From assembly GCA_021794425.1 (NCBI GenBank), contig JAJYQV010000038.1, positions 1 to 48,666 on the forward strand: 48,666 nucleotides of DNA. Direction: 5' to 3'. The position numbers were made by a program, and so were the translations under genes. The stretch is from a bacterium (GTDB lineage Bacteria; Patescibacteriota; Minisyncoccia; Phycocordibacterales; Phycocordibacteraceae). Numbering within the stretch: position 1 is the stretch's first letter; every line of letters starts with the position of its first letter. Under the pieces are notes generated by a model. That model worked only from the letters and a program-made list of their open reading frames with translations, did no database searches and had not been told where the DNA came from. Positions 1 through 48,666 of this stretch are shown piece by piece.

Positions 1-8
1 TCCGATCT

Positions 9-47
9 ACGAGCGCGGCGCCCTGGGCGCCGCGCTCGTTTTGCATT
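9..47 (+). terminator. Intrinsic-terminator-like hairpin closing a gene that lies upstream of the window
   Basis: 14-bp stem acgagcgcggcgcc / ggcgccgcgctcgt (9-22 / 26-39) followed by tttgcattttt. Confidence 0.6.
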
Positions 48-206
48 TTTAAATGCCCGACAAGTGGCGAGCTTTGTGCGCACCGTGAGTTTTCACAGCT
101 CAACGGCGCGCGAGAAAACATGTTCACACGGCCGGATGGCAAAATTGCGACCAAATGGCGACTCGTGTTCTTTTTCTTTATGAATCTTCAAATCGATAAG
201 CTCCCT

Positions 207-234
207 TTGCAATTTCCTCGGATTGGGCTATTCT
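207..234 (+). promoter_or_regulatory. Possible sigma70-type promoter for fusA
   Basis: TTGCAA (207-212), 16-nt spacer, TATTCT (229-234). The roughly 90-nt leader contains hairpin 276-296. Confidence 0.3.
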
Positions 235-328
235 CTAGTGAACGCTTCCTAAGCCGCGCGACGCGTGGCCGGACGAGTGCCCGCTTTGCGGGCACTTTAG
301 TCGGCGCTTTTATTTTTCTAAATTACTT

Positions 329-2476
<2,148 letters not shown>

Positions 2477-2494
2477 GTTTTGCAAAAGAAACAC

Positions 2495-2523
2495 GCGGGG
2501 CGGGCCGGAAAGGCCCGCCCCGC
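2495..2523 (+). terminator. Terminator-like hairpin after fusA
   Basis: 12-bp stem gcggggcgggcc / ggcccgccccgc with loop ggaaa, followed by gcggtttgtgtt. Confidence 0.6.
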
Positions 2524-2531
2524 GCGGTTTG

Positions 2532-2540
2532 TGTTATAGT
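2532..2540 (+). promoter_or_regulatory. Extended -10 element (TGtTATAGT) for the inserted gene 2586-2984
   Basis: TGnTATAGT immediately after the fusA hairpin. A GGAGG Shine-Dalgarno lies 7 nt before ATG 2586. Confidence 0.4.
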
Positions 2541-2585
2541 CACCCGCAGTGTGCCTCTTGGGCACGTTCTTTGGAGGATTTTGCA

Positions 2586-2984
2586 ATGGAACCGATCCCT
2601 CATTCGGGCGCGCGGTTGCCCGAGATTGACGCGAGGATTTTTGAGTATCTTGGTCCTTTAGCTTTAGCGGATTTCAAACCGCATGCGTACTGCTCATCCG
2701 GGGGCGATATCATCGTTCTCACGAAGGATTGCTCGTACAGGGCGTGCATCGCGCCTCGGGTGCACGGGATGGTCGAATTGTTTTGGGAGAACCATCGGCC
2801 GTGGTACGCCCCATGGGCAAGCAAGATTGTCGGTTTTTCATTCTACGCTCCGGCAATCACGACGAATGGCGAGGTTCCGATTGTCGACCTCCTGCGTACG
2901 TTCGAAGAGAAGTACGGAAGGTTGAAAGGATATCGGCGGCGTCTGTACAGACTCGCGAAAGGTCTCACGGTCAGTGTGTCGTGA
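2586..2984 (+). CDS. Hypothetical protein (132 aa) inserted between fusA and tuf
   Basis: Internal ATG of ORF 2424-2984, preceded by ttggaggattttgca. Has its own terminator and own -10. No family recognised. Confidence 0.55.
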   Translation: MEPIPHSGARLPEIDARIFEYLGPLALADFKPHAYCSSGGDIIVLTKDCSYRACIAPRVHGMVELFWENHRPWYAPWASKIVGFSFYAPAITTNGEVPIVDLLRTFEEKYGRLKGYRRRLYRLAKGLTVSVS

Positions 2985-2989
2985 GTAGG

Positions 2990-3013
2990 GGCGGGATGAG
3001 CAATCATCCCGCC
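2990..3013 (+). terminator. Terminator-like hairpin after the inserted gene
   Basis: ggcgggatga / tcatcccgcc stem with GCAA tetraloop. Confidence 0.5.
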
Positions 3014-3015
3014 TG

Positions 3016-3043
3016 TTGCATTCCCGACGCGCCTTGCTATAGT
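3016..3043 (+). promoter_or_regulatory. Predicted tuf promoter
   Basis: TTGCAT (3016-3021), 16-nt spacer, TATAGT (3038-3043) with an upstream TG (TGcTATAGT). Confidence 0.5.
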
Positions 3044-3164
3044 TACCCTAACGCATCTTGGCGTCGCTCTTTGGCTTGTCTGCTTCTGTGAGTCGGCGGG
3101 CCAGGGGCTTTTCCGACTCGCGTCGGATAATTCGTGATTTACTAGCACATTACCGATAATTATT

Positions 3165-4370
<1,206 letters not shown>

Positions 4371-4395
4371 GCCGGAAGGATTATCGAGGACTCAT

Positions 4396-4770
4396 ATGGA
4401 CACCCCCACGGAAACCAAGCCCAAGGCAAAGCGCGCGACGAAGAAAGACGCCGCCGTTCCGGCGGAGCACAAGCTTCGGATTCGCGTCCGCGCCTACGAG
4501 CATAAGATCCTCGATCTTTCGGTGAAGCAGATCATGGACACCGCAGCCCGCTTCGATGCCGTCGTCGTCGGCCCCGTGCCGCTCCCGACGGAGATCAAGC
4601 GCTGGACGGTGAACCGCTCGACCTTCGTCCACAAGGACGCGCGCGAGCAGTTCGAGATGCGCATCCATAAGCGCCTCATCGACATCCGGAACCCGTCGCC
4701 GAAGGTGATTGAGGCCCTCACGAACCTCAACCTGCCTTCCGGCGTTACGATCGACGTCAAGATGGTGTAG
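4396..4770 (+). CDS. rpsJ: 30S ribosomal protein S10 with a short Lys-rich N-terminal extension
   Basis: LRIRVRAYEHKILD...HKRLIDI. ATG 4396 was chosen because ORF start 4285 overlaps the tuf 3' end. Confidence 0.92.
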   Translation: MDTPTETKPKAKRATKKDAAVPAEHKLRIRVRAYEHKILDLSVKQIMDTAARFDAVVVGPVPLPTEIKRWTVNRSTFVHKDAREQFEMRIHKRLIDIRNPSPKVIEALTNLNLPSGVTIDVKMV

Positions 4771-4800
4771 CCCGAGCGAAGTCAAAGGCTCTCACTCAGA

Positions 4801-4836
4801 AACACGCAACCGCCCCGAAAGGGGCGGTTGCGTGTT
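4801..4836 (+). repeat. Terminator-like hairpin, copy 1 of a direct repeat (partner 5591-5625)
   Basis: aacacGcaaccgcccc gaaa ggggcggttgCgtgtt. 16-bp stem with GAAA loop. Confidence 0.8.
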
Positions 4837-4843
4837 ATATACT
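4833..4843 (+). promoter_or_regulatory. Extended -10 (TGtTATACT region) for the NYN gene, predicted near-leaderless
   Basis: tgttatatact. TATACT 4838-4843 lies 7 nt before ATG 4851. Confidence 0.4.
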
Positions 4844-4850
4844 GCATCAC

Positions 4851-5480
4851 ATGCGACGCTACGCTTTTATAGATGTTGCCAATACTAAAGGGTCGGCCAA
4901 TCTTCTCGGTTTCCAGATTGATCCACAGCGCCTTTATGACTATCTTTGCAACGAGAAGTGGTCATGCGGAGAAGTCTTTTGGTATGCGGGGCGTATCCGA
5001 AATGAAAAGAATGAGAAGGCCCGAGAGAAAATTGAGCGTATCGGCTACAAAATTCAGGACAAGGACACTCACTTTCACAAAAAACATGCGCATCTTGAGG
5101 GCGCTTGCCCGAAATGCGGCGAACCGGTTGTTCTGGATGGTCGGAACCACCGCATGCCGAAGGCAAACTGTGATGTCGAGTTAACGATAGACGCGCTTGA
5201 GAGGGCATCACCCGAGTCGGAGATATTGCTTTTTACCGGTGACGGTGACTTTCATTACCTCATTAAAAAGTTGGTGGAGAAGGGTTCGCGCGTCAGAGTA
5301 TTTTCTACCAACAAACAGGACTGGGATGGGTCGTATCGGTTCTCAACCAGAATCAAAGACTTGCTAAGCGAATATGAAAGGAGTGAGACGAGGAAAAAGG
5401 GAGAAGTTACGTTTACTGAACTCAATAACCTGCGTAATCGTATAGGGAAAGAAGATGGTAACGAGCAAGTTCAGGTATAA
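4851..5480 (+). CDS. NYN/LabA-like (PIN-related) ribonuclease-domain protein with a His/Cys knuckle insert
   Basis: 209 aa. Acidic motifs FIDVAN, NCDVELTID, FTGDGDF. Insert is HFHKKHAHLEGACPKCG...NC. Visibly AT-richer than its neighbours. Confidence 0.72.
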   Translation: MRRYAFIDVANTKGSANLLGFQIDPQRLYDYLCNEKWSCGEVFWYAGRIRNEKNEKAREKIERIGYKIQDKDTHFHKKHAHLEGACPKCGEPVVLDGRNHRMPKANCDVELTIDALERASPESEILLFTGDGDFHYLIKKLVEKGSRVRVFSTNKQDWDGSYRFSTRIKDLLSEYERSETRKKGEVTFTELNNLRNRIGKEDGNEQVQV

Positions 5481-5590
5481 ATTGAAGGGACCGCCACGAA
5501 GCGTGACGGTCCCGAGTGAACATTCATAGTATATCGCAGACGGTCGAAAATGCAACGTTATCCACACACTCTCCGGCGTGATGACCGACA

Positions 5591-5625
5591 AACACACAAC
5601 CGCCCCGAAAGGGGCGGTTGTGTGT
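5591..5625 (+). repeat. Terminator-like hairpin, copy 2 of the direct repeat
   Basis: aacacAcaaccgcccc gaaa ggggcggttgTgtgt. Same hairpin as 4801-4836, with a G:C to A:T compensatory change. Confidence 0.8.
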
Positions 5626-6466
5626 ATATGCTATTATTATCTTATGGAAAAACCGAATCGTTAAAAACGAACAGCATCCAGCTACAGCGGAGTATCCTGA
5701 AGGAATTCTTACAGAGAAGCCACCCGAGTCGTTGCCAGAACAAGATTTACAAGAGCAACAGCTCGGGAATTTATATGAACAACTTGAAAGAAAAAGTGAC
5801 ACCTTAAAGGGGTTCGAGAAGGATCAAAAGGGTCTCGCCGCAATACAAGAAAAACTTGGAATAGAAGCATCGAGTGACAAGGTCGGTAACAATGATCTCT
5901 CATTGGAAATTGAGGCAATAAAAGATAAAATCGCAAGATCAGAAAGAGAATTCTTGGAGCTACCTGAAAATCAAGAAGGGGGTATGGAAAGTACTCTCGA
6001 GGACTATCTTGACAGTGATGAATTCCTAGAATTGCGGAAAGAGATGGAAGAGTCTATTGAAGCCGCTCAAGAAAAATATATTGAGGAGAGCACTGACTTG
6101 ATGATGGCAAAATATAAAGACGAGTTTGATAGAGCGGAAAATGGAGAAAAAGCCGAGAAGCTTTTTAGAAAGAAGTTCCCAGTTTACCTCCGTGAAAATC
6201 TTACAACTTCTGAAAACGGAATTACTTTTGTCACCTTTAGGTTTAAGACCTTGAAAAGTGAGGGTGGCGAAGATGTCTTCTACGTCGAGAACATTGATAT
6301 CGTAAATAGAGAACCAGATCTACTTGAGGATTCAAGTGGTAAACCAAAAGAGGAATTTGATGAAATGCCTTCTTTCGATAAGAAAGTAGACCCTGCGCTT
6401 ATTGGCAAAAAGGAATCAGCAGAAGTGGCCGGGCTTGTTGGTAAAAGTCCAGAGGGAAGACCATAA
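5618..6466 (+). CDS. Hyper-acidic, coiled-coil-like hypothetical protein (start uncertain)
   Basis: 282-codon open frame, very Glu/Asp/Lys-rich and AT-rich. The only upstream start candidate is TTG 5618, inside the hairpin. The first in-frame ATG comes only after about 120 codons. Confidence 0.45.
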   Translation: MCVYAIIILWKNRIVKNEQHPATAEYPEGILTEKPPESLPEQDLQEQQLGNLYEQLERKSDTLKGFEKDQKGLAAIQEKLGIEASSDKVGNNDLSLEIEAIKDKIARSEREFLELPENQEGGMESTLEDYLDSDEFLELRKEMEESIEAAQEKYIEESTDLMMAKYKDEFDRAENGEKAEKLFRKKFPVYLRENLTTSENGITFVTFRFKTLKSEGGEDVFYVENIDIVNREPDLLEDSSGKPKEEFDEMPSFDKKVDPALIGKKESAEVAGLVGKSPEGRP

Positions 6467-6467
6467 A

Positions 6468-6496
6468 TTTGCATCTTTTCGGGGGTTCGTGTAGAG
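6468..6496 (+). promoter_or_regulatory. Predicted promoter for rplC-rplD-rplW-rplB
   Basis: TTGCAT (6468-6473), 17-nt spacer, TAGAGT (6491-6496). Confidence 0.45.
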
Positions 6497-6544
6497 TGCT
6501 TGAAACGCTACGTACCCCTCGGAACCCGGGGGAGACCAATGGCA

Positions 6545-6584
6545 GAACGCGCGATGCGTCTCTGCATCGCGCGTTTTGCTTTAC
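6545..6584 (+). promoter_or_regulatory. Leader hairpin with U-run (attenuator-like) 16 nt upstream of the rplC start
   Basis: 12-bp stem aacgcgcgatgc / gcatcgcgcgtt (6545-6556 / 6563-6574) followed by ttgctttaca. Confidence 0.45.
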
Positions 6585-6589
6585 ACCAC

Positions 6590-7204
6590 ATGAAATTCAT
6601 CCTCGCCACCAAAGAGAACATGACCCGCGTCTTCACGGATGATGGGCGTGCCTACGCAGGTACGGTCTTGAACGTTGCGTCGATGACGGTCACGCAGGTC
6701 AAGAGCGAGAGCACCAAAGACGGCTATACGGCTGTGCAGGTCGGTTCCGGCGAGCGCCGCACCAAGAACATCAGCAAGGCGGTCCTGGGCCACACCGGCG
6801 GCGCGGGCTACGCGACAATCCGCGAGTTCCGCGGCGCAGAGGGGCTCGAAGTGGGCGCGACGCTCGACGCGTCGGCGCTCGCGGTCGGTGACACGGTGCA
6901 GGTCTCGGGCCTGTCGAAAGGCAAAGGCTTCGCCGGCGTCGTGAAGCGCCATGGCTTCCATGGCGGCCCGAGGAGCCATGGCCAGAAGCACACGGAGCGC
7001 GCGCCGGGGTCGATCGGCGGCTCGGGCGGTCGCGCCGGCGGCCGTGTGGTGAAGGGCAAGAAGATGGCCGGCCGCATGGGTACCGATCGGGTCACCGTCA
7101 CCAATCTCAAGGTCCTCGCGGTCGATGCGAAGGAAGGGAAAGTGATCGTCTCGGGCGCAGTGCCCGGTCGCCGCGGAACGCTTCTTGAGGTAGTATCCGC
7201 ATAA
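6590..7204 (+). CDS. rplC: 50S ribosomal protein L3
   Basis: MKFILATKENMTRVF...FAGVVKRHGFHGGP. Internal ATG of ORF 6500-7204. Confidence 0.93.
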   Translation: MKFILATKENMTRVFTDDGRAYAGTVLNVASMTVTQVKSESTKDGYTAVQVGSGERRTKNISKAVLGHTGGAGYATIREFRGAEGLEVGATLDASALAVGDTVQVSGLSKGKGFAGVVKRHGFHGGPRSHGQKHTERAPGSIGGSGGRAGGRVVKGKKMAGRMGTDRVTVTNLKVLAVDAKEGKVIVSGAVPGRRGTLLEVVSA

Positions 7205-7214
7205 TTTTCATACT

Positions 7215-7970
7215 ATGGCTACTGAAAAGAACATCACGAAGAAGACTGCCGCTCCGGCCGCGCCGGTTGCTGAGCGCAAGAAGGCCGCCGCGCCGATGCC
7301 GCTTGAGATGCCGGTCTACTCTATGGAGGGCAAGCAGGTTTCGACCACGATGCTCCCCGAGGCGCTCTTCAGCGCGCCCTGGAAGGCGGATCTCGTGCAC
7401 CAGGTCACCACCGCGATGCAGGCCAACCAGCGGCAGAATCGGGCGCACACTAAGGACCGTTCCGAAGTATCGGGTGGTGGCAAGAAGCCGTGGAAGCAGA
7501 AGGGCACCGGCCAGGCGCGCCACAGCTCCACCCGCTCGCCGATCTGGCGCCATGGCGGGGTCACCTTCGGCCCGCGTAACGACCGCGACTATAGCGAGAA
7601 AATCAACAAGAAAATGCGCACCGCCGCCCTTGTCTCGGTGCTCTCGAAGAAGGCGAAAGACGGAGAACTCATCCTCGTCGACACGCTCGCTTTCGCTGAG
7701 CCCAAGACTGCTGTTGCGAAGAGCGCGCTCGCGAAGCTTGCTTCCGGCGCCGGAGCCGAGAAGCTCGTGTCGAAGAAGAAGAATGCCGCGCTTCTCGCGC
7801 TTGCCGCCTACGAGCCGAACACTATCAAGAGCTTCAGCAACTTTGGCAACGTGGCGACCGAAGAAGCGCGCAACCTCAACCCGCTCAACGTGATGACGAG
7901 CAAGTATCTCATCATCGAAAAGCCGGAAGAGACGTTTGCGGCGCTTCTTGCCCGAACCGCATCTAAATAA
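7215..7970 (+). CDS. rplD: 50S ribosomal protein L4 (N-terminal Lys/Ala-rich extension)
   Basis: KKPWKQKGTGQARHSSTRSPIWRHGGVTFGP. Operon position. Confidence 0.92.
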   Translation: MATEKNITKKTAAPAAPVAERKKAAAPMPLEMPVYSMEGKQVSTTMLPEALFSAPWKADLVHQVTTAMQANQRQNRAHTKDRSEVSGGGKKPWKQKGTGQARHSSTRSPIWRHGGVTFGPRNDRDYSEKINKKMRTAALVSVLSKKAKDGELILVDTLAFAEPKTAVAKSALAKLASGAGAEKLVSKKKNAALLALAAYEPNTIKSFSNFGNVATEEARNLNPLNVMTSKYLIIEKPEETFAALLARTASK

Positions 7971-7976
7971 ATCATC

Positions 7977-8342
7977 ATGGCACTATTCGGCGACACAAAG
8001 AAAGGGAAAAACGAGAAAGTTGCGCGCACGCGCGCCGCGCACGCGACGGTGTCGCTTCACGGCAAGGCGCATGACATCATTCGTGCGCCCTGGTTCTCCG
8101 AGAAAGCGCTTCTCGCGACTGAAAAAGGCGTTTACGCCTTCGCGGTGTCGCCGCGCGCGACGAAGCCGGAAATAGCGGGAGCCGTCAAGGAGATATACAA
8201 AGTCACCCCGCGCGCGATCCGCATCGTGAACCTTCCCGCAAAGAGCAAGGCGCTGCGCACCCGCCGCGGCACGGGCACGCGCGCCGCGCGCTGCAAGGCG
8301 TATGTCTACCTCAACGCAGGTGAGACCATCCAATTTGCCTAA
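7977..8342 (+). CDS. rplW: 50S ribosomal protein L23 (extended N-terminus)
   Basis: IIRAPWFSEKA...KPEIAGAVKEIYKV. Lies between rplD and rplB. Confidence 0.9.
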   Translation: MALFGDTKKGKNEKVARTRAAHATVSLHGKAHDIIRAPWFSEKALLATEKGVYAFAVSPRATKPEIAGAVKEIYKVTPRAIRIVNLPAKSKALRTRRGTGTRAARCKAYVYLNAGETIQFA

Positions 8343-8351
8343 TACTTCAGT

Positions 8352-9200
8352 ATGAAAACGTACAAACCAACAACCAAGAGCCGCCGCGCGATGACCAGCT
8401 TGCCGTTCAAGGAGCTTCTCTCGGGAGATGCGCCCTACAAGCCGCTGCTCGCGAAAAAAAGCAGCCAGGGCGGACGAAACGCTTTTGGGCGCATCACGAC
8501 ACGGCATCAAGGCGGCGGGCACAAACGCCGCTTGCGCCTCGTGGACTTCTCGTACAATAAGAAAGACATTCCGGCGACCATCGAGACGGTCGAATACGAC
8601 CCATTTCGCAGCGCATTCATCGGTCTGGCGCTCTACAAGGACGGCGAGCGCCGATATGTCGTGGTGCCGAAGGAGACGCGAGTCGGTAGCACGTTCATCG
8701 TCGCCGAGGATGCGCCGCTTACGGTCGGCAATCGCCTGCCTATGGGCAAGATTCCGGTCGGCACGGCGGTGTTTAACATAGAGATTGCTCCCGGCACAGG
8801 CGCGAGCCTCGTTCGTTCTGCGGGGACCTATGCTGAAGTGGTGGCGCATGACGCCGGTTACGCGCAGATCAAGCTTCCGTCGACCGAGATCCGCAAAGTA
8901 TCTGACCTCGCGTGGGCGAGCATCGGTGCCGTCGGAAATGAAGCGCACAATCTCGTCGTCATCGGTAAGGCCGGACGTTCACGCTGGATGGGCATCCGCC
9001 CGACCGTGCGCGGCTCGGTGATGAATCCGGTGGACCATCCGCACGGCGGCGGCGAGGGCCGGCAGGGCCGCGGCTTGCGCCGCGCGAAGTCCAAGTGGGG
9101 CAAGCCCACCGGAAAGGGCCAGAAAACCCGCACGCCGAAAAAGTACTCGAATGTCTTCATCGTCTCGCGCCGCAAGGTCGGCAAGCGTAAGAAGGGCTAA
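8352..9200 (+). CDS. rplB: 50S ribosomal protein L2
   Basis: GGGHKRRLRLVDF and MNPVDHPHGGGEGR motifs. Confidence 0.97.
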   Translation: MKTYKPTTKSRRAMTSLPFKELLSGDAPYKPLLAKKSSQGGRNAFGRITTRHQGGGHKRRLRLVDFSYNKKDIPATIETVEYDPFRSAFIGLALYKDGERRYVVVPKETRVGSTFIVAEDAPLTVGNRLPMGKIPVGTAVFNIEIAPGTGASLVRSAGTYAEVVAHDAGYAQIKLPSTEIRKVSDLAWASIGAVGNEAHNLVVIGKAGRSRWMGIRPTVRGSVMNPVDHPHGGGEGRQGRGLRRAKSKWGKPTGKGQKTRTPKKYSNVFIVSRRKVGKRKKG

Positions 9201-9209
9201 TTTCACGAT

Positions 9210-9246
9210 GCAAAACGCCCGCGGCCGGAGGCCGCGGGCGTTTTGC
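9210..9246. terminator. Bidirectional terminator-like hairpin between rplB and the convergent minus-strand gene
   Basis: 17-bp stem gcaaaacgcccgcggcc / ggccgcgggcgttttgc. Confidence 0.7.
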
Positions 9247-9285
9247 ATTAAAGGGACCGGAGCACAATCGCCCGAGGCCCCGCCC

Positions 9286-10062
9286 TTATCTGCGGTATTC
9301 CGGTTTCAGAATGCCTGAGAGCTCGCCCATAGGGATGCGGAGTGTCTGGGGGCCGGCGGCATAGGGCGCGACCGCGTAGGGGGCGAAAAGAATGACCAAT
9401 TGCTGGTTGTCGAGGAAGAAGTTCTCGAAATTCTGAGCGTCGGGCGTCGTGCCCGAGTCGAGCATGCGCGCGCTCGCGTCTTGCCCTATGATGGCTGGAA
9501 GTTTTGCGCGTGCGAGGGTGGAGAGGGTGCCGAGGTACGCGCTTCCCGGGGTAAACAGGTCAGCGAGGGAGAGCTCCTTCCCGGTGGCCGCATCGAAGGT
9601 GAAGGTGTGGAAGAACATGTTTCCGTGGGCGCCGAGCGTATCTTCATACGTCGTGAAGATGTAGGAGACCGTCTGCGGCGACGAGGCGATGAGGTAAGTG
9701 ATCTGGAGGGTCTCTTTGCGGTTAGCGCTGAAACCTGTCGTCTGGATATCCTCGGGCGTGAGATTGGCGAAATTGCCGTCGGTCTTGAATTGCGCGATGG
9801 TGGAAGCGACGAACTTCCTCATAAGTACCGTGGCGGCAGCATCTGCGGCTACGCCGGCGTTCTCCAAGAGCGGCGTGCTGGTCGCGTAGTTGGCCGCGAT
9901 ATCGTAGTATGCCGCGTGCTCGCTATAGGCGCTCCCCGAGAGAGTGGGTATTTCGACAGTTCCGGGCACCTTTGCGGGCGCCGGGCGCATCATGAAATAG
10001 GAAATAATCCCGCCAAGAATGACAAGAATGACGATGGTGCCCAATGCGGCGCGTCTTCTCAT
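9286..10062 (-). CDS. Membrane-anchored DUF3298/DUF4163 (RsiV-like) domain protein
   Basis: 258 aa. N-terminal TM segment (GTIVILVILGGIISYFMM). C-terminal ...LFAPYAVAPYAAGPQTLRIP is typical of DUF3298. This family call is from memory. Confidence 0.68.
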   Translation of the reverse strand: MRRRAALGTIVILVILGGIISYFMMRPAPAKVPGTVEIPTLSGSAYSEHAAYYDIAANYATSTPLLENAGVAADAAATVLMRKFVASTIAQFKTDGNFANLTPEDIQTTGFSANRKETLQITYLIASSPQTVSYIFTTYEDTLGAHGNMFFHTFTFDAATGKELSLADLFTPGSAYLGTLSTLARAKLPAIIGQDASARMLDSGTTPDAQNFENFFLDNQQLVILFAPYAVAPYAAGPQTLRIPMGELSGILKPEYRR

Positions 10063-10070
10063 GTGCCGTT

Positions 10071-10079
10071 AGTGTAACA
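10071..10079 (-). promoter_or_regulatory. Extended -10 (TGtTACACT on the minus strand) 8 nt before the start of 9286-10062
   Basis: The reverse complement of agtgtaaca is tgttacact. An 8-nt gap separates it from ATG (10062). Confidence 0.4.
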
Positions 10080-10184
10080 AATGCTGGATTTGTGCGCATA
10101 AGATTTGCGCGGAGACAAAGAGGAGTCTATGCTAGGGAACAGACGTATCCGCGTGCCACGAACAAGATAAAAAAGGAGTGACAA

Positions 10185-10526
10185 ATGCTAACAGAAACAG
10201 AAGCAGAACGAGCCGAGCTCGAAAGCCTCGCGTACCTTTTGAGCGCAGAGGAAGGCGACCCGCAGCACATCTTGATGGTGGAGAAGATCGAGGTAACTCC
10301 GCTCATGGTTGCACGCGCCTTGTCTCAGAAGCTCTTTCTCGGGCCGCTGACATTGCATACGGTCACGCCCGCCAGGCTTTTTGGCCGCCCCTCACTGACG
10401 GTATTGCTCGCGCGCAAAAAAGAATACCTTGAACCCTTCGAGGCGCTGCCGGTCCCGAGCTACCGGAAGATGCTCGCGGTCTCGCGGTCTCGAAGAGAAA
10501 TAAAGCGTCTCACGCTCTGCCGGTGA
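10185..10526 (+). CDS. Hypothetical protein (113 aa)
   Basis: ATG preceded by aaaaaggagtgacaa (AGGAG Shine-Dalgarno). No family recognised. Confidence 0.5.
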
Positions 10527-10536
10527 GGCCGCCACA

Positions 10537-10566
10537 GAATCCCGCTCAGGCGGGATTCCTATTTTT
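10537..10566 (+). terminator. Intrinsic terminator after the 10185-10526 gene
   Basis: gaatcccgc tcag gcgggattc followed by ctattttt. Confidence 0.7.
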
Positions 10567-10576
10567 CCCCGGATTG

Positions 10577-10605
10577 TTGACTCCCAACGCAATCTCCTGT
10601 ATCTT
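10577..10605 (+). promoter_or_regulatory. Predicted promoter re-starting the S10 operon at rpsS
   Basis: TTGACT (10577-10582), 17-nt spacer, TATCTT (10600-10605). Confidence 0.5.
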
Positions 10606-10641
10606 TGCAGTATCCCGCAGCGCGGGCTTTTCATTACTTTC

Positions 10642-10989
10642 ATGTCACGCTCACTCAAGAAAGGACCCTTCGTGGACGCAAAGCTCCTGAAGAAGGTTAC
10701 CGACCAGAAACCAGCTACCGCCGGGGTGATTAAGACGTGGGCCCGTGCGAGCCAGATAAGCCCGGAAATGATCGGCTTTACCTTCGGCGTCCACAACGGC
10801 AAGAGCCACGTCGAGGTACTTGTCTCCGAGGAGATGGTCGGCCACCGCCTGGGCGAATTCTCGCCAACCAAGAAATTCGTTCGTCATGGCGGCAAGATGC
10901 AGAAGGAGCTTGAGCAAAAGAAGCAGCAGGCCGAGATCGCTGCCGCCAAGGCGGCAAAGGCCGCCCCCGCCCCCGCGAAGAAGAAATAA
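10642..10989 (+). CDS. rpsS: 30S ribosomal protein S19 (C-terminal Lys/Ala-rich tail)
   Basis: [12 protein letters not shown]...[10 protein letters not shown]. Confidence 0.95.
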
Positions 10990-10992
10990 CCT

Positions 10993-11313
10993 ATGGCACA
11001 CGCAACCCTCAAGAGTCATAATCAGTCCCCGCGCAAGGTCCGCCTCGTCACGGACATGGTAAAGGGCAAAAAGGTCCCCGCGGCGCTCTCGGCGCTCGAG
11101 TTCTTGCCCCGCCGTGCCTCGGAACCGGTCGCCAAGGTAATCAAGAGCGCTGTTGCCTCTGCGAAAGCAGAGGGAAAGGAGCCGGATGACCTCGTCGTGC
11201 AGTCGATTATCGTCGAGAGCGCCGGTATGATGAAGAAGTATATGCCGCGCGCATTCGGCCGCGCTGCGCCGATCCGGCGCCGCAAGAGCCGCGTGATAGT
11301 GACTCTCGCATAA
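10993..11313 (+). CDS. rplV: 50S ribosomal protein L22
   Basis: SPRKVRLVTDMVKGKKV. Operon position. Confidence 0.93.
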   Translation: MAHATLKSHNQSPRKVRLVTDMVKGKKVPAALSALEFLPRRASEPVAKVIKSAVASAKAEGKEPDDLVVQSIIVESAGMMKKYMPRAFGRAAPIRRRKSRVIVTLA

Positions 11314-11320
11314 CCTTATT

Positions 11321-12025
11321 ATGACCCACACCGTACATCCTTACGCACATCGCCTCGGCGTCATCCGGGACTGGAAGAGCCGCTGGTTTGCCGGCGACGC
11401 GAAGAGCTACCGCGAAAACATCAAGGTCGACGAGATGATCCGCCGTTTCCTCACCAAGCGCCTGCGCGGCACCTACACGAGCAGCATCGAGATTGAGCGC
11501 TCGGCCGCTGAGTTGCGCGTCATCCTCGCGACGGCCCGCCCGGGTCTGGTCATCGGCCGCTCGGGCGAGAACGCAGCCAAGCTGCGCGCCGAAGTTGCCG
11601 CCGTGGTACGCGCGGTCGCGCCGGAAGATCGCCGGACGCTCAAGCTCGACATAAACGAGATCCGTCAGCCGGAGACCGACGCGGCTGTCGTGGCCTACAT
11701 GGTTGCCGAAGGCTTGGAGAAGCGTATGCCGTTCCGTCGCGTTTTGAAACAGACGATCGAGAAGGTTATCGCTGCACGCGAGGTCGAAGGCGTGCGCATC
11801 GCGGTCTCGGGTCGCCTGGGCGGTGCCGAAATGAGCCGCAAGGAGGAGCTCAAGAAGGGCCGCATCCCGCTCCAAACCTTCCGTGCAGATATCGATTTTG
11901 CTCACGAGCAGGCGCACCTGCCCTATGGCGTCATCGGTATCAAGGTGTGGATCTTCCGCGGCAACATCTACCAGGATAAGAAGACATCCGTGCGCATGCC
12001 GGACGCCGCTCCCTTGCGCGGCTAA
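11321..12025 (+). CDS. rpsC: 30S ribosomal protein S3
   Basis: VHPYAHRLGVIRDWKSRWF and KH-domain GLVIGRSGENA. Confidence 0.95.
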   Translation: MTHTVHPYAHRLGVIRDWKSRWFAGDAKSYRENIKVDEMIRRFLTKRLRGTYTSSIEIERSAAELRVILATARPGLVIGRSGENAAKLRAEVAAVVRAVAPEDRRTLKLDINEIRQPETDAAVVAYMVAEGLEKRMPFRRVLKQTIEKVIAAREVEGVRIAVSGRLGGAEMSRKEELKKGRIPLQTFRADIDFAHEQAHLPYGVIGIKVWIFRGNIYQDKKTSVRMPDAAPLRG

Positions 12026-12034
12026 TCATTGAAT

Positions 12035-12457
12035 ATGTTGTTTCCTAAAAAAGTAAAACACCGCAAGTGGCAGACGCAGCGCTTGAGCGAGAAGCGTCTC
12101 AGTCGTCCGGATACGCGCGGCGTCGATGTCGTGTTCGGCTCCTTCGGGCTGAAGGCGCTCACGCCCTCGCGCGTGACGAGCAATCAGATCGAATCGGCCC
12201 GCAAAGTGCTCACCCGCGCTACGGCGAAGACGGGAAAGCTCTGGATCCGCATCTTCCCTGACCGTCCGGTGACGGCAAAGCCTGCAGAGGTGGGCATGGG
12301 TAAGGGCAAGGGCGATCCGAAGCATTATGTTTTCCAGGTGCGCCCGGGCCGCGTGCTCTTCGAGATGGACGGCGTGCCGGAGAACATCGCGCGGGCCCAT
12401 CTACGCCAAGCGGGTATGAAGCTGCCGATTAAGACGGCCATCGTCACGCGCCAATAA
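12035..12457 (+). CDS. rplP: 50S ribosomal protein L16
   Basis: MLFPKKVKHRKWQ. ATG 12035 is preferred over TTG 12029. Confidence 0.94.
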   Translation: MLFPKKVKHRKWQTQRLSEKRLSRPDTRGVDVVFGSFGLKALTPSRVTSNQIESARKVLTRATAKTGKLWIRIFPDRPVTAKPAEVGMGKGKGDPKHYVFQVRPGRVLFEMDGVPENIARAHLRQAGMKLPIKTAIVTRQ

Positions 12458-12476
12458 TTGCTTTTTTTACGATACT

Positions 12477-12692
12477 ATGACAAAAAAAGAAGCAATGACC
12501 ACGAAGACCGACCAAGAGCTCTTGAAGCTCCTCGCTCTCACACGCGCAGAGCTCCGAACGGAGCGCTTCGCGGCGGCCGGCGCGCGCGCTAAGGACTCTA
12601 ATTCTCCGAAGAAGCTGCGCGCCACGGTCGCGCGCGTACTCACCGAACAACACGCTCGTTCGGCAAACTCACGGCAAGTCGCTACCGCATAA
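12477..12692 (+). CDS. rpmC: 50S ribosomal protein L29
   Basis: 71 aa, ELLKLLALTRAELRTERF. Lies between rplP and rpsQ. Confidence 0.88.
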   Translation: MTKKEAMTTKTDQELLKLLALTRAELRTERFAAAGARAKDSNSPKKLRATVARVLTEQHARSANSRQVATA

Positions 12693-12694
12693 GT

Positions 12695-12970
12695 ATGGAA
12701 ACAAAAACCTCTCGTCCCCAATCATTTGTCGGTGTCGTTGTGAAGACGGCCATGACCGACACGGCTACCGTCAAGGTCGACCGTTACGTGAAGAATGCGA
12801 AATATCAGAAGTATTTCGTCCGCTCAAAGAAGTTCCTCGCACACAATCCGGGCAACGTCGCGCAGGTGGGCGATACGGTTACGATCGTCGCGACCCGCCC
12901 GATTTCAAAGATGAAGAGTTTCATCATCGACGCGGCCAAGACCGTTTCGGCGGAGAAATCGAACGACTAA
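12695..12970 (+). CDS. rpsQ: 30S ribosomal protein S17
   Basis: FVGVVVKTAMTDTATVKVDRYVKNAKYQKY. Confidence 0.93.
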   Translation: METKTSRPQSFVGVVVKTAMTDTATVKVDRYVKNAKYQKYFVRSKKFLAHNPGNVAQVGDTVTIVATRPISKMKSFIIDAAKTVSAEKSND

Positions 12971-12972
12971 AT

Positions 12973-13350
12973 ATGTTGCAGCCCCAATCCATCGTCAAAG
13001 TGGCAGACAACTCCGGCGGCAAGGTCGCCCGGGTCTTCAAGGTGCTCGGCGGCAGTAAGCGCCGCTATGCCGAGATTGGCGACACGGTCGTCGTCTCTAT
13101 CCAGACGGCCGAGCCGCGCAAGGCGGTGAAGAAAAAGGACATCTACCGCGCGATTGTCGTGCGCCAGACTAAGCCCTTTGGCCGCAAGGACGGATCGTAC
13201 GTGCGGTTCGATGAGAATGCGGTCGTGCTCATCGAGAAGCAGGGCAAGGAGATGGGTCCAAAAGGGAACCGCATCTTTGGTCCGGTGCCGCGCGAGCTCT
13301 CTGAGCTAGGCTGGCACGCCATCGTCTCGCTCGCGCCTGAAGTCGTCTAA
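12973..13350 (+). CDS. rplN: 50S ribosomal protein L14
   Basis: MLQPQSIVKVADNSGGK. Confidence 0.96.
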   Translation: MLQPQSIVKVADNSGGKVARVFKVLGGSKRRYAEIGDTVVVSIQTAEPRKAVKKKDIYRAIVVRQTKPFGRKDGSYVRFDENAVVLIEKQGKEMGPKGNRIFGPVPRELSELGWHAIVSLAPEVV

Positions 13351-13359
13351 TCATTCCAT

Positions 13360-13578
13360 ATGCACGTCAAAAAAGGAGACAAAGTGAAAATCATAGCGGG
13401 AAAAGACAAGGGGAAGACCGGCGTCATTGAGCGCGCCCTTCCGCGAGAAGACAAGGTCGTCGTTGCCGGCGTTGCGATCGCCAAGCGCCATGTAAAGGGT
13501 CGCGTCGGAGAAGTCGGCCATATCGCCGAGCGTCCGCGGCCGATTCACGTATCGAATGTGCAGCGTATCGAAAAATAA
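13360..13578 (+). CDS. rplX: 50S ribosomal protein L24 (short, 72 aa)
   Basis: [21 protein letters not shown] (KOW motif). Confidence 0.9.
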
Positions 13579-13579
13579 T

Positions 13580-14131
13580 ATGTCTATCACGAAACAAAAA
13601 CAGCAGTCGGCCTACCTTGCGCTCAAGGAGACGTTCGGGTACACGAGCCCGATGCAGGGTCCGCGCATACAGAAAGTCATCGTGTCGACGGGCGTCGGCA
13701 AGAAGCGCGACAAGAAAGTCATCGAGCTCATCAGCGACCGTCTCGCGAAGATTACGGGACAGAAGCCGAGTCCGCGCCCGGCGCGCCAGTCCATCGCCTC
13801 CTTTAAGGTGCGCGAGGGCGACATTGTCGGCCTACAGGTCACGCTCCGCGGCGCGCGCATGTATGATTTCATCGATAAGGTCATCCACATCGCGCTCCCG
13901 CGCACGCGCGACTTCCGCGGGCTCAAAGCCTCGGCAATCGACGATATGGGCAATTTTACGCTCGGCATCAAGGAGAACTCGATTTTCCCGGAAACGAGCG
14001 ATGAGGACCTCAAGGATGTTTTCGGTCTTGCCGTTACCGTCGTTACCTCGGCCGCGTCGAAGGCCGAAGCGGAAGCGTTCCTGCGCCACCTCGGGTTCCC
14101 GCTCATCGTTGACTCGAAGGTGTCCAAGTGA
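13580..14131 (+). CDS. rplE: 50S ribosomal protein L5
   Basis: [13 protein letters not shown]...FRGL...[12 protein letters not shown] 13580 follows the rplX stop directly. Confidence 0.94.
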
Positions 14132-14243
14132 TACCTTACGTATACGCTCTTCGGGGCTTTATTTTTTACTTCCAAGTGAGCGAGTGAAAAGAGAAAGTCT
14201 CACTTCTCTTTTCCGAGCGAATGCAGGAAGAAAACCCTTATTT

Positions 14244-14513
14244 ATGGCAAAGAAATCCCAACTCGCACGATACGCCAAGAAGGCAAAACTCGTCACGAAG
14301 TACGCGGCAAAGCGTGCGGCTCTTAAGGCTGCGGGGGATTCTGTGGGGCTTCAGGCGCTCCCGAGGAATTCTGCGCCGACGCGGCTCAAGAACCGGTGCG
14401 CGATCACCGGCCGCTCGCGCGGCTACATGCGCGCGTTCGGGCTCTCCCGCATCCAGTTCCGCGAGCTGGCGCTTGAAGGGAAGATCCCTGGCGTTAAGAA
14501 AGCCTCCTGGTAA
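14244..14513 (+). CDS. rpsN: 30S ribosomal protein S14 (89 aa, single-Cys long form)
   Basis: [12 protein letters not shown]...[39 protein letters not shown]. These are the last 89 codons of ORF 13617-14513. Confidence 0.92.
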
Positions 14514-14518
14514 AAGCT

Positions 14519-14923
14519 ATGATCACTGACCGCACCGGCGATTTCATCATCCGTCTGCAAAATGCCGCTCGCGTCGGCAAGCCGGCGGTGTCGATGCCGT
14601 ACTCCTCGCATATCCTCGCCATCGCGAAGAAGCTCAAGGAGCTTGGGTTTGTTACGGCCGTCTCTGTTGAGGCGGTGGGTGACAGTGAGGTCAAGAAAGA
14701 TATTACGGTGACCCTCGCGTATGATGAGCGCGGGCACCCGCGCCTGCGCGGCGTGAAGCGCATAAGCAAGCCCGGACGTCGCCTCTACGTGCCGCACACG
14801 GCTGCTCATTCGGTGAAGGGCGGCACGGGCATCCGCGTCATCTCGTCATCTTCGGGCATCATCACTGACCGGGAAGCACGCAAGAGCCGCATCGGCGGAG
14901 AGAATCTGTTTGAAATCTGGTAA
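14519..14923 (+). CDS. rpsH: 30S ribosomal protein S8
   Basis: MITDRTGDFIIRLQNA...GGENLFEIW. Confidence 0.95.
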   Translation: MITDRTGDFIIRLQNAARVGKPAVSMPYSSHILAIAKKLKELGFVTAVSVEAVGDSEVKKDITVTLAYDERGHPRLRGVKRISKPGRRLYVPHTAAHSVKGGTGIRVISSSSGIITDREARKSRIGGENLFEIW

Positions 14924-14927
14924 TATC

Positions 14928-15458
14928 ATGAGCCGTCTTGCAAAAAAACCGACAGCAACAGGAAAGGCCGACGTATCGGTCGCCGGGGGCGTGCTGACCG
15001 TCAAGGGCGCGAAAGGCACTCTCGTCAAGCGCGTGCACCCGTCGGTCAGCATCGCGGTCGAGGGGGGGAGCGTCTTGATCGCGCCGAAAGACCGCTCTCG
15101 TCTTGCCAAGGCGCTCACGGGCACGTTCGCTTCGCACGTGAAGAACATGGTGCATGGTGTCGAGACGCCGTTTCAGAAGAAGCTCATCCTTGAGGGGGTC
15201 GGCTACCGCGTCGAGATCAAGGGGAAGGAGGTCGTGCTCGCGGTCGGATTCTCGCACACGGTCTCGCTCGCGATTCCGGACGATATCACTGCGTCGGTCG
15301 AGAAGAACGTCATCAAGCTTGAGAGTATCAATAAAGAATCGCTCGGACAGTTCGCCGCGAATATTCGCCGCGTGAAGCCGCCGGAGCCGTACCTCGGCAA
15401 GGGCATCCGGTACGAGGGCGAGATCATCCGCCGCAAGCAGGGCAAGAAAGCCGTTTAA
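14928..15458 (+). CDS. rplF: 50S ribosomal protein L6
   Basis: MSRLAKKP...EGVGYRVEIKG...PEPYLGKGIRY. Confidence 0.95.
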   Translation: MSRLAKKPTATGKADVSVAGGVLTVKGAKGTLVKRVHPSVSIAVEGGSVLIAPKDRSRLAKALTGTFASHVKNMVHGVETPFQKKLILEGVGYRVEIKGKEVVLAVGFSHTVSLAIPDDITASVEKNVIKLESINKESLGQFAANIRRVKPPEPYLGKGIRYEGEIIRRKQGKKAV

Positions 15459-15464
15459 CCATCT

Positions 15465-15815
15465 ATGCAACACGTACCAACAACGAAATCCGAACTCCGC
15501 AAGCGCCGCCACGCGCGTGTCCGCGCCGTGGTCAAAGGGACGACAACGCGCCCGCGCCTTGCCGTGTACCGCAGCAACCGTTTCGTTTCCGCGCAGCTGA
15601 TTGACGATACGCTCGGGAAGACCATCGCGTCGGCACACGGCCGCGAGTTCAAGGGGCCGCAGTCGGCGCAGGCGCAGGAGGTCGGGAGAGCAGTGGCGGA
15701 GAAGGCAAAGACTCTCGGCATTAGCTCGGTCGTCTTCGACCGTGCCGGCTACCGTTATGGCGGCCAGGTGAAGACGCTCGCCGAGGCGGCGCGAGAGGCC
15801 GGCCTTACCTTTTAA
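15465..15815 (+). CDS. rplR: 50S ribosomal protein L18
   Basis: RKRRHARVRAVVKGTTTRPRLAVYRSNRFVSAQLIDD. Confidence 0.93.
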   Translation: MQHVPTTKSELRKRRHARVRAVVKGTTTRPRLAVYRSNRFVSAQLIDDTLGKTIASAHGREFKGPQSAQAQEVGRAVAEKAKTLGISSVVFDRAGYRYGGQVKTLAEAAREAGLTF

Positions 15816-15820
15816 TACTC

Positions 15821-16432
15821 ATGACTACTACCACAATGGAAAAAGAGACGGAAGCTGCCGAGACGCCGGTGCCGGAAACGTATGCGGCGGCTGAGGTGAC
15901 TGCCACTGCGCCAGTAACGAGCGCGCTGCGCCCGCGCAGCGCGCTGCGCGGGCGCAGCGCGCGCAGCGGCGGCCGGAACATGCGCACCCCGCGCGAGCGC
16001 GGTGAGTTCGATCAGGTGACCATCGACGCGCGACGCGTGGCACGCGTGATGGCCGGCGGACGCCGCTTCAACTTCAGTCTCGTTGTTGTCATCGGCGACC
16101 GGAAGGGCCGTGTCGGCGTCGGTCTCGGGAAGGGCGTCGATACCGCCCTTGCTATCGACAAGGCGACGCGCGACGCGAAGAAACATCTTTTCACCGTCCA
16201 CCGCACGGCGTCAGGGTCGATTCCACACGATGTCGCGGCGAAATACGCGTCTTCGACGGTCGAGATAATCCCATCAGAAGGGCGCGGGCTCGTCGCGGGT
16301 TCTGCCGTGCGCACCGTGCTCGACCTCGCGGGCGTGACCGATGTCGTGACGAAGATCCACACGCGTTCGAAGAACAAGCTTACAATCGCGCGCGCGACCG
16401 TCGAAGCGCTCAGGAAACTGCGCGCAAAATAG
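15821..16432 (+). CDS. rpsE: 30S ribosomal protein S5 with a roughly 60-aa N-terminal extension
   Basis: VARVMAGGRRFNFSLVVVIGDRKGRVGVGLGKG. Confidence 0.93.
   Translation: MTTTTMEKETEAAETPVPETYAAAEVTATAPVTSALRPRSALRGRSARSGGRNMRTPRERGEFDQVTIDARRVARVMAGGRRFNFSLVVVIGDRKGRVGVGLGKGVDTALAIDKATRDAKKHLFTVHRTASGSIPHDVAAKYASSTVEIIPSEGRGLVAGSAVRTVLDLAGVTDVVTKIHTRSKNKLTIARATVEALRKLRAK
15920..15967 (+). repeat. In-frame 18-nt tandem repeat (2.6 copies) forming two overlapping GC-rich hairpins inside the rpsE extension
   Basis: agcgcgctgcgcCCgcgc / agcgcgctgcgcGGgcgc / agcgcgcgcagc, encoding SALRPR-SALRGR-SARS. Stems gcgctgcgc / gcgcagcgc at 15923-15943 and 15941-15961. Confidence 0.8.
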
Positions 16433-16442
16433 CCTTTCCACT

Positions 16443-16895
16443 ATGCAACTGAACACCATTTCTCCCCGCACGAAAACCACGAAGCCGGCCGCGGTCGGCC
16501 GTGGTGGCAAGCGCGGCAAGACCAGCGGCCGTGGCGGCAAGGGCCAAACGGCGCGCGCTGGGCACAAGATCCGACCGGAAGTGCGCGATCTCATCAAGAA
16601 GCTCCCGAAGCGTCGCGGCCATGGTAAGAATCGCGCTCGCACCGTCCGCACCAACCGCATCGCCGTCTCAGCGGTGAATCTTGCTGCGCTCGAAGCAGCC
16701 TACCAAGCTGGCGAGACCGTCTCCCCGGCATCGCTTGTCGCGAAAGGCATCGTACGTCGGGCGAAGGGCCGCGCGCCCTCCGTGAAGATTCTCGGCACTG
16801 GAACGCTCACCAAGGCGCTCATCATCAAGGGTTGCGCGCTCTCTGATGCTGCGCGCGCTGCTCTCCTCGCAAAGGGCGGCTCGAGCCATGATTAA
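16443..16895 (+). CDS. rplO: 50S ribosomal protein L15 (follows rpsE directly, with no rpmD)
   Basis: GRGGKRGKTSGRGGKGQTARAG. Confidence 0.92.
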   Translation: MQLNTISPRTKTTKPAAVGRGGKRGKTSGRGGKGQTARAGHKIRPEVRDLIKKLPKRRGHGKNRARTVRTNRIAVSAVNLAALEAAYQAGETVSPASLVAKGIVRRAKGRAPSVKILGTGTLTKALIIKGCALSDAARAALLAKGGSSHD

Positions 16896-18162
16896 CGCCT
16901 TCATCCACAAGATAAAGCTCGCTTTCGGCGATTCTGAAATACGTACTCGCGTCTATTTCCTCATCGGCGCGCTTGCCCTCTTCCGTTTCCTTGCCGCAAT
17001 CCCAATTCCGGGCGTCGATAAGGGCGCGCTCGCATCCTTTTTCGCGAACAACCAGTTCTTCGGCCTTTTGAATATTTTCTCGGGTGGCGGGCTCTCGCAG
17101 CTTTCGATCGTCATGCTCGGGGTTGGCCCGTACATCACCGCATCGATCGTCATGCAGCTCGCCACCATTGTCTTCCCGCAAGTGAAGCAGGCGTATTTTG
17201 AAGAAGGCGAAACTGGCCGCGCGAAATTCATCGAATGGAGCCGTCTCTTCACGATTCCGATTGCCGTCCTGCAGGGCATCGGTTTTCTCTTCCTACTCCA
17301 GAGCCAAAACGTCATCGGGCACCTGACCCCGGTCGCGTTCGTCGCCAACATCGTGCTTATCACCGCAGGGTCGATGCTCCTTATGTGGCTCGGCGAGCTC
17401 GTGACGGAGTTCGGCATCGGGAACGGCGTTTCGCTCATCATCCTTGCCGGCATCCTCGCGCGCGTGCCGTCGGGCATCTCACAGACCATCTTTGCCGCAT
17501 CGGCCGCCGACATTCCGGCGTATCTCGCCTTCCTGTTCCTCGCCGCGGTGATGACGTACGCCGTCGTCGTGGTCTCTGATGCCGAGCGTTCGATTCCAAT
17601 CGCGTATGCGCGCGCGCTGCGTGGCACGGCGCTCGCGCAAGGCGCGGCGACCTATCTTCCCATCCGGCTCTTGCAGGCAGGCGTGATTCCGATTATCTTC
17701 GCCCTCTCGCTCCTCCTCGTTCCGCAGATGGCGCTCTCAATGCTCTCGGCCGTGCATGTGAACTTCGCCTCGGGCGCGGCCCTATGGTACACGGCCTTCC
17801 TTTCCAACCCCTGGAAGTATGGCTCGGTATACTTCATCCTCGTCGTGCTCTTCACTTATTTCTACACGGCAGTCACCTTCGAGCCAAAGCGTGTAGCCGA
17901 GGACCTGCAAAAGACCGGCGCTTTCGTTCCGGGCGTGCGCCCCGGTCGTGAGACGAAAGAATACATCAGCAAGGTCGTGAACCGCGTCACGCTTCCGGGG
18001 GCCTGTTTCCTGGGCCTGCTCGCCGTCGCGCCGTCGATCATTCAGGGGCTTACGGGCGTCACGACGCTCGTTCTTGGCGGCACGGCGCTCCTCATCGCAG
18101 TGCAGGTCATCCTCGACCTAACGCAGAAGATCGACGCGCAAGTGTCGCTGCGAGAATACTAA
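16888..18162 (+). CDS. secY: Preprotein translocase subunit SecY
   Basis: Multi-TM protein. GLLNIFSGGGLSQLSIVMLGVGPYITASIVMQL. ATG 16888 overlaps the rplO stop by 8 nt. Confidence 0.95.
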   Translation: MINAFIHKIKLAFGDSEIRTRVYFLIGALALFRFLAAIPIPGVDKGALASFFANNQFFGLLNIFSGGGLSQLSIVMLGVGPYITASIVMQLATIVFPQVKQAYFEEGETGRAKFIEWSRLFTIPIAVLQGIGFLFLLQSQNVIGHLTPVAFVANIVLITAGSMLLMWLGELVTEFGIGNGVSLIILAGILARVPSGISQTIFAASAADIPAYLAFLFLAAVMTYAVVVVSDAERSIPIAYARALRGTALAQGAATYLPIRLLQAGVIPIIFALSLLLVPQMALSMLSAVHVNFASGAALWYTAFLSNPWKYGSVYFILVVLFTYFYTAVTFEPKRVAEDLQKTGAFVPGVRPGRETKEYISKVVNRVTLPGACFLGLLAVAPSIIQGLTGVTTLVLGGTALLIAVQVILDLTQKIDAQVSLREY

Positions 18163-18238
18163 TTGCCCCTCAGGGGAGCTGCGCGCGCCGACGAAGCTGG
18201 CACGCGATTTTCTGCCTCTTACTCTCCCGCGCTCAAGA

Positions 18239-18247
18239 TGATAGAGT
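18239..18247 (+). promoter_or_regulatory. Extended -10 (TGaTAGAGT) 6 nt before the adk ATG, predicting a leaderless adk transcript
   Basis: tgatagagt ggagcg ATG(18254). Confidence 0.4.
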
Positions 18248-18253
18248 GGAGCG

Positions 18254-18817
18254 ATGGGATCACGAACGGTATTTTTTATAGGCAAGCCCGGGTGCGGGAA
18301 AGGCACCCAGGTGAAGCTCTTGGCAGAGAAGACCGGCTGGAAGGTCGTCTCGGCAGGCGAGCAGTTCAGAACGATCGCGACCGAGGATACGCCGGTGGGA
18401 CGGAAGGTGAAGTCAGAAATGGAGGCCGGCGCACTCGCGCCGCACTGGTTTGCAATGTACCTTTACCTGAAGTCGCTCTTCGCGAGCGATGAGCGAGAGA
18501 ATCTCATTTTCGACGGCTTCAACCGCAAACTTCCCGAGGCTGAGCTCGTCATTGACTCGCTTCGGTGGCTCGGGCGGTCGTTCACTATCGTGAATTTGCA
18601 GGTATCAGACAATGAGGTACGCCGCCGCCTCGCCGGACGCAAGGTCATCGAGGGCCGCGCCGACGATAATGCGGTCGAGGAACGTCTGAAGGAATATTAT
18701 GAGCACACGGATCCTGCGGTCGAGGTGTTTCGCGACGCGGGCGTGCTTATCGAGATAAACGGCGAACAAGAGGTGGGGCAGATCGCCGCCGACATTAACG
18801 TCGCACTCGGGCTTTAA
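18254..18817 (+). CDS. adk: Adenylate kinase
   Basis: P-loop FFIGKPGCGKGTQ. Position after secY. Confidence 0.9.
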   Translation: MGSRTVFFIGKPGCGKGTQVKLLAEKTGWKVVSAGEQFRTIATEDTPVGRKVKSEMEAGALAPHWFAMYLYLKSLFASDERENLIFDGFNRKLPEAELVIDSLRWLGRSFTIVNLQVSDNEVRRRLAGRKVIEGRADDNAVEERLKEYYEHTDPAVEVFRDAGVLIEINGEQEVGQIAADINVALGL

Positions 18818-18821
18818 GCGC

Positions 18822-19586
18822 ATGACGATCAAGAACGACACGGAGCGGGCGAACCTTATCGAAGGCGGCAAGCGGCTCGCTGCGGTGCTTGAAACGCTTC
18901 GGGTGAAGGTCGCGCCTGGGGTGACCGCCGAAGCGCTCGACGACCTCGCCGAGCAGCTCATACGCGACGGCGGCGACACGCCCGCGTTCCTCGGCTACAC
19001 GCCCGAAGGCGCGCGCCGCGCGTATCCGGCGACCCTCTGCGTCTCAATTAATGATGAGGTCGTGCACGGCATCCCGAACGAGTCGGTAAAAGTTCTGAAA
19101 GAGGGCGACATCGTCGGGCTCGACCTCGGCCTCACGCATGGCGGCATCATCGTCGATGCAGCCGTCACCGTGCCGGTAGGGGAGATAGACGGGAAGACCA
19201 AGCAGCTTCTCGCCGCCACCCGCGACGCGCTCGTTGCCGGCATCGCGGCCGCCAAGCCCGGCAACCACGTGGGCGACATCGGCCACGCTATTGAGAAGGT
19301 AATCAAGGACGCGGGCTTCACCGTGGTGAAGGATCTCGGCGGCCACGGCGTGGGCGAGCTCGTGCACGAGGAGCCGTTCATCGCGAACTACGGCCGGCCC
19401 GGCGAGGGAGAGCTCCTCGAAGAAGGCATGGTGCTCGCGCTCGAGCCGATTTCCTCTGCGGGCAAAGCGGCCGTCGTCCTCGCACCGGATGGCTACACGT
19501 TCCGCACCAAGGACGGCGCGCGCTCAGCCCACTTCGAGCACACCATCTTGCTCGAGAAAGACGGCGCGCGTATAGTGACGGCATAG
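18822..19586 (+). CDS. map: Methionine aminopeptidase, type I
   Basis: VVHGIP, DIVGLDLG, GHGVGELVHEEP, EHTILL metal-ligand motifs. Confidence 0.95.
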   Translation: MTIKNDTERANLIEGGKRLAAVLETLRVKVAPGVTAEALDDLAEQLIRDGGDTPAFLGYTPEGARRAYPATLCVSINDEVVHGIPNESVKVLKEGDIVGLDLGLTHGGIIVDAAVTVPVGEIDGKTKQLLAATRDALVAGIAAAKPGNHVGDIGHAIEKVIKDAGFTVVKDLGGHGVGELVHEEPFIANYGRPGEGELLEEGMVLALEPISSAGKAAVVLAPDGYTFRTKDGARSAHFEHTILLEKDGARIVTA

Positions 19587-19621
19587 CCCTCGGGCCCTTT
19601 ATTTTTACTTTTATTTTCACC

Positions 19622-20098
19622 ATGGCACATCCGAAAGAAGAACGCACCCTCATCATCCTCAAGCCCGACGCGGTGCACCGCGGCATCATGGGCGAGGTCA
19701 TCAACCGGTTCGAGCGCAAAGGCCTCAAGATCATCGGCATGAAGATGATGCAGCTCGAGGATGCGGTGCTTGAGGCGCACTATGCGCACATCGCCGACAA
19801 GCCGTTCTTCGGGGGCATCAAGGCGTTCATGAAGCAGTCGCCCGTCGTGGTCATGGCGCTCTCGGGTATCGGCGCAGTCGATGCGACACGTATCATCGTC
19901 GGTCCGACCAAGGGATTTGAAGCCGCGGCGGGCACGATCCGTGGTGACTTCTCGCTTTCGGTCCAGTCGAATCTCGTGCACGCGTCTGACAACATCGAGA
20001 ACGCGACGGCCGAGGTCACTCGCTTCTTCAAGGAGGACGAGCTCTTCGACTACAAGCGCAACGACTTTGAGTTCGTGAACGCTGAAGAAGTATTTTAG
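19622..20098 (+). CDS. ndk: Nucleoside-diphosphate kinase
   Basis: ERTLIILKPDAV...NLVHASD. Confidence 0.95.
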   Translation: MAHPKEERTLIILKPDAVHRGIMGEVINRFERKGLKIIGMKMMQLEDAVLEAHYAHIADKPFFGGIKAFMKQSPVVVMALSGIGAVDATRIIVGPTKGFEAAAGTIRGDFSLSVQSNLVHASDNIENATAEVTRFFKEDELFDYKRNDFEFVNAEEVF

Positions 20099-20112
20099 GG
20101 AGTCATGCCGAG

Positions 20113-20153
20113 GGAAGATACGTGGGCGGCCGAAGGCCGCCCACGTATCTTCC
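20113..20153 (+). terminator. Terminator-like hairpin after ndk
   Basis: 19-bp stem ggaagatacgtgggcggcc / ggccgcccacgtatcttcc with loop gaa. Confidence 0.65.
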
Positions 20154-20171
20154 GCCCCTTGACCGCCGGTG

Positions 20172-20177
20172 TATAAT
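20172..20177 (+). promoter_or_regulatory. Consensus -10 hexamer TATAAT preceding the orphan RNA candidate
   Basis: tataat at 20172-20177. No plus-strand ORF follows it. Confidence 0.35.
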
Positions 20178-20183
20178 AGATCT

Positions 20184-20362
20184 CAGGAGCCGGCCCGATT
20201 AACGCAACTTGCTCACTCTCAGGGAGCTCGACCGTTCGCCCGCCTTGGTGACTGCTTCGGTAGTCCGAAGGACGCGCGATAGAGCACCCACCTGGCATCC
20301 AAAAGTTGCCAGTTCAGGACGGCTCCACGAAAAATCCCCTGCCGATGAGGCAGGGGATTTTT
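20184..20362 (+). ncRNA. Candidate structured small RNA of unknown family (orphan promoter-to-terminator unit)
   Basis: Closing helices GGAGCCG/CGGCUCC (20186-20192 / 20320-20326) and GCAACUU/AAGUUGC (20204-20210 / 20303-20309). Inner hairpins GCUC..GAGC (20211-20227) and CUGC-UUCG-GUAG (20252-20263), plus GGUG/CACC (20247-20250 / 20285-20288). Ends in terminator 20330-20362. Confidence 0.4.
20330..20362. terminator. Bidirectional intrinsic terminator (A-run, hairpin, T-run)
   Basis: aaaaatcccctgcc gatga ggcaggggattttt. Lies downstream of both the RNA candidate (+) and the HEPN gene (-). Confidence 0.75.
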
Positions 20363-20386
20363 CGCGCCTCGTTACCAACCTTTGGT

Positions 20387-20740
20387 TCAAGAATCTCTCA
20401 GCTCCTGAAGACACTGTGCGACGCCCGTCTTGAATGGCGGCAAGTCTCTTTGAATCGTGTCCCATACTGCCTGCACATCAACCTCGGGATACTCGTGGAT
20501 GAGGAAGCCGCGCATGGCGGCGGCTGGTTTCCAGTCAATCTCGGGATATGTTTCGCGTACCGAGTCGGGGATGCGCTTGACCGCTTCGCCGATGACCTCG
20601 AGGTTGCGCACCACAGCGTCCTGCGTCTTCCCGTCTGCGTCAAAGGCTTCTGCCGACATGCTGGCCGTGTATGACTCGATGCTTGCGATGGCGTCGAGCA
20701 TGTCTTCGAGATAGAGTGTGGTGTCGCGCGGCGCGGTCAT
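20387..20740 (-). CDS. hepT: HEPN-domain (DUF86, HepT-like) toxin
   Basis: 117 aa. Rx4H motif in AAMRGFLIHEY. 4-nt ATGA overlap with the upstream MNT gene. Confidence 0.85.
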   Translation of the reverse strand: MTAPRDTTLYLEDMLDAIASIESYTASMSAEAFDADGKTQDAVVRNLEVIGEAVKRIPDSVRETYPEIDWKPAAAMRGFLIHEYPEVDVQAVWDTIQRDLPPFKTGVAQCLQELRDS

Positions 20741-21015
20741 AGAATAGAGATTTCGTCTTTGAGGATGCGCTCGCGCAGCGCCGGCTTGAGCGTGTCGTAG
20801 GCTACCAGATCGACATCCTTTCCGAGCGCTGCTTCGAGCTCCTGTTTGAGCGCGAGGAACGAGAATAGCCCATAGGGGCGGCGCATCTCGACGAGCAAAT
20901 CGACATCGCGCGCTGACGGCTCGCCGCGCGCGACCGAACCGAATACGCCGGCGCGCGTCACCGCGCGCCGTTTCAGAATCGGTGCTGCTTTTTCTCGTAC
21001 CTCGGCTAGTTCCAT
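20737..21015 (-). CDS. mntA: Minimal nucleotidyltransferase (MntA-like) antitoxin
   Basis: 92 aa. GVFGSVARGEPSARDVDLLV (GSxxRG...DxD). Confidence 0.85.
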   Translation of the reverse strand: MELAEVREKAAPILKRRAVTRAGVFGSVARGEPSARDVDLLVEMRRPYGLFSFLALKQELEAALGKDVDLVAYDTLKPALRERILKDEISIL

Positions 21016-21023
21016 ACGAGGGA

Positions 21024-21032
21024 ATCATACCA
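21024..21032 (-). promoter_or_regulatory. Extended -10 (TGgTATGAT on the minus strand) 8 nt before the mntA start
   Basis: The reverse complement of atcatacca is tggtatgat. Confidence 0.4.
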
Positions 21033-21039
21033 CATTTTG

Positions 21040-21066
21040 CGCGGCCGGCCCGAAGGGCCGGCCGCG
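21040..21066 (+). terminator. GC-rich hairpin immediately upstream of the beta-CASP gene promoter
   Basis: cgcggccggccc gaa gggccggccgcg. Confidence 0.4.
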
Positions 21067-21069
21067 TCG

Positions 21070-21078
21070 TGCTACAGT
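21070..21078 (+). promoter_or_regulatory. Extended -10 (TGcTACAGT) 6 nt before ATG 21085, predicted leaderless
   Basis: tgctacagt acgttc ATG. Confidence 0.45.
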
Positions 21079-21084
21079 ACGTTC

Positions 21085-22485
21085 ATGCTGAAACTTACTT
21101 CATACGGCGGGGCGGGGAAGGTGACGGGCTCGAATTTCCTCGTCGAGGGGTCGCGCGGGAAGGTGCTCGTCGACTGCGGCATCGAGCAGGGCGCTGACTT
21201 CTGCGAGGAGTGCATCTATGGCCCCTTCGCGTATGACGTAAAAAGCGTTGATGCGCTCGTCGTCACCCATGCGCACCTCGATCATGTCGGGCGCATCCCG
21301 AAGCTCGTCAAAGAGGGCTTCCGTGGGAAGATCTACATGACCCCGCCGACGAAAGACTTAGCCGAGCTCATCCTGCATGACTCGGTCGGCATACTCGGGC
21401 AGGAGGCTGCGCATCGTGGCATCGCGCCGCTCTACGAGGCGCAAGATGTTGCGCTTGCGTTCTCGCTCATCGAGACGCTCGACTACCACGTCGAGAAAGA
21501 AGTCGCGCCGGGTATCTCCGCGTACCTGCGCAATACCGGCCACATCCTCGGCTCCGCGAGCGTCCGGCTCACCGACGAGGACGGCACAACTCTCGCTTTG
21601 ACGGGCGACATCGGCAACTCGCCCTCGCCGCTCTTGCCCGACTGGGAGCCAGTGCCAGACGCCGACGCCCTTCTCATGGAGAGCGTGTATGGCGATCGCC
21701 TGCACCCGCAGCATGCCGACCGAGTGGCCAAATTGCGCGATACGCTCAAGGCGGCCATCGCGCGTGGGGGCACCATTCTCATCCCTGCCTTCTCGCTCGA
21801 ACGCACGCAGCTCATGCTCTATGAGCTCTCTAACTTCTTTGACGCGGGGGAATTGCCTAAGGTCCCCGTCTTTCTCGACTCGCCGCTCGCCATACACGTG
21901 ACCGAGGTCTATGAGAAGTGGGGTGCGACCTATTTCAAACCTGAAGCAGAAGAAGAGATGAAGCGCGAGAAGAGCTTGTTCGAGTTCCCGTTTCTCCACC
22001 AGACGCTCCATCCCGAGGACTCGGCGATGATAGGGAAGGAGAGCGACCCGAAGATCATCATCGCGGGCGCGGGCATGAGCCATGGCGGACGCATCGGCCG
22101 GTGGGAAGCGCGCTACCTGCCCGAGCCCGCCACGACGCTCGTCATCGTCGGGTATCAGGCTCCCGGCTCACCTGGGCGCCGCATGGCCGAGGGTGCGCCA
22201 TCCGTGCGGCTCGGCGGTCGCGAGGTGAAGATACGCGCAAAGGTCGAGATTCTCGAAGGCTGGTCGGCCCACGCCGACCGCGACGAGCTGCTCCGCTATG
22301 CCGAAGCGGCGCTTGCAGGCAAGCGCACCAAGGCCGTCTTCGTGGGGCTCGGCGAGCCCGCCGCCGAGCGCTTCCTCGCCCAGCGCATCCACGACTATCT
22401 CGGCGCCCGCGCCATCGTCGTGGAACCCGCCGTCACCTGGGAGGTCTCAAAGGAGGGGGTGCGTAAATTTGACGGGGAGGGATAA
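21085..22485 (+). CDS. Metallo-beta-lactamase / beta-CASP family RNA-metabolising hydrolase
   Basis: 466 aa. VVTHAHLDHVGRIP motif, later beta-CASP-like and C-terminal HADRDEL segments. Internal ATG of ORF 21037-22485. Confidence 0.85.
   Translation: MLKLTSYGGAGKVTGSNFLVEGSRGKVLVDCGIEQGADFCEECIYGPFAYDVKSVDALVVTHAHLDHVGRIPKLVKEGFRGKIYMTPPTKDLAELILHDSVGILGQEAAHRGIAPLYEAQDVALAFSLIETLDYHVEKEVAPGISAYLRNTGHILGSASVRLTDEDGTTLALTGDIGNSPSPLLPDWEPVPDADALLMESVYGDRLHPQHADRVAKLRDTLKAAIARGGTILIPAFSLERTQLMLYELSNFFDAGELPKVPVFLDSPLAIHVTEVYEKWGATYFKPEAEEEMKREKSLFEFPFLHQTLHPEDSAMIGKESDPKIIIAGAGMSHGGRIGRWEARYLPEPATTLVIVGYQAPGSPGRRMAEGAPSVRLGGREVKIRAKVEILEGWSAHADRDELLRYAEAALAGKRTKAVFVGLGEPAAERFLAQRIHDYLGARAIVVEPAVTWEVSKEGVRKFDGEG
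22411..22455 (+). repeat. Functional 3' coding end of the beta-CASP gene, copy A of a diverged duplication (partner 23260-23304)
   Basis: gccatcgtcgtggaacccgccgtcacctgggaggtctcaaaggag, encoding AIVVEPAVTWEVSKE. Confidence 0.8.
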
Positions 22486-22500
22486 AAGGTATACCATCGC

Positions 22501-22509
22501 TGTTATGGT
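22501..22509 (+). promoter_or_regulatory. Extended -10 (TGtTATGGT) upstream of the HigB-like gene
   Basis: tgttatggt, 18 nt before ATG 22528. Confidence 0.35.
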
Positions 22510-22527
22510 CGAAAAGTAACAGACCGT

Positions 22528-22899
22528 ATGAATTTTGAACCAGAGATAGAGTTATACGCTGAAGATGGAATGGAAGTAATCTATGACCTTCTTACTGAAA
22601 AGCTCGGAAACGATATCGTAAAAGTTGAGAAGAAATTAGAACACTATCAGCATGTTGCTATCTCGAACCTGCTCGCCACAAAGACACTCGACTTCATCAA
22701 TGGTACACGCAATCCACGCCTCTATGAGTTCAAAATAAAAAGTCTGTCTCGACCGATTCGATTCGTCTGTTCGATAGAAGGGAAGACGATAGTATTGCTC
22801 GATGTTTTGTTCACCAGCGGGAGCAGCGGCGCGGCAGAGAAACATGTTCAGCGATCGGCGGAGCGACTTATGAGATGGCGTTCCTGGAACCAAAACTAA
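22528..22899 (+). CDS. Putative HigB / Gp49-like (RelE-superfamily) toxin
   Basis: 123 aa, AT-richer. ...PRLYEFKIKSLSRPIRFVCSIEGKTIVLLDVLFTSG resembles phage Gp49/HigB toxins (from memory). An XRE antitoxin gene follows. Confidence 0.55.
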   Translation: MNFEPEIELYAEDGMEVIYDLLTEKLGNDIVKVEKKLEHYQHVAISNLLATKTLDFINGTRNPRLYEFKIKSLSRPIRFVCSIEGKTIVLLDVLFTSGSSGAAEKHVQRSAERLMRWRSWNQN

Positions 22900-22910
22900 C
22901 TCGCATACCT

Positions 22911-23258
22911 ATGAAATTACACGATCTTCACCAGCGAATAGGGAGAAACGCGCGCCTTGATGAAGTGCGCCGGAAACTCAACGACGACATCGCATTCCAG
23001 ATGAGCCACCGCATTGAGATGCTCCGGCTCTCGCTCGGGCTGACCCAGGAGCAATTCGCCAAGAAAATCGGAACACAACAGCCTGCCATCGCACGCATCG
23101 AGCGTGGCGTTGTCATCCCGACGCTCCCGTTCTTGCAGAAGATTGCGAAGACATTCAAAATGGAGCTCGTCTTGCCAGATTTCGTGCCGACTGCGTCGCG
23201 CGGTGCCCCGATTAAGTCGCCGCTCAAACATATCGGTCGTGCGCGTGTTGCCGCGTAG
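22911..23258 (+). CDS. XRE-family helix-turn-helix antitoxin (HigA-like)
   Basis: LGLTQEQFAKKIGTQQPAIARIERG. The start could also be 22875, overlapping the toxin gene. Confidence 0.72.
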   Translation: MKLHDLHQRIGRNARLDEVRRKLNDDIAFQMSHRIEMLRLSLGLTQEQFAKKIGTQQPAIARIERGVVIPTLPFLQKIAKTFKMELVLPDFVPTASRGAPIKSPLKHIGRARVAA

Positions 23259-23259
23259 C

Positions 23260-23325
23260 GCCATCGTCGTCGAGCCGGGCGTCACCTGGGAGATATCGAA
23301 GAATACGATTAGGAGAGTCGGGTAG
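23260..23325 (+). pseudogene. Orphan duplicate of the beta-CASP gene 3' end (copy B) running to its own stop codon
   Basis: gccatcgtcgtcgagccgggcgtcacctgggagatatcgaagaat..., encoding AIVVEPGVTWEISKNTIRRVG*. 36 of 45 nt match copy A, and the differences are mostly at third codon positions. Confidence 0.75.
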
Positions 23326-23383
23326 CACTTCGTGTTGGTACTCAGCTCTAGCCCCCCACAAAATTATATCCCCACCCACCCCA

Positions 23384-23412
23384 TAGCCAAACCCGTCGGG
23401 GGGGGGTACATT
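23384..23412 (+). promoter_or_regulatory. Predicted promoter of the Gly-rich protein gene, with a G9 tract filling the spacer
   Basis: TAGCCA (23384-23389), 17-nt spacer containing G9 (23398-23406), TACATT (23407-23412), then 7 nt to ATG 23420. Confidence 0.4.
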
Positions 23413-23419
23413 TAAAAGC

Positions 23420-24454
23420 ATGATGCACAAAAAAGTATTTTATAGAATCGCCTCCGCTTTCAAGACCACCCCGCTCGTCCTAGCACTCCTGCTCACCTTT
23501 GGCCTGAGCTACGCGTACGCCTCGTGGAGCGAACCAACGGCCACGCCGCCGGGAGGCAACGCCGACGCCCCGATTAACGTCGGCTCTGCGGCACAGAAAA
23601 AAATTGGCGGTCTTCTACTCAACACAGGAGGCGCTATTAATGGTCTCATTGTGCAGTATGGCAACGTTGGTATCGGGACGGTTTCTCCCCAAAGCCCCGC
23701 CCCCAATGGCAAAACATCCGGCAATATTACGGTGAATGACATCTACATAAGCTCAATAGGGAAATGGGCAAGTCAACTCGGGGGTGGAACCGCTGCTTCG
23801 CCATCCCAGTCTCCTGTGCTCTCGGCGACCTATACCTACACTACAAATTCCGTATGGTATAAACCCGGCAATCTTAAATATATTGTAGTTCAGGTTTGGG
23901 GTGGCGGCGGCGGCGGGTCTGGTAGCTATTCTGCATACGACGTCGGTAGCGGTGGCGGTGGCGGTGGCTATGCGAAGAAAACCCTCGACGCCGCATCACT
24001 TTCTTCATCTTATTCGGTAACGGTGGCTACAGGTGGTGCCGGTGGTTTTTCCACCTCCAATAGTGCTCAGGGTAACGATGGTGGCAACAGTTCATTTGGC
24101 GGACTGGTAACAGCTACTGGCGGCGGGGGTGGTATAAGCAATACTTCGAGTACTTATGCTGCTGGGGGTACTGGCGGTGTCGGGGAGAGTGGAGACGTGA
24201 ATGTAGTTGGTGGAAATGGCGTGACTGGCATTTTTAATTCAGGCACTAGTGTCGGTGGCACCGGTGGTGCCGGAGCCCAAGGTGGTGCCGGTGGTGCCGG
24301 TGGCATTTACTCGCAGAACGGAGGAACGGGCCAATTATTTGGAGGTGGCGGAGGTGGTAGTGGTTACGTTGATCCATGGAATCAGAGCGTCACTTACGGT
24401 GGCAGTGGCGCACCTGGTAAGGTGCTTGTGCAAGAGTATACAGCCGCCCCATAA
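23420..24454 (+). CDS. Secreted glycine-rich surface protein
   Basis: Signal peptide ending AYA|SW. WSEPTATPPGGNADAPINVGS motif. C-terminal VWGGGGGGSGSY...GGGGGGY...GGAGG glycine-rich domain. Confidence 0.75.
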   Translation: MMHKKVFYRIASAFKTTPLVLALLLTFGLSYAYASWSEPTATPPGGNADAPINVGSAAQKKIGGLLLNTGGAINGLIVQYGNVGIGTVSPQSPAPNGKTSGNITVNDIYISSIGKWASQLGGGTAASPSQSPVLSATYTYTTNSVWYKPGNLKYIVVQVWGGGGGGSGSYSAYDVGSGGGGGGYAKKTLDAASLSSSYSVTVATGGAGGFSTSNSAQGNDGGNSSFGGLVTATGGGGGISNTSSTYAAGGTGGVGESGDVNVVGGNGVTGIFNSGTSVGGTGGAGAQGGAGGAGGIYSQNGGTGQLFGGGGGGSGYVDPWNQSVTYGGSGAPGKVLVQEYTAAP

Positions 24455-24471
24455 GGAAGAAGACGAGTCTT

Positions 24472-24828
24472 TTGAAAATGAATATTGTACCGCCTATCGG
24501 GATGACTGATACCATGAGCCCTGTCCATAGAAAGAGGTGGTGGATTCTTGCAGGCATCACGCTCGCGCTCCTGGCAGGATGGCTTTGCTGGATGATTTGG
24601 CAAGGAGGATGGTACCCGTTTAGCTCGCCGAGCGCCACAGTTTCACCACGACGAACTCCGTCGAAAATGCCGCCGACAGAGCGGGGCGTACTCAACTCGC
24701 TCACGGCAACCGGATCTTCAACGGGAGACTCTACTGCAGTGCTCAAGTCGCTTGAGCCCGCATCGCAGAAGAAAACACCGACCGATAATACTGCCTCGAT
24801 ACTCGATTCGCTCACTCCGCCAAAATAA
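24472..24828 (+). CDS. Small single-pass membrane protein with three xLxSL(T/E) repeats
   Basis: TM segment WWILAGITLALLAGWLCWMIW. Repeats VLNSLTA / VLKSLEP / ILDSLTP. Confidence 0.5.
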   Translation: MKMNIVPPIGMTDTMSPVHRKRWWILAGITLALLAGWLCWMIWQGGWYPFSSPSATVSPRRTPSKMPPTERGVLNSLTATGSSTGDSTAVLKSLEPASQKKTPTDNTASILDSLTPPK

Positions 24829-25116
24829 CCTTGCCTTCTATGGCGGTGCCATGGGGCTCTACTCGAAAATAGTCACGCTTATCATGCGGTTGTTGAAACA
24901 GTAAGCAAAAGCCAGCGGCGCCGAAGGCGCCGATTCCTCATGCGAGAGCTCGGCTTCGTGCGTCTGCAGGACAGCGTGTGGGTCTTCCCGTACTCTTGTG
25001 AAGAGTTTCTAGCCCTCCTTAAGGCTGAATTGAAGATAGGAACATCGGTGCTCTACATGGTCGTCGAAGAGATAGAAAACGACAAACATTTGCGCGAGCA
25101 TTTCAACCTGAAGTGA
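24829..25116 (+). pseudogene. Start-less or truncated fragment resembling the C-terminal domain of a PaaX-like / Cas2-fold regulator
   Basis: Frame is open from 24829, and the only ATG is at 24940. ...RRRRRRFLMRELGFVRLQDSVWVFPYSCEEFLALLKAEL... The similarity is recalled, not searched. Confidence 0.3.
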
Positions 25117-25160
25117 TATCTGCTATCATATCCGACCGTGATAAATAACGGATAAGGGTG

Positions 25161-25772
25161 CTAGAGGATGAATTCGTGCACAGAGCCGTTCTTGATGACG
25201 ACGTGTTTCGTTATGCCTGGCGATCTATCTGAAAATAAGATTTTATAGGTCATACGAATAGTCCCGCCACTCGTCACGCAGATGATGTTTCCGTTGCCCT
25301 CTACAGCCTTCAATTCTTTTAAGAAAGATTCGAGTCGTGCACGGATTATCTCGGCTGAATCGCCACCCCAAGGCGAATAATCATATTCACAAAGAGAGCC
25401 GGAACCCCACGACTGTCCTTCAGCAAGTCGTGCCTTTTTCTGTTCGGTAGAGAGACCCTCAAGCGACCCTTGGTGATATTCGAGCAGTTCGTCGCGGAGC
25501 TCTATTCTCGAAGGGTCTATCTTCTTTGTCTCGGCGATAATCCCCGCTGTTTCTTTGACGCGCAATAATTTTGACGAGTATATCCTGTTGATGACGCTAG
25601 GCAACTCCTCGGCTGCTTCTCGAGCTTGCGTGCGACCGTAGATGTTCAGGGGGATGTTCGTGTCGTCTCCTGGCTTAAAGGTCACAGGCTCGTCGTGCAT
25701 CGGGCCAGAAACGCCATGCCCTAAGATGCGGTTCGCATCTGTTTCGCCGTGGCGGACTAGAAATAATTTCAT
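25161..25772 (-). CDS. Histidine phosphatase (phosphoglycerate-mutase-like) family protein
   Basis: MKLFLVRHGETDAN catalytic RHG motif. AT-richer gene. Internal ATG of ORF 25161-25826. Confidence 0.85.
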   Translation of the reverse strand: MKLFLVRHGETDANRILGHGVSGPMHDEPVTFKPGDDTNIPLNIYGRTQAREAAEELPSVINRIYSSKLLRVKETAGIIAETKKIDPSRIELRDELLEYHQGSLEGLSTEQKKARLAEGQSWGSGSLCEYDYSPWGGDSAEIIRARLESFLKELKAVEGNGNIICVTSGGTIRMTYKILFSDRSPGITKHVVIKNGSVHEFIL

Positions 25773-25778
25773 AGCGGA

Positions 25779-25787
25779 AGTGTACCA
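25779..25787 (-). promoter_or_regulatory. Extended -10 (TGgTACACT on the minus strand) 6 nt before ATG 25772, predicted leaderless
   Basis: The reverse complement of agtgtacca is tggtacact. The gap is agcgga (plus strand). Confidence 0.45.
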
Positions 25788-25816
25788 AATGAGGATGAGC
25801 ATGTCGTCGCCGAGTA

Positions 25817-25850
25817 AAACGAACACCGCCCTCTCGGGCGGTGTTCGTTT
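25817..25850 (-). terminator. Terminator hairpin downstream of rplT
   Basis: 15-bp stem aaacgaacaccgccc / gggcggtgttcgttt with loop tctc. Confidence 0.75.
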
Positions 25851-25865
25851 CGTAAGAAATGCTGC

Positions 25866-26213
25866 TTAGACGACTTGCTTGGCTATGCGGGCGAAGACCT
25901 TGGGGCGCTCAGAGGCAAACTGGGCGAGGACCTTGCGGTCGAGCGCGAAGCCGCTCTTGTTCAGCTTGCTGATGAACGAGCTGTAGGACGCGTGGCCGTT
26001 CTCGCGGACGGCGGCGTTCAAGCGGACGATCCAGAGCTGTCGGAACGCCGTCTTCTTGTCGCGTCGGTGGGCAAAGGCGTAGCGGCCGGCGCGCATGAGC
26101 GCCTCGTGCGCGAAGTTGATCTTCTTGGAACGGACGCCGCGATAGCCCTTGGCGCGCTCAAGGATGTTCTTGCGACGCTTGTTTGCCTGGAGGCCTCCTT
26201 TGATTCTTGCCAT
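25866..26213 (-). CDS. rplT: 50S ribosomal protein L20
   Basis: MARIKGGLQANKRRKNILERAKGYRG. Confidence 0.95.
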   Translation of the reverse strand: MARIKGGLQANKRRKNILERAKGYRGVRSKKINFAHEALMRAGRYAFAHRRDKKTAFRQLWIVRLNAAVRENGHASYSSFISKLNKSGFALDRKVLAQFASERPKVFARIAKQVV

Positions 26214-26236
26214 ATGAGAGTGATTAAGACGCTAAG

Positions 26237-26422
26237 TTAGGTTCCCGGGAGGAAACGGCGCTGCACCTTTGCGGTGAGGGTGAGCGCGATGGCGCGACGC
26301 TTGCCCGAGCGCTTGCTGCCGCTTGCTTTCGCATTGAAATGGTTCTGGCCCGCCTTGCGCGCGACCAGCTTCCCGGTGCGGGTGACGCGGATTCGTTTGG
26401 TGTATGATTTATTGGTTTTCAT
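26237..26422 (-). CDS. rpmI: 50S ribosomal protein L35
   Basis: MKTNKSYTKRIRVTRTGKLVARKAGQNH. Internal ATG of ORF 26237-26482. Confidence 0.9.
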   Translation of the reverse strand: MKTNKSYTKRIRVTRTGKLVARKAGQNHFNAKASGSKRSGKRRAIALTLTAKVQRRFLPGT

Positions 26423-26975
26423 GGTGTGTTGGCGATTCTTTTTCGCGTTTCGCCTGGGCAGCGAGATCTCTCTCGATGACACCGGCGAACCCTTTTGGAC
26501 TCCGCGTGATGGGCTCGGCTACCTTGTAGGCGTAGGGGATGCGGGTGAGGAACTTCTCAAGACGTGTCTTGAGGAACTCCTCGCTCATGCCCTTGTAGCG
26601 CCCCTTGAGGAAGAGCTCGGCGCGAACCCGGTGTCCTTCGGCGAGCCACTCGGCCGCCTTTTTAGCCTTCAAGGCCATGTCATTGTCTCCGGTGCCCACC
26701 TTGATCTGGACCTCCTTCGTCTCCGACACCTTGACCTTCGCTTTGGCTACCTTCTCCTTTTTGCTTCGCTCATACTCGAATTTACCATAATCCATGATCT
26801 TCGCAACGGGCGGGGTCGCCGTTGGCGAAATCTCGATGAGGTCCTGGCCGGCCTGCTTTGCGGCCGCGAGCGCGTCAGAAAGCGAGAGCACTCCCAGGTT
26901 TTCGCCCTCCGCGCCAATAACGCGCAGCTCTGCTGCGCGTATTTCGTTATTGATGCGGAGTCGGTCGGTAGCCAC
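26409..26975 (-). CDS. infC: Translation initiation factor IF-3 (GTG start)
   Basis: RINNEIRAAELRVIGAEGENLGVL...DLIEISPTATPPVAKIMDYGKF. Confidence 0.93.
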   Translation of the reverse strand: MATDRLRINNEIRAAELRVIGAEGENLGVLSLSDALAAAKQAGQDLIEISPTATPPVAKIMDYGKFEYERSKKEKVAKAKVKVSETKEVQIKVGTGDNDMALKAKKAAEWLAEGHRVRAELFLKGRYKGMSEEFLKTRLEKFLTRIPYAYKVAEPITRSPKGFAGVIERDLAAQAKREKESPTHHENQ

Positions 26976-27070
26976 TGGAAGTACATAGAATATAGCACAA
27001 AATGGGGATAATACGCAAGGAAAATGATTGCGCCGGCTGGGAAGCCGGCGCAGGATGATCGAATGGTGCG

Positions 27071-27113
27071 GAGTTGGTCGGGGGAAGAGAGGACGATCTC
27101 GGCTTTGCCTTGG
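27071..27113 (-). pseudogene. Orphan duplicate of the 3' coding end of the PLD-nuclease gene (partner 27658-27700)
   Basis: The minus strand encodes QGKAEIVLSSPDQL, versus QGKAEIVLSSPTQL in the intact gene. 37 of 43 nt are identical by manual alignment. Confidence 0.75.
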
Positions 27114-27206
27114 GAGCTCTGTGACTTGTGCTTAGTATGCACAACAAACAGACCATCACTCGAAGCCCCGCCGAAAGGCGGGGCTTCGGGTTTTGTCGGG
27201 GAAGTG

Positions 27207-27215
27207 TGGTATGAT
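27207..27215 (+). promoter_or_regulatory. Extended -10 (TGgTATGAT) 6 nt before the antitoxin ATG 27222, predicted leaderless
   Basis: tggtatgat gcgggc ATG. Confidence 0.45.
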
Positions 27216-27221
27216 GCGGGC

Positions 27222-27410
27222 ATGACCAACGCACAGCTCAATAAGCAGATAGGCGACATCGTCGAGCAGAAGCTGCTTGAGTTTTTCGGCGACCCGGATG
27301 AAGGGCGCGAGCTCAAGAAGTCTTTTGTAACTGATTTGAGAAAACGATTGAAGGAAAAGCAGAAAACCATACCCATGTCTGTCGTGGCAAAAAAGTATGG
27401 CCTCCGTTGA
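27222..27410 (+). CDS. Putative antitoxin (62 aa) of the RelE/ParE module
   Basis: Small ORF overlapping the toxin start by 14 nt. Internal ATG of ORF 27024-27410. Confidence 0.6.
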   Translation: MTNAQLNKQIGDIVEQKLLEFFGDPDEGRELKKSFVTDLRKRLKEKQKTIPMSVVAKKYGLR

Positions 27411-27648
27411 GTGGACTCCGCGCGCCTTGCAAGACCTCGAGAAGATTGACCGTATTACCGCAGAGCGGATTGCCGCGAAGGCGATGTGGCTGGGAGAAAA
27501 CTTTGCACACATCGTGCATGAAGGACTACATCACGACTTCGGCAGTTCATACAAACTTCGCATCGGCGATTATCGCGCGGTCTACTCTATCGACGGGAAT
27601 GTCGTCACCATCCAAAAAGTAGGTCATCGTCGAGACGTGTACAAATAG
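27397..27648 (+). CDS. RelE/ParE-family toxin
   Basis: 83 aa. ...YKLRIGDYRAVYSIDGNVVTIQKVGHRRDVYK. Confidence 0.85.
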   Translation: MASVEWTPRALQDLEKIDRITAERIAAKAMWLGENFAHIVHEGLHHDFGSSYKLRIGDYRAVYSIDGNVVTIQKVGHRRDVYK

Positions 27649-28566
27649 TTATTGCGAGAGCTGGGTGGGGGAGGAGAGGACGATTTCGGCCTTGCCTTGG
27701 TAGGAGGAGATCTTGCCGGTGAGGGTGACGGTCTTGCCTGCGAGCGAGGAGAGGTCGCCGAATTTCTTGGCGTCGTCGGCGAAGATGACGCCCGAGAACG
27801 GGCAGGTCTTGTAGCTCTTGCAGAAGTCGAGAAAGACGGTCCTGCTCTTGCTCGTGTAGGCCTCGACGAGGGTGCCCGTGACTGAGGCGGTCTCGCCGAT
27901 GTGCTTGGGCGCGTCAGTGTAGGGGATGATGCCGACAGAAACGGGCGCGGCCGCTTGCGCGGCCGCGTCGGTGCCATGGTAGGCGGTAAATAATCTCGTC
28001 AAAATGTTTTCGTAGGTTTGCCGCAGAGTGGGATCGGTGCCTATTTCAAGAATCTCGTCATTGATCGTTGTGGCCGAGCCGGTCCAGTTGTAGCTCCCGA
28101 GCGCGTAGGCCTGGTCGGTGACCATCATCTTGATGTGCATGATGCCAGAGCCGTCGGCGTGCTTCTCGGTCTCTACCGGGATGCCTGCGGCGACGAGCTC
28201 TTTCACGATGGGCGCGCCGTAGCTCGATGCGGCCTGGCCCGAGTCGATGATGCCGCGCACGTCGAGGCCGCGCTCTTTCGCGGCTACGAGCGCGTCGGCA
28301 ACGTCTTTGAGCGTGAACGTGTAGATGGCGAAATAAATATGACTCTTCGCGGCATCGATGAGCGCGATGAGCTCTTTATCGTTCTCTTTCCGGTCGAGCG
28401 AGTAGAGGACACGCACGGTGCCGGGGGCGGGCGAGGCGATGGTGACGCTCGGCACCGAGACGCACGTGCCGGCGACCGCCGCGTGTCCGTTTGCCGAGTA
28501 CCCCGCGAACGCCGCCGCGCCAGCGAGCATCAGCGCCACCCCCGCGCGCACTAATTTCCGCTCCAT
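27649..28566 (-). CDS. Secreted/anchored phospholipase-D-family (Nuc-like) nuclease with a C-terminal OB-like domain
   Basis: N-terminal hydrophobic segment. Single HKD motif MHIKMMVTDQAYALGSYNWT. The stop abuts the RelE stop. Confidence 0.85.
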   Translation of the reverse strand: MERKLVRAGVALMLAGAAAFAGYSANGHAAVAGTCVSVPSVTIASPAPGTVRVLYSLDRKENDKELIALIDAAKSHIYFAIYTFTLKDVADALVAAKERGLDVRGIIDSGQAASSYGAPIVKELVAAGIPVETEKHADGSGIMHIKMMVTDQAYALGSYNWTGSATTINDEILEIGTDPTLRQTYENILTRLFTAYHGTDAAAQAAAPVSVGIIPYTDAPKHIGETASVTGTLVEAYTSKSRTVFLDFCKSYKTCPFSGVIFADDAKKFGDLSSLAGKTVTLTGKISSYQGKAEIVLSSPTQLSQ

Positions 28567-28571
28567 ACGTT

Positions 28572-28581
28572 TAGTATACTA
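28572..28581. promoter_or_regulatory. Palindromic shared -10 (TAGTATACTA) for two divergent, predicted-leaderless genes
   Basis: TATACT is read on each strand exactly 6 nt before ATG 28587 (+) and ATG 28566 (-). The start codons are only 20 bp apart. Confidence 0.5.
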
Positions 28582-28586
28582 TTTGT

Positions 28587-29288
28587 ATGGCGCTCGTTTT
28601 TGATATTGAGACGGTGGGAGAGAAGTGGGATGCGCTCGACGAGACGACGCAGCACAACCTCTCATGGTACCTGCGTGAGTCATCGCGTTCGGAAGAAGAG
28701 TATGCCTATGAGATGAAGGAATTGCGAGAGGGACTCGGGCTCTCGCCCCTGACCGGCTTCGTCGTGGCGATCGGCGTGTACGACACGGTGACCGGGAAGG
28801 GTGCAGTGTATTTCTCTGCACCCGATGCAAAAATAAAAGCGAGCGAAGAAGACGGCATCAAATACGAAGTGATGAGCGAGAAAGAGATGCTTCAGAAATT
28901 CTGGCAGGTGGTGGCGGTTTGCAATGAGTTCGTCTCGTTCAACGGCCGCAGCTTCGACGCACCGTTCCTCGCGATCCGCTCCATGGTGCACGGAGTCCCT
29001 CCGACCAAAGACCTCATGAGCAATCGGTATCTCTCGCTTCAGCGCGGCTGCACCCATGTCGACCTCATGGATCAGCTCACCTTCTATGGGGCCGCGCGAT
29101 TCAAGAAATCGCTCCACCTCTTCTGTCGGGCGCTCGGTATCAAGAGTCCGAAGGCGAGCGGGACCGCCGGCGACGACGTGGCGGCGTTGTATGCTGAAAA
29201 GAAATATCTTGAGATTGCCCGCTACAACGCCGGTGACATAAAAGCCACGGCTGCGCTTTACGAACGCTGGAAGGAGACGTTTCGCTAG
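28587..29288 (+). CDS. RNase-H-fold 3'-5' exonuclease (PolB-exonuclease-like)
   Basis: Exo motifs VFDIET, FNGRSFDAPFL, YNAGDIKAT. Confidence 0.75.
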   Translation: MALVFDIETVGEKWDALDETTQHNLSWYLRESSRSEEEYAYEMKELREGLGLSPLTGFVVAIGVYDTVTGKGAVYFSAPDAKIKASEEDGIKYEVMSEKEMLQKFWQVVAVCNEFVSFNGRSFDAPFLAIRSMVHGVPPTKDLMSNRYLSLQRGCTHVDLMDQLTFYGAARFKKSLHLFCRALGIKSPKASGTAGDDVAALYAEKKYLEIARYNAGDIKATAALYERWKETFR

Positions 29289-29347
29289 CCTATGTTGCGC
29301 GCATCGCGATGCCACCGCCGGTTCGTTCGCGTGATACCCTACGACAC

Positions 29348-29851
29348 ATGAGACCCACGGAGGAGACGGGCGAGGAAAAACGGGAGAGAGACATTCTCTG
29401 GCTGTTTGATCTTGCGCTCTTGTTGAAAATAATAAACGGCGCACTTGAAATGCTCGCCGCGCTTCTTGTGCTTTTCGTGCCGCCCGCGCTCGTGATCAAG
29501 CTCGCCGAATTTGCGACGGGCGGCGAGCTCGCGCAGGGCCCAGACGATCCGGTCGTCCTGTTCATCCGCAGCGCAGCACATACCTTCACGGTTCAGACGC
29601 ATTATTTTCTGGCAGCGTACCTCGCGCTTCATGGCGTCATCAAGGTGCTGCTCGTCATCGGCATTTTTGCCAAAAAGAAGATCGCGTACCCGCTTTTCAT
29701 GATTGCACTTTCGGTGTTTGGAGCGTATGAAGCGTATCGCGGCTTCGCCCTGCACGAACTGTTTCTCCAAGCGCTTGCCGTCTTTGATTTCGCGCTCTTG
29801 CTGCTCACGGTGCACGAGTATCGTCGTCGGTACCAGCGTCTTCCTTTCTAG
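29348..29851 (+). CDS. DUF2127-like membrane protein
   Basis: ILWLFDLALLLKIINGALEMLAALLVLF. ATG 29348 is preferred because TGaTACCCT lies 7 nt upstream. The alternative start is 29309. Confidence 0.65.
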   Translation: MRPTEETGEEKRERDILWLFDLALLLKIINGALEMLAALLVLFVPPALVIKLAEFATGGELAQGPDDPVVLFIRSAAHTFTVQTHYFLAAYLALHGVIKVLLVIGIFAKKKIAYPLFMIALSVFGAYEAYRGFALHELFLQALAVFDFALLLLTVHEYRRRYQRLPF

Positions 29852-30422
29852 CGCGATGGGCGAGGATATTGTGCCTTCCAACAAAGAAAAGGACGAGCAA
29901 GAATGCGAGCGCGATACCCCAGCGTAGCGGCCCCATCCATGCGGACGTGAGGCTGCCGAACCAGTATGAGGCGGAGAAGAGGAGCGTCGTCCAGATCGAG
30001 GTGGCCGTGATCGCGACGAAAACGAAAGTTGAGAGCGGCGAGCGGAAGAATCCGCTTGAGGTGTAGGTGGGCAAGCGCGCGCCAGGGATGAAGCGCGCCG
30101 AGAAGATGGTGAGGATGTAGCGGGTTTCAAGCCAGGTGCGGAACGGGGCGGTGAAATCATGATTGACATAGCGTGCGAGCCGCGGCGAAGTGCTCGCGAG
30201 CCAGCCAAGACAGTAGAGCCCGATGTCGCCGACGACGATGCCGGCATAGAGCGAGAGCATCGCGATGGGTACCGGAATGATTCCGTCGGCGGCAAGCACC
30301 CCGACGATGATGGTCGTCGGGTCTTCGAGAAAGAAAGTGCCGAGGATGATGGCGAGCGACACCGAGGCGGTACTACCAACAGCCCCGCTTATGAAATGGT
30401 AAAGGAAGGGGAAATGGTGCAT
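29805..30422 (-). CDS. DedA / VTT-domain membrane protein
   Basis: FLEDPTTIIVGVLAADG...ARFIPGARLPTYTSSG. Confidence 0.85.
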   Translation of the reverse strand: MHHFPFLYHFISGAVGSTASVSLAIILGTFFLEDPTTIIVGVLAADGIIPVPIAMLSLYAGIVVGDIGLYCLGWLASTSPRLARYVNHDFTAPFRTWLETRYILTIFSARFIPGARLPTYTSSGFFRSPLSTFVFVAITATSIWTTLLFSASYWFGSLTSAWMGPLRWGIALAFLLVLFFVGRHNILAHRARKEDAGTDDDTRAP

Positions 30423-30484
30423 GGGCGCCGTTCCAGTCTAGCAAATTTTTTACTTCCGCGGAGCGTAGTAGAATAAGCGGACGT

Positions 30485-31057
30485 ATGCTCACCGACCTGA
30501 CCGATGAAGAGATCGTCCGCCGCACGCTGCTCGATAAAGAGGCGTTCGCGCTCCTCATTGAGCGCTACGAGGCGAAACTCCTGCGGTATCTTGAGCGGCT
30601 CGGCGTGGGCGTTCGCGAAGATAGGGAAGACATCTTGCAAAACGCGTTCGTAAAAGCGTACAAAAACATCAACAGCTTCGACCCGACGCTCACGTTCTCC
30701 TCGTGGATGTATCGCATCGCGCACAATGAGACCATGAGCTTCTTCCGTTTCAAGCATGCGCGGCCGCAGGTGATCCTAAGCGAGGAGGGCGGATCGCTCA
30801 TCTCGGAATTGCAGGATGACGACTCTGACACGTCGGCCTCGGCCGAACTCCGGCTCTCGCGTGAGGGGCTCGCGAAAGCGTTCGCTAAGCTTGATGCGCG
30901 CTACCGCGATGCGCTCGTGCTCCGCTTCTTCGAAGATCGTTCCTATGCCGAGATGTCCGATATCCTCCAGGTGCCGGTGGGAACCGTCTCGACGCTTCTG
31001 TACCGCGCGAAACGCTCCTTGCGAGACAACCTGCAGGAATTTCATACCTCACCATGA
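30485..31057 (+). CDS. ECF-type RNA polymerase sigma-70 family factor
   Basis: Region 2 EDILQNAFVKAYKNINSFD...WMYRIAHNE. Region 4 LVLRFFEDRSYAEMSDILQVPVGTVSTLLYRAK. Confidence 0.9.
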   Translation: MLTDLTDEEIVRRTLLDKEAFALLIERYEAKLLRYLERLGVGVREDREDILQNAFVKAYKNINSFDPTLTFSSWMYRIAHNETMSFFRFKHARPQVILSEEGGSLISELQDDDSDTSASAELRLSREGLAKAFAKLDARYRDALVLRFFEDRSYAEMSDILQVPVGTVSTLLYRAKRSLRDNLQEFHTSP

Positions 31058-31929
31058 CCATGACCCCTCACACACAAGAAGGCGACCACCTCGCACGGCG
31101 GGTGCTTGATCGCATTCGCGACGAACGGCTCGCGCCGCGCCCGCGCTGGGAATTCCTGTTCAAGAACTATTTTTTCTGGGGGCTCGGCGCGCTCGCGGTT
31201 CTCCTCGGCGCCTTCGCCTTCTCGGCGGTGATCTTCGAGTTAGAGAGTGTCGACTGGCGCCTTGCGCCGGTCACGCACAGCAGCTTCTTCTCTTTCTTCC
31301 TCGATGCGGCGCCCTTCCTCTGGGTGAGCGCGCTCGCGCTATTCCTCATCATCGGGTATGTCAACGTCCGCCGGACGAAACACGGCTACCGTTACCCGCT
31401 CACGGTCATCACGCTCGGCGCCATCCTAACATCACTCGCGCTCGGGAGCGCGCTCTATGTGGCCGGTCTCGGCGGCGCCGTCGAGGGAATCGCTGGCGAC
31501 CACCCTCCTTTCCATCGTCCCATCCTCGCCGAAGAGCGTTCTTGGTGGCTTGCGCCGGGGAAGGGACTCTTGGGAGGGCGTGTCATATCGGTGGCTTCCG
31601 GAGCGACGTCCTTCGTGCTCCGCGACTTCAACGGAGTAATGTGGACGATCGACGGAAGTGATCTGCGCACTCCTGATCTGACGGCGGTCGCGCGTGGTGG
31701 TGTCGTCCGCGTCGTCGGCGTACCGACGACCGCGACCAGCTCAGCGTTCCATGCGTGCTTCGCATTCCCGTGGAATTCCTACGGGAACCCCGGGCAGGAG
31801 CCGCTCCCGTTCCCGCTTGCCACCATCGCTTCGACCAGTGAAAGAAGTCCGGCGGTCGCGCGTAGTGAAGAGTGTAAGGGCATCCGTCCTTACCGACAGC
31901 TTCGCGATATCGACGAGACGGGCTTTTAG
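31054..31929 (+). CDS. Putative anti-sigma factor / membrane protein
   Basis: 4-nt overlap with the sigma gene. Several TM segments followed by an extracytoplasmic domain. Confidence 0.55.
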   Translation: MTMTPHTQEGDHLARRVLDRIRDERLAPRPRWEFLFKNYFFWGLGALAVLLGAFAFSAVIFELESVDWRLAPVTHSSFFSFFLDAAPFLWVSALALFLIIGYVNVRRTKHGYRYPLTVITLGAILTSLALGSALYVAGLGGAVEGIAGDHPPFHRPILAEERSWWLAPGKGLLGGRVISVASGATSFVLRDFNGVMWTIDGSDLRTPDLTAVARGGVVRVVGVPTTATSSAFHACFAFPWNSYGNPGQEPLPFPLATIASTSERSPAVARSEECKGIRPYRQLRDIDETGF

Positions 31930-31988
31930 CCCCCGAGAATCTGTTTGCGAGCACAGCTTCTCGAACTCGGCGAAGGACGATTCTGTTG

Positions 31989-32025
31989 AAAATGCGCGAC
32001 CCCGCTTTGCGGGGTCGCGCATTTT
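31989..32025 (+). terminator. Intrinsic terminator after the sigma/anti-sigma pair
   Basis: 17-bp stem aaaatgcgcgaccccgc / gcggggtcgcgcatttt. Confidence 0.75.
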
Positions 32026-32053
32026 GCCATTTGCGCCGAGGCGCTACTGCGCG

Positions 32054-32059
32054 TATTCT
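32054..32059 (+). promoter_or_regulatory. -10 hexamer TATTCT 7 nt before ATG 32067, predicted leaderless
   Basis: tattct aaagggc ATG. Confidence 0.35.
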
Positions 32060-32066
32060 AAAGGGC

Positions 32067-32546
32067 ATGAAACGTATCGGGGTAGTGCTTATTCTGCTGC
32101 TCGCTTTCTGCGGGATCGCTGACTCCGCCTACCTTGCAGGGCACGAGGCTGCCGGTACGCCGCTCATCTGCAATATCCAAAACCTCAGCGGGTGCAATGT
32201 CGTCGCCCAGAGCCAATATTCACATCTGTTCGGTGTGCCGCTCGCCGAGTATGGGGTGCTGTTCTACGGGATCCTTTTCGCGCTCGCTGCCCTGGAGCTC
32301 GTCCTCTTTGACCGGCTTCTGCGGCGTGTCCTGCAAGGAGCTGCGCTCGTGGGCGTTCTCGCTTCGCTCTATTTCATGGCGGTCCAGGTTTTCTTCATCG
32401 GTGCGTTCTGTGTCTATTGCATTGCCTCCGGAATTATCGCGCTTCTCGTCTTCATGCTCGCGAGTTTCATTGAGCCGCTTCGAACGCGCTCTGTGCCGCC
32501 GGTGCAAAGCGCGCCGCCATCGCCCTCGACGCCATCGATGGCCTAA
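32067..32546 (+). CDS. Vitamin K epoxide reductase (VKOR) family protein
   Basis: TM protein with the CNIQNLSGC loop cysteines and the CVYC active-site motif. Confidence 0.85.
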   Translation: MKRIGVVLILLLAFCGIADSAYLAGHEAAGTPLICNIQNLSGCNVVAQSQYSHLFGVPLAEYGVLFYGILFALAALELVLFDRLLRRVLQGAALVGVLASLYFMAVQVFFIGAFCVYCIASGIIALLVFMLASFIEPLRTRSVPPVQSAPPSPSTPSMA

Positions 32547-32553
32547 CCTCGCT

Positions 32554-33729
32554 ATGCAACGAACCCTACTCGCCCTTCTCGTCTTGTGTCTCGCTCCGAC
32601 GAGCGCGATCGCTGCTCCTGCACCTCTTGCGCCGGCGACCTTCCGCGCCGCGCAATCGCTCGTCGCAGCGAGCTCTTCCCTGGGGAATTCTTATGCGGCA
32701 GGAGCCTCGGTGGTGCTCACCGCCCCGGTGGCCGGGGATTTCTCGGCATTTGGGGGCTCAATCATCGCGGCAGCGCCGGTCGCCGGAGACGATCTCCTCT
32801 TTGCCGGTTCGATAAACTCGCACGCGCCGGTCGCTGGAGACCTCCGCGCGCTCGGGGGGAGTGTTGACGTGGGCGAACCCGTGGCGGGCGATCTCATTGC
32901 GGCTGGCTTCTCGGTGCGCGATGCTGGGCGCGCCGGAGGGAGCGTCTTTATCATCGCCGCGAACACCACGCTTAGCAACGGCGCGCTCGGCCCGGTCACC
33001 ATTTATGGGAATAACATTTCGCTCGGCGGCCACTTTGCAGGCAATGTTACGATCGTTGCCGGAGGGCACCTCTCGCTCGCTCCCGGTACGACAATCGACG
33101 GCAAACTCTCGTATCAGGCCCCCGAAATGGCGACGATTCCCGCTTCCGCAAAGATTCTCGGCGGCATCGCTTTCACGAGCGCTTCGTACATGCCGGACGT
33201 GAGCACGTCGCGCGTCCTCTCCTTTCTGAGCGTCGGGGTTTTCCTCATCGCGCGCATCATTGGCGCGCTCATCCTCGCCGGCCTCCTCGCCGGCCTCTTT
33301 CCGAAATTCGCGGAGAATGTCGTTGACCGCGTTTTCGCAAGTCGCCCGCGGAGCCTCCTCCTTACGCTTCTGCTCGGCTTCGCGCTGCTTGTCGCGACGC
33401 CGATCGTGATTGCGCTCTTGTTGCTTACCTTTGTCGGCATCGGCATCGCGCTCTTGCTGCTGTTTCTCTATGCCCTCCTCCTTCTCCTCGCGCTCATGTA
33501 TGCGGGTATCCTGGCCGGCGGCATGCTGGCGCGGAAAGTCATGAAGCGCGAACGGGTGCTCTGGCACGACGGCGTGCTCGGAATGACCATCGTCTCGCTC
33601 GTGTCGTTAGTGCCGGTCGTCGGCTTCCCGATCGTGCTCCTCCTCGCGTTTTTCTCGGCAGGAACGCTTCTGCAGATATTCTTCTTCTTTGCGTTTCCGC
33701 ACGAAGAGCGCGGGCATGACGCGGCTTAA
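32554..33729 (+). CDS. Membrane protein with an N-terminal signal peptide, a bactofilin-like beta-helix repeat region (PVAGD repeats) and a multi-TM C-terminus
   Basis: MQRTLLALLVLCLAPTSAIA. Four APVAGD(x)6GGS repeats. Hydrophobic C-terminal third. Internal ATG of ORF 32134-33729. Confidence 0.7.
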   Translation: MQRTLLALLVLCLAPTSAIAAPAPLAPATFRAAQSLVAASSSLGNSYAAGASVVLTAPVAGDFSAFGGSIIAAAPVAGDDLLFAGSINSHAPVAGDLRALGGSVDVGEPVAGDLIAAGFSVRDAGRAGGSVFIIAANTTLSNGALGPVTIYGNNISLGGHFAGNVTIVAGGHLSLAPGTTIDGKLSYQAPEMATIPASAKILGGIAFTSASYMPDVSTSRVLSFLSVGVFLIARIIGALILAGLLAGLFPKFAENVVDRVFASRPRSLLLTLLLGFALLVATPIVIALLLLTFVGIGIALLLLFLYALLLLLALMYAGILAGGMLARKVMKRERVLWHDGVLGMTIVSLVSLVPVVGFPIVLLLAFFSAGTLLQIFFFFAFPHEERGHDAA

Positions 33730-34402
33730 TCTCGTGTCTCTCCCGCAAAAGGCCGCGCGGATTGCGCGCGCGAAAAAGATCGTCGCGTATCTGAAGAAGG
33801 CGTACCCCAAGCCCAAGAGCGAGCTCGCATACGCAACGCCGTTTCAGTTCGTCGTGGCGGTCATCCTCTCGGCGCAGTGCACCGACAAGGCGGTCAACAA
33901 GGTGACCGAGACCCTGTTTCAGAAATACAAGACGCCGAAGGACTTCGCCGAGGCCGACCCCGCGACGTTTACGAAAGAGATCTCTTCGATTCCGTTTTTC
34001 AATAACAAGGCGAAGAACATCATCGCGGCGGCAAAGGAGATAGAGGCGCGGCACGGCGGAGCCGTGCCGCGCTCAGAAAAAGAGCTCGTCGCCCTCCCCG
34101 GCATAGGCTACAAGACCGCCCACGTCGTCTTGGGCGAGCTCTTCGACGTGTGGGAGGGCGTCGCGACTGATACGCACGTGAAGCGCTTCGCGCTCCGCTT
34201 CGACCTCACCGACGCTACCGACCCGACGAAGATTTCCAAAGACCTGGAGGCGCTCGTCCCGAAGAAAGACTGGAAGTACGTAAACAACGGCCTTGTCCTC
34301 TACGGCCGCTACGTCTGCCCGGCCCGCCCGCACGACTGCTCCGACCACCCACTTACGAAGCTCTACCCGAGTGCCGCCAATAAGTGGCCGAAGGCGAAGT
34401 AG
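33716..34402 (+). CDS. nth: Endonuclease III (HhH-GPD glycosylase/lyase), with only two of the four cluster cysteines
   Basis: ILSAQCTD, LPGIGYKTAHVVLG, ATDTHVKR. The C-terminus is CPARPHDCSDHPL rather than a C-x6-C-x2-C-x5-C pattern. Confidence 0.88.
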   Translation: MTRLNLVSLPQKAARIARAKKIVAYLKKAYPKPKSELAYATPFQFVVAVILSAQCTDKAVNKVTETLFQKYKTPKDFAEADPATFTKEISSIPFFNNKAKNIIAAAKEIEARHGGAVPRSEKELVALPGIGYKTAHVVLGELFDVWEGVATDTHVKRFALRFDLTDATDPTKISKDLEALVPKKDWKYVNNGLVLYGRYVCPARPHDCSDHPLTKLYPSAANKWPKAK

Positions 34403-34522
34403 AACTCATTTCAAAACCTCCAAACCCGCCTTCGCGCGGGGCCAGTTCTCTCGAAAGAGGGTCCAATTCAAGTCTTTCGAGAGAACAGATCCCCTCGCTC
34501 GGGGAGGTTTTGAAATGAGTTC
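34402..34522. repeat. 121-bp nested palindromic element (MITE-like or long structured hairpin)
   Basis: Perfect 20-bp outer inverted repeat gaactcatttcaaaacctcc / ggaggttttgaaatgagttc. Perfect 13-bp inner repeat gttctctcgaaag / ctttcgagagaac (34445-34457 / 34474-34486). Two side hairpins. Confidence 0.85.
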
Positions 34523-34579
34523 AGGGCTATTACGCTCGTACCGGCTTTGCAGGCTTGTTTCGCGCCCCGGCGCGGCTCT

Positions 34580-34588
34580 TGCTATCAT
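34580..34588 (+). promoter_or_regulatory. Extended -10 (TGcTATCAT) 6 nt before GTG 34595
   Basis: tgctatcat agaggc GTG. Confidence 0.4.
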
Positions 34589-34594
34589 AGAGGC

Positions 34595-35287
34595 GTGACA
34601 ACCCCCAAACCGGTCGCAGTGTTCGACATCGACGGGACGATCTTCCGTTCGTCGCTCTTGATCGAGCTCGTGGAGCGGCTCATCGCCGAGCGGGTGTTTC
34701 CGCCAGAGACGCGGGACGCGTACGAAGATGTGTGGCAGCGCTGGCTCGACCGTCAGGGGCCGTACGAGGACTACATCATGAAGGTCGTTGAGCTCTTCCA
34801 ATCGCAGATCAAGGGCAAGCCGTATGAAGAAGTGGCAAATATCGCGGGCGAAGTGATCGAGGAGCAGCGCTTCCACACCTATCGCTACACGCGCGACCTG
34901 GTGAAAGAGCTCAAGGGGCAGGGGTACTACCTGCTCGCCGTTTCGCATTCGCCCAAGTTCATCGTGGATGGGTTCGCCTACGAGCTCGGCTTCGATAAGT
35001 CGTACGGACAGTTCTACAGCTCTGGCCCGTCCGACAACTTTACCGGCGAGGTGGAGGATCGCGAGCTCATCATGAACAAGGCTGCGGTGCTCACCCGCGC
35101 GGTGAGGAAGGAAGGGCTCTCGCTCGAAGGGTCGGTGGGCGTGGGCGATACCGAGAGCGACATCCCGATGCTCGAGATGGTGACGACGCCGATCGCCTTC
35201 AACCCCAACCAGGCGCTTTACACGCACGCCAAGCGCCGCGGCTGGAAAGTCGTCGTCGAGCGGAAGGACGTGGTCTACGACTTGTAG
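34595..35287 (+). CDS. HAD-superfamily (subfamily IB, SerB-like) hydrolase
   Basis: VAVFDIDGTIFRSS and GVGDTESDIPMLE motifs. GTG 34595 is favoured by the leaderless geometry. The ORF-track start 34547 remains possible. Confidence 0.78.
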   Translation: MTTPKPVAVFDIDGTIFRSSLLIELVERLIAERVFPPETRDAYEDVWQRWLDRQGPYEDYIMKVVELFQSQIKGKPYEEVANIAGEVIEEQRFHTYRYTRDLVKELKGQGYYLLAVSHSPKFIVDGFAYELGFDKSYGQFYSSGPSDNFTGEVEDRELIMNKAAVLTRAVRKEGLSLEGSVGVGDTESDIPMLEMVTTPIAFNPNQALYTHAKRRGWKVVVERKDVVYDL

Positions 35288-35547
35288 AGCTGGTGGTGCG
35301 TGCCGATGGCGCGGAGGTGGAGGGTCGTGGCGTTCGCCCATTTGTACACGAGGCGCACGTCGCCCGTAATGTTGATACTTCGGTATCCGTCAAACGGCGG
35401 GTTGAGTTTGTGATCGTTCAGGAGCGGGTGTGCCGCGTCTGTCACGAGTAATCGTATCCGGTCGCGCGCTTGGCGGCGGAGCGACACCGGGAACTTTTCG
35501 ATCTGTTTTACGAATGTACGGCTTCGGACGACCGTCACTTCGGTCAT
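35275..35547 (-). CDS. RelE/YafQ-family mRNA-interferase toxin
   Basis: 90 aa. ...HPLLNDHKLNPPFDGYRSINITGDVRLVY...IGTHHQLYKS. Its 3' end overlaps the HAD gene 3' end by 13 nt. Confidence 0.85.
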   Translation of the reverse strand: MTEVTVVRSRTFVKQIEKFPVSLRRQARDRIRLLVTDAAHPLLNDHKLNPPFDGYRSINITGDVRLVYKWANATTLHLRAIGTHHQLYKS

Positions 35548-35813
35548 ACGAGGTCAGCAAATGCCTCCTCGACGCTGTCGAAATACTCGACGTTCTTCCC
35601 CTCGGCAAGATCTTTTTCGCCCTGGATGAGGAGCCGCTTCAGGTAGGGGGTCGGCTCGAGTCCTTTGCCGGAGAATGTGATTTCCTGCTTCGCGACGAAT
35701 TTGCGCAGGTATTCGTTCAGGACGGCCGAAAACGGGATGCCCATGGCCTTGGCCGTCTTTTGCGCAGCCAGCTTGAGCTTCTTGTCGGTCTTGAATACGA
35801 CGGTAGTCTGCAT
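35544..35813 (-). CDS. RelB/DinJ-family (ribbon-helix-helix) antitoxin
   Basis: MQTTVVFKTDKKLKLAAQKTAKAMGIPFSAVLNEYL. 4-nt overlap with the toxin gene. Confidence 0.8.
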   Translation of the reverse strand: MQTTVVFKTDKKLKLAAQKTAKAMGIPFSAVLNEYLRKFVAKQEITFSGKGLEPTPYLKRLLIQGEKDLAEGKNVEYFDSVEEAFADLV

Positions 35814-35820
35814 ATACTGA

Positions 35821-35838
35821 AATATATACCCGGGTATA
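35821..35838 (-). promoter_or_regulatory. Predicted leaderless promoter plus palindromic operator of the DinJ/YafQ-like module
   Basis: TATATT on the minus strand (35821-35826) lies 7 nt before ATG 35813. A perfect 14-bp palindrome tatacccgggtata (35825-35838) overlaps it. Confidence 0.45.
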
Positions 35839-35862
35839 GGTGCTTGTCAACGCGCCGCGCGG

Positions 35863-35868
35863 TATCAT
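35863..35868 (+). promoter_or_regulatory. -10 hexamer TATCAT 6 nt before ATG 35875, predicted leaderless
   Basis: tatcat ctgggg ATG. Confidence 0.4.
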
Positions 35869-35874
35869 CTGGGG

Positions 35875-36729
35875 ATGACTATCGCGTCGTTCCGAAGAGT
35901 CGTGTGGGCGCACTACAAAAAGAATGGGCGGCACGAGCTGCCGTGGCGGAAGACGACTGACCCGTACAAGATTCTCGTCTCCGAGGTGATGCTCCAGCAG
36001 ACGCAGGTCGACCGCGTCGTGTCGTTTTACACGAGTTTCATCAAGCGGTTCCCGACGGCGCGCTCGCTTGCGAGCGCGCCGCTTTCAAAGGTGCTGAAGG
36101 CGTGGCAGGGGCTCGGTTACAACCGTCGGGCAAAGATGCTCCACGCGGCCGCAAAACAACTCTCAGATATTCATGTTTTGGCCTATAGGTCAAAACATGA
36201 ACGGTTGCAGACGGGAATGTTTAACCGTCCCAAGACGGTCGCGGATTTGGAGCAGTTGCCGGGAGTGGGGCCGTACACCGCCCGCGCGGTTGCGGCATTC
36301 GCCTGGAACGATCCGGTCGTGATGATTGAGACGAATATCCGCACAGCGGTCATTCATCACTTTTTCCCGAGGCGCGAGAAAGTGGGAGATGCGGAAATAG
36401 AATCAGTGTTGGCGCGCGCCCTGCCGAAGGACAGGGTGCGGGAGTGGTACTGGGCGCTCATGGACTACGGCGCGCACCTCAAGCGCTCGGGTATTTCGCA
36501 CAATGCGCGCACGAAAGGGTACGTGAAGCAATCGAGGTTTGCCGGGTCCGCGCGGCAAGCGCGCGGGGCGATACTGAAAGAATTGGCGCGCGGCTCTATA
36601 AGCGAGCCGCGCCTCCTCGGTCTCCTCGGCGACGACCGCCGCCCCCAGCTCCGCGCTGCGCTTCTCGCGCTGCTGACCGAGGGGTTCGTTGCGAAGCGCG
36701 GCCGCGCGTACGCGCTTGCGCAAAACTAG
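35875..36729 (+). CDS. MutY-like HhH-GPD DNA glycosylase, cysteine-free, with a winged-helix-like C-terminus
   Basis: LPWRKTTDPYKILVSEVMLQQTQV, GLGYNRRAKMLH, LPGVGPYTARAV. There is no Cys in the 284 aa. Confidence 0.82.
   Translation: MTIASFRRVVWAHYKKNGRHELPWRKTTDPYKILVSEVMLQQTQVDRVVSFYTSFIKRFPTARSLASAPLSKVLKAWQGLGYNRRAKMLHAAAKQLSDIHVLAYRSKHERLQTGMFNRPKTVADLEQLPGVGPYTARAVAAFAWNDPVVMIETNIRTAVIHHFFPRREKVGDAEIESVLARALPKDRVREWYWALMDYGAHLKRSGISHNARTKGYVKQSRFAGSARQARGAILKELARGSISEPRLLGLLGDDRRPQLRAALLALLTEGFVAKRGRAYALAQN
36169..36200 (+). repeat. 32-nt near-perfect palindrome lying in frame inside the mutY-like coding sequence
   Basis: ttcatgttttgGcctataggTcaaaacatgaa, with one G-T wobble. Sits in an AT-richer segment encoding SDIHVLAYRSKHERLQTGMFNRPK. 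Confidence 0.85.
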
Positions 36730-36778
36730 GACATCCGATGTCCTAGTTTTGCATGTGGGACATACTATGTCCCACATG
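36720..36778. repeat. Two adjacent perfect palindromes sharing a GGACAT..ATGTCC core, between convergent genes
   Basis: gcaaaactaggacat ccg atgtcctagttttgc (36720-36752) and catgtgggacata c tatgtcccacatg (36752-36778). Confidence 0.85.
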
Positions 36779-36788
36779 GGTGCGTTCT

Positions 36789-37961
36789 CTAGCGGAAGTC
36801 GCGGATGGAGAAAGCCGCGATGAGGCCGACGACGAGGAGGAAGCCGCCGGTCGCGGCGAAGAATCCGGAAAAACCGCTCACGAAGAGGACGCCCGCGCCC
36901 GCCAAGGGGCCGATGAGGTCTGCGAACGGCCAGAGCATGCGGTAGGCGGCGATTTCCTCCGTGTCTTCCTCGGAGACGCGCCGGAAGAAGTGCGAGTCGG
37001 TCATGCTCTCGACCAAGGCCGCGCCCGCGCGCGTGGCGAACAGGAGCGCCGCGATGGCAAGCGGAGACCATGCGTTTGTCACGAGCGCGAGCGCAACGAA
37101 CGAGACGCCCATCACGACAAAACCGGTCACGAGGAGCTCCTGGTCGCCCCACACGTTGTCGGCGAGCCAGCCGGCAGGATACTCGAAGAGCACGAACGGC
37201 AGGAGCATGAGCGAAAACATCCACCCGAGCTCGCTCCAGGGGAGGCCGAGCTTGGTGTGCAGATAGATGGGGACGTAGAGCGGCGCCCAGACGTAAAAGA
37301 GGTACAGCAAGAGGCGGGAGGCGCTCACCGCGAGGAGGTCACGGTTCCGAGCGATGGCGCTGAGCGCATCTCCGAGGCGGACTTTCTCGGGCGGCTTGCC
37401 TTCCGGGAGCTTGCGCGCGGCAAAGAGCACGATGAACGGCACGGAGATCGCGGCGGCCGCGAGGAAGATGCGCGCGTAGGCGTCGGTGTTGTCGAGGAGG
37501 CCGCCGAGGAGGAGCGGCGTCCCGAAACCGGCGACGTTATAGGCGGTCATGAAGAGCGTGCGCACGCGCCCGGTCACGCCCTCCTCGGCCACGGTGGCCT
37601 CAAGCATGATATCGAGGGTGTAGGAGAGGAACGGCTGTATCGCGATGAGGAGCGCGACGAAGACGGTCGCGCCGAAGGCGCCCGGCGCGGCCGCGAGCGC
37701 GAAGAGCGAAAACATCTGCGCGATGCCGAGCACGATCGCGAGCGACTGCGCGCCGAAGCGCTCGACCAGGTGCGGGAGGTAGAGGAAGAGGACGAGCGAG
37801 AGGGCCGCGCCGGCGGCCACCACGAGGCTCGCCGCGCTCTCGCTCATGAAGCGGGCGAGGTAGGGGAGGATGATGTAGACGACGAGCGTCGTCGCGATCG
37901 CGTAGAAGAAGTTGCCGACCGAGAGCGTGACGCGCGGATGCATGGGGGAATGGTAGCACAA
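36789..37961 (-). CDS. MFS transporter (paralog 1)
   Basis: 390 aa, about 12 TM segments. C-terminus ...AAFSIRDFR. Exact start uncertain. Confidence 0.85.
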   Translation of the reverse strand: MCYHSPMHPRVTLSVGNFFYAIATTLVVYIILPYLARFMSESAASLVVAAGAALSLVLFLYLPHLVERFGAQSLAIVLGIAQMFSLFALAAAPGAFGATVFVALLIAIQPFLSYTLDIMLEATVAEEGVTGRVRTLFMTAYNVAGFGTPLLLGGLLDNTDAYARIFLAAAAISVPFIVLFAARKLPEGKPPEKVRLGDALSAIARNRDLLAVSASRLLLYLFYVWAPLYVPIYLHTKLGLPWSELGWMFSLMLLPFVLFEYPAGWLADNVWGDQELLVTGFVVMGVSFVALALVTNAWSPLAIAALLFATRAGAALVESMTDSHFFRRVSEEDTEEIAAYRMLWPFADLIGPLAGAGVLFVSGFSGFFAATGGFLLVVGLIAAFSIRDFR

Positions 37962-38006
37962 GACTCTTCCTGCGTTCCTTCGCTTGGAATAGAACCCGAG
38001 CAGGCG

Positions 38007-39194
38007 CTAGCGGAAGTCGCGTATGGCGAATGTGATGACGACGCCGGAGAGAAGGATGAACGTGCCGACCACGAAGAAGAAGATCGGGTAGCTCCCGGTC
38101 ACGCCGACGATGACGGCTGGCACGATAGGAGCGATGACGTTCGCGATCGGCCACACGCCGCGGAAGATGCTCACCGAGGTCACGTCTTTCTCCGAGACGC
38201 GGCGGAAGAAGTGCCCCTCCGTCATGCTCTCGACGAGCGCGGCGCCGGCGCGCGTCGCGAGGAGCACTCCGACGACCGCCCACGCGGGAGAGTCCGCAGA
38301 GAGGAAGCCGACCGAGCCGAGCGCAGTACCCATCACGAGGAAGCCGGCGAACATGAGCTCCTTGTCGCCGAGGAACTTGTCGGCGAGCCAGCCTGCAGGG
38401 TACTCGATGAGCAGGTACGGGACGAGCATGACCGAGAACATCCATCCGAGCTCGCTCCACGGGATGCCGAGCACACCGTGGAGGTAGACTGGGATATAGA
38501 ACGGCGCCCAAATGTAGAAGAGGTAGAGGATGAGGTGGCCCACGGTGGCGGCGAGGAGGTCGCGGTCGCACCGGATGCAGGAGACCGACGCGCGGAGCTC
38601 TTCCTTCGTGGGCGCGCCGCCCTTAGGGAGGTCGCGCAGGCCGAAGAGGACGAGAAATGGCATGAGGGCCGCACCCGCCGCGAAGAAGACGAGCGTGTAG
38701 CTGTCAGTTCTCGCGAGGAGCGTACCGATGAGGAGCGGCGCGAGCAGGATGCCGAGGTTGCCGCCGTTCAGGAACATCGTACGCACGCGCCCGGTCGTGC
38801 CCTCGCGATCGACGGTCGCTTCAAGGAGGAGGTCGAGGCCATAGTAGACGAACGGCTGGAACGAGGCGACGAGCACGATGAAGATCATGCTCGCGATCGT
38901 CTGCGGTGCCGCCGCGGCAGCAAAGACGAGGAGCATGGAGACGAAGGTCGCGGCGAGCGCGAGCCGTTGCGCGCCGTAGCGCCGGACGAAGCGCGGGAGG
39001 AAGAGGAAGAGGACGGTGGCGATGAGGCCCCCGAGCGCGATCGCGAATCCGACGGCAGCTTGTGGGATGAACCCGAGTAGGTATGAGACGAACGTGTAGC
39101 TCACGAGGTTCATCGTGAGGGCGGTGAAGAAGTTGCCGAGGAAGAGGATCGTGCGCGCGCGCATGATGCGATGAAGCATACCATGCCGGTGCAA
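38007..39194 (-). CDS. MFS transporter (paralog 2, tandem)
   Basis: 395 aa. Shares blocks with paralog 1 such as GRVRT(L/M)F, PWSELGWMFS(L/V)ML(L/V)P, EYPAGWLAD, ATRAGAALVESMT and ...FAIRDFR. Confidence 0.85.
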   Translation of the reverse strand: MHRHGMLHRIMRARTILFLGNFFTALTMNLVSYTFVSYLLGFIPQAAVGFAIALGGLIATVLFLFLPRFVRRYGAQRLALAATFVSMLLVFAAAAAPQTIASMIFIVLVASFQPFVYYGLDLLLEATVDREGTTGRVRTMFLNGGNLGILLAPLLIGTLLARTDSYTLVFFAAGAALMPFLVLFGLRDLPKGGAPTKEELRASVSCIRCDRDLLAATVGHLILYLFYIWAPFYIPVYLHGVLGIPWSELGWMFSVMLVPYLLIEYPAGWLADKFLGDKELMFAGFLVMGTALGSVGFLSADSPAWAVVGVLLATRAGAALVESMTEGHFFRRVSEKDVTSVSIFRGVWPIANVIAPIVPAVIVGVTGSYPIFFFVVGTFILLSGVVITFAIRDFR

Positions 39195-39219
39195 CGGGCG
39201 GCGGAGAAATCCGGAACAA

Positions 39220-39246
39220 GCGCGGGCGGCTCCGCCGCCCGCGCGT
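39220..39246. repeat. GC hairpin, copy 1 of a 27-nt direct repeat flanking the RelE/Phd-like module
   Basis: gcgcgggcggcTCcgccgcccgcgcgt. Confidence 0.8.
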
Positions 39247-39251
39247 CTTTC

Positions 39252-39512
39252 CTACCCGTATATCGCGTGCGTGCCGACGTCGAGGAAGAGCACTTCGGTC
39301 TCGGAAAGGAAGATGAACTTGATGCGGTATTTGCGGTCGATACTGAATGCCCACGCACCGCGGTCCTTGCCGTGGAGCTTGTGCGTTTCGAGCGCCGGGT
39401 CGTGCGGGTTCTCTCGGAATATACGTTCCTTTTTCTTCGCGGACTCTTTCACGGGTTTCGCAAGCTTGCGGTACCGCTTATCGAAACGCGGCAGCGTACG
39501 AATCTCGAGCAT
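39252..39512 (-). CDS. RelE/YafQ-family toxin
   Basis: 86 aa. ...NPHDPALETHKLHGKDRGAWAFSIDRKYRIKFIF...VGTHAIYG. Confidence 0.85.
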   Translation of the reverse strand: MLEIRTLPRFDKRYRKLAKPVKESAKKKERIFRENPHDPALETHKLHGKDRGAWAFSIDRKYRIKFIFLSETEVLFLDVGTHAIYG

Positions 39513-39513
39513 G

Positions 39514-39741
39514 TCAGTCGAGATCGGCTAGGGAACGGAGCTTGCGCGTCTTGCCAGCGGCGTGCTCGCGCAGGCCTTCTTCGACAAGCTGGTCTAGCTC
39601 TTCGGCGGCTTTGCCGGTGAGGTAATACTCAGGCACGGCGCGCTCGGCAGCGCGGCGCAGGCTCTCGTATTCGGCGATCGGAAGGACGACGACGCCCTTA
39701 TCCTTCTCAGCGGCCTTCTTGAGTAGCGTGGCGGTGGTCAT
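39514..39741 (-). CDS. Phd/YefM-like antitoxin
   Basis: 75 aa. GVVVLPIAEYESLRRAAE. Internal ATG of ORF 39514-39918. Its stop lies 1 nt from the toxin start. Confidence 0.72.
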   Translation of the reverse strand: MTTATLLKKAAEKDKGVVVLPIAEYESLRRAAERAVPEYYLTGKAAEELDQLVEEGLREHAAGKTRKLRSLADLD

Positions 39742-39747
39742 AGCGAC

Positions 39748-39756
39748 ACTATACCA
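39748..39756 (-). promoter_or_regulatory. Extended -10 (TGgTATAGT on the minus strand) 6 nt before ATG 39741, predicted leaderless
   Basis: The reverse complement of actatacca is tggtatagt. Confidence 0.45.
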
Positions 39757-39763
39757 CAAATAC

Positions 39764-39790
39764 GCGCGGGCGGCTTCGCCGCCCGCGCGT
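39764..39790. repeat. GC hairpin, copy 2 of the 27-nt direct repeat
   Basis: gcgcgggcggcTTcgccgcccgcgcgt, with one loop difference from copy 1. Confidence 0.8.
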
Positions 39791-39847
39791 TTACGCGAAT
39801 CTGCTCGCAGCGGTAGAGTGCCGGCAGAGCAACTTGAGGAGATAGAA

Positions 39848-40123
39848 ATGGAAGGCCTCATCATTCCCGATGAACAGCTGGGGGTAGGGCAGCGAGTCAT
39901 CATCTTTTGCGGAAGCAAGCGTATTGACGATGCAAAGATAAAGCGTTTGGACGTAAGGAACGGCGAGATCGGTTTAGTAACTTGGAAGTCTCATACGACT
40001 CTGCTGACCCTCCCTACTGGATCGAAGGGCTTTGCTTTGAGTAAAAACGCGGCCGAGAGGCCGCGTTTCTTAGAAAAACAGAACGCGCGTCGCGGAGCGG
40101 CGCGCATTCTTCTTTGGTTTTGA
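39848..40123 (+). CDS. Doubtful small ORF (91 aa)
   Basis: GGAG lies 8 nt upstream of the ATG, but a terminator hairpin (40045-40068) sits inside the ORF. Confidence 0.3.
   Translation: MEGLIIPDEQLGVGQRVIIFCGSKRIDDAKIKRLDVRNGEIGLVTWKSHTTLLTLPTGSKGFALSKNAAERPRFLEKQNARRGAARILLWF
40045..40068 (-). terminator. Intrinsic terminator, better oriented for minus-strand transcripts coming from rnj
   Basis: aaacgcggcc gaga ggccgcgttt. On the minus strand it is followed by a T5 run. Confidence 0.6.
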
Positions 40124-40400
40124 GTCCTAGTCAGGAATCGACAGGTGCAAGGCGCGGGCGACCAATTTTACTTTGCCGTACTCGGCATTAGTAAAATGGA
40201 AGTACTCTTGTGGTGCGGCGAGCGAACGGAGACGTACTTTGACGTACGGCGCAGTGAGCGAGCGGGTGAGGAAGCGAATACTTGGAGCTTCCGCAAGGCC
40301 TTCCGAGCTGTTTTGCGAATATTTGGAGCAAAAGAGCCGGAAAGCGTACTGCTCCTGTAAGGAGACGCAGCGCCGCAGCTGCCGATTCCTGACGGATTCG

Positions 40401-42341
40401 TTACATCCCGATCAAGACGGGAATGACCATCGGCGCCTTGTTGGTGCGGCTGAAGAGGAACCCGGCCATAGCGTCGGTGAGGTTATTCTTCACATAGTCA
40501 AGGTCGATCGGGTTCATGCCGCGGGTCGAATCCTCGATCGACTTCTTAATGAGGATACGCGCTTCGTTTAGGAGCGGCTGGCTCTCGCGCAGGTACACGA
40601 AGCCGCGGCTGATGATGTCGGGGCTCTTCCGGAGCTTGCCGGTCTTCGTGTTCACGCTCGCGATGATGACGAACATGCCGTCCTTGGCGAGCGACTGGCG
40701 GTCGCGGATGACCACCTCCTGCATGTCGCCGATGGTGAAGCCGTCGACGACCAGCGGCGAGCTCGGCACCTTCTGCTTGTGCACGTGCATCTCCTTGCCG
40801 TCGATGATGTCGATCACCTGGCCGTTGTCGGCCAGCACGATATTCTCGCGCGGGAACCCGGACTGCTCGACCGCACGCGCGTGGCAGGTCGTCATCGAGC
40901 GGTAGCCGTAGCCCGGCATGAAGAAGGTCGGGTGCACCTGCTGGTTGATCCAGACGAGCTCGCCCGTGTTGCCGTGACCGCTCGAGTGCACGTCGCTCGA
41001 ACGGTAGTGGATGAGGGCGACGCCGTGGCGGTAGAGGTTGTCCTTCAGCCGCTGAATCGAGATCTCGTTGCCCGGAATCACCGACGAGGAGAGCACCACC
41101 GTATCGCGATCGGTAAGCGCAATCGACTTGTGCTGGCCGGTCGAGATGCGCATCAAGGCGGCGAACTCTTCGCCCTGCGAGCCGGTCGCAAGGATGAGGA
41201 TCTTGTCTGGCGGATAATTGCCTATCTCGGTCGCGGGGATGAAGGCTTCTTTCGGGACTTTCAAGAGCCCGGTCTTCTCGGCGATGTCGAGGTTGGTCTT
41301 GATCGAGCGGCCTTCGAGCACGATCTTCTTGCCGTAGCGCTCGGCAGCTTCCATGATCTTGATCATGCGCTCGAATTGCGAGGCGAAGGCCCCGATGATG
41401 AGGCGCCCGGAGACATTCTTGATGATGTCGTCGAGTGTCGCGACCACGCGCGCTTCGGGGATCGAGAATCCGTCTCGCTCGGCGTTGGTCGAGTCGGCGA
41501 CCATGAAGATGTTGTGGTCCTTCCCGAGCTCGCCCCAGACTTTGTGTTCCGACTCAGACGGGGTCGTACCGTCGTGCTCAAGGCGCAGGTCGCCGCTGAT
41601 GATCACGTTGCCTTGCGGCGTCTCCACTGAGGCGCCCATCGAGTCTGGGATCGAGTGGGTGACCGGGAAGAACTTGACCTTCGTCGAGCCGATCGTGATG
41701 GACTGACCGGTCTCGACCTCGATGATTTCGGGCTTGGGCACGTCCGGATACTCTTCCTGGCGGCGCTGGATCATCACCGAGGTGAGGCGCTGCGTGTAGA
41801 TGGGCGGATTGCCGAAGCGCGGCAGGGTGAACGGGATGCCGCCGATGTGGTCGAGGTGGCCGTGCGTGATGATGACGCCCTTCACGCGGCTCGCGTTCTT
41901 CTCGAGATACTTGGTGTTCGGGAGGATGTAGTCGACGCCTGGCGACGCCTCCTCGGAGACGAACTGGAAGCCTGCGTCGAAGACGAGGATGTCGCCGGTG
42001 GCGCCCACCTCGACCGCGACCATGTTGCGGCCGACTTCTTCGAGGCCACCGAGCGGCACGATGCGGACGGTGTTTGCTGCGGGCTGCTCAGGATAGTAGT
42101 CGGCGGCGCGGGACGCCGTGCGCGGGTTTGATGCCGGGCGACGCAGGATGCGCTGGATGCGCCGCGTGGCGCTCCCAGGGCGGGCGCCGCCTTGTCTGCC
42201 GGTTTGCGCGCGCGCGCGCGAACCGCCTCGCTCAGATGAGAGCGGGGGACGCGGAGCACTTCGAGGTGTCGACTGTCTCGGGTTCGGACCAGAGCCGGAA
42301 GAAGGCGTGGGCGCGGGAGCAGGTGCTGGTGATGGTTGCAT
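40401..42341 (-). CDS. rnj: Ribonuclease J (beta-CASP) with an approximately 90-aa low-complexity Pro/Ser/Arg-rich N-terminal extension
   Basis: RIVPLGGLEEVGRNMVAVEV, ITHGHLDHIGG, conserved C-terminal domain. Confidence 0.93.
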   Translation of the reverse strand: MQPSPAPAPAPTPSSGSGPNPRQSTPRSAPRPPLSSERGGSRARAQTGRQGGARPGSATRRIQRILRRPASNPRTASRAADYYPEQPAANTVRIVPLGGLEEVGRNMVAVEVGATGDILVFDAGFQFVSEEASPGVDYILPNTKYLEKNASRVKGVIITHGHLDHIGGIPFTLPRFGNPPIYTQRLTSVMIQRRQEEYPDVPKPEIIEVETGQSITIGSTKVKFFPVTHSIPDSMGASVETPQGNVIISGDLRLEHDGTTPSESEHKVWGELGKDHNIFMVADSTNAERDGFSIPEARVVATLDDIIKNVSGRLIIGAFASQFERMIKIMEAAERYGKKIVLEGRSIKTNLDIAEKTGLLKVPKEAFIPATEIGNYPPDKILILATGSQGEEFAALMRISTGQHKSIALTDRDTVVLSSSVIPGNEISIQRLKDNLYRHGVALIHYRSSDVHSSGHGNTGELVWINQQVHPTFFMPGYGYRSMTTCHARAVEQSGFPRENIVLADNGQVIDIIDGKEMHVHKQKVPSSPLVVDGFTIGDMQEVVIRDRQSLAKDGMFVIIASVNTKTGKLRKSPDIISRGFVYLRESQPLLNEARILIKKSIEDSTRGMNPIDLDYVKNNLTDAMAGFLFSRTNKAPMVIPVLIGM

Positions 42342-42403
42342 AACGATTGTGAGTTAATTCGGGTAATTTGTTAAATCTAAAACGGAAACCCGTACGAAAA
42401 TGA

Positions 42404-44179
42404 TTAACGTCCCGTCGCGAAGAAAGGCCAGACGGCGTCGGTCGCGCGATACCACGAGGCGACCGTGGCGAAACGATCGGCGGGCGTGATGATCTGCGGG
42501 AGAAGGACGCCGTGGAGGTCGCTCGGCAGAGCGTAGACGAAGCTCGGGGCGTAGATGAATGCGGCGGGATAATCCGCCGCGACGGTATCCTCGATCTTCT
42601 GGAGATCCGCCGCGCGCGCCTTCGGGTCGACGGCGCTCCGTGCGTCTTCGAGGAGCGTGTCAACGTTCTTGTTCGCGTACAGTGCGATGTTGAGGCCGGG
42701 GTCGTTGCGTTCCTGCGAATCCCAGAAGGCGTAGAGGTCTTGGTCGCGGCCGATGACCTCTCCGTAGAGGAGGGCTTCGTACTTGCGCGGACGGATAACG
42801 TTTTGCGAGAGGTCGCCTGGTTCGTAGAGCTCGATGGTGACCGGAATGCCGAGATTTTCCCAGTCCGCTTTCACCGCGCTCGCGACATTCTTCAATTCCG
42901 GCACGTTGCTTGTGCGGATGGTGATCTCGTCGAGCGTCTGTTTTGCCTGCGCATTCTTCCAAACGCGCGCGTTCCCGTCATAGGTCCAGCCGGATGCTTC
43001 GAGTGCCTGGGCCGCTGCGGCCACCGGGTCGCTCTGGTCGGGGAGCGGAACCTGCTCCACATTCTCTCCCGGCGGCACCGGTCCCATGAGGGGGGTCGCG
43101 TACCCGCCGAGCACCGAGGAAACGATTGCCTTTCGGTCGATGGCGAGCGAAAGCGCCTTGCGAACCTCAGTGCGGGCAAAGACCTGCTTCTCGCTCGGGT
43201 TGAAGAAGACGCCGAAGACGCGCGCGTACGGAGCCGTCAAAGCGTTTTTCCTCGGGATGCCGTACGCGCTCTCTATGGCACCGCTCGCAAGCGCTCGCGT
43301 GAGATCGTCGGAATTCGAGTAGAAGGTGAAGCGGATCCCGTCGAGGTATGGGCGTCCAAGCACATAGTACGGATTCTCGGTGAGGGAGACGCTCGCCACG
43401 AGCCCCGACGCGTCGCGCGAGATACTGGCAACCTTGAACGGTCCGGCACCCACGGGACTGGTCTCAAACGTGGAGAAAGGGAATTCCGCGTCTGAGATGT
43501 TCTGCCAAAGCTGCGACGGCAGGATGCCCAAGGTCGTGAGCCCGAGGAACGGCGCATAGGGCTTCGACAGCGTAAAGCGGACGGTCTGCTGGTTGACGGC
43601 GGCCACGCTTACACCGGACCAGTTCGCATACTCGGGGCTCTTGAGCGCGGAATCCTGAGCCTTTTTCACCGTAAAGACGACGTCGTCGGCGGTTACGGGC
43701 GTACCATCGGAGAATTTCGCATTCTTGCGCAAAGTAAACGTGTAGGTCTTGCCGTCGGGACTCACGGCGTAACTCTCGGCTAGCACGGGCACGAGGGTTC
43801 CGTTGCCAGAAATGCCCATGAGCCCGGCGTAGGTCAGTGTCGAGAGGTCGCGGTCGGCGTCACTGATCGCGAGGAGCGGATTTATGAACTGCGGACTCCC
43901 GACCTCGCCTTCACTGAGCGTTCCGCCGTAGGCCGGCACCGGCACCAGGAGCGATTGCTCAAGCGCATAGAGGCTCGCGAGAGATGCGGTGCCCACGAGG
44001 GCGACAAGCGCATAGAATATGACGCGATCGCCCGGCGAGAGCACGCGCACAAATGCGCCGAGGCGCTCAAGCACCGGGACCCGCCGCACGCGCGCGAGCT
44101 GTTCTCGCCACGGAGAACGACCCTCGGGGCTCGCCTCATCAGAAATCACGTCCGGGCTCGGTTCTGCGGGTGGTTCCAT
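42404..44179 (-). CDS. ABC transporter substrate-binding protein, family 5 (peptide/nickel type), membrane-anchored
   Basis: 591 aa. N-terminal TM segment. ...VGAGPFKVASI... and overall SBP_bac_5-like architecture (from memory). Confidence 0.85.
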   Translation of the reverse strand: MEPPAEPSPDVISDEASPEGRSPWREQLARVRRVPVLERLGAFVRVLSPGDRVIFYALVALVGTASLASLYALEQSLLVPVPAYGGTLSEGEVGSPQFINPLLAISDADRDLSTLTYAGLMGISGNGTLVPVLAESYAVSPDGKTYTFTLRKNAKFSDGTPVTADDVVFTVKKAQDSALKSPEYANWSGVSVAAVNQQTVRFTLSKPYAPFLGLTTLGILPSQLWQNISDAEFPFSTFETSPVGAGPFKVASISRDASGLVASVSLTENPYYVLGRPYLDGIRFTFYSNSDDLTRALASGAIESAYGIPRKNALTAPYARVFGVFFNPSEKQVFARTEVRKALSLAIDRKAIVSSVLGGYATPLMGPVPPGENVEQVPLPDQSDPVAAAAQALEASGWTYDGNARVWKNAQAKQTLDEITIRTSNVPELKNVASAVKADWENLGIPVTIELYEPGDLSQNVIRPRKYEALLYGEVIGRDQDLYAFWDSQERNDPGLNIALYANKNVDTLLEDARSAVDPKARAADLQKIEDTVAADYPAAFIYAPSFVYALPSDLHGVLLPQIITPADRFATVASWYRATDAVWPFFATGR

Positions 44180-44229
44180 AGATCATTTCTCGTAGGAATC
44201 GGCTGCTTCGCCGTTTTTCCTGACGGGGC

Positions 44230-44469
44230 TCATGCTCCTGCCAGAAGGAAGTTCGCTATCGCCGCGAGTACGAGGAGGATAGCGATGAGGATCGTCGCAT
44301 TGAATAGGAATTTCTCGGCGCCCCTGCGCTTGTAGAATGTCGATGCGAAATTATCGCCTCCGAAGGCTCCCCCGAGAGTCGCGCCGCGCCGCTGAAGCAC
44401 GATGCCGACGATGAGGAGTATTGAGAGGATTATTTCCGCGTACGGTAGTGCCGATACGAGTGCCTCCAT
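44230..44469 (-). CDS. secG: Preprotein translocase subunit SecG
   Basis: 79 aa, two TM segments, LGGAFGG motif. Internal ATG of ORF 44230-44571. Confidence 0.72.
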   Translation of the reverse strand: MEALVSALPYAEIILSILLIVGIVLQRRGATLGGAFGGDNFASTFYKRRGAEKFLFNATILIAILLVLAAIANFLLAGA

Positions 44470-44587
44470 CTGTATCGGTAAGGATAGCACGGGTAGGGAG
44501 CCAGGCGCAAGTTGCGCGCACGCACGCGTTTCCCTATACTCACAGCATGGGTGCGCGGGCGCTTTATTCATTTATATAGAGAACGAT

Positions 44588-46559
<1,972 letters not shown>

Positions 46560-46663
46560 TTGATCGATCCTGGAAGAGTTTTACACAGGGCGTCTGAACG
46601 TCCGCCACGGGAAGAGTCATACTGTGTGAAGCGGGTTCCTTCCCGCACTAACCACACACCAGC

Positions 46664-46900
46664 ATGAAATCATTGCATGGTATCGCAATCGTGCTCGTCA
46701 TCATCGGCGGCCTCAACTGGGGGCTTGTTGCTCTCGGTTCATTCGTGGGCAGCAACTGGAATATCGTGAATCTCATCCTCGGCTCGTGGCCGATGGTCGA
46801 GAATCTCGTCTATCTGCTCGTCGGTCTTTCGGCAGTCTATATTATGTTTACGCACAAGAGGGATTGCTGCGTCTGCAAGCCGCAAACGGCGGCAATGTAG
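46664..46900 (+). CDS. DUF378-family small membrane protein
   Basis: IAIVLVIIGGLNWGLVAL...LVYLLVGLSAVY. Confidence 0.72.
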   Translation: MKSLHGIAIVLVIIGGLNWGLVALGSFVGSNWNIVNLILGSWPMVENLVYLLVGLSAVYIMFTHKRDCCVCKPQTAAM

Positions 46901-46942
46901 CTTTTCGCATCCTGCGCACAGACTACACAAACCAACGACAAA

Positions 46943-46978
46943 ACACGAACGCCGGCGCTTCTGCGCCGGCGTTCGTGT
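46943..46978 (+). terminator. Strong terminator-like hairpin
   Basis: 16-bp stem acacgaacgccggcgc / gcgccggcgttcgtgt with loop ttct. Confidence 0.7.
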
Positions 46979-47327
46979 CTCTGCCCACCCCCTCCGCCGC
47001 GCCGCGCTTCGCGCGGCGGCCCTCACACCCGATGAAGTTTCAATCTGCGGGCTACTCGGGCTTCAACCTTTTGAGGTCAAGCATCATAAGGGTATTCTAG
47101 TGCATCTCGAGTGACTTTTTTGAGGCACTCTGGCCGCTGGCGCTGTCCTCCTTCTTTCGGCGTCAGTCGCCTTTGCACAAGGAAGGCCTGCGGGTGCAGG
47201 TGCAGGATCTAATCCGGGGACGGAGAATCAGTATCGTCCCGCTTCCGGTTCGTACACTGCACAGAGCAGTTCGACTGCGGCGCAGTATGCCCCGCAAGGA
47301 CAAGCCGGTGCCGGTCATCGTCCGACC

Positions 47328-47960
47328 ATGACGGGCTCCTCAACAACGCCGGGAGGAATGCGCACAACCGGCCAATCTTACGCAGCCCAAGGACAGGCGC
47401 GTGGGGCACAGATGCGCCAAATGGCACAAGACCGCATCGCCGCAATTCAGGACAAAGTAAAGCAGCAGCTTGCCGAGCGCCTTGCCACTCAGTTCAATCA
47501 GATCAATCAGGTGTGGACGCAGCACTTCTCGCAGATGCTTGATCGCTATACTGCCATTCTCCAGAAGATCCAAGACCGCGCAACTGCGGCAGCGTCTGCC
47601 GGTAAGGACGTGACGGCGACAAACGCAGCCATTCAAGCGGCGCAGGCGGCCATCACCAGCGCTCGTGCAGCGGTCGCAGCGCAGGCAGCTAAGACCTACA
47701 CCCTCGACCTCTCCGCAACTTCGACGCCGGTTACCGCTGCCACTTCGACGCCGGAAGGTCAGGGACAAATCATGCAAGGGTTGAAGGATGCGTTCCAGAC
47801 GCTCCGCCAGCAGCTCTTCGGCGACCTCTTTGCCCTGCGCGACGGCCCCATGACCGACACGCGCACAGCGGTGCAGAGTGCGCTCCAAACACTCGGTCAA
47901 ATCCCTGGAGTCGACCAGGTGAATGCCACCTCAACTGAAGCCACCTCGACGAATCAGTAA
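47328..47960 (+). CDS. Gln/Ala/Thr-rich helical protein, probably secreted. The true 5' end is unresolved
   Basis: First ATG is 47328, but the frame is open from 47124 and encodes a signal-peptide-like LAAGAVLLLSASVAFAQG with no in-frame start codon. Confidence 0.55.
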   Translation: MTGSSTTPGGMRTTGQSYAAQGQARGAQMRQMAQDRIAAIQDKVKQQLAERLATQFNQINQVWTQHFSQMLDRYTAILQKIQDRATAAASAGKDVTATNAAIQAAQAAITSARAAVAAQAAKTYTLDLSATSTPVTAATSTPEGQGQIMQGLKDAFQTLRQQLFGDLFALRDGPMTDTRTAVQSALQTLGQIPGVDQVNATSTEATSTNQ

Positions 47961-47978
47961 TCGATAATTGAAATTACT

Positions 47979-48308
47979 ATGGACTATCAAACAAATAATC
48001 AACCAATGGGAGGCGCTATGCCGCCCCTGCAGCCCATGAATCAGCCATCCTCGAGAATGTGGTGGTACGTCGGCGGTGTCGTAGTCGTCGTGCTCGCCGC
48101 ACTTGCAATCTGGTGGTACTTCTCTTCGGTGCAGTCGCCTGCAGCTACCGGCACGCAAACCTCGGCCGCAGAACAGAGCCAGGCGGCCCCGCTCTCAAGC
48201 GGCAACACGACCGCAGACATCCAGAGCGACCTCAACAACACGCCGAACGATTCCGCGGCGCTCAATCAAGACCAGAATTCGGTCAATACGAGTATCCAAG
48301 GACTCTAG
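47979..48308 (+). CDS. Small single-pass membrane protein, Ser/Thr/Asn/Gln-rich ectodomain
   Basis: TM segment WWYVGGVVVVVLAALAIWWYF. Confidence 0.5.
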   Translation: MDYQTNNQPMGGAMPPLQPMNQPSSRMWWYVGGVVVVVLAALAIWWYFSSVQSPAATGTQTSAAEQSQAAPLSSGNTTADIQSDLNNTPNDSAALNQDQNSVNTSIQGL

Positions 48309-48328
48309 GATTAAACAAGGGGGGGTAC

Positions 48329-48356
48329 AAACCACGCCCATGTGGCGTGGTTTTGT
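48329..48356 (+). terminator. Terminator-like hairpin
   Basis: aaaccacgcc catgt ggcgtggttt followed by tgttgt. Confidence 0.55.
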
Positions 48357-48440
48357 TGTACTATAGTCATCAAGCAAATTGATAAGAATTGACAAGTCTT
48401 TTCTTGCCCATCAATTGAAGTATACGTGCCGTGCAGAAAA

Positions 48441-48481
48441 GTTCGAATCCCTTCGTGGTCGAATCGCAAAGGGATTCGAAC
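48441..48481. repeat. Hairpin whose 13-bp arms copy the T-arm sequence of the adjacent tRNA-Ser
   Basis: gttcgaatccctt (48441-48453) / aagggattcgaac (48469-48481). The 13-mer agggattcgaacc at 48470-48482 is identical to 48551-48563 inside the tRNA gene. Confidence 0.8.
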
Positions 48482-48541
48482 CGTTCCAAACGACGGCTTA
48501 AAATAAGGCACTCGGGTCATCCCGATAAAAAGTATCCTCGG

Positions 48542-48630
48542 CGGATGGGGAGGGATTCGAACCCTCGATACGGTTTAACCCGTATAGCGAGTTAGCAACC
48601 CGCCGCACTAGGCCTCTATGCGACCCATCC
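48542..48630 (-). tRNA. tRNA-Ser (anticodon GCU), type II with a long variable arm, 3' CCA not encoded
   Basis: Reverse complement is GGATGGG-TC-GCA..TGC-G-GCGGG-TTGCTAA-CTCGC-(variable arm ATACGG..CCGTAT)-GAGGG-TTCGAAT-CCCTC-CCCATCC-G. Acceptor, anticodon and T stems all pair. It is followed by CCG rather than CCA. Confidence 0.85.
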
Positions 48631-48666
48631 CTATACCATCATCCTACTGTACTTTCGTATCTTCTC

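Follow-up and report, generated by a model that had tools for sequence, protein, structure and literature searches.

Bacterial NYN proteins of the LabA type number in thousands, and to our knowledge toxicity has been demonstrated for none of them. In the catalogue of the PIN superfamily, the LabA-type NYN cluster is entered as of unknown function (PMC5499597). The protein considered here, the 209-aa product of gene 1 (4851..5480, plus strand) in a window of 48,666 nucleotides, that is, the whole stretch of DNA analysed, resembles LabA-like NYN proteins (PF01936, COG1432; for example 2qip, VPA0982 of Vibrio parahaemolyticus) in its domain, its acidic active-site residues and its predicted fold. 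It differs from other LabA-like NYN proteins in that its subfamily has an inserted two-strand CPxC element with two more invariant cysteines, a C-terminal helix and, past nearly every gene of the subfamily, a 3' module with a predicted antisense-RNA gene. An antisense-RNA layout like that of RNA-controlled toxin systems has not been described for the LabA-type NYN family.

The txpA/RatA pair of Bacillus subtilis is a type I toxin-antitoxin (TA) system with overlap at the 3' ends. The NYN locus is like such systems in lacking a protein antitoxin and in its predicted convergent small-RNA gene, the RNA from which would pair with the 3' end of the mRNA. Type I toxins, however, are normally small (<60 aa) hydrophobic peptides, with SymE and RalR as nuclease-type exceptions, whereas the NYN protein is a soluble nuclease of 209 aa. 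In another such system, bsrG/SR4 of B. subtilis, the SR4 RNA exerts its effect by way of RNase III-dependent decay (PMC3834814). SR4 is ~180 nt long, whereas the predicted NYN antisense RNA is just ~45 nt; unlike in bsrG/SR4-type systems, the predicted leaderless NYN mRNA would leave a block of the ribosome-binding site no option, and a DnaA box lies on the antisense promoter. VapBC, the PIN-domain type II TA system, shares with the NYN locus an RNase of PIN-like fold on sporadic, mobile cassettes, but NYN has no upstream antitoxin gene, overlapping ORFs or shared promoter, and belongs to the NYN clade, not the VapC clade. Type III TA systems such as ToxIN consist of an endoribonuclease and an adjacent RNA partner and are linked to phage defence; ToxI is a tandem-repeat RNA whose gene precedes that of the toxin in the same orientation. 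The NYN locus likewise has a predicted endoribonuclease with an RNA partner encoded alongside; unlike ToxI, the module would specify a single hairpin RNA, downstream and convergent.

The window carries, in this order, tuf (3165-4370), rpsJ (4396-4770, plus strand; ribosomal protein S10; PF00338, 115 bits) as the left anchor of the insert, the ORF of gene 1 (4851-5480), the ORF of gene 2 (5618-6466) and, as the right anchor, rplC (6590-7204, plus strand; ribosomal protein L3; PF00297; 74-84% identity in relatives). The AT-richer DNA of ~1.8 kb between rpsJ and rplC had been taken for an insertion in a preliminary description of the window, and it is a real one: in close relatives the gap is just 166-174 nt. 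In the two empty-site relatives, L025 (Ca. Kaiserbacteria, 174 nt) and L027 (166 nt), S10 is 97% identical to that of the window. The G+C content is 0.60-0.65 in the flanks but only 0.47-0.51 in gene 1 and 0.39-0.41 in gene 2. On the left side, hairpin 1 (4801..4836, plus strand; 16-bp stem, GAAA loop; -34.6 kcal/mol, z -9.2) is the native rpsJ terminator, and its U-tract is changed where the -10 box of the NYN gene starts. In both empty sites, this hairpin and TTTTC immediately precede the rplC promoter (6469..6497, plus strand; TTGCAT, 17 nt, TAGAGT). The promoter is conserved in 11 relatives, empty sites included, begins 3 nt past the gene 2 stop codon and marks the right boundary of the insert. 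The rplC leader contains an attenuator-like hairpin, then TTTTGCTTT (6542..6579, plus strand), with 15 predicted pairs, four of which have compensatory changes. The placement of the insert inside the ribosomal-protein operon had therefore been overstated: it falls between the rpsJ terminator and the conserved rplC promoter, outside any transcription unit. Looked up by its exact S10 protein, the population yielded no strain without the insert. The rpsJ-rplC gap of other Patescibacteria gathers PemK, HicAB, GIY-YIG, methyltransferase and intron genes, and in this phylum it proves to be a hot spot of recombination.

Gene 1 belongs to the NYN family, as first described. Its protein matched the PF01936 profile with 57 bits against a cut-off of 24.2, and PF01936 was present in all of its homologues. 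The acidic active site is intact: D8, N11, D108, E110, D114, D131 and D133 show no variation among 13 homologues and map to the FIDVAN, NCDVELTID and GDGDF motifs that had been singled out before. The proposed inserted His/Cys knuckle stood as to its cysteines, since C39, C86, C89 and C107 are invariant (C86 and C89 being those of CPxC in the inserted beta-hairpin), but not as to its histidines, which are not conserved. The AlphaFold2 model of the protein (pLDDT 83) has a PIN-like alpha/beta fold, and its best Foldseek match in the PDB is 2qip (E 6e-6; TM 0.57 query-normalised, 0.72 target-normalised). Compared with the NYN gene of locus L002, dN/dS is 0.05 at dS 1.5; the gene is under strong purifying selection. 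PADLOC gave weak domain-level matches only (24 bits). Taken by its sequence, the gene 1 product is a genuine NYN protein, predicted to act as a ribonuclease, and its active site is intact.

The near-leaderless start of gene 1 was also borne out. A -10 box, TATACT (4838..4843, plus strand), is read 7 nt ahead of the ATG, with no Shine-Dalgarno sequence. Of 64 distinct NYN loci, 32 have a -10 box at 6-8 nt ahead of the ATG and one has an SD-like motif. The NYN mRNAs thus look leaderless across the family; this start, like the small RNA described below, is predicted from consensus motifs only.

The conserved partner of NYN is a non-coding module of ~90 nt (5479-5569), which contains a predicted antisense promoter and which the preliminary description overlooked. 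It accompanies NYN down to 24-31% protein identity and was seen past nearly every NYN gene at 24-58% protein identity. A conserved hairpin (5487..5513) lies right after the NYN stop codon and would serve as both body and terminator of a predicted antisense small RNA. The hairpin covaries: over 58 loci, 84% of the cells in the hairpin alignment are paired, and 71 double-sided changes were counted compared with 21 in shuffles. At some loci hairpin and ORF end overlap, which places the constraint on the nucleotides. A U-rich tail follows the hairpin on the minus-strand transcript only, and a terminator scan called the hairpin as a minus-strand terminator. Facing the NYN gene is a sigma-70-type promoter on the minus strand (5528..5555), with a -35 element TTGCAT (5555..5550), a 16-nt spacer and a -10 element TATACT (5533..5528). 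Among 74 distinct loci, a promoter scoring at least 10 of 12.5 after NYN was found on the minus strand in 45 and on the plus strand in nine, and the minus-strand -10 typically lies ~40-60 nt past the NYN stop codon. The window's own promoter is weaker than those of most relatives (8/12 consensus matches), and its U-tail is poorer as well (UUCAAUUUAU). From the promoter position and the terminator, the antisense RNA would span 5478..5521 on the minus strand (~45 nt), would consist of a short 5' tail, the hairpin and the U-rich tail, and would be complementary to the NYN 3' UTR over its full length. Such an RNA, mostly terminator hairpin, would be an unusual antitoxin, which speaks against an antisense-TA reading.

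A covariance model of the module, whose match (5479-5569) includes the minus-strand promoter, had a single copy in the window. On 437 kb of other Patescibacteria loci it matched essentially NYN-bearing ones alone. The PemK-like genes of L203 and L038 have a convergent promoter in a similar position, but they were rejected as module carriers because they did not match the model. Rfam gave no match to the module in the window or in ten further loci, and no element matching the 3' module was found at the 5' end of the NYN cassette. Two nucleotides upstream of the antisense -35 lies a perfect DnaA-box 9-mer, TTATCCACA (5558..5566, plus strand), the sole perfect DnaA box in the window. In 36/74 loci a DnaA box with no more than one mismatch lies at most 30 nt upstream of the -35, and in 20 of these it is perfect, in either orientation; in about half of the NYN loci it is missing or degenerate. 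The placement of a consensus box at the promoter is that expected of a DnaA-regulated promoter and suggests that DnaA may act there.

The product of gene 2 (body 5645..6466, plus strand) is acidic and helical and has a conserved beta-hairpin domain at its C-terminus. The protein genuinely belongs to a very small family of acidic proteins: it is 48% identical to P0002 over 82% of its length, an exhaustive search of 1.84 billion representatives yielded 12 members, and its sequence is identical across six assemblies. Consistent with the earlier statement that no family could be recognised, no Pfam, NCBIfam or PHROG match was obtained; PADLOC gave no significant match (best LmuA, E 0.14), and a scan found no gene 2 relatives on viral contigs. 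The AlphaFold2 model, built from a two-sequence alignment, had a pLDDT of 57 and was too poor for a fold search. The gene indeed has no conventional start. TTG 5618 lies inside the 3' arm of a hairpin (5592-5625), and the first in-frame ATG is far downstream at codon 123 (5984). A -10-like TATTAT (5632-5637) followed by ATG 5644 (together with the short frame, 5632..5664, plus strand) points to the ancestral start, since the homologues P0018 (MEKPK) and P0002 (MNEKPK) have their starts aligned with this ATG. It now reads MEKPNR and runs into a stop codon at 5662-5664, and the body of the gene is +1 out of frame with it. Judged from this frame offset, gene 2 is frameshifted by one inserted base at the fifth or sixth codon. 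Translation from TTG 5618 is unlikely: the codon is enclosed in a 15-bp stem, and a start there would give the protein a hydrophobic N-terminus that is absent from the homologues. Programmed +1 frameshifting is unsupported, a slippery or RF2-like context being absent.

Between the two genes, alignment revealed a decayed, internally deleted duplicate of the last ~30 nt of rpsJ (5569..5591, plus strand); L002 has a fuller duplicate of the rpsJ 3' end, stop codon included. The duplicate precedes hairpin 2 (5592..5625, plus strand; -32.2 kcal/mol, z -7.9), a second copy of the rpsJ terminator, which separates the cassettes and differs from hairpin 1 by a compensatory G>A / C>T change. An integron-like array bounded by attC sites was rejected, since the hairpin that is repeated is the terminator native to rpsJ, of which empty sites have a single copy. 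A homing endonuclease was also rejected, because NYN loci have no common target and their junctions differ. In L132, L133 and L138, an NYN gene with just 39% identity occupies the same rpsJ-rplC site. The rpsJ 3'-end copy starts exactly at the DnaA box in L132 and L133; in L132 it is ~240 nt long and nearly perfect, and the junction has the microhomology ATCCACA. NYN and the module were also found on a phage-like contig.

Homology-facilitated illegitimate recombination is known from natural transformation in Acinetobacter and Streptococcus. The junctions resemble its products in that one end is anchored in a conserved gene, here rpsJ, the other is joined at a microhomology, and the target segment is left duplicated. 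We know of no demonstration of this process in Patescibacteria, and we infer it here from the junction sequences. DNA-uptake competence and exchange of tuf and ribosomal-protein regions have been reported in Patescibacteria (PMC12455944). The NYN cassette would spread passively, by uptake of DNA and subsequent recombination for which the very conserved tuf-rpsJ and rplC flanks serve as anchors, and such recombination would leave a duplicated rpsJ 3' end and terminator.

The insert is best explained as two independent accessory cassettes, lodged after the rpsJ terminator and before the rplC promoter in a Kaiserbacteria-like Patescibacteria genome. Cassette 1 (~4837-5566) would be self-contained, with the NYN gene on a leaderless mRNA and, past its stop codon, a convergent small-RNA gene made up of the DnaA box, -35, -10 and terminator hairpin. 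The antisense RNA would keep NYN expression low by duplex formation and then RNase III-type decay or interference, a mode that would resemble type I TA systems overlapping at their 3' ends; in a variant, the RNA may bind the NYN protein, as in type III systems. DnaA would tune the antisense promoter, and NYN would be a growth-arresting or anti-phage RNase that is freed when the antisense RNA falls. Cassette 2 (5626-6466) is an unrelated, later cargo gene, frameshifted in this genome. We are highly confident of the anatomy, the conservation, the independence of both genes and the empty site; RNA production, NYN toxicity, DnaA binding and the transfer route are inferred. For the statement as a whole, inferred steps included, that this is an antisense-RNA-controlled, type I TA-like NYN cassette spread by recombination, we put the chances at about even.

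The preliminary description proposed NYN and the acidic protein as a candidate two-gene system, either a toxin/immunity or a nuclease/nucleic-acid-mimic pair. In this genome and its identical copies the genes are neighbours with a common orientation, and the gene 2 protein is extremely acidic. The gene 2 homologue with visible context (P0018) follows a tRNA gene and is itself closely followed by a PemK/MazF-like RNase toxin gene, which could hint at a general link of the family to RNases. The co-occurrence in other genomes that a pair implies was not found, however. The second slot holds an unrelated 146-aa gene in L002 (NYN 87% identical) and a 69-aa ORF in L018 (NYN 80% identical); P0009 and P0010 have no gene 2-like neighbour, no acidic neighbour was seen at any other NYN locus, and no recurrent partner protein family appeared among the clustered neighbours of 78 distinct NYN loci. 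Nor are the two genes coupled or apparently co-transcribed: their ORFs are separated by 137 nt that hold the antisense module and the terminator copy, and each has its own -10 box. The different genes in slot 2, the lack of a partner family, the difference in G+C and the intervening terminator copy together indicate that genes 1 and 2 are independent, and gene 2 is frameshifted while NYN is under strong purifying selection. The pair reading is largely refuted by the co-occurrence test and we consider it extremely unlikely. It is also very improbable that the module is just a bidirectional terminator next to a chance-similar AT-rich stretch, with no antisense RNA made. AT-rich intergenic DNA often resembles promoter consensus, and a simple scan made no promoter call on the window's own copy; yet the hexamers, their spacing and their position from the stop codon are conserved at 24-58% protein identity, where synonymous sites are saturated. 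The strand asymmetry (45 versus nine loci), the specificity of the covariance model for NYN loci and the perfect DnaA box in 20 loci, against ~0.01 expected by chance in a rough estimate that was not computed, also argue against coincidence.

Two further explanations retain the module and assign NYN another role. NYN and the module may be a selfish mobile element. Its hairpin, AT-rich motifs and DnaA box would then be sites in the DNA itself, for recombination, nicking or replication origin, and NYN would mobilise the element. The sporadic distribution in varied genomic contexts, the two independent arrivals at rpsJ-rplC, each with a duplicated target sequence, the copy on a phage-like contig, and the hairpin with a DnaA box, which recalls origins of small replicons, would all suit such an element. 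The conserved motifs, however, suit a sigma-70 promoter, with both hexamers, a 16-18-nt spacer and free spacer sequence; the 5' end has no matching element; the junctions differ by lineage and look like homology and microhomology joins with no fixed target; and NYN domains are known as RNases. We regard this explanation as quite unlikely. If NYN is instead an accessory RNase, neither a toxin nor part of a defence module, that serves for instance in the maturation or turnover of RNA, a cis-antisense RNA would simply trim its dose. This would agree with its strong purifying selection, its recurrent position beside ribosomal genes and the reported location of some bacterial NYN genes beside genes for tRNA or rRNA maturation (PMC5499597). 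Even among close relatives, however, the gene has a patchy distribution, and empty sites exist; its G+C is below that of the host, its genomic contexts are unrelated and it occurs on a phage-like contig. Because the same gap gathers PemK, HicAB and GIY-YIG genes, the ribosomal neighbourhood reflects a recombination hot spot, not function. An accessory role is unlikely, and the antisense-RNA-controlled nuclease cassette is the reading that we prefer.

In conclusion, a conserved predicted antisense-RNA gene on one subfamily provides a testable handle on the function of LabA-type NYN proteins. The hot spot between rpsJ and rplC concerns users of ribosomal-gene synteny in Patescibacteria genomes. 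Patescibacteria are said to be poor in TA and defence systems. If the proposed cassette is real, an RNA-controlled nuclease would add a system that is invisible to protein-based searches. We suggest, tentatively and with more doubt than conviction, that NYN and the module represent a widespread but unrecognised class of RNA-controlled cassettes, acting as toxins or in abortive infection, in Patescibacteria and their phages. The NYN RNase, made from a leaderless mRNA, would be kept in check by the ~45-nt convergent small RNA, with the small-RNA promoter wired to DnaA. Loss of the cassette, transcription shut-off or a change in DnaA state would then release the nuclease, and through the DnaA box on its antitoxin-type promoter the nuclease switch would be tied to replication status.

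The insert separates rpsJ (4396-4770; product S10) from rplC (6590-7204; product L3), with tuf at 3165-4370, and contains the gene 1 ORF (4851-5480, NYN nuclease) and the gene 2 ORF (5618-6466, acidic protein). G+C content is 0.60-0.65 in the flanks, 0.47-0.51 in gene 1 and 0.39-0.41 in gene 2. The insert is present in six assemblies with 100% protein identity, and the closest L3 proteins belong to Patescibacteria/Parcubacteria metagenome-assembled genomes, one of which is Candidatus Kaiserbacteria. In two close relatives with 97% S10 identity the rpsJ-rplC gap is just 174 nt (L025) and 166 nt (L027), which confirms the insertion claimed in the preliminary description, whose observation as a whole was upheld. 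This empty site consists of the rpsJ stop codon, a spacer of about 20 nt, a long GC-rich hairpin with TTTTC, then TTGCAT, 17 nt, TAGAGT, a structured leader and rplC. A perfect 16-bp hairpin is found twice in the window (4801-4836 and 5592-5625). Since the hairpin is single in the empty site, where it follows rpsJ, the hairpin found twice is the native terminator of rpsJ. The insert is bounded by this terminator and the conserved promoter and is outside any transcription unit. Upstream of the second hairpin is a decayed copy of the terminal rpsJ bases; the related locus L002 retains a fuller copy, stop codon included. TGCATC occurs 3' of the first hairpin, just before the NYN ATG (4838-4850), and again as the -35 of the rplC promoter (6469-6475), at the insert's right end; the empty-site hairpin is directly followed by TTCTTGCATC. 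TGCATC is possibly a microhomology used at the left junction.

In the rplC leader (6469-6589), the conserved promoter (TTGCAT, 17 nt, TAGAGT) is accompanied by a GCTACGTAC box and a small hairpin that covaries; a long terminator-like hairpin (6542-6579) and TTTTGCTTT come next, and no Shine-Dalgarno sequence is obvious for rplC. This leader is common to 11 related genomes, is not represented in Rfam and is a candidate ribosomal-protein attenuator.

Gene 1 matched the NYN profile PF01936 with 57 bits, and the solved structure closest to its AlphaFold2 model (pLDDT 83) is 2qip, a LabA-like protein; both checks thus bore out the proposed family. The NYN.COG1432 cluster is entered as function unknown in the PIN-superfamily catalogue (PMC5499597). 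Homologues in thirteen clusters were found by word-indexed search, and D8, N11, D108, E110, D114, D131 and D133 are invariant among them. As for the His/Cys knuckle proposed previously, the histidines are not conserved, but the cysteines C39, C86, C89 and C107 are also invariant. Because dN/dS against L002 is 0.05 at a dS of 1.47, gene 1 is functional. A -10 box lies 6-8 nt 5' of the NYN ATG in 32 of 64 distinct loci and a Shine-Dalgarno-like motif precedes it in one of the 64, so the remark on a near-leaderless promoter holds for the whole family. The same leaderless-type start as before the window NYN, TATATAC(A)GCATCATG, is found at L023 30-210 ahead of a short ORF other than NYN, upstream of rplC. 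The 321-aa protein P0016 has residues 1-34 of the NYN protein at its start, and the remainder is an FAD-dependent oxidoreductase (PF01266). Either deletion left this remnant of a NYN cassette, or the contig is chimeric.

Gene 2 had a single homologue in the word-indexed search (P0002, 48% identity), and when 1.84 billion representatives were searched exhaustively with a profile, the family came to 12 acidic members, mostly about 230-300 aa. The gene 2 product was modelled poorly (pLDDT 57), with long helices and a C-terminal beta-hairpin. The homologues P0018 and P0002 begin with MEKPK and MNEKPK, and the window position aligned to these starts is an ATG (5644), with a -10-like TATTAT 6 nt 5' of it; the frame from this ATG encodes MEKPNR up to a stop and is one base off that of the long ORF. 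The sequence is most simply explained by one extra base inserted somewhere from 5647 to 5661; the six assemblies all agree, so it is real. Gene 2 is probably either freshly inactivated or expressed solely as a shorter product from M123 (5984). On L001, a 1.1-kb contig with the only close gene 2 homologue, a 24-nt direct repeat, CGCAAGCGAAGGGCTTTTGGTTTG, flanks the gene (1-30 and 1100-1127).

The preliminary description had proposed the two genes as a candidate two-gene system. In L002 (NYN 87% identical) the order is rpsJ, NYN, an unrelated 146-aa gene and rplC, and in L018 (80% identical) a 69-aa ORF occupies the second slot; neither product matches Pfam. More distant NYN genes lie 3' of a RarA-like ATPase gene or in other locations, and when 250 neighbouring ORFs from 78 distinct loci were clustered, no family occurred in more than six loci. 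The gene for P0018 is preceded by a tRNA gene and followed by a PemK-like gene. Co-occurrence thus fails: the genes are not a pair and gene 2 is a bystander. The NYN nuclease with its leaderless-type start stood; the pairing did not.

A metagenome scan gave 80 further NYN loci (31-56% identity), and a phage-like contig carries a copy at 24% identity. In almost all of them the same non-coding module directly follows the NYN stop codon: a hairpin (consensus GAAAACGCCACGAAGCGTGGCGTTTTC), GAATGA, AGTATA, 16-18 nt, AAGTCAA, a few bases, and TGTGGATAA or TTATCCACA. On the minus strand, TTGACT, 16-18 nt and TATACT form a predicted sigma-70-type promoter facing NYN, with a DnaA-box 9-mer immediately upstream of its -35. 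In the window the hairpin is at 5487-5513, the minus-strand -10 at 5533..5528, the -35 at 5555..5550, and the DnaA box at 5558-5566, with no other perfect copy in the 48.7 kb. Promoter scores of at least 10 of 12.5 were obtained on the minus strand in 45 of 74 distinct loci vs 9 of 74 on the plus strand. Allowing up to one mismatch, 36 of the 74 have the DnaA box, which is perfect in 20 and occurs in both orientations. The hairpin covaries, with 84% of cells paired (29-56% in slid controls) and both-side changes in 71 cells vs 21 ± 3.5 in shuffles. In the six bases past the stem, the antisense transcript has a mean of 3.5 U vs 1.0 on the other strand, and at least four U in 33 of 58 loci vs 0 of 58; since the U-rich tail is confined to the antisense transcript, the hairpin is the predicted terminator of an antisense RNA with an expected length of about 45 nt. 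When 58 copies were used to build a covariance model, it matched the window exactly once (5479-5569, 58 bits) and, in 437 kb of other Patescibacteria loci, just the NYN-bearing ones plus one weak match. The latter (L037 6203-6299, minus strand, 29.9 bits, E 0.026) adjoins rpsL with no NYN gene detected nearby and may be a remnant. No Rfam family was found for the module. L187 900-4520 (IMG/VR, classed viral) has an NYN gene 24% identical to that of the window, with a full module and perfect DnaA box, flanked by DNA methyltransferase and N-acetylmuramoyl-L-alanine amidase genes. Solitary PemK/MazF-like toxin genes at L203 4634-5130 and L038 1992-2480, with no adjacent MazE-like gene called, have a convergent TTGACT/TATACT-type promoter about 50 nt past the stop; neither matched the NYN module model, and the layout suggests the same RNA-control arrangement in a second RNase family.

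The rpsJ-rplC gap of L132, L133 and L138 likewise contains an NYN gene, just 39% identical to that of the window. Directly after TTATCCACA of its module, L132 has 240 nt that copy the rpsJ 3' end and spacer almost perfectly, beginning at rpsJ codons ATC CAC AAG, and L133 has the same junction. The window and L002 have a common junction, different in kind. By their junction sequences, L132 and L133 represent a second, independent arrival at the site, with homology at one join and microhomology at the other. Among 80 loci fetched for their L3 gene, the gap in other Patescibacteria holds PemK/MazF (L038 1992-2384), HicA and HicB (L040 2178-2688), a GIY-YIG nuclease (L057 1743-2027), FtsJ-type methyltransferases (L055, L056, L067 and L070), a group II intron reverse transcriptase (L050 689-1792) or DUF7736 (L083 3410-3769); the rpsJ-rplC adjacency is often broken across the phylum. 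Natural competence and exchange of tuf/ribosomal-protein regions are reported for Patescibacteria (PMC12455944). Together with the varied gap genes, this makes the site, in our reading, a hot spot of recombination with very conserved anchors on each side. At L024 1-690 and L133 960-2500, several partial copies of the rplC-promoter -35 and terminator hairpins lie between small unrelated genes upstream of rplC, which looks like cassette insertion in repeated rounds.

The cassette combines a nuclease gene, which lacks a protein partner, with a convergent small-RNA gene whose product would be complementary to the mRNA 3' end, as in type I toxin-antitoxin systems with 3'-end overlap. In one of these, bsrG/SR4, the RNA sets off RNase III-dependent decay (PMC3834814). 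By this analogy, the predicted antisense RNA would most likely pair with the 3' end of the NYN mRNA and cause its decay; a type III-like mode, with binding of the RNA to the NYN protein, is possible. We infer production of the antisense RNA, toxicity of NYN and binding of DnaA, which would be an input on the antisense promoter. No earlier description of such a cassette for the NYN family was found in the sources searched. In our interpretation the central object here is the NYN gene together with the antisense module, a putative RNA-controlled toxin-type cassette.

Follow-up and report, generated by a model that had tools for sequence, protein, structure and literature searches.

We found that a 0.77-kb toxin-antitoxin cassette is situated between two diverged copies of the 3' coding end of a conserved beta-CASP ribonuclease gene. 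The window (the whole stretch of DNA that was analysed, 48,666 nt) belongs to a Patescibacteria MAG of 0.69 Mb in 45 contigs. The gene is intact and ends in the first of the two copies, and the second copy stands as an orphan behind the antitoxin gene. On balance, we believe that a diverged gene end was imported together with the cassette by one-sided homologous and illegitimate recombination with a relative, that the resident tail was duplicated in the process, and that the orphan, once the resident 3' end of the beta-CASP gene, is now a recombination scar without function. The features at the junction are:

21085..22485, plus strand: intact beta-CASP metallo-beta-lactamase-fold ribonuclease gene, 466 aa (Pfam)
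22409..22452, plus strand: left (in-gene) repeat copy, beta-CASP codons 443-457 (local alignment)
22469..22497, plus strand: promoter-like site of the cassette, TTGACG-17 nt-TACCAT (consensus scan)
22528..22899, plus strand: toxin gene, 123 aa, predicted RelE/HigB fold, very rare family (AlphaFold2 model, fold search)
22875..23258, plus strand: XRE/HTH_3 antitoxin gene (Pfam HTH_3, 1.1e-14)
23258..23325, plus strand: orphan copy of the beta-CASP tail, with the repeat at 23258-23301 and the coding remnant at 23260-23325 (alignment, profile HMM)

The product of the intact gene matches Beta-Casp (1.8e-25), Lactamase_B and RMMBL in Pfam, and its C-terminal end is AIVVEPAVTWEVSKEGVRKFDGEG (22411-22485). 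The coding remnant of the orphan reads AIVVEPGVTWEISKNTIRRVG; it has no start codon and no gene body upstream, and it corresponds to the displaced final 21 codons of the beta-CASP gene. The best ungapped local alignment pairs 22409-22452 with 23258-23301 at 36 of 44 bases (82%). Its score is 53; when the 3.4 kb downstream was shuffled 1000 times with dinucleotides preserved, the scores were 20.3 +/- 2.2 and never exceeded 33. A profile HMM of the orthologous tails matches the orphan when the genome is searched (32 bits, E=1e-7) and finds no further copy anywhere in the genome, and the genus-wide profile search scores the orphan at 38.5 bits (E=1e-9). The copies show coding-type divergence: third codon positions hold five of the seven differences across the 14 shared codons, and for these 14 codons the Nei-Gojobori method gives a dS of 0.76 with a dN of 0.07. 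With 20 codons included, the values are 0.86 and 0.28. The longest identical runs between the copies are only 13 nt (GCGCCATCGTCGT and CGTCACCTGGGAG). An earlier reading, made from the sequence only, had counted 36 of 45 identical bases and placed most of the differences at third codon positions. Both statements held up when the alignment was computed, as did the coordinates and translations, and the similarity did not fall to background. That reading was also correct that the stretch between the copies is AT-richer, with a GC of 0.40-0.55 across the cassette versus 0.67-0.70 in the beta-CASP gene end, and that only the toxin-antitoxin pair is inside.

The two cassette genes are small and adjoining, with the toxin gene 5' of the HTH antitoxin, which is the HigBA order. 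Searches of Pfam and NCBIfam, and of Protein Data Bank sequences with a profile, returned nothing meaningful on the family of the toxin, and the predicted fold alone was informative. The toxin has only six relatives, all distant, among 1.8 billion representatives, and two of the six have sub-threshold matches to Gp49 (PF05973). The AlphaFold2 model has a pLDDT of 90, and its best fold match is M. tuberculosis HigB1 (7awk, TM 0.61, prob 1.0), followed by HigB2, RelE, HigB and ParE; HigB, RelE, ParE or PfiT toxins make up 17 of the top 22 fold matches. The RelE/HigB fold is read from a predicted structure, for a protein with no sequence-family match. The antitoxin gene has its stop codon at 23256-23258 and weak antitoxin-type HTH matches in NCBIfam, and its true start is likely the ATG at 22911, which gives 115 aa, the same length as the gene call in the sister assembly. 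Among known systems, the pair is like the HigBA/Gp49-like type II systems of the RelE superfamily in having the toxin gene first and then an XRE-type HTH antitoxin, and in a predicted toxin fold that matches HigB1, HigB2, RelE and ParE. It differs in that the putative toxin here belongs to no matched sequence family and is extremely rare. The promoter-like site, a consensus match only, overlaps the final codons and stop of the beta-CASP gene, and the final four codons (DGEG) extend past the usual end of the orthologues when the tails are compared.

Relatives show what this site normally looks like. Orthologues of the beta-CASP gene are present in 203 of the 221 genus genomes, with the conserved order ndk > beta-CASP >< rplT, and in most genus genomes rplT ends 6-55 nt past the beta-CASP stop, with a single tail and no cassette. 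Two metagenomic relatives, L084 and L088, are the closest that come with context; they have 45-47 nt between the beta-CASP stop and rplT and no cassette, and G011 likewise has one copy of the tail and then rplT. Relatives with rplT 30-55 nt behind the beta-CASP stop supply the empty site. The nearest available relatives are only ~79% identical in DNA. We looked for strains more than 90% identical in a collection of 5.8 billion proteins and found none except the same species, where the structure is unchanged.

At six of the seven differing sites the orphan carries the base of G011, L084 or L088, so it is the orphan that looks resident, and the in-gene tail and the cassette look imported. Measured against G011 and L088, the orphan has a pS of 0.31 and the in-gene tail one of 0.81, with a gene-wide value of 0.55 +/- 0.15-0.22. 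The directional evidence comes from only about 10 synonymous sites, and this, with relatives no closer than ~79%, counts against the import. The orphan and the intact tail of L084 share an identical stretch of 26 nt (GTCGAGCCGGGCGTCACCTGGGAGAT), and the first 13 residues of the orphan match the AIVVEPGVTWEIS of that tail. From these comparisons we infer the direction of the event. The sequence-only reading had proposed matching both copies to cassette-free relatives, and the orphan is the closer match. It had offered two explanations with a shared core, namely that the in-gene end came with the cassette and that the orphan is the displaced resident end, and this core is supported. The second of them, in which the cassette recombined in from a diverged relative and a scar stayed behind, is the best fit, and the interpretation as a whole is partly supported.

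We found the toxin in only one other genome, G323, among the 221 genus genomes and ~400 genomes of the order, with 62% aa identity. There the cassette is directly behind the same beta-CASP gene, without an orphan, and it has a longer antitoxin and a third gene. It also has the same TTGACGGG followed by 17 nt and TATCAT, likewise over the beta-CASP stop. The C-terminal ~22 residues of the antitoxin in the window are unrelated to the G323 homologue, and the similarity ends near 23190. The arrangement in G323 implies that the gene end plus cassette exists elsewhere as a unit and that the copy here is truncated at the right. A related cassette right behind the same gene also counts toward the view that the cassette brought a replacement end with it.

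In the import that we favor, the donor would be a related Kaiserbacteria-type lineage that already had the toxin-antitoxin pair directly behind the same gene. The incoming module would carry the diverged last ~22 codons, the cassette promoter, the HigB-fold toxin and a 3'-truncated XRE antitoxin. Most likely it would be anchored by a homologous crossover within the highly conserved stretch directly 5' of codon 441-443, and the incoming DNA end, inside the 3' end of the antitoxin, would be joined illegitimately to the resident gene at codon ~443. The resident tail would be duplicated rather than replaced, the beta-CASP gene would now end in the imported tail, run four codons into the cassette promoter and remain intact, and the toxin-antitoxin pair would then secure its own retention. 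Donor and pathway are what we infer from the comparisons, and the pathway would be homology-facilitated illegitimate recombination following DNA uptake.

Homology-facilitated illegitimate recombination has been described for natural transformation in Acinetobacter and Streptococcus pneumoniae. It is similar in that a conserved gene can provide the homology for an anchor on one side, the foreign DNA attaches at the other side without any, and no element-encoded enzyme is needed, and it fits the location of the inserts beside conserved genes. It is different in that the experimental cases usually delete recipient DNA and have no duplicated end, and here neither a microhomology joint nor a donor tract could be made out. 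We saw no donor tract in the gene upstream of the tail in DNA, protein or synonymous-site windows. The identity of the beta-CASP gene to its relatives is flat until the last of these windows and only the tail is an outlier, so the crossover would have to fall within a conserved block of ~50 nt. The right joint is placed somewhere in 23190-23258, and no clear microhomology could be made out there. Both points count against the import that we favor.

The DNA behind the orphan adds to the history of the site:

23326..25814: additional inserted modules, behind the orphan and before the native terminator (Pfam)
23420-24454: Gly_rich_2 protein gene (Pfam)
24472-24828: open reading frame
24829-25116: PaaX-like remnant
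25161-25826, minus strand: histidine phosphatase gene
25815..25850: native stop-like TAA and bidirectional terminator hairpin shared with rplT (comparison with L084)

None of these modules is present between beta-CASP and rplT in the empty-site relatives, where the TAA/hairpin stretch is directly behind the beta-CASP stop (acgaacaccgccctctcgggcggtgttcgt in the window versus acgaaaaccgcccaatagggcggttttcgt after the beta-CASP stop of L084). The native terminator here adjoins rplT, 2.5 kb beyond the orphan, which indicates that the site was hit more than once. The sequence-only reading had missed that native downstream DNA does not come next after the orphan. We searched beside the native terminator for a third, older orphan and detected nothing beyond the stop-like TAA. 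Since the orphan is not trailed by native intergenic DNA, it is not the original end of an untouched site, and this counts against the import that we favor.

The same junction architecture occurs beside conserved genes at no fewer than 14 other junctions in this genome, with toxin-antitoxin pairs, NYN nucleases, a zeta toxin, MazF and a PaaX-like gene as cargo. This recurrence, like the AT-richer cassette and the absence of a recombinase in or near the insert, speaks for the import. The identities of the repeats range from 100% down to 75%, with the youngest junctions at C15:3264/3782 (100%) and C6:4337/5039 (98%), and we found no shared motif at the repeat edges of 14 loci. Over 12 repeat pairs the differences number 32/31/66 at codon positions 1/2/3 (p=2e-5 versus equal thirds), and one pair has eight base changes and no amino-acid change. 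This coding-type divergence is not expected from a copy decaying in place. Within the genus, a strong orphan beta-CASP tail is present 0.6-1.2 kb downstream in 10 of 207 genomes, with PaaX-like, HicAB, zeta-like kinase and HigB/XRE cargoes, and about 48 genus genomes gave at least two matches to the tail profile.

The closest known class of event is 'insertion with long target duplication', as described for restriction-modification gene complexes (Nobusato et al. 2000, Gene 259:99; Furuta et al. 2010, NAR 38:2428, PMC2853133), which occurs mostly in naturally competent bacteria and has a mechanism that is not known (PMC2853133). The cassette resembles it in being a small selfish 'addiction' module without a mobility gene, with direct repeats longer than 30 bp (44 nt here) and one copy at the empty site of relatives. 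Its differences are the cargo, which is a toxin-antitoxin pair here and NYN, zeta, MazF or PaaX-like genes elsewhere in the genome rather than restriction-modification genes, and the host, a reduced Patescibacteria genome with an exceptional density of junctions. In the published cases the repeats hardly differ from each other or from the target (43-47 of 46-47 bases; PMC2853133). We did not find this near-identity of two repeats and empty target here: at 82% identity, the copies diverge mostly at synonymous sites, as orthologues do, with the in-gene copy as the outlier.

A duplication of this kind made in place, where a staggered break copies ~44-66 nt of target to both sides and the copies then diverge, is in our judgment unlikely. 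It would account for the anatomy, which is that of the published restriction-modification cases, whose repeats often span the stop codon (PMC2853133), and for repeat identities from 100% to 75% in one genome, which look like an age series. G452 also supports it: its copies agree at 50 of 50 bases, the left one continues into the insert, and the orphan keeps a canonical ..DSVKKI* and the native terminator. With that identity, G452 looks like in-place target duplication or gene conversion and not import, which counts against the import that we favor. At the beta-CASP locus of the window, however, the differences are mostly synonymous, and the unusual states sit in the functional copy, which is the opposite of what neutral decay of an orphan predicts. 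The in-gene tail also has a canonical-type ending of its own, KEGVRKF (compare KEGVKRV in L088), and this is only ~39% identical in DNA to the NTIRRV ending of the orphan. An in-place duplication may also have been followed by homologous recombination that exchanged the left part for another allele.

Integrative elements (prophages, genomic islands and tycheposon-like elements) insert at the 3' ends of genes for tRNAs or proteins and supply a new end in place of the old one. This was the other explanation in the sequence-only reading. They share with the present case a gene kept intact through an element-borne end, a displaced native end that stays as an attR-like orphan, and a site that is reused. 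In the form of a miniature site-specific cassette with a recombinase acting in trans, the attP would mimic the gene end, attL would restore the gene and attR would be the orphan. We think this is quite doubtful. The reuse of the site in 10 of the 207 genus genomes and the different cargoes are in its favor, as are the edges. The beta-CASP orphans all start at profile positions 1-5 (codons G-A-R-A), across at least five different cargoes the starts of the orphans fall within ~12 nt of one codon, and two genomes have a 9-codon in-frame insertion at exactly that point. Such a common start is not predicted by random illegitimate joints, which also counts against the import that we favor. However, the part that defines a classical integrative element is absent. 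We found no recombinase in 22486-23258, nearby, or in ~10 comparable inserts examined in relatives, and the recombinases of the genome (one tyrosine, two serine) are all on other contigs. The insert is only 0.77 kb, identical runs between the copies reach only 13 nt, and the same signature is present at many unrelated junctions of one genome, where 14 other duplicated junctions have no common edge motif. Seven of the beta-CASP cases share one cargo and may be a single event. At the PLD locus the orphan edges vary between genomes (profile positions 14, 21 and 27), and we rejected fixed edges as a general rule. The direction test on the PLD pair gave mixed signals and assigned neither copy.

A chimeric assembly of two strain variants, or a chance similarity, is very improbable, because although this is a 45-contig MAG and strain mixtures can yield odd joins, the shuffle control and profile searches led us to reject chance, and an assembly artefact was rejected on the basis of a second, independent public assembly (99.9% identical, 7 substitutions and 2 indels apart) with the same structure at this locus and of analogous structures in many genomes, including 1-2-contig assemblies such as G591.

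How toxin-antitoxin and small defence or addiction genes spread without a mobility gene of their own is poorly understood. To our knowledge, restriction-modification systems are so far the only ones for which insertion with long target duplication has been described. Such junctions are densely packed in this genome, a natural collection with ages from identical copies to copies that are 75% identical. The genus adds recurrent events at a single defined site along with empty sites, and the mechanism is therefore testable by comparison. The junctions show genome-reduced, presumably DNA-scavenging bacteria gaining accessory genes beside their most conserved genes. As a tentative idea, and a rather improbable one, the genus may move small addiction and nuclease genes independently of a recombinase, or with an as yet unknown enzyme. 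Each cassette would then bring along the adjoining junction in copy and use it as a homing arm, for example the terminal ~22 codons of a conserved gene or a terminator hairpin. The beta-CASP tail would be favored as a landing pad that always breaks at codons 441-444 and has taken up at least five unrelated cargoes.

The gene order ndk > beta-CASP >< rplT-rpmI-infC is conserved throughout the taxonomic order. In this genome (0.69 Mb, 45 contigs; the window is contig C32) the locus contains the following features. By the source names of its close protein relatives, the genome belongs to Candidatus Kaiserbacteria / Minisyncoccota within the Patescibacteria.

19622-20098: ndk
20387-21015, minus strand: HepT/MNT toxin-antitoxin (TA) pair
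21085-22485: beta-CASP metallo-beta-lactamase ribonuclease gene
22528-22899: 123-aa ORF, the toxin candidate
ending at 23258: HTH_3/XRE gene
23260-23325: orphan reading frame

The sequence-only reading held that the toxin candidate and the XRE gene form a comparatively AT-rich cassette flanked by two diverged copies of the beta-CASP gene's coding end, and this was borne out. The tail of the intact gene (22409-22452) and the orphan (23258-23301) align without gaps at 36 of 44 bases, and the local alignment score of 53 is well above that of 1000 dinucleotide-preserving shuffles of the downstream 3.4 kb (20.3 +/- 2.2, maximum 33). The orphan is also the sole extra match in the genome to a profile of orthologue tails (E=1e-7), and it had E=1e-9 in the genus-wide profile search. 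GC is 0.67-0.70 where the beta-CASP gene ends and drops to 0.40-0.55 within the cassette. Cassette and orphan are both present in a public sister assembly, GCA_027331065.1, with 99.9% identity across 13 kb and a single substitution (23302) within the orphan. The locus is a real recombination scar.

The downstream cassette gene encodes a clear XRE-type HTH protein, the antitoxin. The 123-aa ORF had no Pfam or NCBIfam family match and, in a set of 1.8 billion representative proteins, no more than six distant relatives; two of the six show sub-threshold Gp49/HigB-type matches. Its structure model (pLDDT 90, from a seven-sequence alignment) best matches M. tuberculosis HigB1 (TM 0.61), followed by HigB2, RelE, other HigB and ParE. 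The name HigBA-like is therefore supported by predicted fold and gene order, and not by sequence family. A promoter-like TTGACG-17-TACCAT, a match to consensus, overlaps the final beta-CASP codons. Another promoter-like site (TTGGCT-16-TATAAT, 23390-23363, minus strand, 10/12 matches) faces the orphan and the antitoxin 3' end, and judging by its sequence could give rise to an antisense transcript.

To decide which copy is resident, we compared both with orthologues from cassette-free relatives. Orthologous tails usually end ..A[IV]VPExGxTWEI[ST]K[DE]SV[KR][KR][IV]*. The orphan has the normal length, while the in-gene tail is 4 codons longer and reaches into the cassette promoter. Over the first 14 codons the copies differ at 7 sites, and the differences are mostly of the coding type that had been claimed (5 of 7 at third positions; dS 0.76, dN 0.07, Nei-Gojobori). 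It is the orphan that matches the relatives: at 6 of the 7 sites it has the base of G011, L084 or L088, the nearest relatives compared, and it has a 26-nt identical run in common with L084. Its pS to G011 and L088 is 0.31, against 0.81 for the in-gene tail (gene-wide 0.55; SD 0.15-0.22 in windows of equal size). This pattern is the opposite of that of a copy decaying in place, and suggests a resident orphan and an imported in-gene tail. We grade the direction as suggestive because there are only about 10 synonymous sites. Identity to relatives in the rest of the beta-CASP gene is flat right up to the tail, so any crossover has to lie inside the ~50 nt directly upstream, a block that hardly varies within the genus.

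In the genus the beta-CASP stop and the rplT end are 6 to >1500 nt apart, with an empty state of ~30-55 nt; in the window they are separated by 3380 nt. The site is empty in the two closest relatives with context, L084 (82% protein identity) and L088 (86%). In these relatives a native terminator hairpin lies 3' of the stop; here it is at ~25819-25849, adjoining rplT and not behind the orphan. This means that 22486 to ~25814 is all inserted DNA in several modules, and that the site was the target of more than one event. The hairpin and a TAA (25815-25850, a bidirectional terminator) are homologous to the sequence directly after the L084 stop and may be all that is left of the gene's original end.

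In 221 genomes of the genus and a sample of 400 from the order, the only other genome with this toxin is G323, at 62% identity; a public contig apparently from the same genome has an identical arrangement. The G323 cassette is directly 3' of the beta-CASP gene, with the same promoter motif over the stop codon. Its antitoxin is longer (147 aa) and is followed by a third gene, then the native terminator and rplT. No orphan tail accompanies it. The gene end plus cassette is thus a contiguous unit in another lineage. Similarity to the window cassette ends near 23190, within the antitoxin 3' end, as expected for the end of an illegitimately joined fragment.

We ran a 23-residue tail profile over 222 genus genomes. 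Strong orphans, each lying in an open frame of <100 aa located 0.6-1.2 kb from the intact tail, were present in 10 of the 207 genomes with a match, and ~48 genomes had at least two matches at E<=0.5. We fetched and read twenty beta-CASP loci. Seven carry a 193-aa PaaX-like gene with its promoter motif at both ends, G569 has a HicAB pair, G429 a zeta-like kinase gene, and the insert in G591 has no clear ORF. Every orphan begins within ~12 nt of codons 441-444. In G452 all 50 of 50 bases agree between the copies; the orphan has the canonical end and native terminator, and the left copy runs into the insert.

The PaaX-like protein, the commonest cargo at this site, has an N-terminal hydrophobic segment, a winged helix and a Cas2-like domain. 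Its gene lies between tail and orphan in L062, L064, L065, L067, L068 and L069 (genomes G452, G522, G566, G432, G612 and G007), and its ~27-nt promoter/operator motif CCACGACCGTGGTATACTTTTGATATG, with the start codon inside, recurs just past the gene's 3' end and ~17 nt short of the orphan. This genome has a remnant at window 24829-25116 (PaaX_M 5.8e-7) and a full copy at C30:6735-7304. The beta-CASP genes of L041 (G476) and L043 (G450) have an in-frame 9-codon insertion (LHQDSRRGAD and LPQDSRRGVR) at DYL^GARA, the exact start of the orphan tail in other genomes.

The same anatomy recurs across the genome. In a self-comparison, at least 12 further loci had a second copy of the final 30-130 nt of a gene, 0.3-1.5 kb downstream past an insert of 1-3 genes, with identities from 100% to 75% and repeats usually ending at the stop codon or just after. 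The cargo consists of three NYN nucleases, two HepT/MNT pairs, one zeta and one MazF toxin, a RelE/ParE pair, a PaaX-like gene and an IS200-like Y1 transposase. Two further cases are in the window.

27067-27116 and 27653-27703: tail repeat of the PLD nuclease gene (27649-28566, minus strand)
4800-4843 and 5590-5632: terminator hairpin repeat around an NYN-domain gene (4851-5480) inserted after rpsJ

At the PLD locus a RelE/ParE pair lies between the gene end (..YQGKAEIVLSSPTQLSQ*) and the orphan copy (..SQGKAEIVLSSPDQLRT..). The core has 37/43 nt identical, and four of its six differences are at third positions. This second TA site, located between the infC and PLD nuclease genes, is empty in L084 and L083. 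Orphans occur there in four genomes with different cargo, G023, G478 and G520 among them, and their edges differ, so a fixed edge is no general rule. The hairpin copies flanking the NYN gene show compensatory differences in their stems (CACGCAACC..GGTTGCGTG and CACACAACC..GGTTGTGTG).

Eleven further 3'-end repeats on other contigs (C-numbers) of this genome, given as contig:copy/copy; inserts are NYN, HepT/MNT, zeta toxin, MazF, PaaX-like or Y1 transposase
C43:40818/41264
C15:19825/20652
C43:9036/10341
C19:128/1300
C20:2766/3494
C15:3264/3782
C6:4337/5039
C23:5599/6281
C30:6582/8002
C12:23195/23943
C5:17511/18078

Synonymous changes predominate at most of these eleven. Pooling 12 pairs gave 32/31/66 differences at codon positions 1/2/3 (p=2e-5), and in one pair 8 bases differ with no amino-acid change. 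By this substitution pattern, the repeat copies have diverged like orthologues of two lineages. The pair C43:40818-40943 and 41264-41389 is atypical: 13 of its 14 differences are G vs A, the 14th is T/C, and none is at a third codon position in the assumed frame. Possible reasons are a one-directional mutation signature and a wrongly assumed frame.

Insertion with long target duplication has been described for restriction-modification genes, mostly in competent bacteria, with repeats that often span the stop codon and a mechanism that is unknown (PMC2853133). Our anatomy matches, including repeats spanning stop codons, but our copies are diverged like orthologues; our literature search found no account of this kind of insertion for TA cassettes. 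Because of this divergence, the scar is best explained by one copy having come in with the cassette from another lineage. This is close to the suggestion that the cassette recombined in from a diverged relative and left the resident end as a scar, the better fitting of the two origins first proposed. The most economical route, familiar from transformation genetics, would combine a homologous anchor in the conserved beta-CASP gene with an illegitimate joint placed upstream of the resident gene end. This route does not account for the way in which orphan edges cluster at codons 441-444.

One rival is target duplication in place, with later divergence or allelic replacement; it has the published anatomy on its side, and the orthologue-like divergence against it. 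Another is that the cassette was mobilised in trans, with an att-like arm. The genome encodes one tyrosine and two serine recombinases, all on other contigs. The other proposed origin, a classical integrative element bringing a replacement gene end, fared worse: we found no recombinase in or near the insert and no common motif at the edges of the many repeats, which together argue against a site-specific element. Campbell-type integration of a circle by a simple RecA-driven single crossover is unlikely, as the homology is short and only 82% identical. The scar matters more as a well-resolved example of a junction-duplication pattern that is pervasive in this lineage and involves no nearby recombinase.

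The sister assembly also shows length differences. It lacks 165 nt (window 20883-21047; L082) between short similar sequences AGGG[G/C]CGGC, which removes the MNT antitoxin promoter and first ~44 codons and leaves the HepT toxin gene intact. The G run at 23398-23406, in the promoter spacer of a Gly-rich protein gene, has 9 G in the window and 11 G in the sister assembly, which fits length variation at the tract.

Follow-up and report, generated by a model that had tools for sequence, protein, structure and literature searches.

Insertions that carry long target duplications, of 46 bp and more and overlapping the 3' ends of genes, have been documented mostly in naturally competent species (PMC2853133). 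For restriction-modification complexes, insertion with long target duplication is credited to Nobusato et al. (2000) by Furuta, Abe & Kobayashi (2010; PMC2853133), and in two Haemophilus cases repeats of 46 bp overlap the 3' end of a gene (PMC2853133). Homology-facilitated illegitimate recombination is a distinct, experimentally defined process (de Vries & Wackernagel, 2002; Prudhomme et al., 2002; Meier & Wackernagel, 2003; as cited in PMC5361080 and PMC3240628), in which a homology anchor in a conserved gene at one end is combined with a homology-free joint at the other; host recombination and DNA uptake suffice, and short foreign DNA enters beside the anchor. C-terminal displacement, leaving orphaned 3' regions, is described for rhs, CDI and T6SS effector-immunity loci (Jackson et al., 2009; Poole et al., 2011; Kirchberger et al., 2017, PMC5361080), where an intact gene with one 3' end is followed by small accessory genes and then by a displaced copy of the 3' end, at sites that are hotspots of recurrent events.

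Here we analyse a toxin-antitoxin (TA) cassette flanked by two copies of a host gene end in a 0.69-Mb Patescibacteria (Kaiserbacteria-like) genome, designated G000. Coordinates refer to a window of 48,666 nucleotides, the whole stretch of DNA analysed (contig JAJYQV010000038.1, assembly GCA_021794425.1), and comparisons were made with 222 genomes of the genus, including 43 loci of the slot between a PLD-family nuclease gene and infC. The closest known case is the insertion with long target duplication of restriction-modification genes (PMC2853133), with which this locus has in common a small addictive module that lacks a mobility gene, direct repeats of more than 30 bp (here 46 nt, 85% identity) that are unique in the genome and variable in length, and a repeated sequence present once at the empty site of relatives (here 20 sites with a single PLD end). 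It differs in its host and in its cargo, a ParE/RelE pair rather than restriction-modification genes, and also in that the copies are 15% diverged, mostly synonymously, each matching the allele of a different species, which points to recombination between lineages rather than to the duplication of one target.

The intact PLD-family gene (Nuc/NucT-like, 305 aa; Pfam PLDc_2, E = 4e-23) occupies 27649-28566 on the minus strand and ends in ...SYQGKAEIVLSSPTQLSQ*; its matches to NucT are weak and lie far under the NCBIfam cut-offs. On the same strand an orphan copy of its 3' coding end (27068-27116, SQGKAEIVLSSPDQLR...) encodes SQGKAEIVLSSPDQL and has no stop codon at the expected place. A repeat search returned the pair as one family, a direct repeat of 46 nt at 27071-27116 and 27658-27703 with 85% identity (39/46) and a spacing of 587, the second copy (YQGKAEIVLSSPTQL, minus strand) lying within the intact gene and carrying variants common to the PLD ends of G007 and G166. 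The initial annotation, from a manual alignment, had described the cassette as flanked on each side by a diverged copy of the PLD 3' coding end; a recount over its 43-nt span gives the same 37 identities, and both of its translations were correct. The similarity also withstands computational alignment, the best ungapped 46-mer in 100 shuffles of the region reaching at most 30/46 identities, and the final 90 nt of the PLD gene, locally aligned with the 1.5 kb downstream of it, scoring z = 16 against shuffles. Contigs of independent public assemblies agree with the window at 99.9-100% identity over the shared parts, and four of them run through both orphan and cassette, so that the orphan structure is not an assembly artefact; with the shuffles, these assemblies refute the reading of the pair as chance similarity or artefact, the probability of which is practically nil. 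At up to three mismatches the orphan pattern occurs once in this genome. There is a parallel repeat at the beta-CASP/HigBA site (22409-22452 and 23258-23301; 44 nt, 84%), and the further claims hold too, that the same architecture exists there and that the duplication goes with the end of the host gene, independently of the orientation of the cassette. The initial observation is thus confirmed, and the three-part interpretation placed on it is supported.

Between the copies lies the TA pair, as had been stated. The toxin gene (27397-27648, plus strand, 83 aa) is convergent with PLD, its stop codon (27646-27648) adjoining that of PLD (27649-27651), and its product belongs to the ParE/RelE superfamily (Pfam PF05016, E = 4.5e-13; 50 bits against a cut-off of 23), scoring 26.8 bits against TIGR02385 RelE_StbE, for which the cut-off is 27.9. 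Elsewhere in the genus, 22 genomes encode a full-length homologue. The candidate antitoxin, taken from the list of open reading frames (27222-27410, plus strand, 62 aa), overlaps the start of the toxin gene by 14 nt; it has no Pfam or NCBIfam match, and relatives with 63-74% identity adjoin the toxin in G094, G224 and G142. An extended -10-like sequence (TGTGGTATGAT, 27205-27215, plus strand), 6 nt ahead of the antitoxin ATG, is a putative promoter; it was not called by a simple promoter scan, which requires a -35 box, and TGGTAYAAT-like motifs likewise stand upstream of the antitoxin start in G224 and G094. Judged by its sequence, the cassette is an ordinary type II module, with the antitoxin gene first, overlapping the toxin gene, and a predicted promoter of its own. 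It resembles ParDE/RelBE systems in its 83-aa toxin with a ParE_toxin Pfam match, its small overlapping upstream antitoxin gene and its promoter, and differs in that the antitoxin fits no described family and that toxicity and neutralisation are predictions here. The 532-bp insert codes for antitoxin and toxin alone, and contains no mobility gene (transposase, integrase) and no terminal repeats. In G140 and on contig 24 of G224, homologous ParE cassettes lie between the duplicated ends of host genes other than PLD.

Two hairpins accompany the repeat pair. Both had been placed between the copies, and this is true of the one at 27160-27187 on the plus strand; the other, at 27029-27052, lies outside the pair, between the orphan and infC. 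The latter, terminator-like on the PLD strand in a terminator scan, has a fold energy of -20.8 kcal/mol (z = -4.8) and is homologous, with a compensatory stem change, to a terminator hairpin ahead of infC in G024. The former (27158-27196, plus strand, around the inverted repeat) consists of a 12-15 bp GC stem with a GAAA loop followed by a T-run, and has a fold energy of -35.3 kcal/mol (z = -6.7). Each is single-copy in this genome, and an interpretation as multi-copy mobile hairpins was rejected on that ground. Between the orphan and the second hairpin is a spacer (27117-27159) that is unique in the genome and contains a palindrome, TTGTGC-N7-GCACAA, promoter-like on both strands; it has no convincing homologue among the spacers of other genomes and aligns poorly with those of G023, G096, G109 and G070. 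Considered as a possible decayed infC promoter copy, it has the TTGTGC motif in common with that promoter, a likeness that is unconvincing by eye. No known RNA family reaches its gathering score within 26000-28700.

A 33-nt unit of an A-run and the second hairpin is found in only 5 of the 222 genomes, and in each it separates a cargo from an orphan gene end: at the PLD slot in G000, G023, G096 and G109, with three different cargoes, and in G070 at a GAPDH-end/orphan slot with NYN cargo. Four of the five have, ahead of it, a promoter-like motif and another small hairpin. Joint and hairpin are 45 to about 140 nt apart, with no common terminal motif. That one hairpin should be common to different cargoes in five genomes is not what a purely random process predicts.

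The position itself is a recurrent one. Gene order exo-PLD-infC is kept across the genus, with infC (26409-26975, minus strand, GTG start; Pfam IF3_N and IF3_C) as the conserved downstream neighbour and an exonuclease-like gene (28587-29288, plus strand; matched in relatives at this position with 68-83% identity) upstream, an identical copy of which is annotated with RNase_H_2 and DNA_pol_B_exo2; PLD orthologues are present in 112 of the 222 genomes. A promoter-like extended -10 sequence for infC (TTGTGCTATATT, 26986-27003, minus strand) has its counterpart directly behind the PLD stop at the empty sites of relatives, which suggests that it serves infC. The slot is empty in 20 of the 43 loci, with 32-71 nt between the PLD stop and the infC start, and holds unrelated cargo in about 19. 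ParE/antitoxin homologues occupy it with no orphan in three species (G142, G094 and G224), and in a fourth (G011) just a 17-codon antitoxin relic is left. Where orphans occur at the PLD slot they measure 38, 46 and 72 nt. The infC-proximal copy does not fall within another gene when orthologues are compared; given the position of the PLD stop in the 20 cassette-free relatives, it stands at the proper place of a PLD end. No empty site was recovered in the population, exact-protein look-ups yielding solely contigs with the identical arrangement. A fixed slot between conserved genes, with small cargo that varies by strain and is swapped through transformation and homology of the flanks, is also how the minimal mobile elements of Neisseria, reportedly introduced by Saunders & Snyder in 2002, are said to be organised, although duplicated flanking gene ends are not part of that concept.

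The two copies are not alike in their affinities. In a pattern search of the 222 genomes the orphan matched the working PLD end of G087, which has an empty slot, at 44 of 46 positions, against 39 of 46 for the gene of its own genome, and orphan and downstream sequence are collinear with the G087 empty site up to infC. The intact end, for its part, has a set of variants (AAG, GAA, CAG, TCG-CAA-TAA) in common with G007 and G166, whose PLD ends are 91% and 90% identical to it over 58 nt, and each copy is of one allele type over its full length. Four of the seven differences between the copies are synonymous third-position changes, a proportion that is not significant for the PLD locus alone, and the argument that they are alleles therefore rests on the shared variants and on a pooled set. 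This set comprised the eight clear gene-end/orphan pairs of this genome, in which 9, 9 and 38 differences fall on the three codon positions; 38 third-position differences in 56 depart both from one third (p = 1.4e-7) and from the roughly 45% expected of an in-place duplicate with a neutrally decaying orphan (p = 5e-4). With three cases from other genomes added, the count becomes 54/77 (p = 7e-6). The closer match to G087, the variants common to G007 and G166 and the pooled synonymous bias together indicate that the copies are alleles from different lineages, and not a fresh target duplication that later decayed.

This bears directly on an origin in place, by which break-and-repair would have copied at least 46 nt of the recipient's own PLD end at insertion, the copies diverging afterwards. 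The architecture is that of the restriction-modification gene complexes, for which the mechanism is unknown (PMC2853133), and one pair of this genome (C15:3264-3306 and 3782-3824) is 100% identical over 43 nt, as it should be right after such an event. The excess of synonymous differences over the in-place expectation, the orphan's nearness to the working allele of another species and the multi-site variant set of other species in the intact end are nevertheless all at odds with it, and to rescue it would require a later allelic replacement by recombination in any case; we consider it rather unlikely. A relic of tandem duplication, or a second PLD paralogue that has mostly decayed, would share the difficulty, because a copy made within the genome starts identical and decays at all codon positions, contrary to the data. 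PLD appears to be in two pieces in G007, G013 and G164, and in G007 the pieces overlap by about 25 residues, so that internal duplication can occur at this gene; yet a longer second PLD copy was seen at none of the 43 loci, and the context downstream of the orphan is that of an ordinary empty site, which makes such a relic most improbable.

A dedicated cassette family, free of an integrase or mobilised in trans, might instead recognise gene 3' ends through a hairpin or small-RNA unit and bring a replacement end with it, in the manner of tRNA-targeting islands. The restriction of the 33-nt unit to the interval between cargo and orphan, and the motif and small hairpin upstream of it, speak for such a family, and the shared hairpin or small transcription unit may be the sign of genuine cassettes that move by a mechanism of their own. 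The variable distance to the joint and the lack of a shared terminal motif speak against it, however, as do the range of orphan lengths at one slot, the single copy of the hairpin in G000, and the fact that most other flanked cassettes of the genome have no such hairpin (at HigBA, for instance, the HigA stop codon directly adjoins its orphan). The genome, moreover, has only one tyrosine recombinase gene, which sits on another contig, and as an account of the locus we rate this origin as very unlikely. Conventional elements were rejected by their defining features: a DNA transposon or insertion sequence for want of a transposase and terminal inverted repeats and because the duplications are of no fixed length; an integron cassette because the boundaries are host gene ends that differ by site, the cassettes are scattered among housekeeping genes and the sole tyrosine recombinase gene is on that other contig; and an integrase island that restores a 3' end because the insert has no integrase and ParE cassettes are bracketed by three different host gene ends.

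We infer, with a probability of about 0.6, that the orphan is a recombination scar, joining two lineages' versions of the PLD-infC junction by host recombination. Two versions of this junction circulate in the genus, one with a ParE-type TA module packed against the PLD stop and one cassette-free, in which 30-70 nt separate the PLD end from the infC promoter. In an ancestor of the species, DNA of one version would have recombined into a genome that held the other, most likely after DNA uptake: at one end through regular homologous recombination within a conserved neighbouring gene, and at the other, where there was no partner, by an illegitimate joint at 27116/27117. Both gene ends would thereby be kept, one on PLD and then the cassette, the other as a silent stub ahead of infC with no function of its own. 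Such a process would be homology-facilitated illegitimate recombination or, equivalently, single-crossover integration, a route also put forward to explain how 3' ends come to be displaced at T6SS and Rhs loci (PMC5361080). Events of this kind are on record, and the locus can be explained without a new mobile element.

The genome has ComEC and DprA, together with a recA-like gene (C12:23944-24993) identified from its sequence only, while MutS was not found at 98% completeness; this set of uptake and recombination genes amounts to a predicted capacity for natural transformation. At the joint there is at most a 4-nt microhomology, a possible CTCC at 27113-27116, which does not amount to proof. 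Sliding-window identity of PLD and infC between G000 and about 40 relatives resolved no recombination breakpoint, because PLD identity to the relatives never exceeds 78%; none closer than about 77-78% was found among the genus genomes or in a search of 5.8 billion proteins. Regression of PLD identity on infC identity showed that the body of PLD is not unusually diverged from its closest relative, and the PLD tree, built to see whether the orphan-bearing genomes form one clade, is star-like and poorly supported.

Compared with the experimental events, the anchor in a conserved gene, the homology-free joint and the entry of short foreign DNA beside the anchor would all have their counterparts here, and the partners would likewise be two different DNA molecules, the donor and recipient alleles. 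The differences are that the process is here deduced from its scar, and that the experimental events mostly delete recipient DNA, whereas here there is a net insertion with both ends kept. The rhs, CDI and T6SS loci have the same order of intact gene, accessory genes and displaced end, at similarly recurrent sites; their displaced ends, however, encode different toxin domains under selection, while the two ends here differ little in the 15 residues they specify, which belong to a housekeeping-type nuclease, and the orphan measures a mere 46 nt.

At least eight clear gene-end/orphan pairs are present in the 0.69-Mb genome, mostly around toxin-antitoxin, MazF-like or NYN cargo. One possible explanation, which we regard as unlikely, is that the orphans record failed 'curing' by incoming cassette-free alleles, with only one-sided, cassette-keeping recombinants surviving. 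A clean double crossover would delete the TA pair, whose stable toxin would then kill the recombinant, and the survivors would gain the short gene tail of the incoming allele as a stub. If this were true, addiction to the TA module would explain why, in these small genomes without MutS, scars cluster at TA and further toxin-type cargo, and also why the stubs are short (26-137 nt), being too short to pair across the cassette.

For an uncultivated lineage of Patescibacteria, the locus shows that small selfish or defence cassettes reach tightly packed housekeeping genes with no mobility enzyme of their own, the likely route being that the host recombines DNA of diverged relatives at conserved gene ends. 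Stubs of this kind should not be labelled in annotation as pseudogenes of a second gene copy. The synonymous-site signature is a simple computational test by which allelic-recombination scars can be told from true target duplications, and it could be extended to the older, mechanistically unexplained cases of 'insertion with long target duplication'.

Repeat search of the window, which is contig C32 of a 688 kb, 98% complete patescibacterial genome (G000), recovered a direct repeat of 46 nt (27071-27116 and 27658-27703) with 85% identity and a spacing of 587 nt. The right copy makes up the 3'-terminal 15 codons of a complete gene for a 305-aa PLD/Nuc-like protein (27649-28566, minus strand; PF13091), homologues of which carry the source labels Kaiserbacteria, Paceibacteria or Minisyncoccia. 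The left copy, hereafter the orphan, lies on the same strand, reads SQGKAEIVLSSPDQL and is part of no gene. The initial annotation had described these as diverged copies of one coding end, identical at 37 of 43 positions; we reproduced that count, and statistical testing places the similarity far above chance (local-alignment z = 16; 39/46 matches against a maximum of 30/46 in 100 shuffles). A toxin-antitoxin pair does lie between the copies, as had been proposed, and consists of a 62-aa antitoxin candidate (27222-27410) and an 83-aa ParE/RelE toxin of predicted activity (27397-27648; PF05016, E = 4.5e-13), the stop codon of which abuts that of the PLD gene. Two hairpins had been placed in the same interval; this is correct for 27160-27187 (hairpin 2), but that at 27029-27052 (hairpin 1), which is terminator-like on the PLD strand by terminator scan and folding, sits between the orphan and infC (26409-26975, minus strand). 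Independent public assemblies agree with the window at 99.9-100% identity wherever their contigs overlap it, and four such contigs run across both orphan and cassette, hence the structure is not an assembly artefact.

When the 222 genomes of the genus were searched for the orphan with up to three mismatches, the single other match was the working PLD end of G087 (44/46), compared with only 39/46 for the end of the orphan's own gene. Together with its leftward sequence, the orphan is collinear with the cassette-free site of G087, running from the PLD end through TTTCC(C)TTGCGTATT... to the infC -10 and infC itself, and hairpin 1 has a homologue in the terminator hairpin ahead of infC in G024, with a compensatory change in the stem. 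The intact end carries variants (AAG, GAA, CAG and the tail TCG-CAA-TAA) common to G007 and G166, with which it shares 91% and 90% identity respectively over 58 nt. Each copy is of a single variant type throughout its length. Of the seven differences between them, four are synonymous and sit at third positions; another two distinguish a D from a T codon, and G024, G087 and G124 likewise have D at this point of their PLD ends.

The order exonuclease-PLD-infC is kept in the genus, the PLD gene being present in 112 of 222 genomes. The PLD-infC junction is empty in 20 of the 43 loci examined, with 32-71 nt from PLD stop to infC start and, within that gap, an extended -10 motif, TGTGCTATA(T/G)T, that presumably serves as the infC promoter. 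Approximately 19 of the 43 hold unrelated cargo, which includes, besides further types, a MazF/PemK-like gene, a coiled-coil ORF, a 3-methyladenine glycosylase-like ORF and a gene family of 167-193 aa. Homologues of the toxin-antitoxin pair occupy the junction in G142, G094 and G224 (toxin 45-55% and antitoxin 63-74% identical), in the same convergent orientation and without an orphan; in G142 the pair fills the entire gap, its toxin stop 2 nt from the PLD stop and its antitoxin start 47 nt from the infC start. G011 (L003, G011:C63) retains only the first 17 antitoxin codons (76% identical), 22-72 nt past the PLD stop and ahead of the infC promoter, again without an orphan, and is a snapshot of cassette loss. 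From these empty, filled, orphan-free and relic junctions it follows that the site is a hotspot where cassettes are gained and lost, and that the toxin-antitoxin pair is a long-standing occupant.

Elsewhere, two homologues of the ParE cassette are bracketed by other gene ends: L026 (G140:C19) by the 5' end of a gene for a 496-aa membrane protein (1440-1482 / 2078-2120), and L044 (G224:C24) by the 3' end of a gene for a 431-aa protein (1224-1262 / 1763-1801). The PLD gene itself is in two pieces in three species, G007 (L017/L019, G007:C2), G013 (L018/L020, G013:C12) and G164; the G007 pieces (1-225 and 201-305) share about 25 residues, pointing to either an internal duplication or a recombination joint within the gene.

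Self-comparison of G000 revealed numerous short direct repeats whose copies are separated by 150-4,000 bp; at least eight of these clearly pair an intact gene end with an orphan around small cargo. Their host genes are PLD, beta-CASP, atpG, recA, ruvB, smc and two others. The beta-CASP site, with HigBA as cargo, shares the architecture of the PLD site with its ParE pair, as the initial annotation had recognized; the cargo is a MazF/PemK-like toxin at atpG (C5:17511-17555 / 18078-18122), MNT with HepT, a HEPN toxin-antitoxin pair, at recA (C12:23195-23234 / 23943-23982), MNT at a duplicated gene end on C20 (C20:2769-2837 / 3497-3565), NYN at ruvB and a Y1 transposase-like gene at smc (C43:9036-9099 / 10341-10404). 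At atpG, ruvB and smc, 3-8 nucleotide changes leave the encoded peptide unaltered.

Several of these sites show further detail. The MazF/PemK-like gene lies between atpG and atpD in the ATP synthase operon, overlapping the atpG stop, and the orphan atpG tail that follows it has 8 base differences, all synonymous; at smc, two copies of the final 21 codons, stop included, enclose a 92-aa ORF together with an IS200-like Y1 transposase gene. On C15, a 43-nt repeat with 100% identity (3264-3306 / 3782-3824), from the 3' end of a 129-aa gene, flanks a RelE-like toxin-antitoxin pair and looks like the youngest such event in G000. Gene starts are displaced too: those of the enolase gene (C19:128-180 / 1300-1352) and the ComEC gene (C21:6115-6175 / 6815-6875) each recur on the far side of a small insert. 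On C6, a 45-100-nt block resembling the start of a signal-peptide-encoding gene (MKSIALGKTRLAPLAA...) is present four times (4337, 5039, 5717, 7002), at intervals of 660-1,300 nt that hold small cargo genes of MazF-like and NYN-like sequence; the copies are either a displaced gene-start array or a paralogue cluster. In the window, an NYN gene (4800-4835 / 5590-5625) and a RelE-like pair (39215-39246 / 39759-39790) are bracketed by copies of a terminator hairpin, with no coding end.

Had each orphan arisen by duplication in place and then decayed freely, roughly 45% of differences would be expected at third positions, on a rough estimate. Across the eight clear pairs of G000 the differences at codon positions 1, 2 and 3 number 9, 9 and 38, and the third-position share of 68% (p = 5e-4 against ~45%; p = 1.4e-7 against one third) rejects that explanation. 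Orphans in G096 and G023 (PLD) and G070 (GAPDH) behave alike (pooled 54/77, p = 7e-6). This bias, together with the compensatory stem pair by which the hairpin copies around the NYN gene in the window differ, indicates that the two members of each pair still functioned in separate lineages until shortly before being brought together.

A minority reading holds that a true cassette family exists, marked by a shared hairpin. A 33-nt A-run with hairpin 2 (27158-27194) is present in only 5 of 222 genomes, with several cargoes and at two loci. In G000, G023, G096 and G109 (loci including L075, L076 and L077) it sits at the PLD junction between cargo, of three different kinds, and the orphan PLD end, which is eroded in G109; in G070 (L073, G070:C6) it lies at ~1501 between NYN-domain cargo and an orphan GAPDH 3' end (1320-1358 / 2577-2615). 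In G023, G096, G109 and G070 hairpin 2 closes a small promoter and two-hairpin unit on the strand opposite PLD, which could be a transcribed small RNA gene; G000 recognizably shares only the hairpin and T-run. Parts of the junction's contents therefore move between genomes, and even between loci. However, no terminal motif recurs at the joints, the hairpin lies at varying distances from them, the orphans differ in length (38, 46 and 72 nt) and most other flanked cassettes lack such a hairpin.

Recombination between cassette-bearing and cassette-free alleles of one junction, from related lineages, is the simplest account. One end would be joined by homology in the conserved flank and the other illegitimately, at 27116/27117. 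Such an event amounts to homology-facilitated illegitimate recombination, which can equally be described as integration by a single crossover, and it has been suggested as the origin of orphaned 3' ends in T6SS and Rhs loci (PMC5361080). G000, from an organism that may be competent, encodes ComEC and DprA and has a single tyrosine recombinase gene (C25:5894-6424). No MutS domain was found in the 98%-complete genome; without MutS, sequences 15% apart would recombine more readily. Either DNA with a PLD end and the cassette would have integrated at an empty site of the G087 type, with its anchor in PLD, or an empty G087-like allele would have entered a cassette-bearing genome, anchored in infC, with its short PLD tail joined illegitimately. 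The latter fits slightly better with the age of the toxin-antitoxin pair at this site and with the shortness of orphans (26-137 nt genome-wide). Any direction or age given to the event is nevertheless an inference; no breakpoint could be mapped in PLD or infC, since PLD identity to the relatives does not exceed 77%.

Among published patterns, the nearest is the 'insertion with long target duplication' described for restriction-modification complexes, in which inserts without mobility genes, and of unknown mechanism, are flanked by variable repeats of >30 bp (in Haemophilus, 46 bp over gene 3' ends); most of the bacteria concerned are naturally competent (PMC2853133). The PLD-infC case shares every structural feature of that pattern but the cargo type, and adds an allelic, synonymous-site signature. 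It is also like the C-terminal displacement in polymorphic toxin loci, although here the two PLD ends encode nearly the same peptide. Its main value lies in the frequent recurrence of the arrangement in one tiny genome and in the simple test that it offers.
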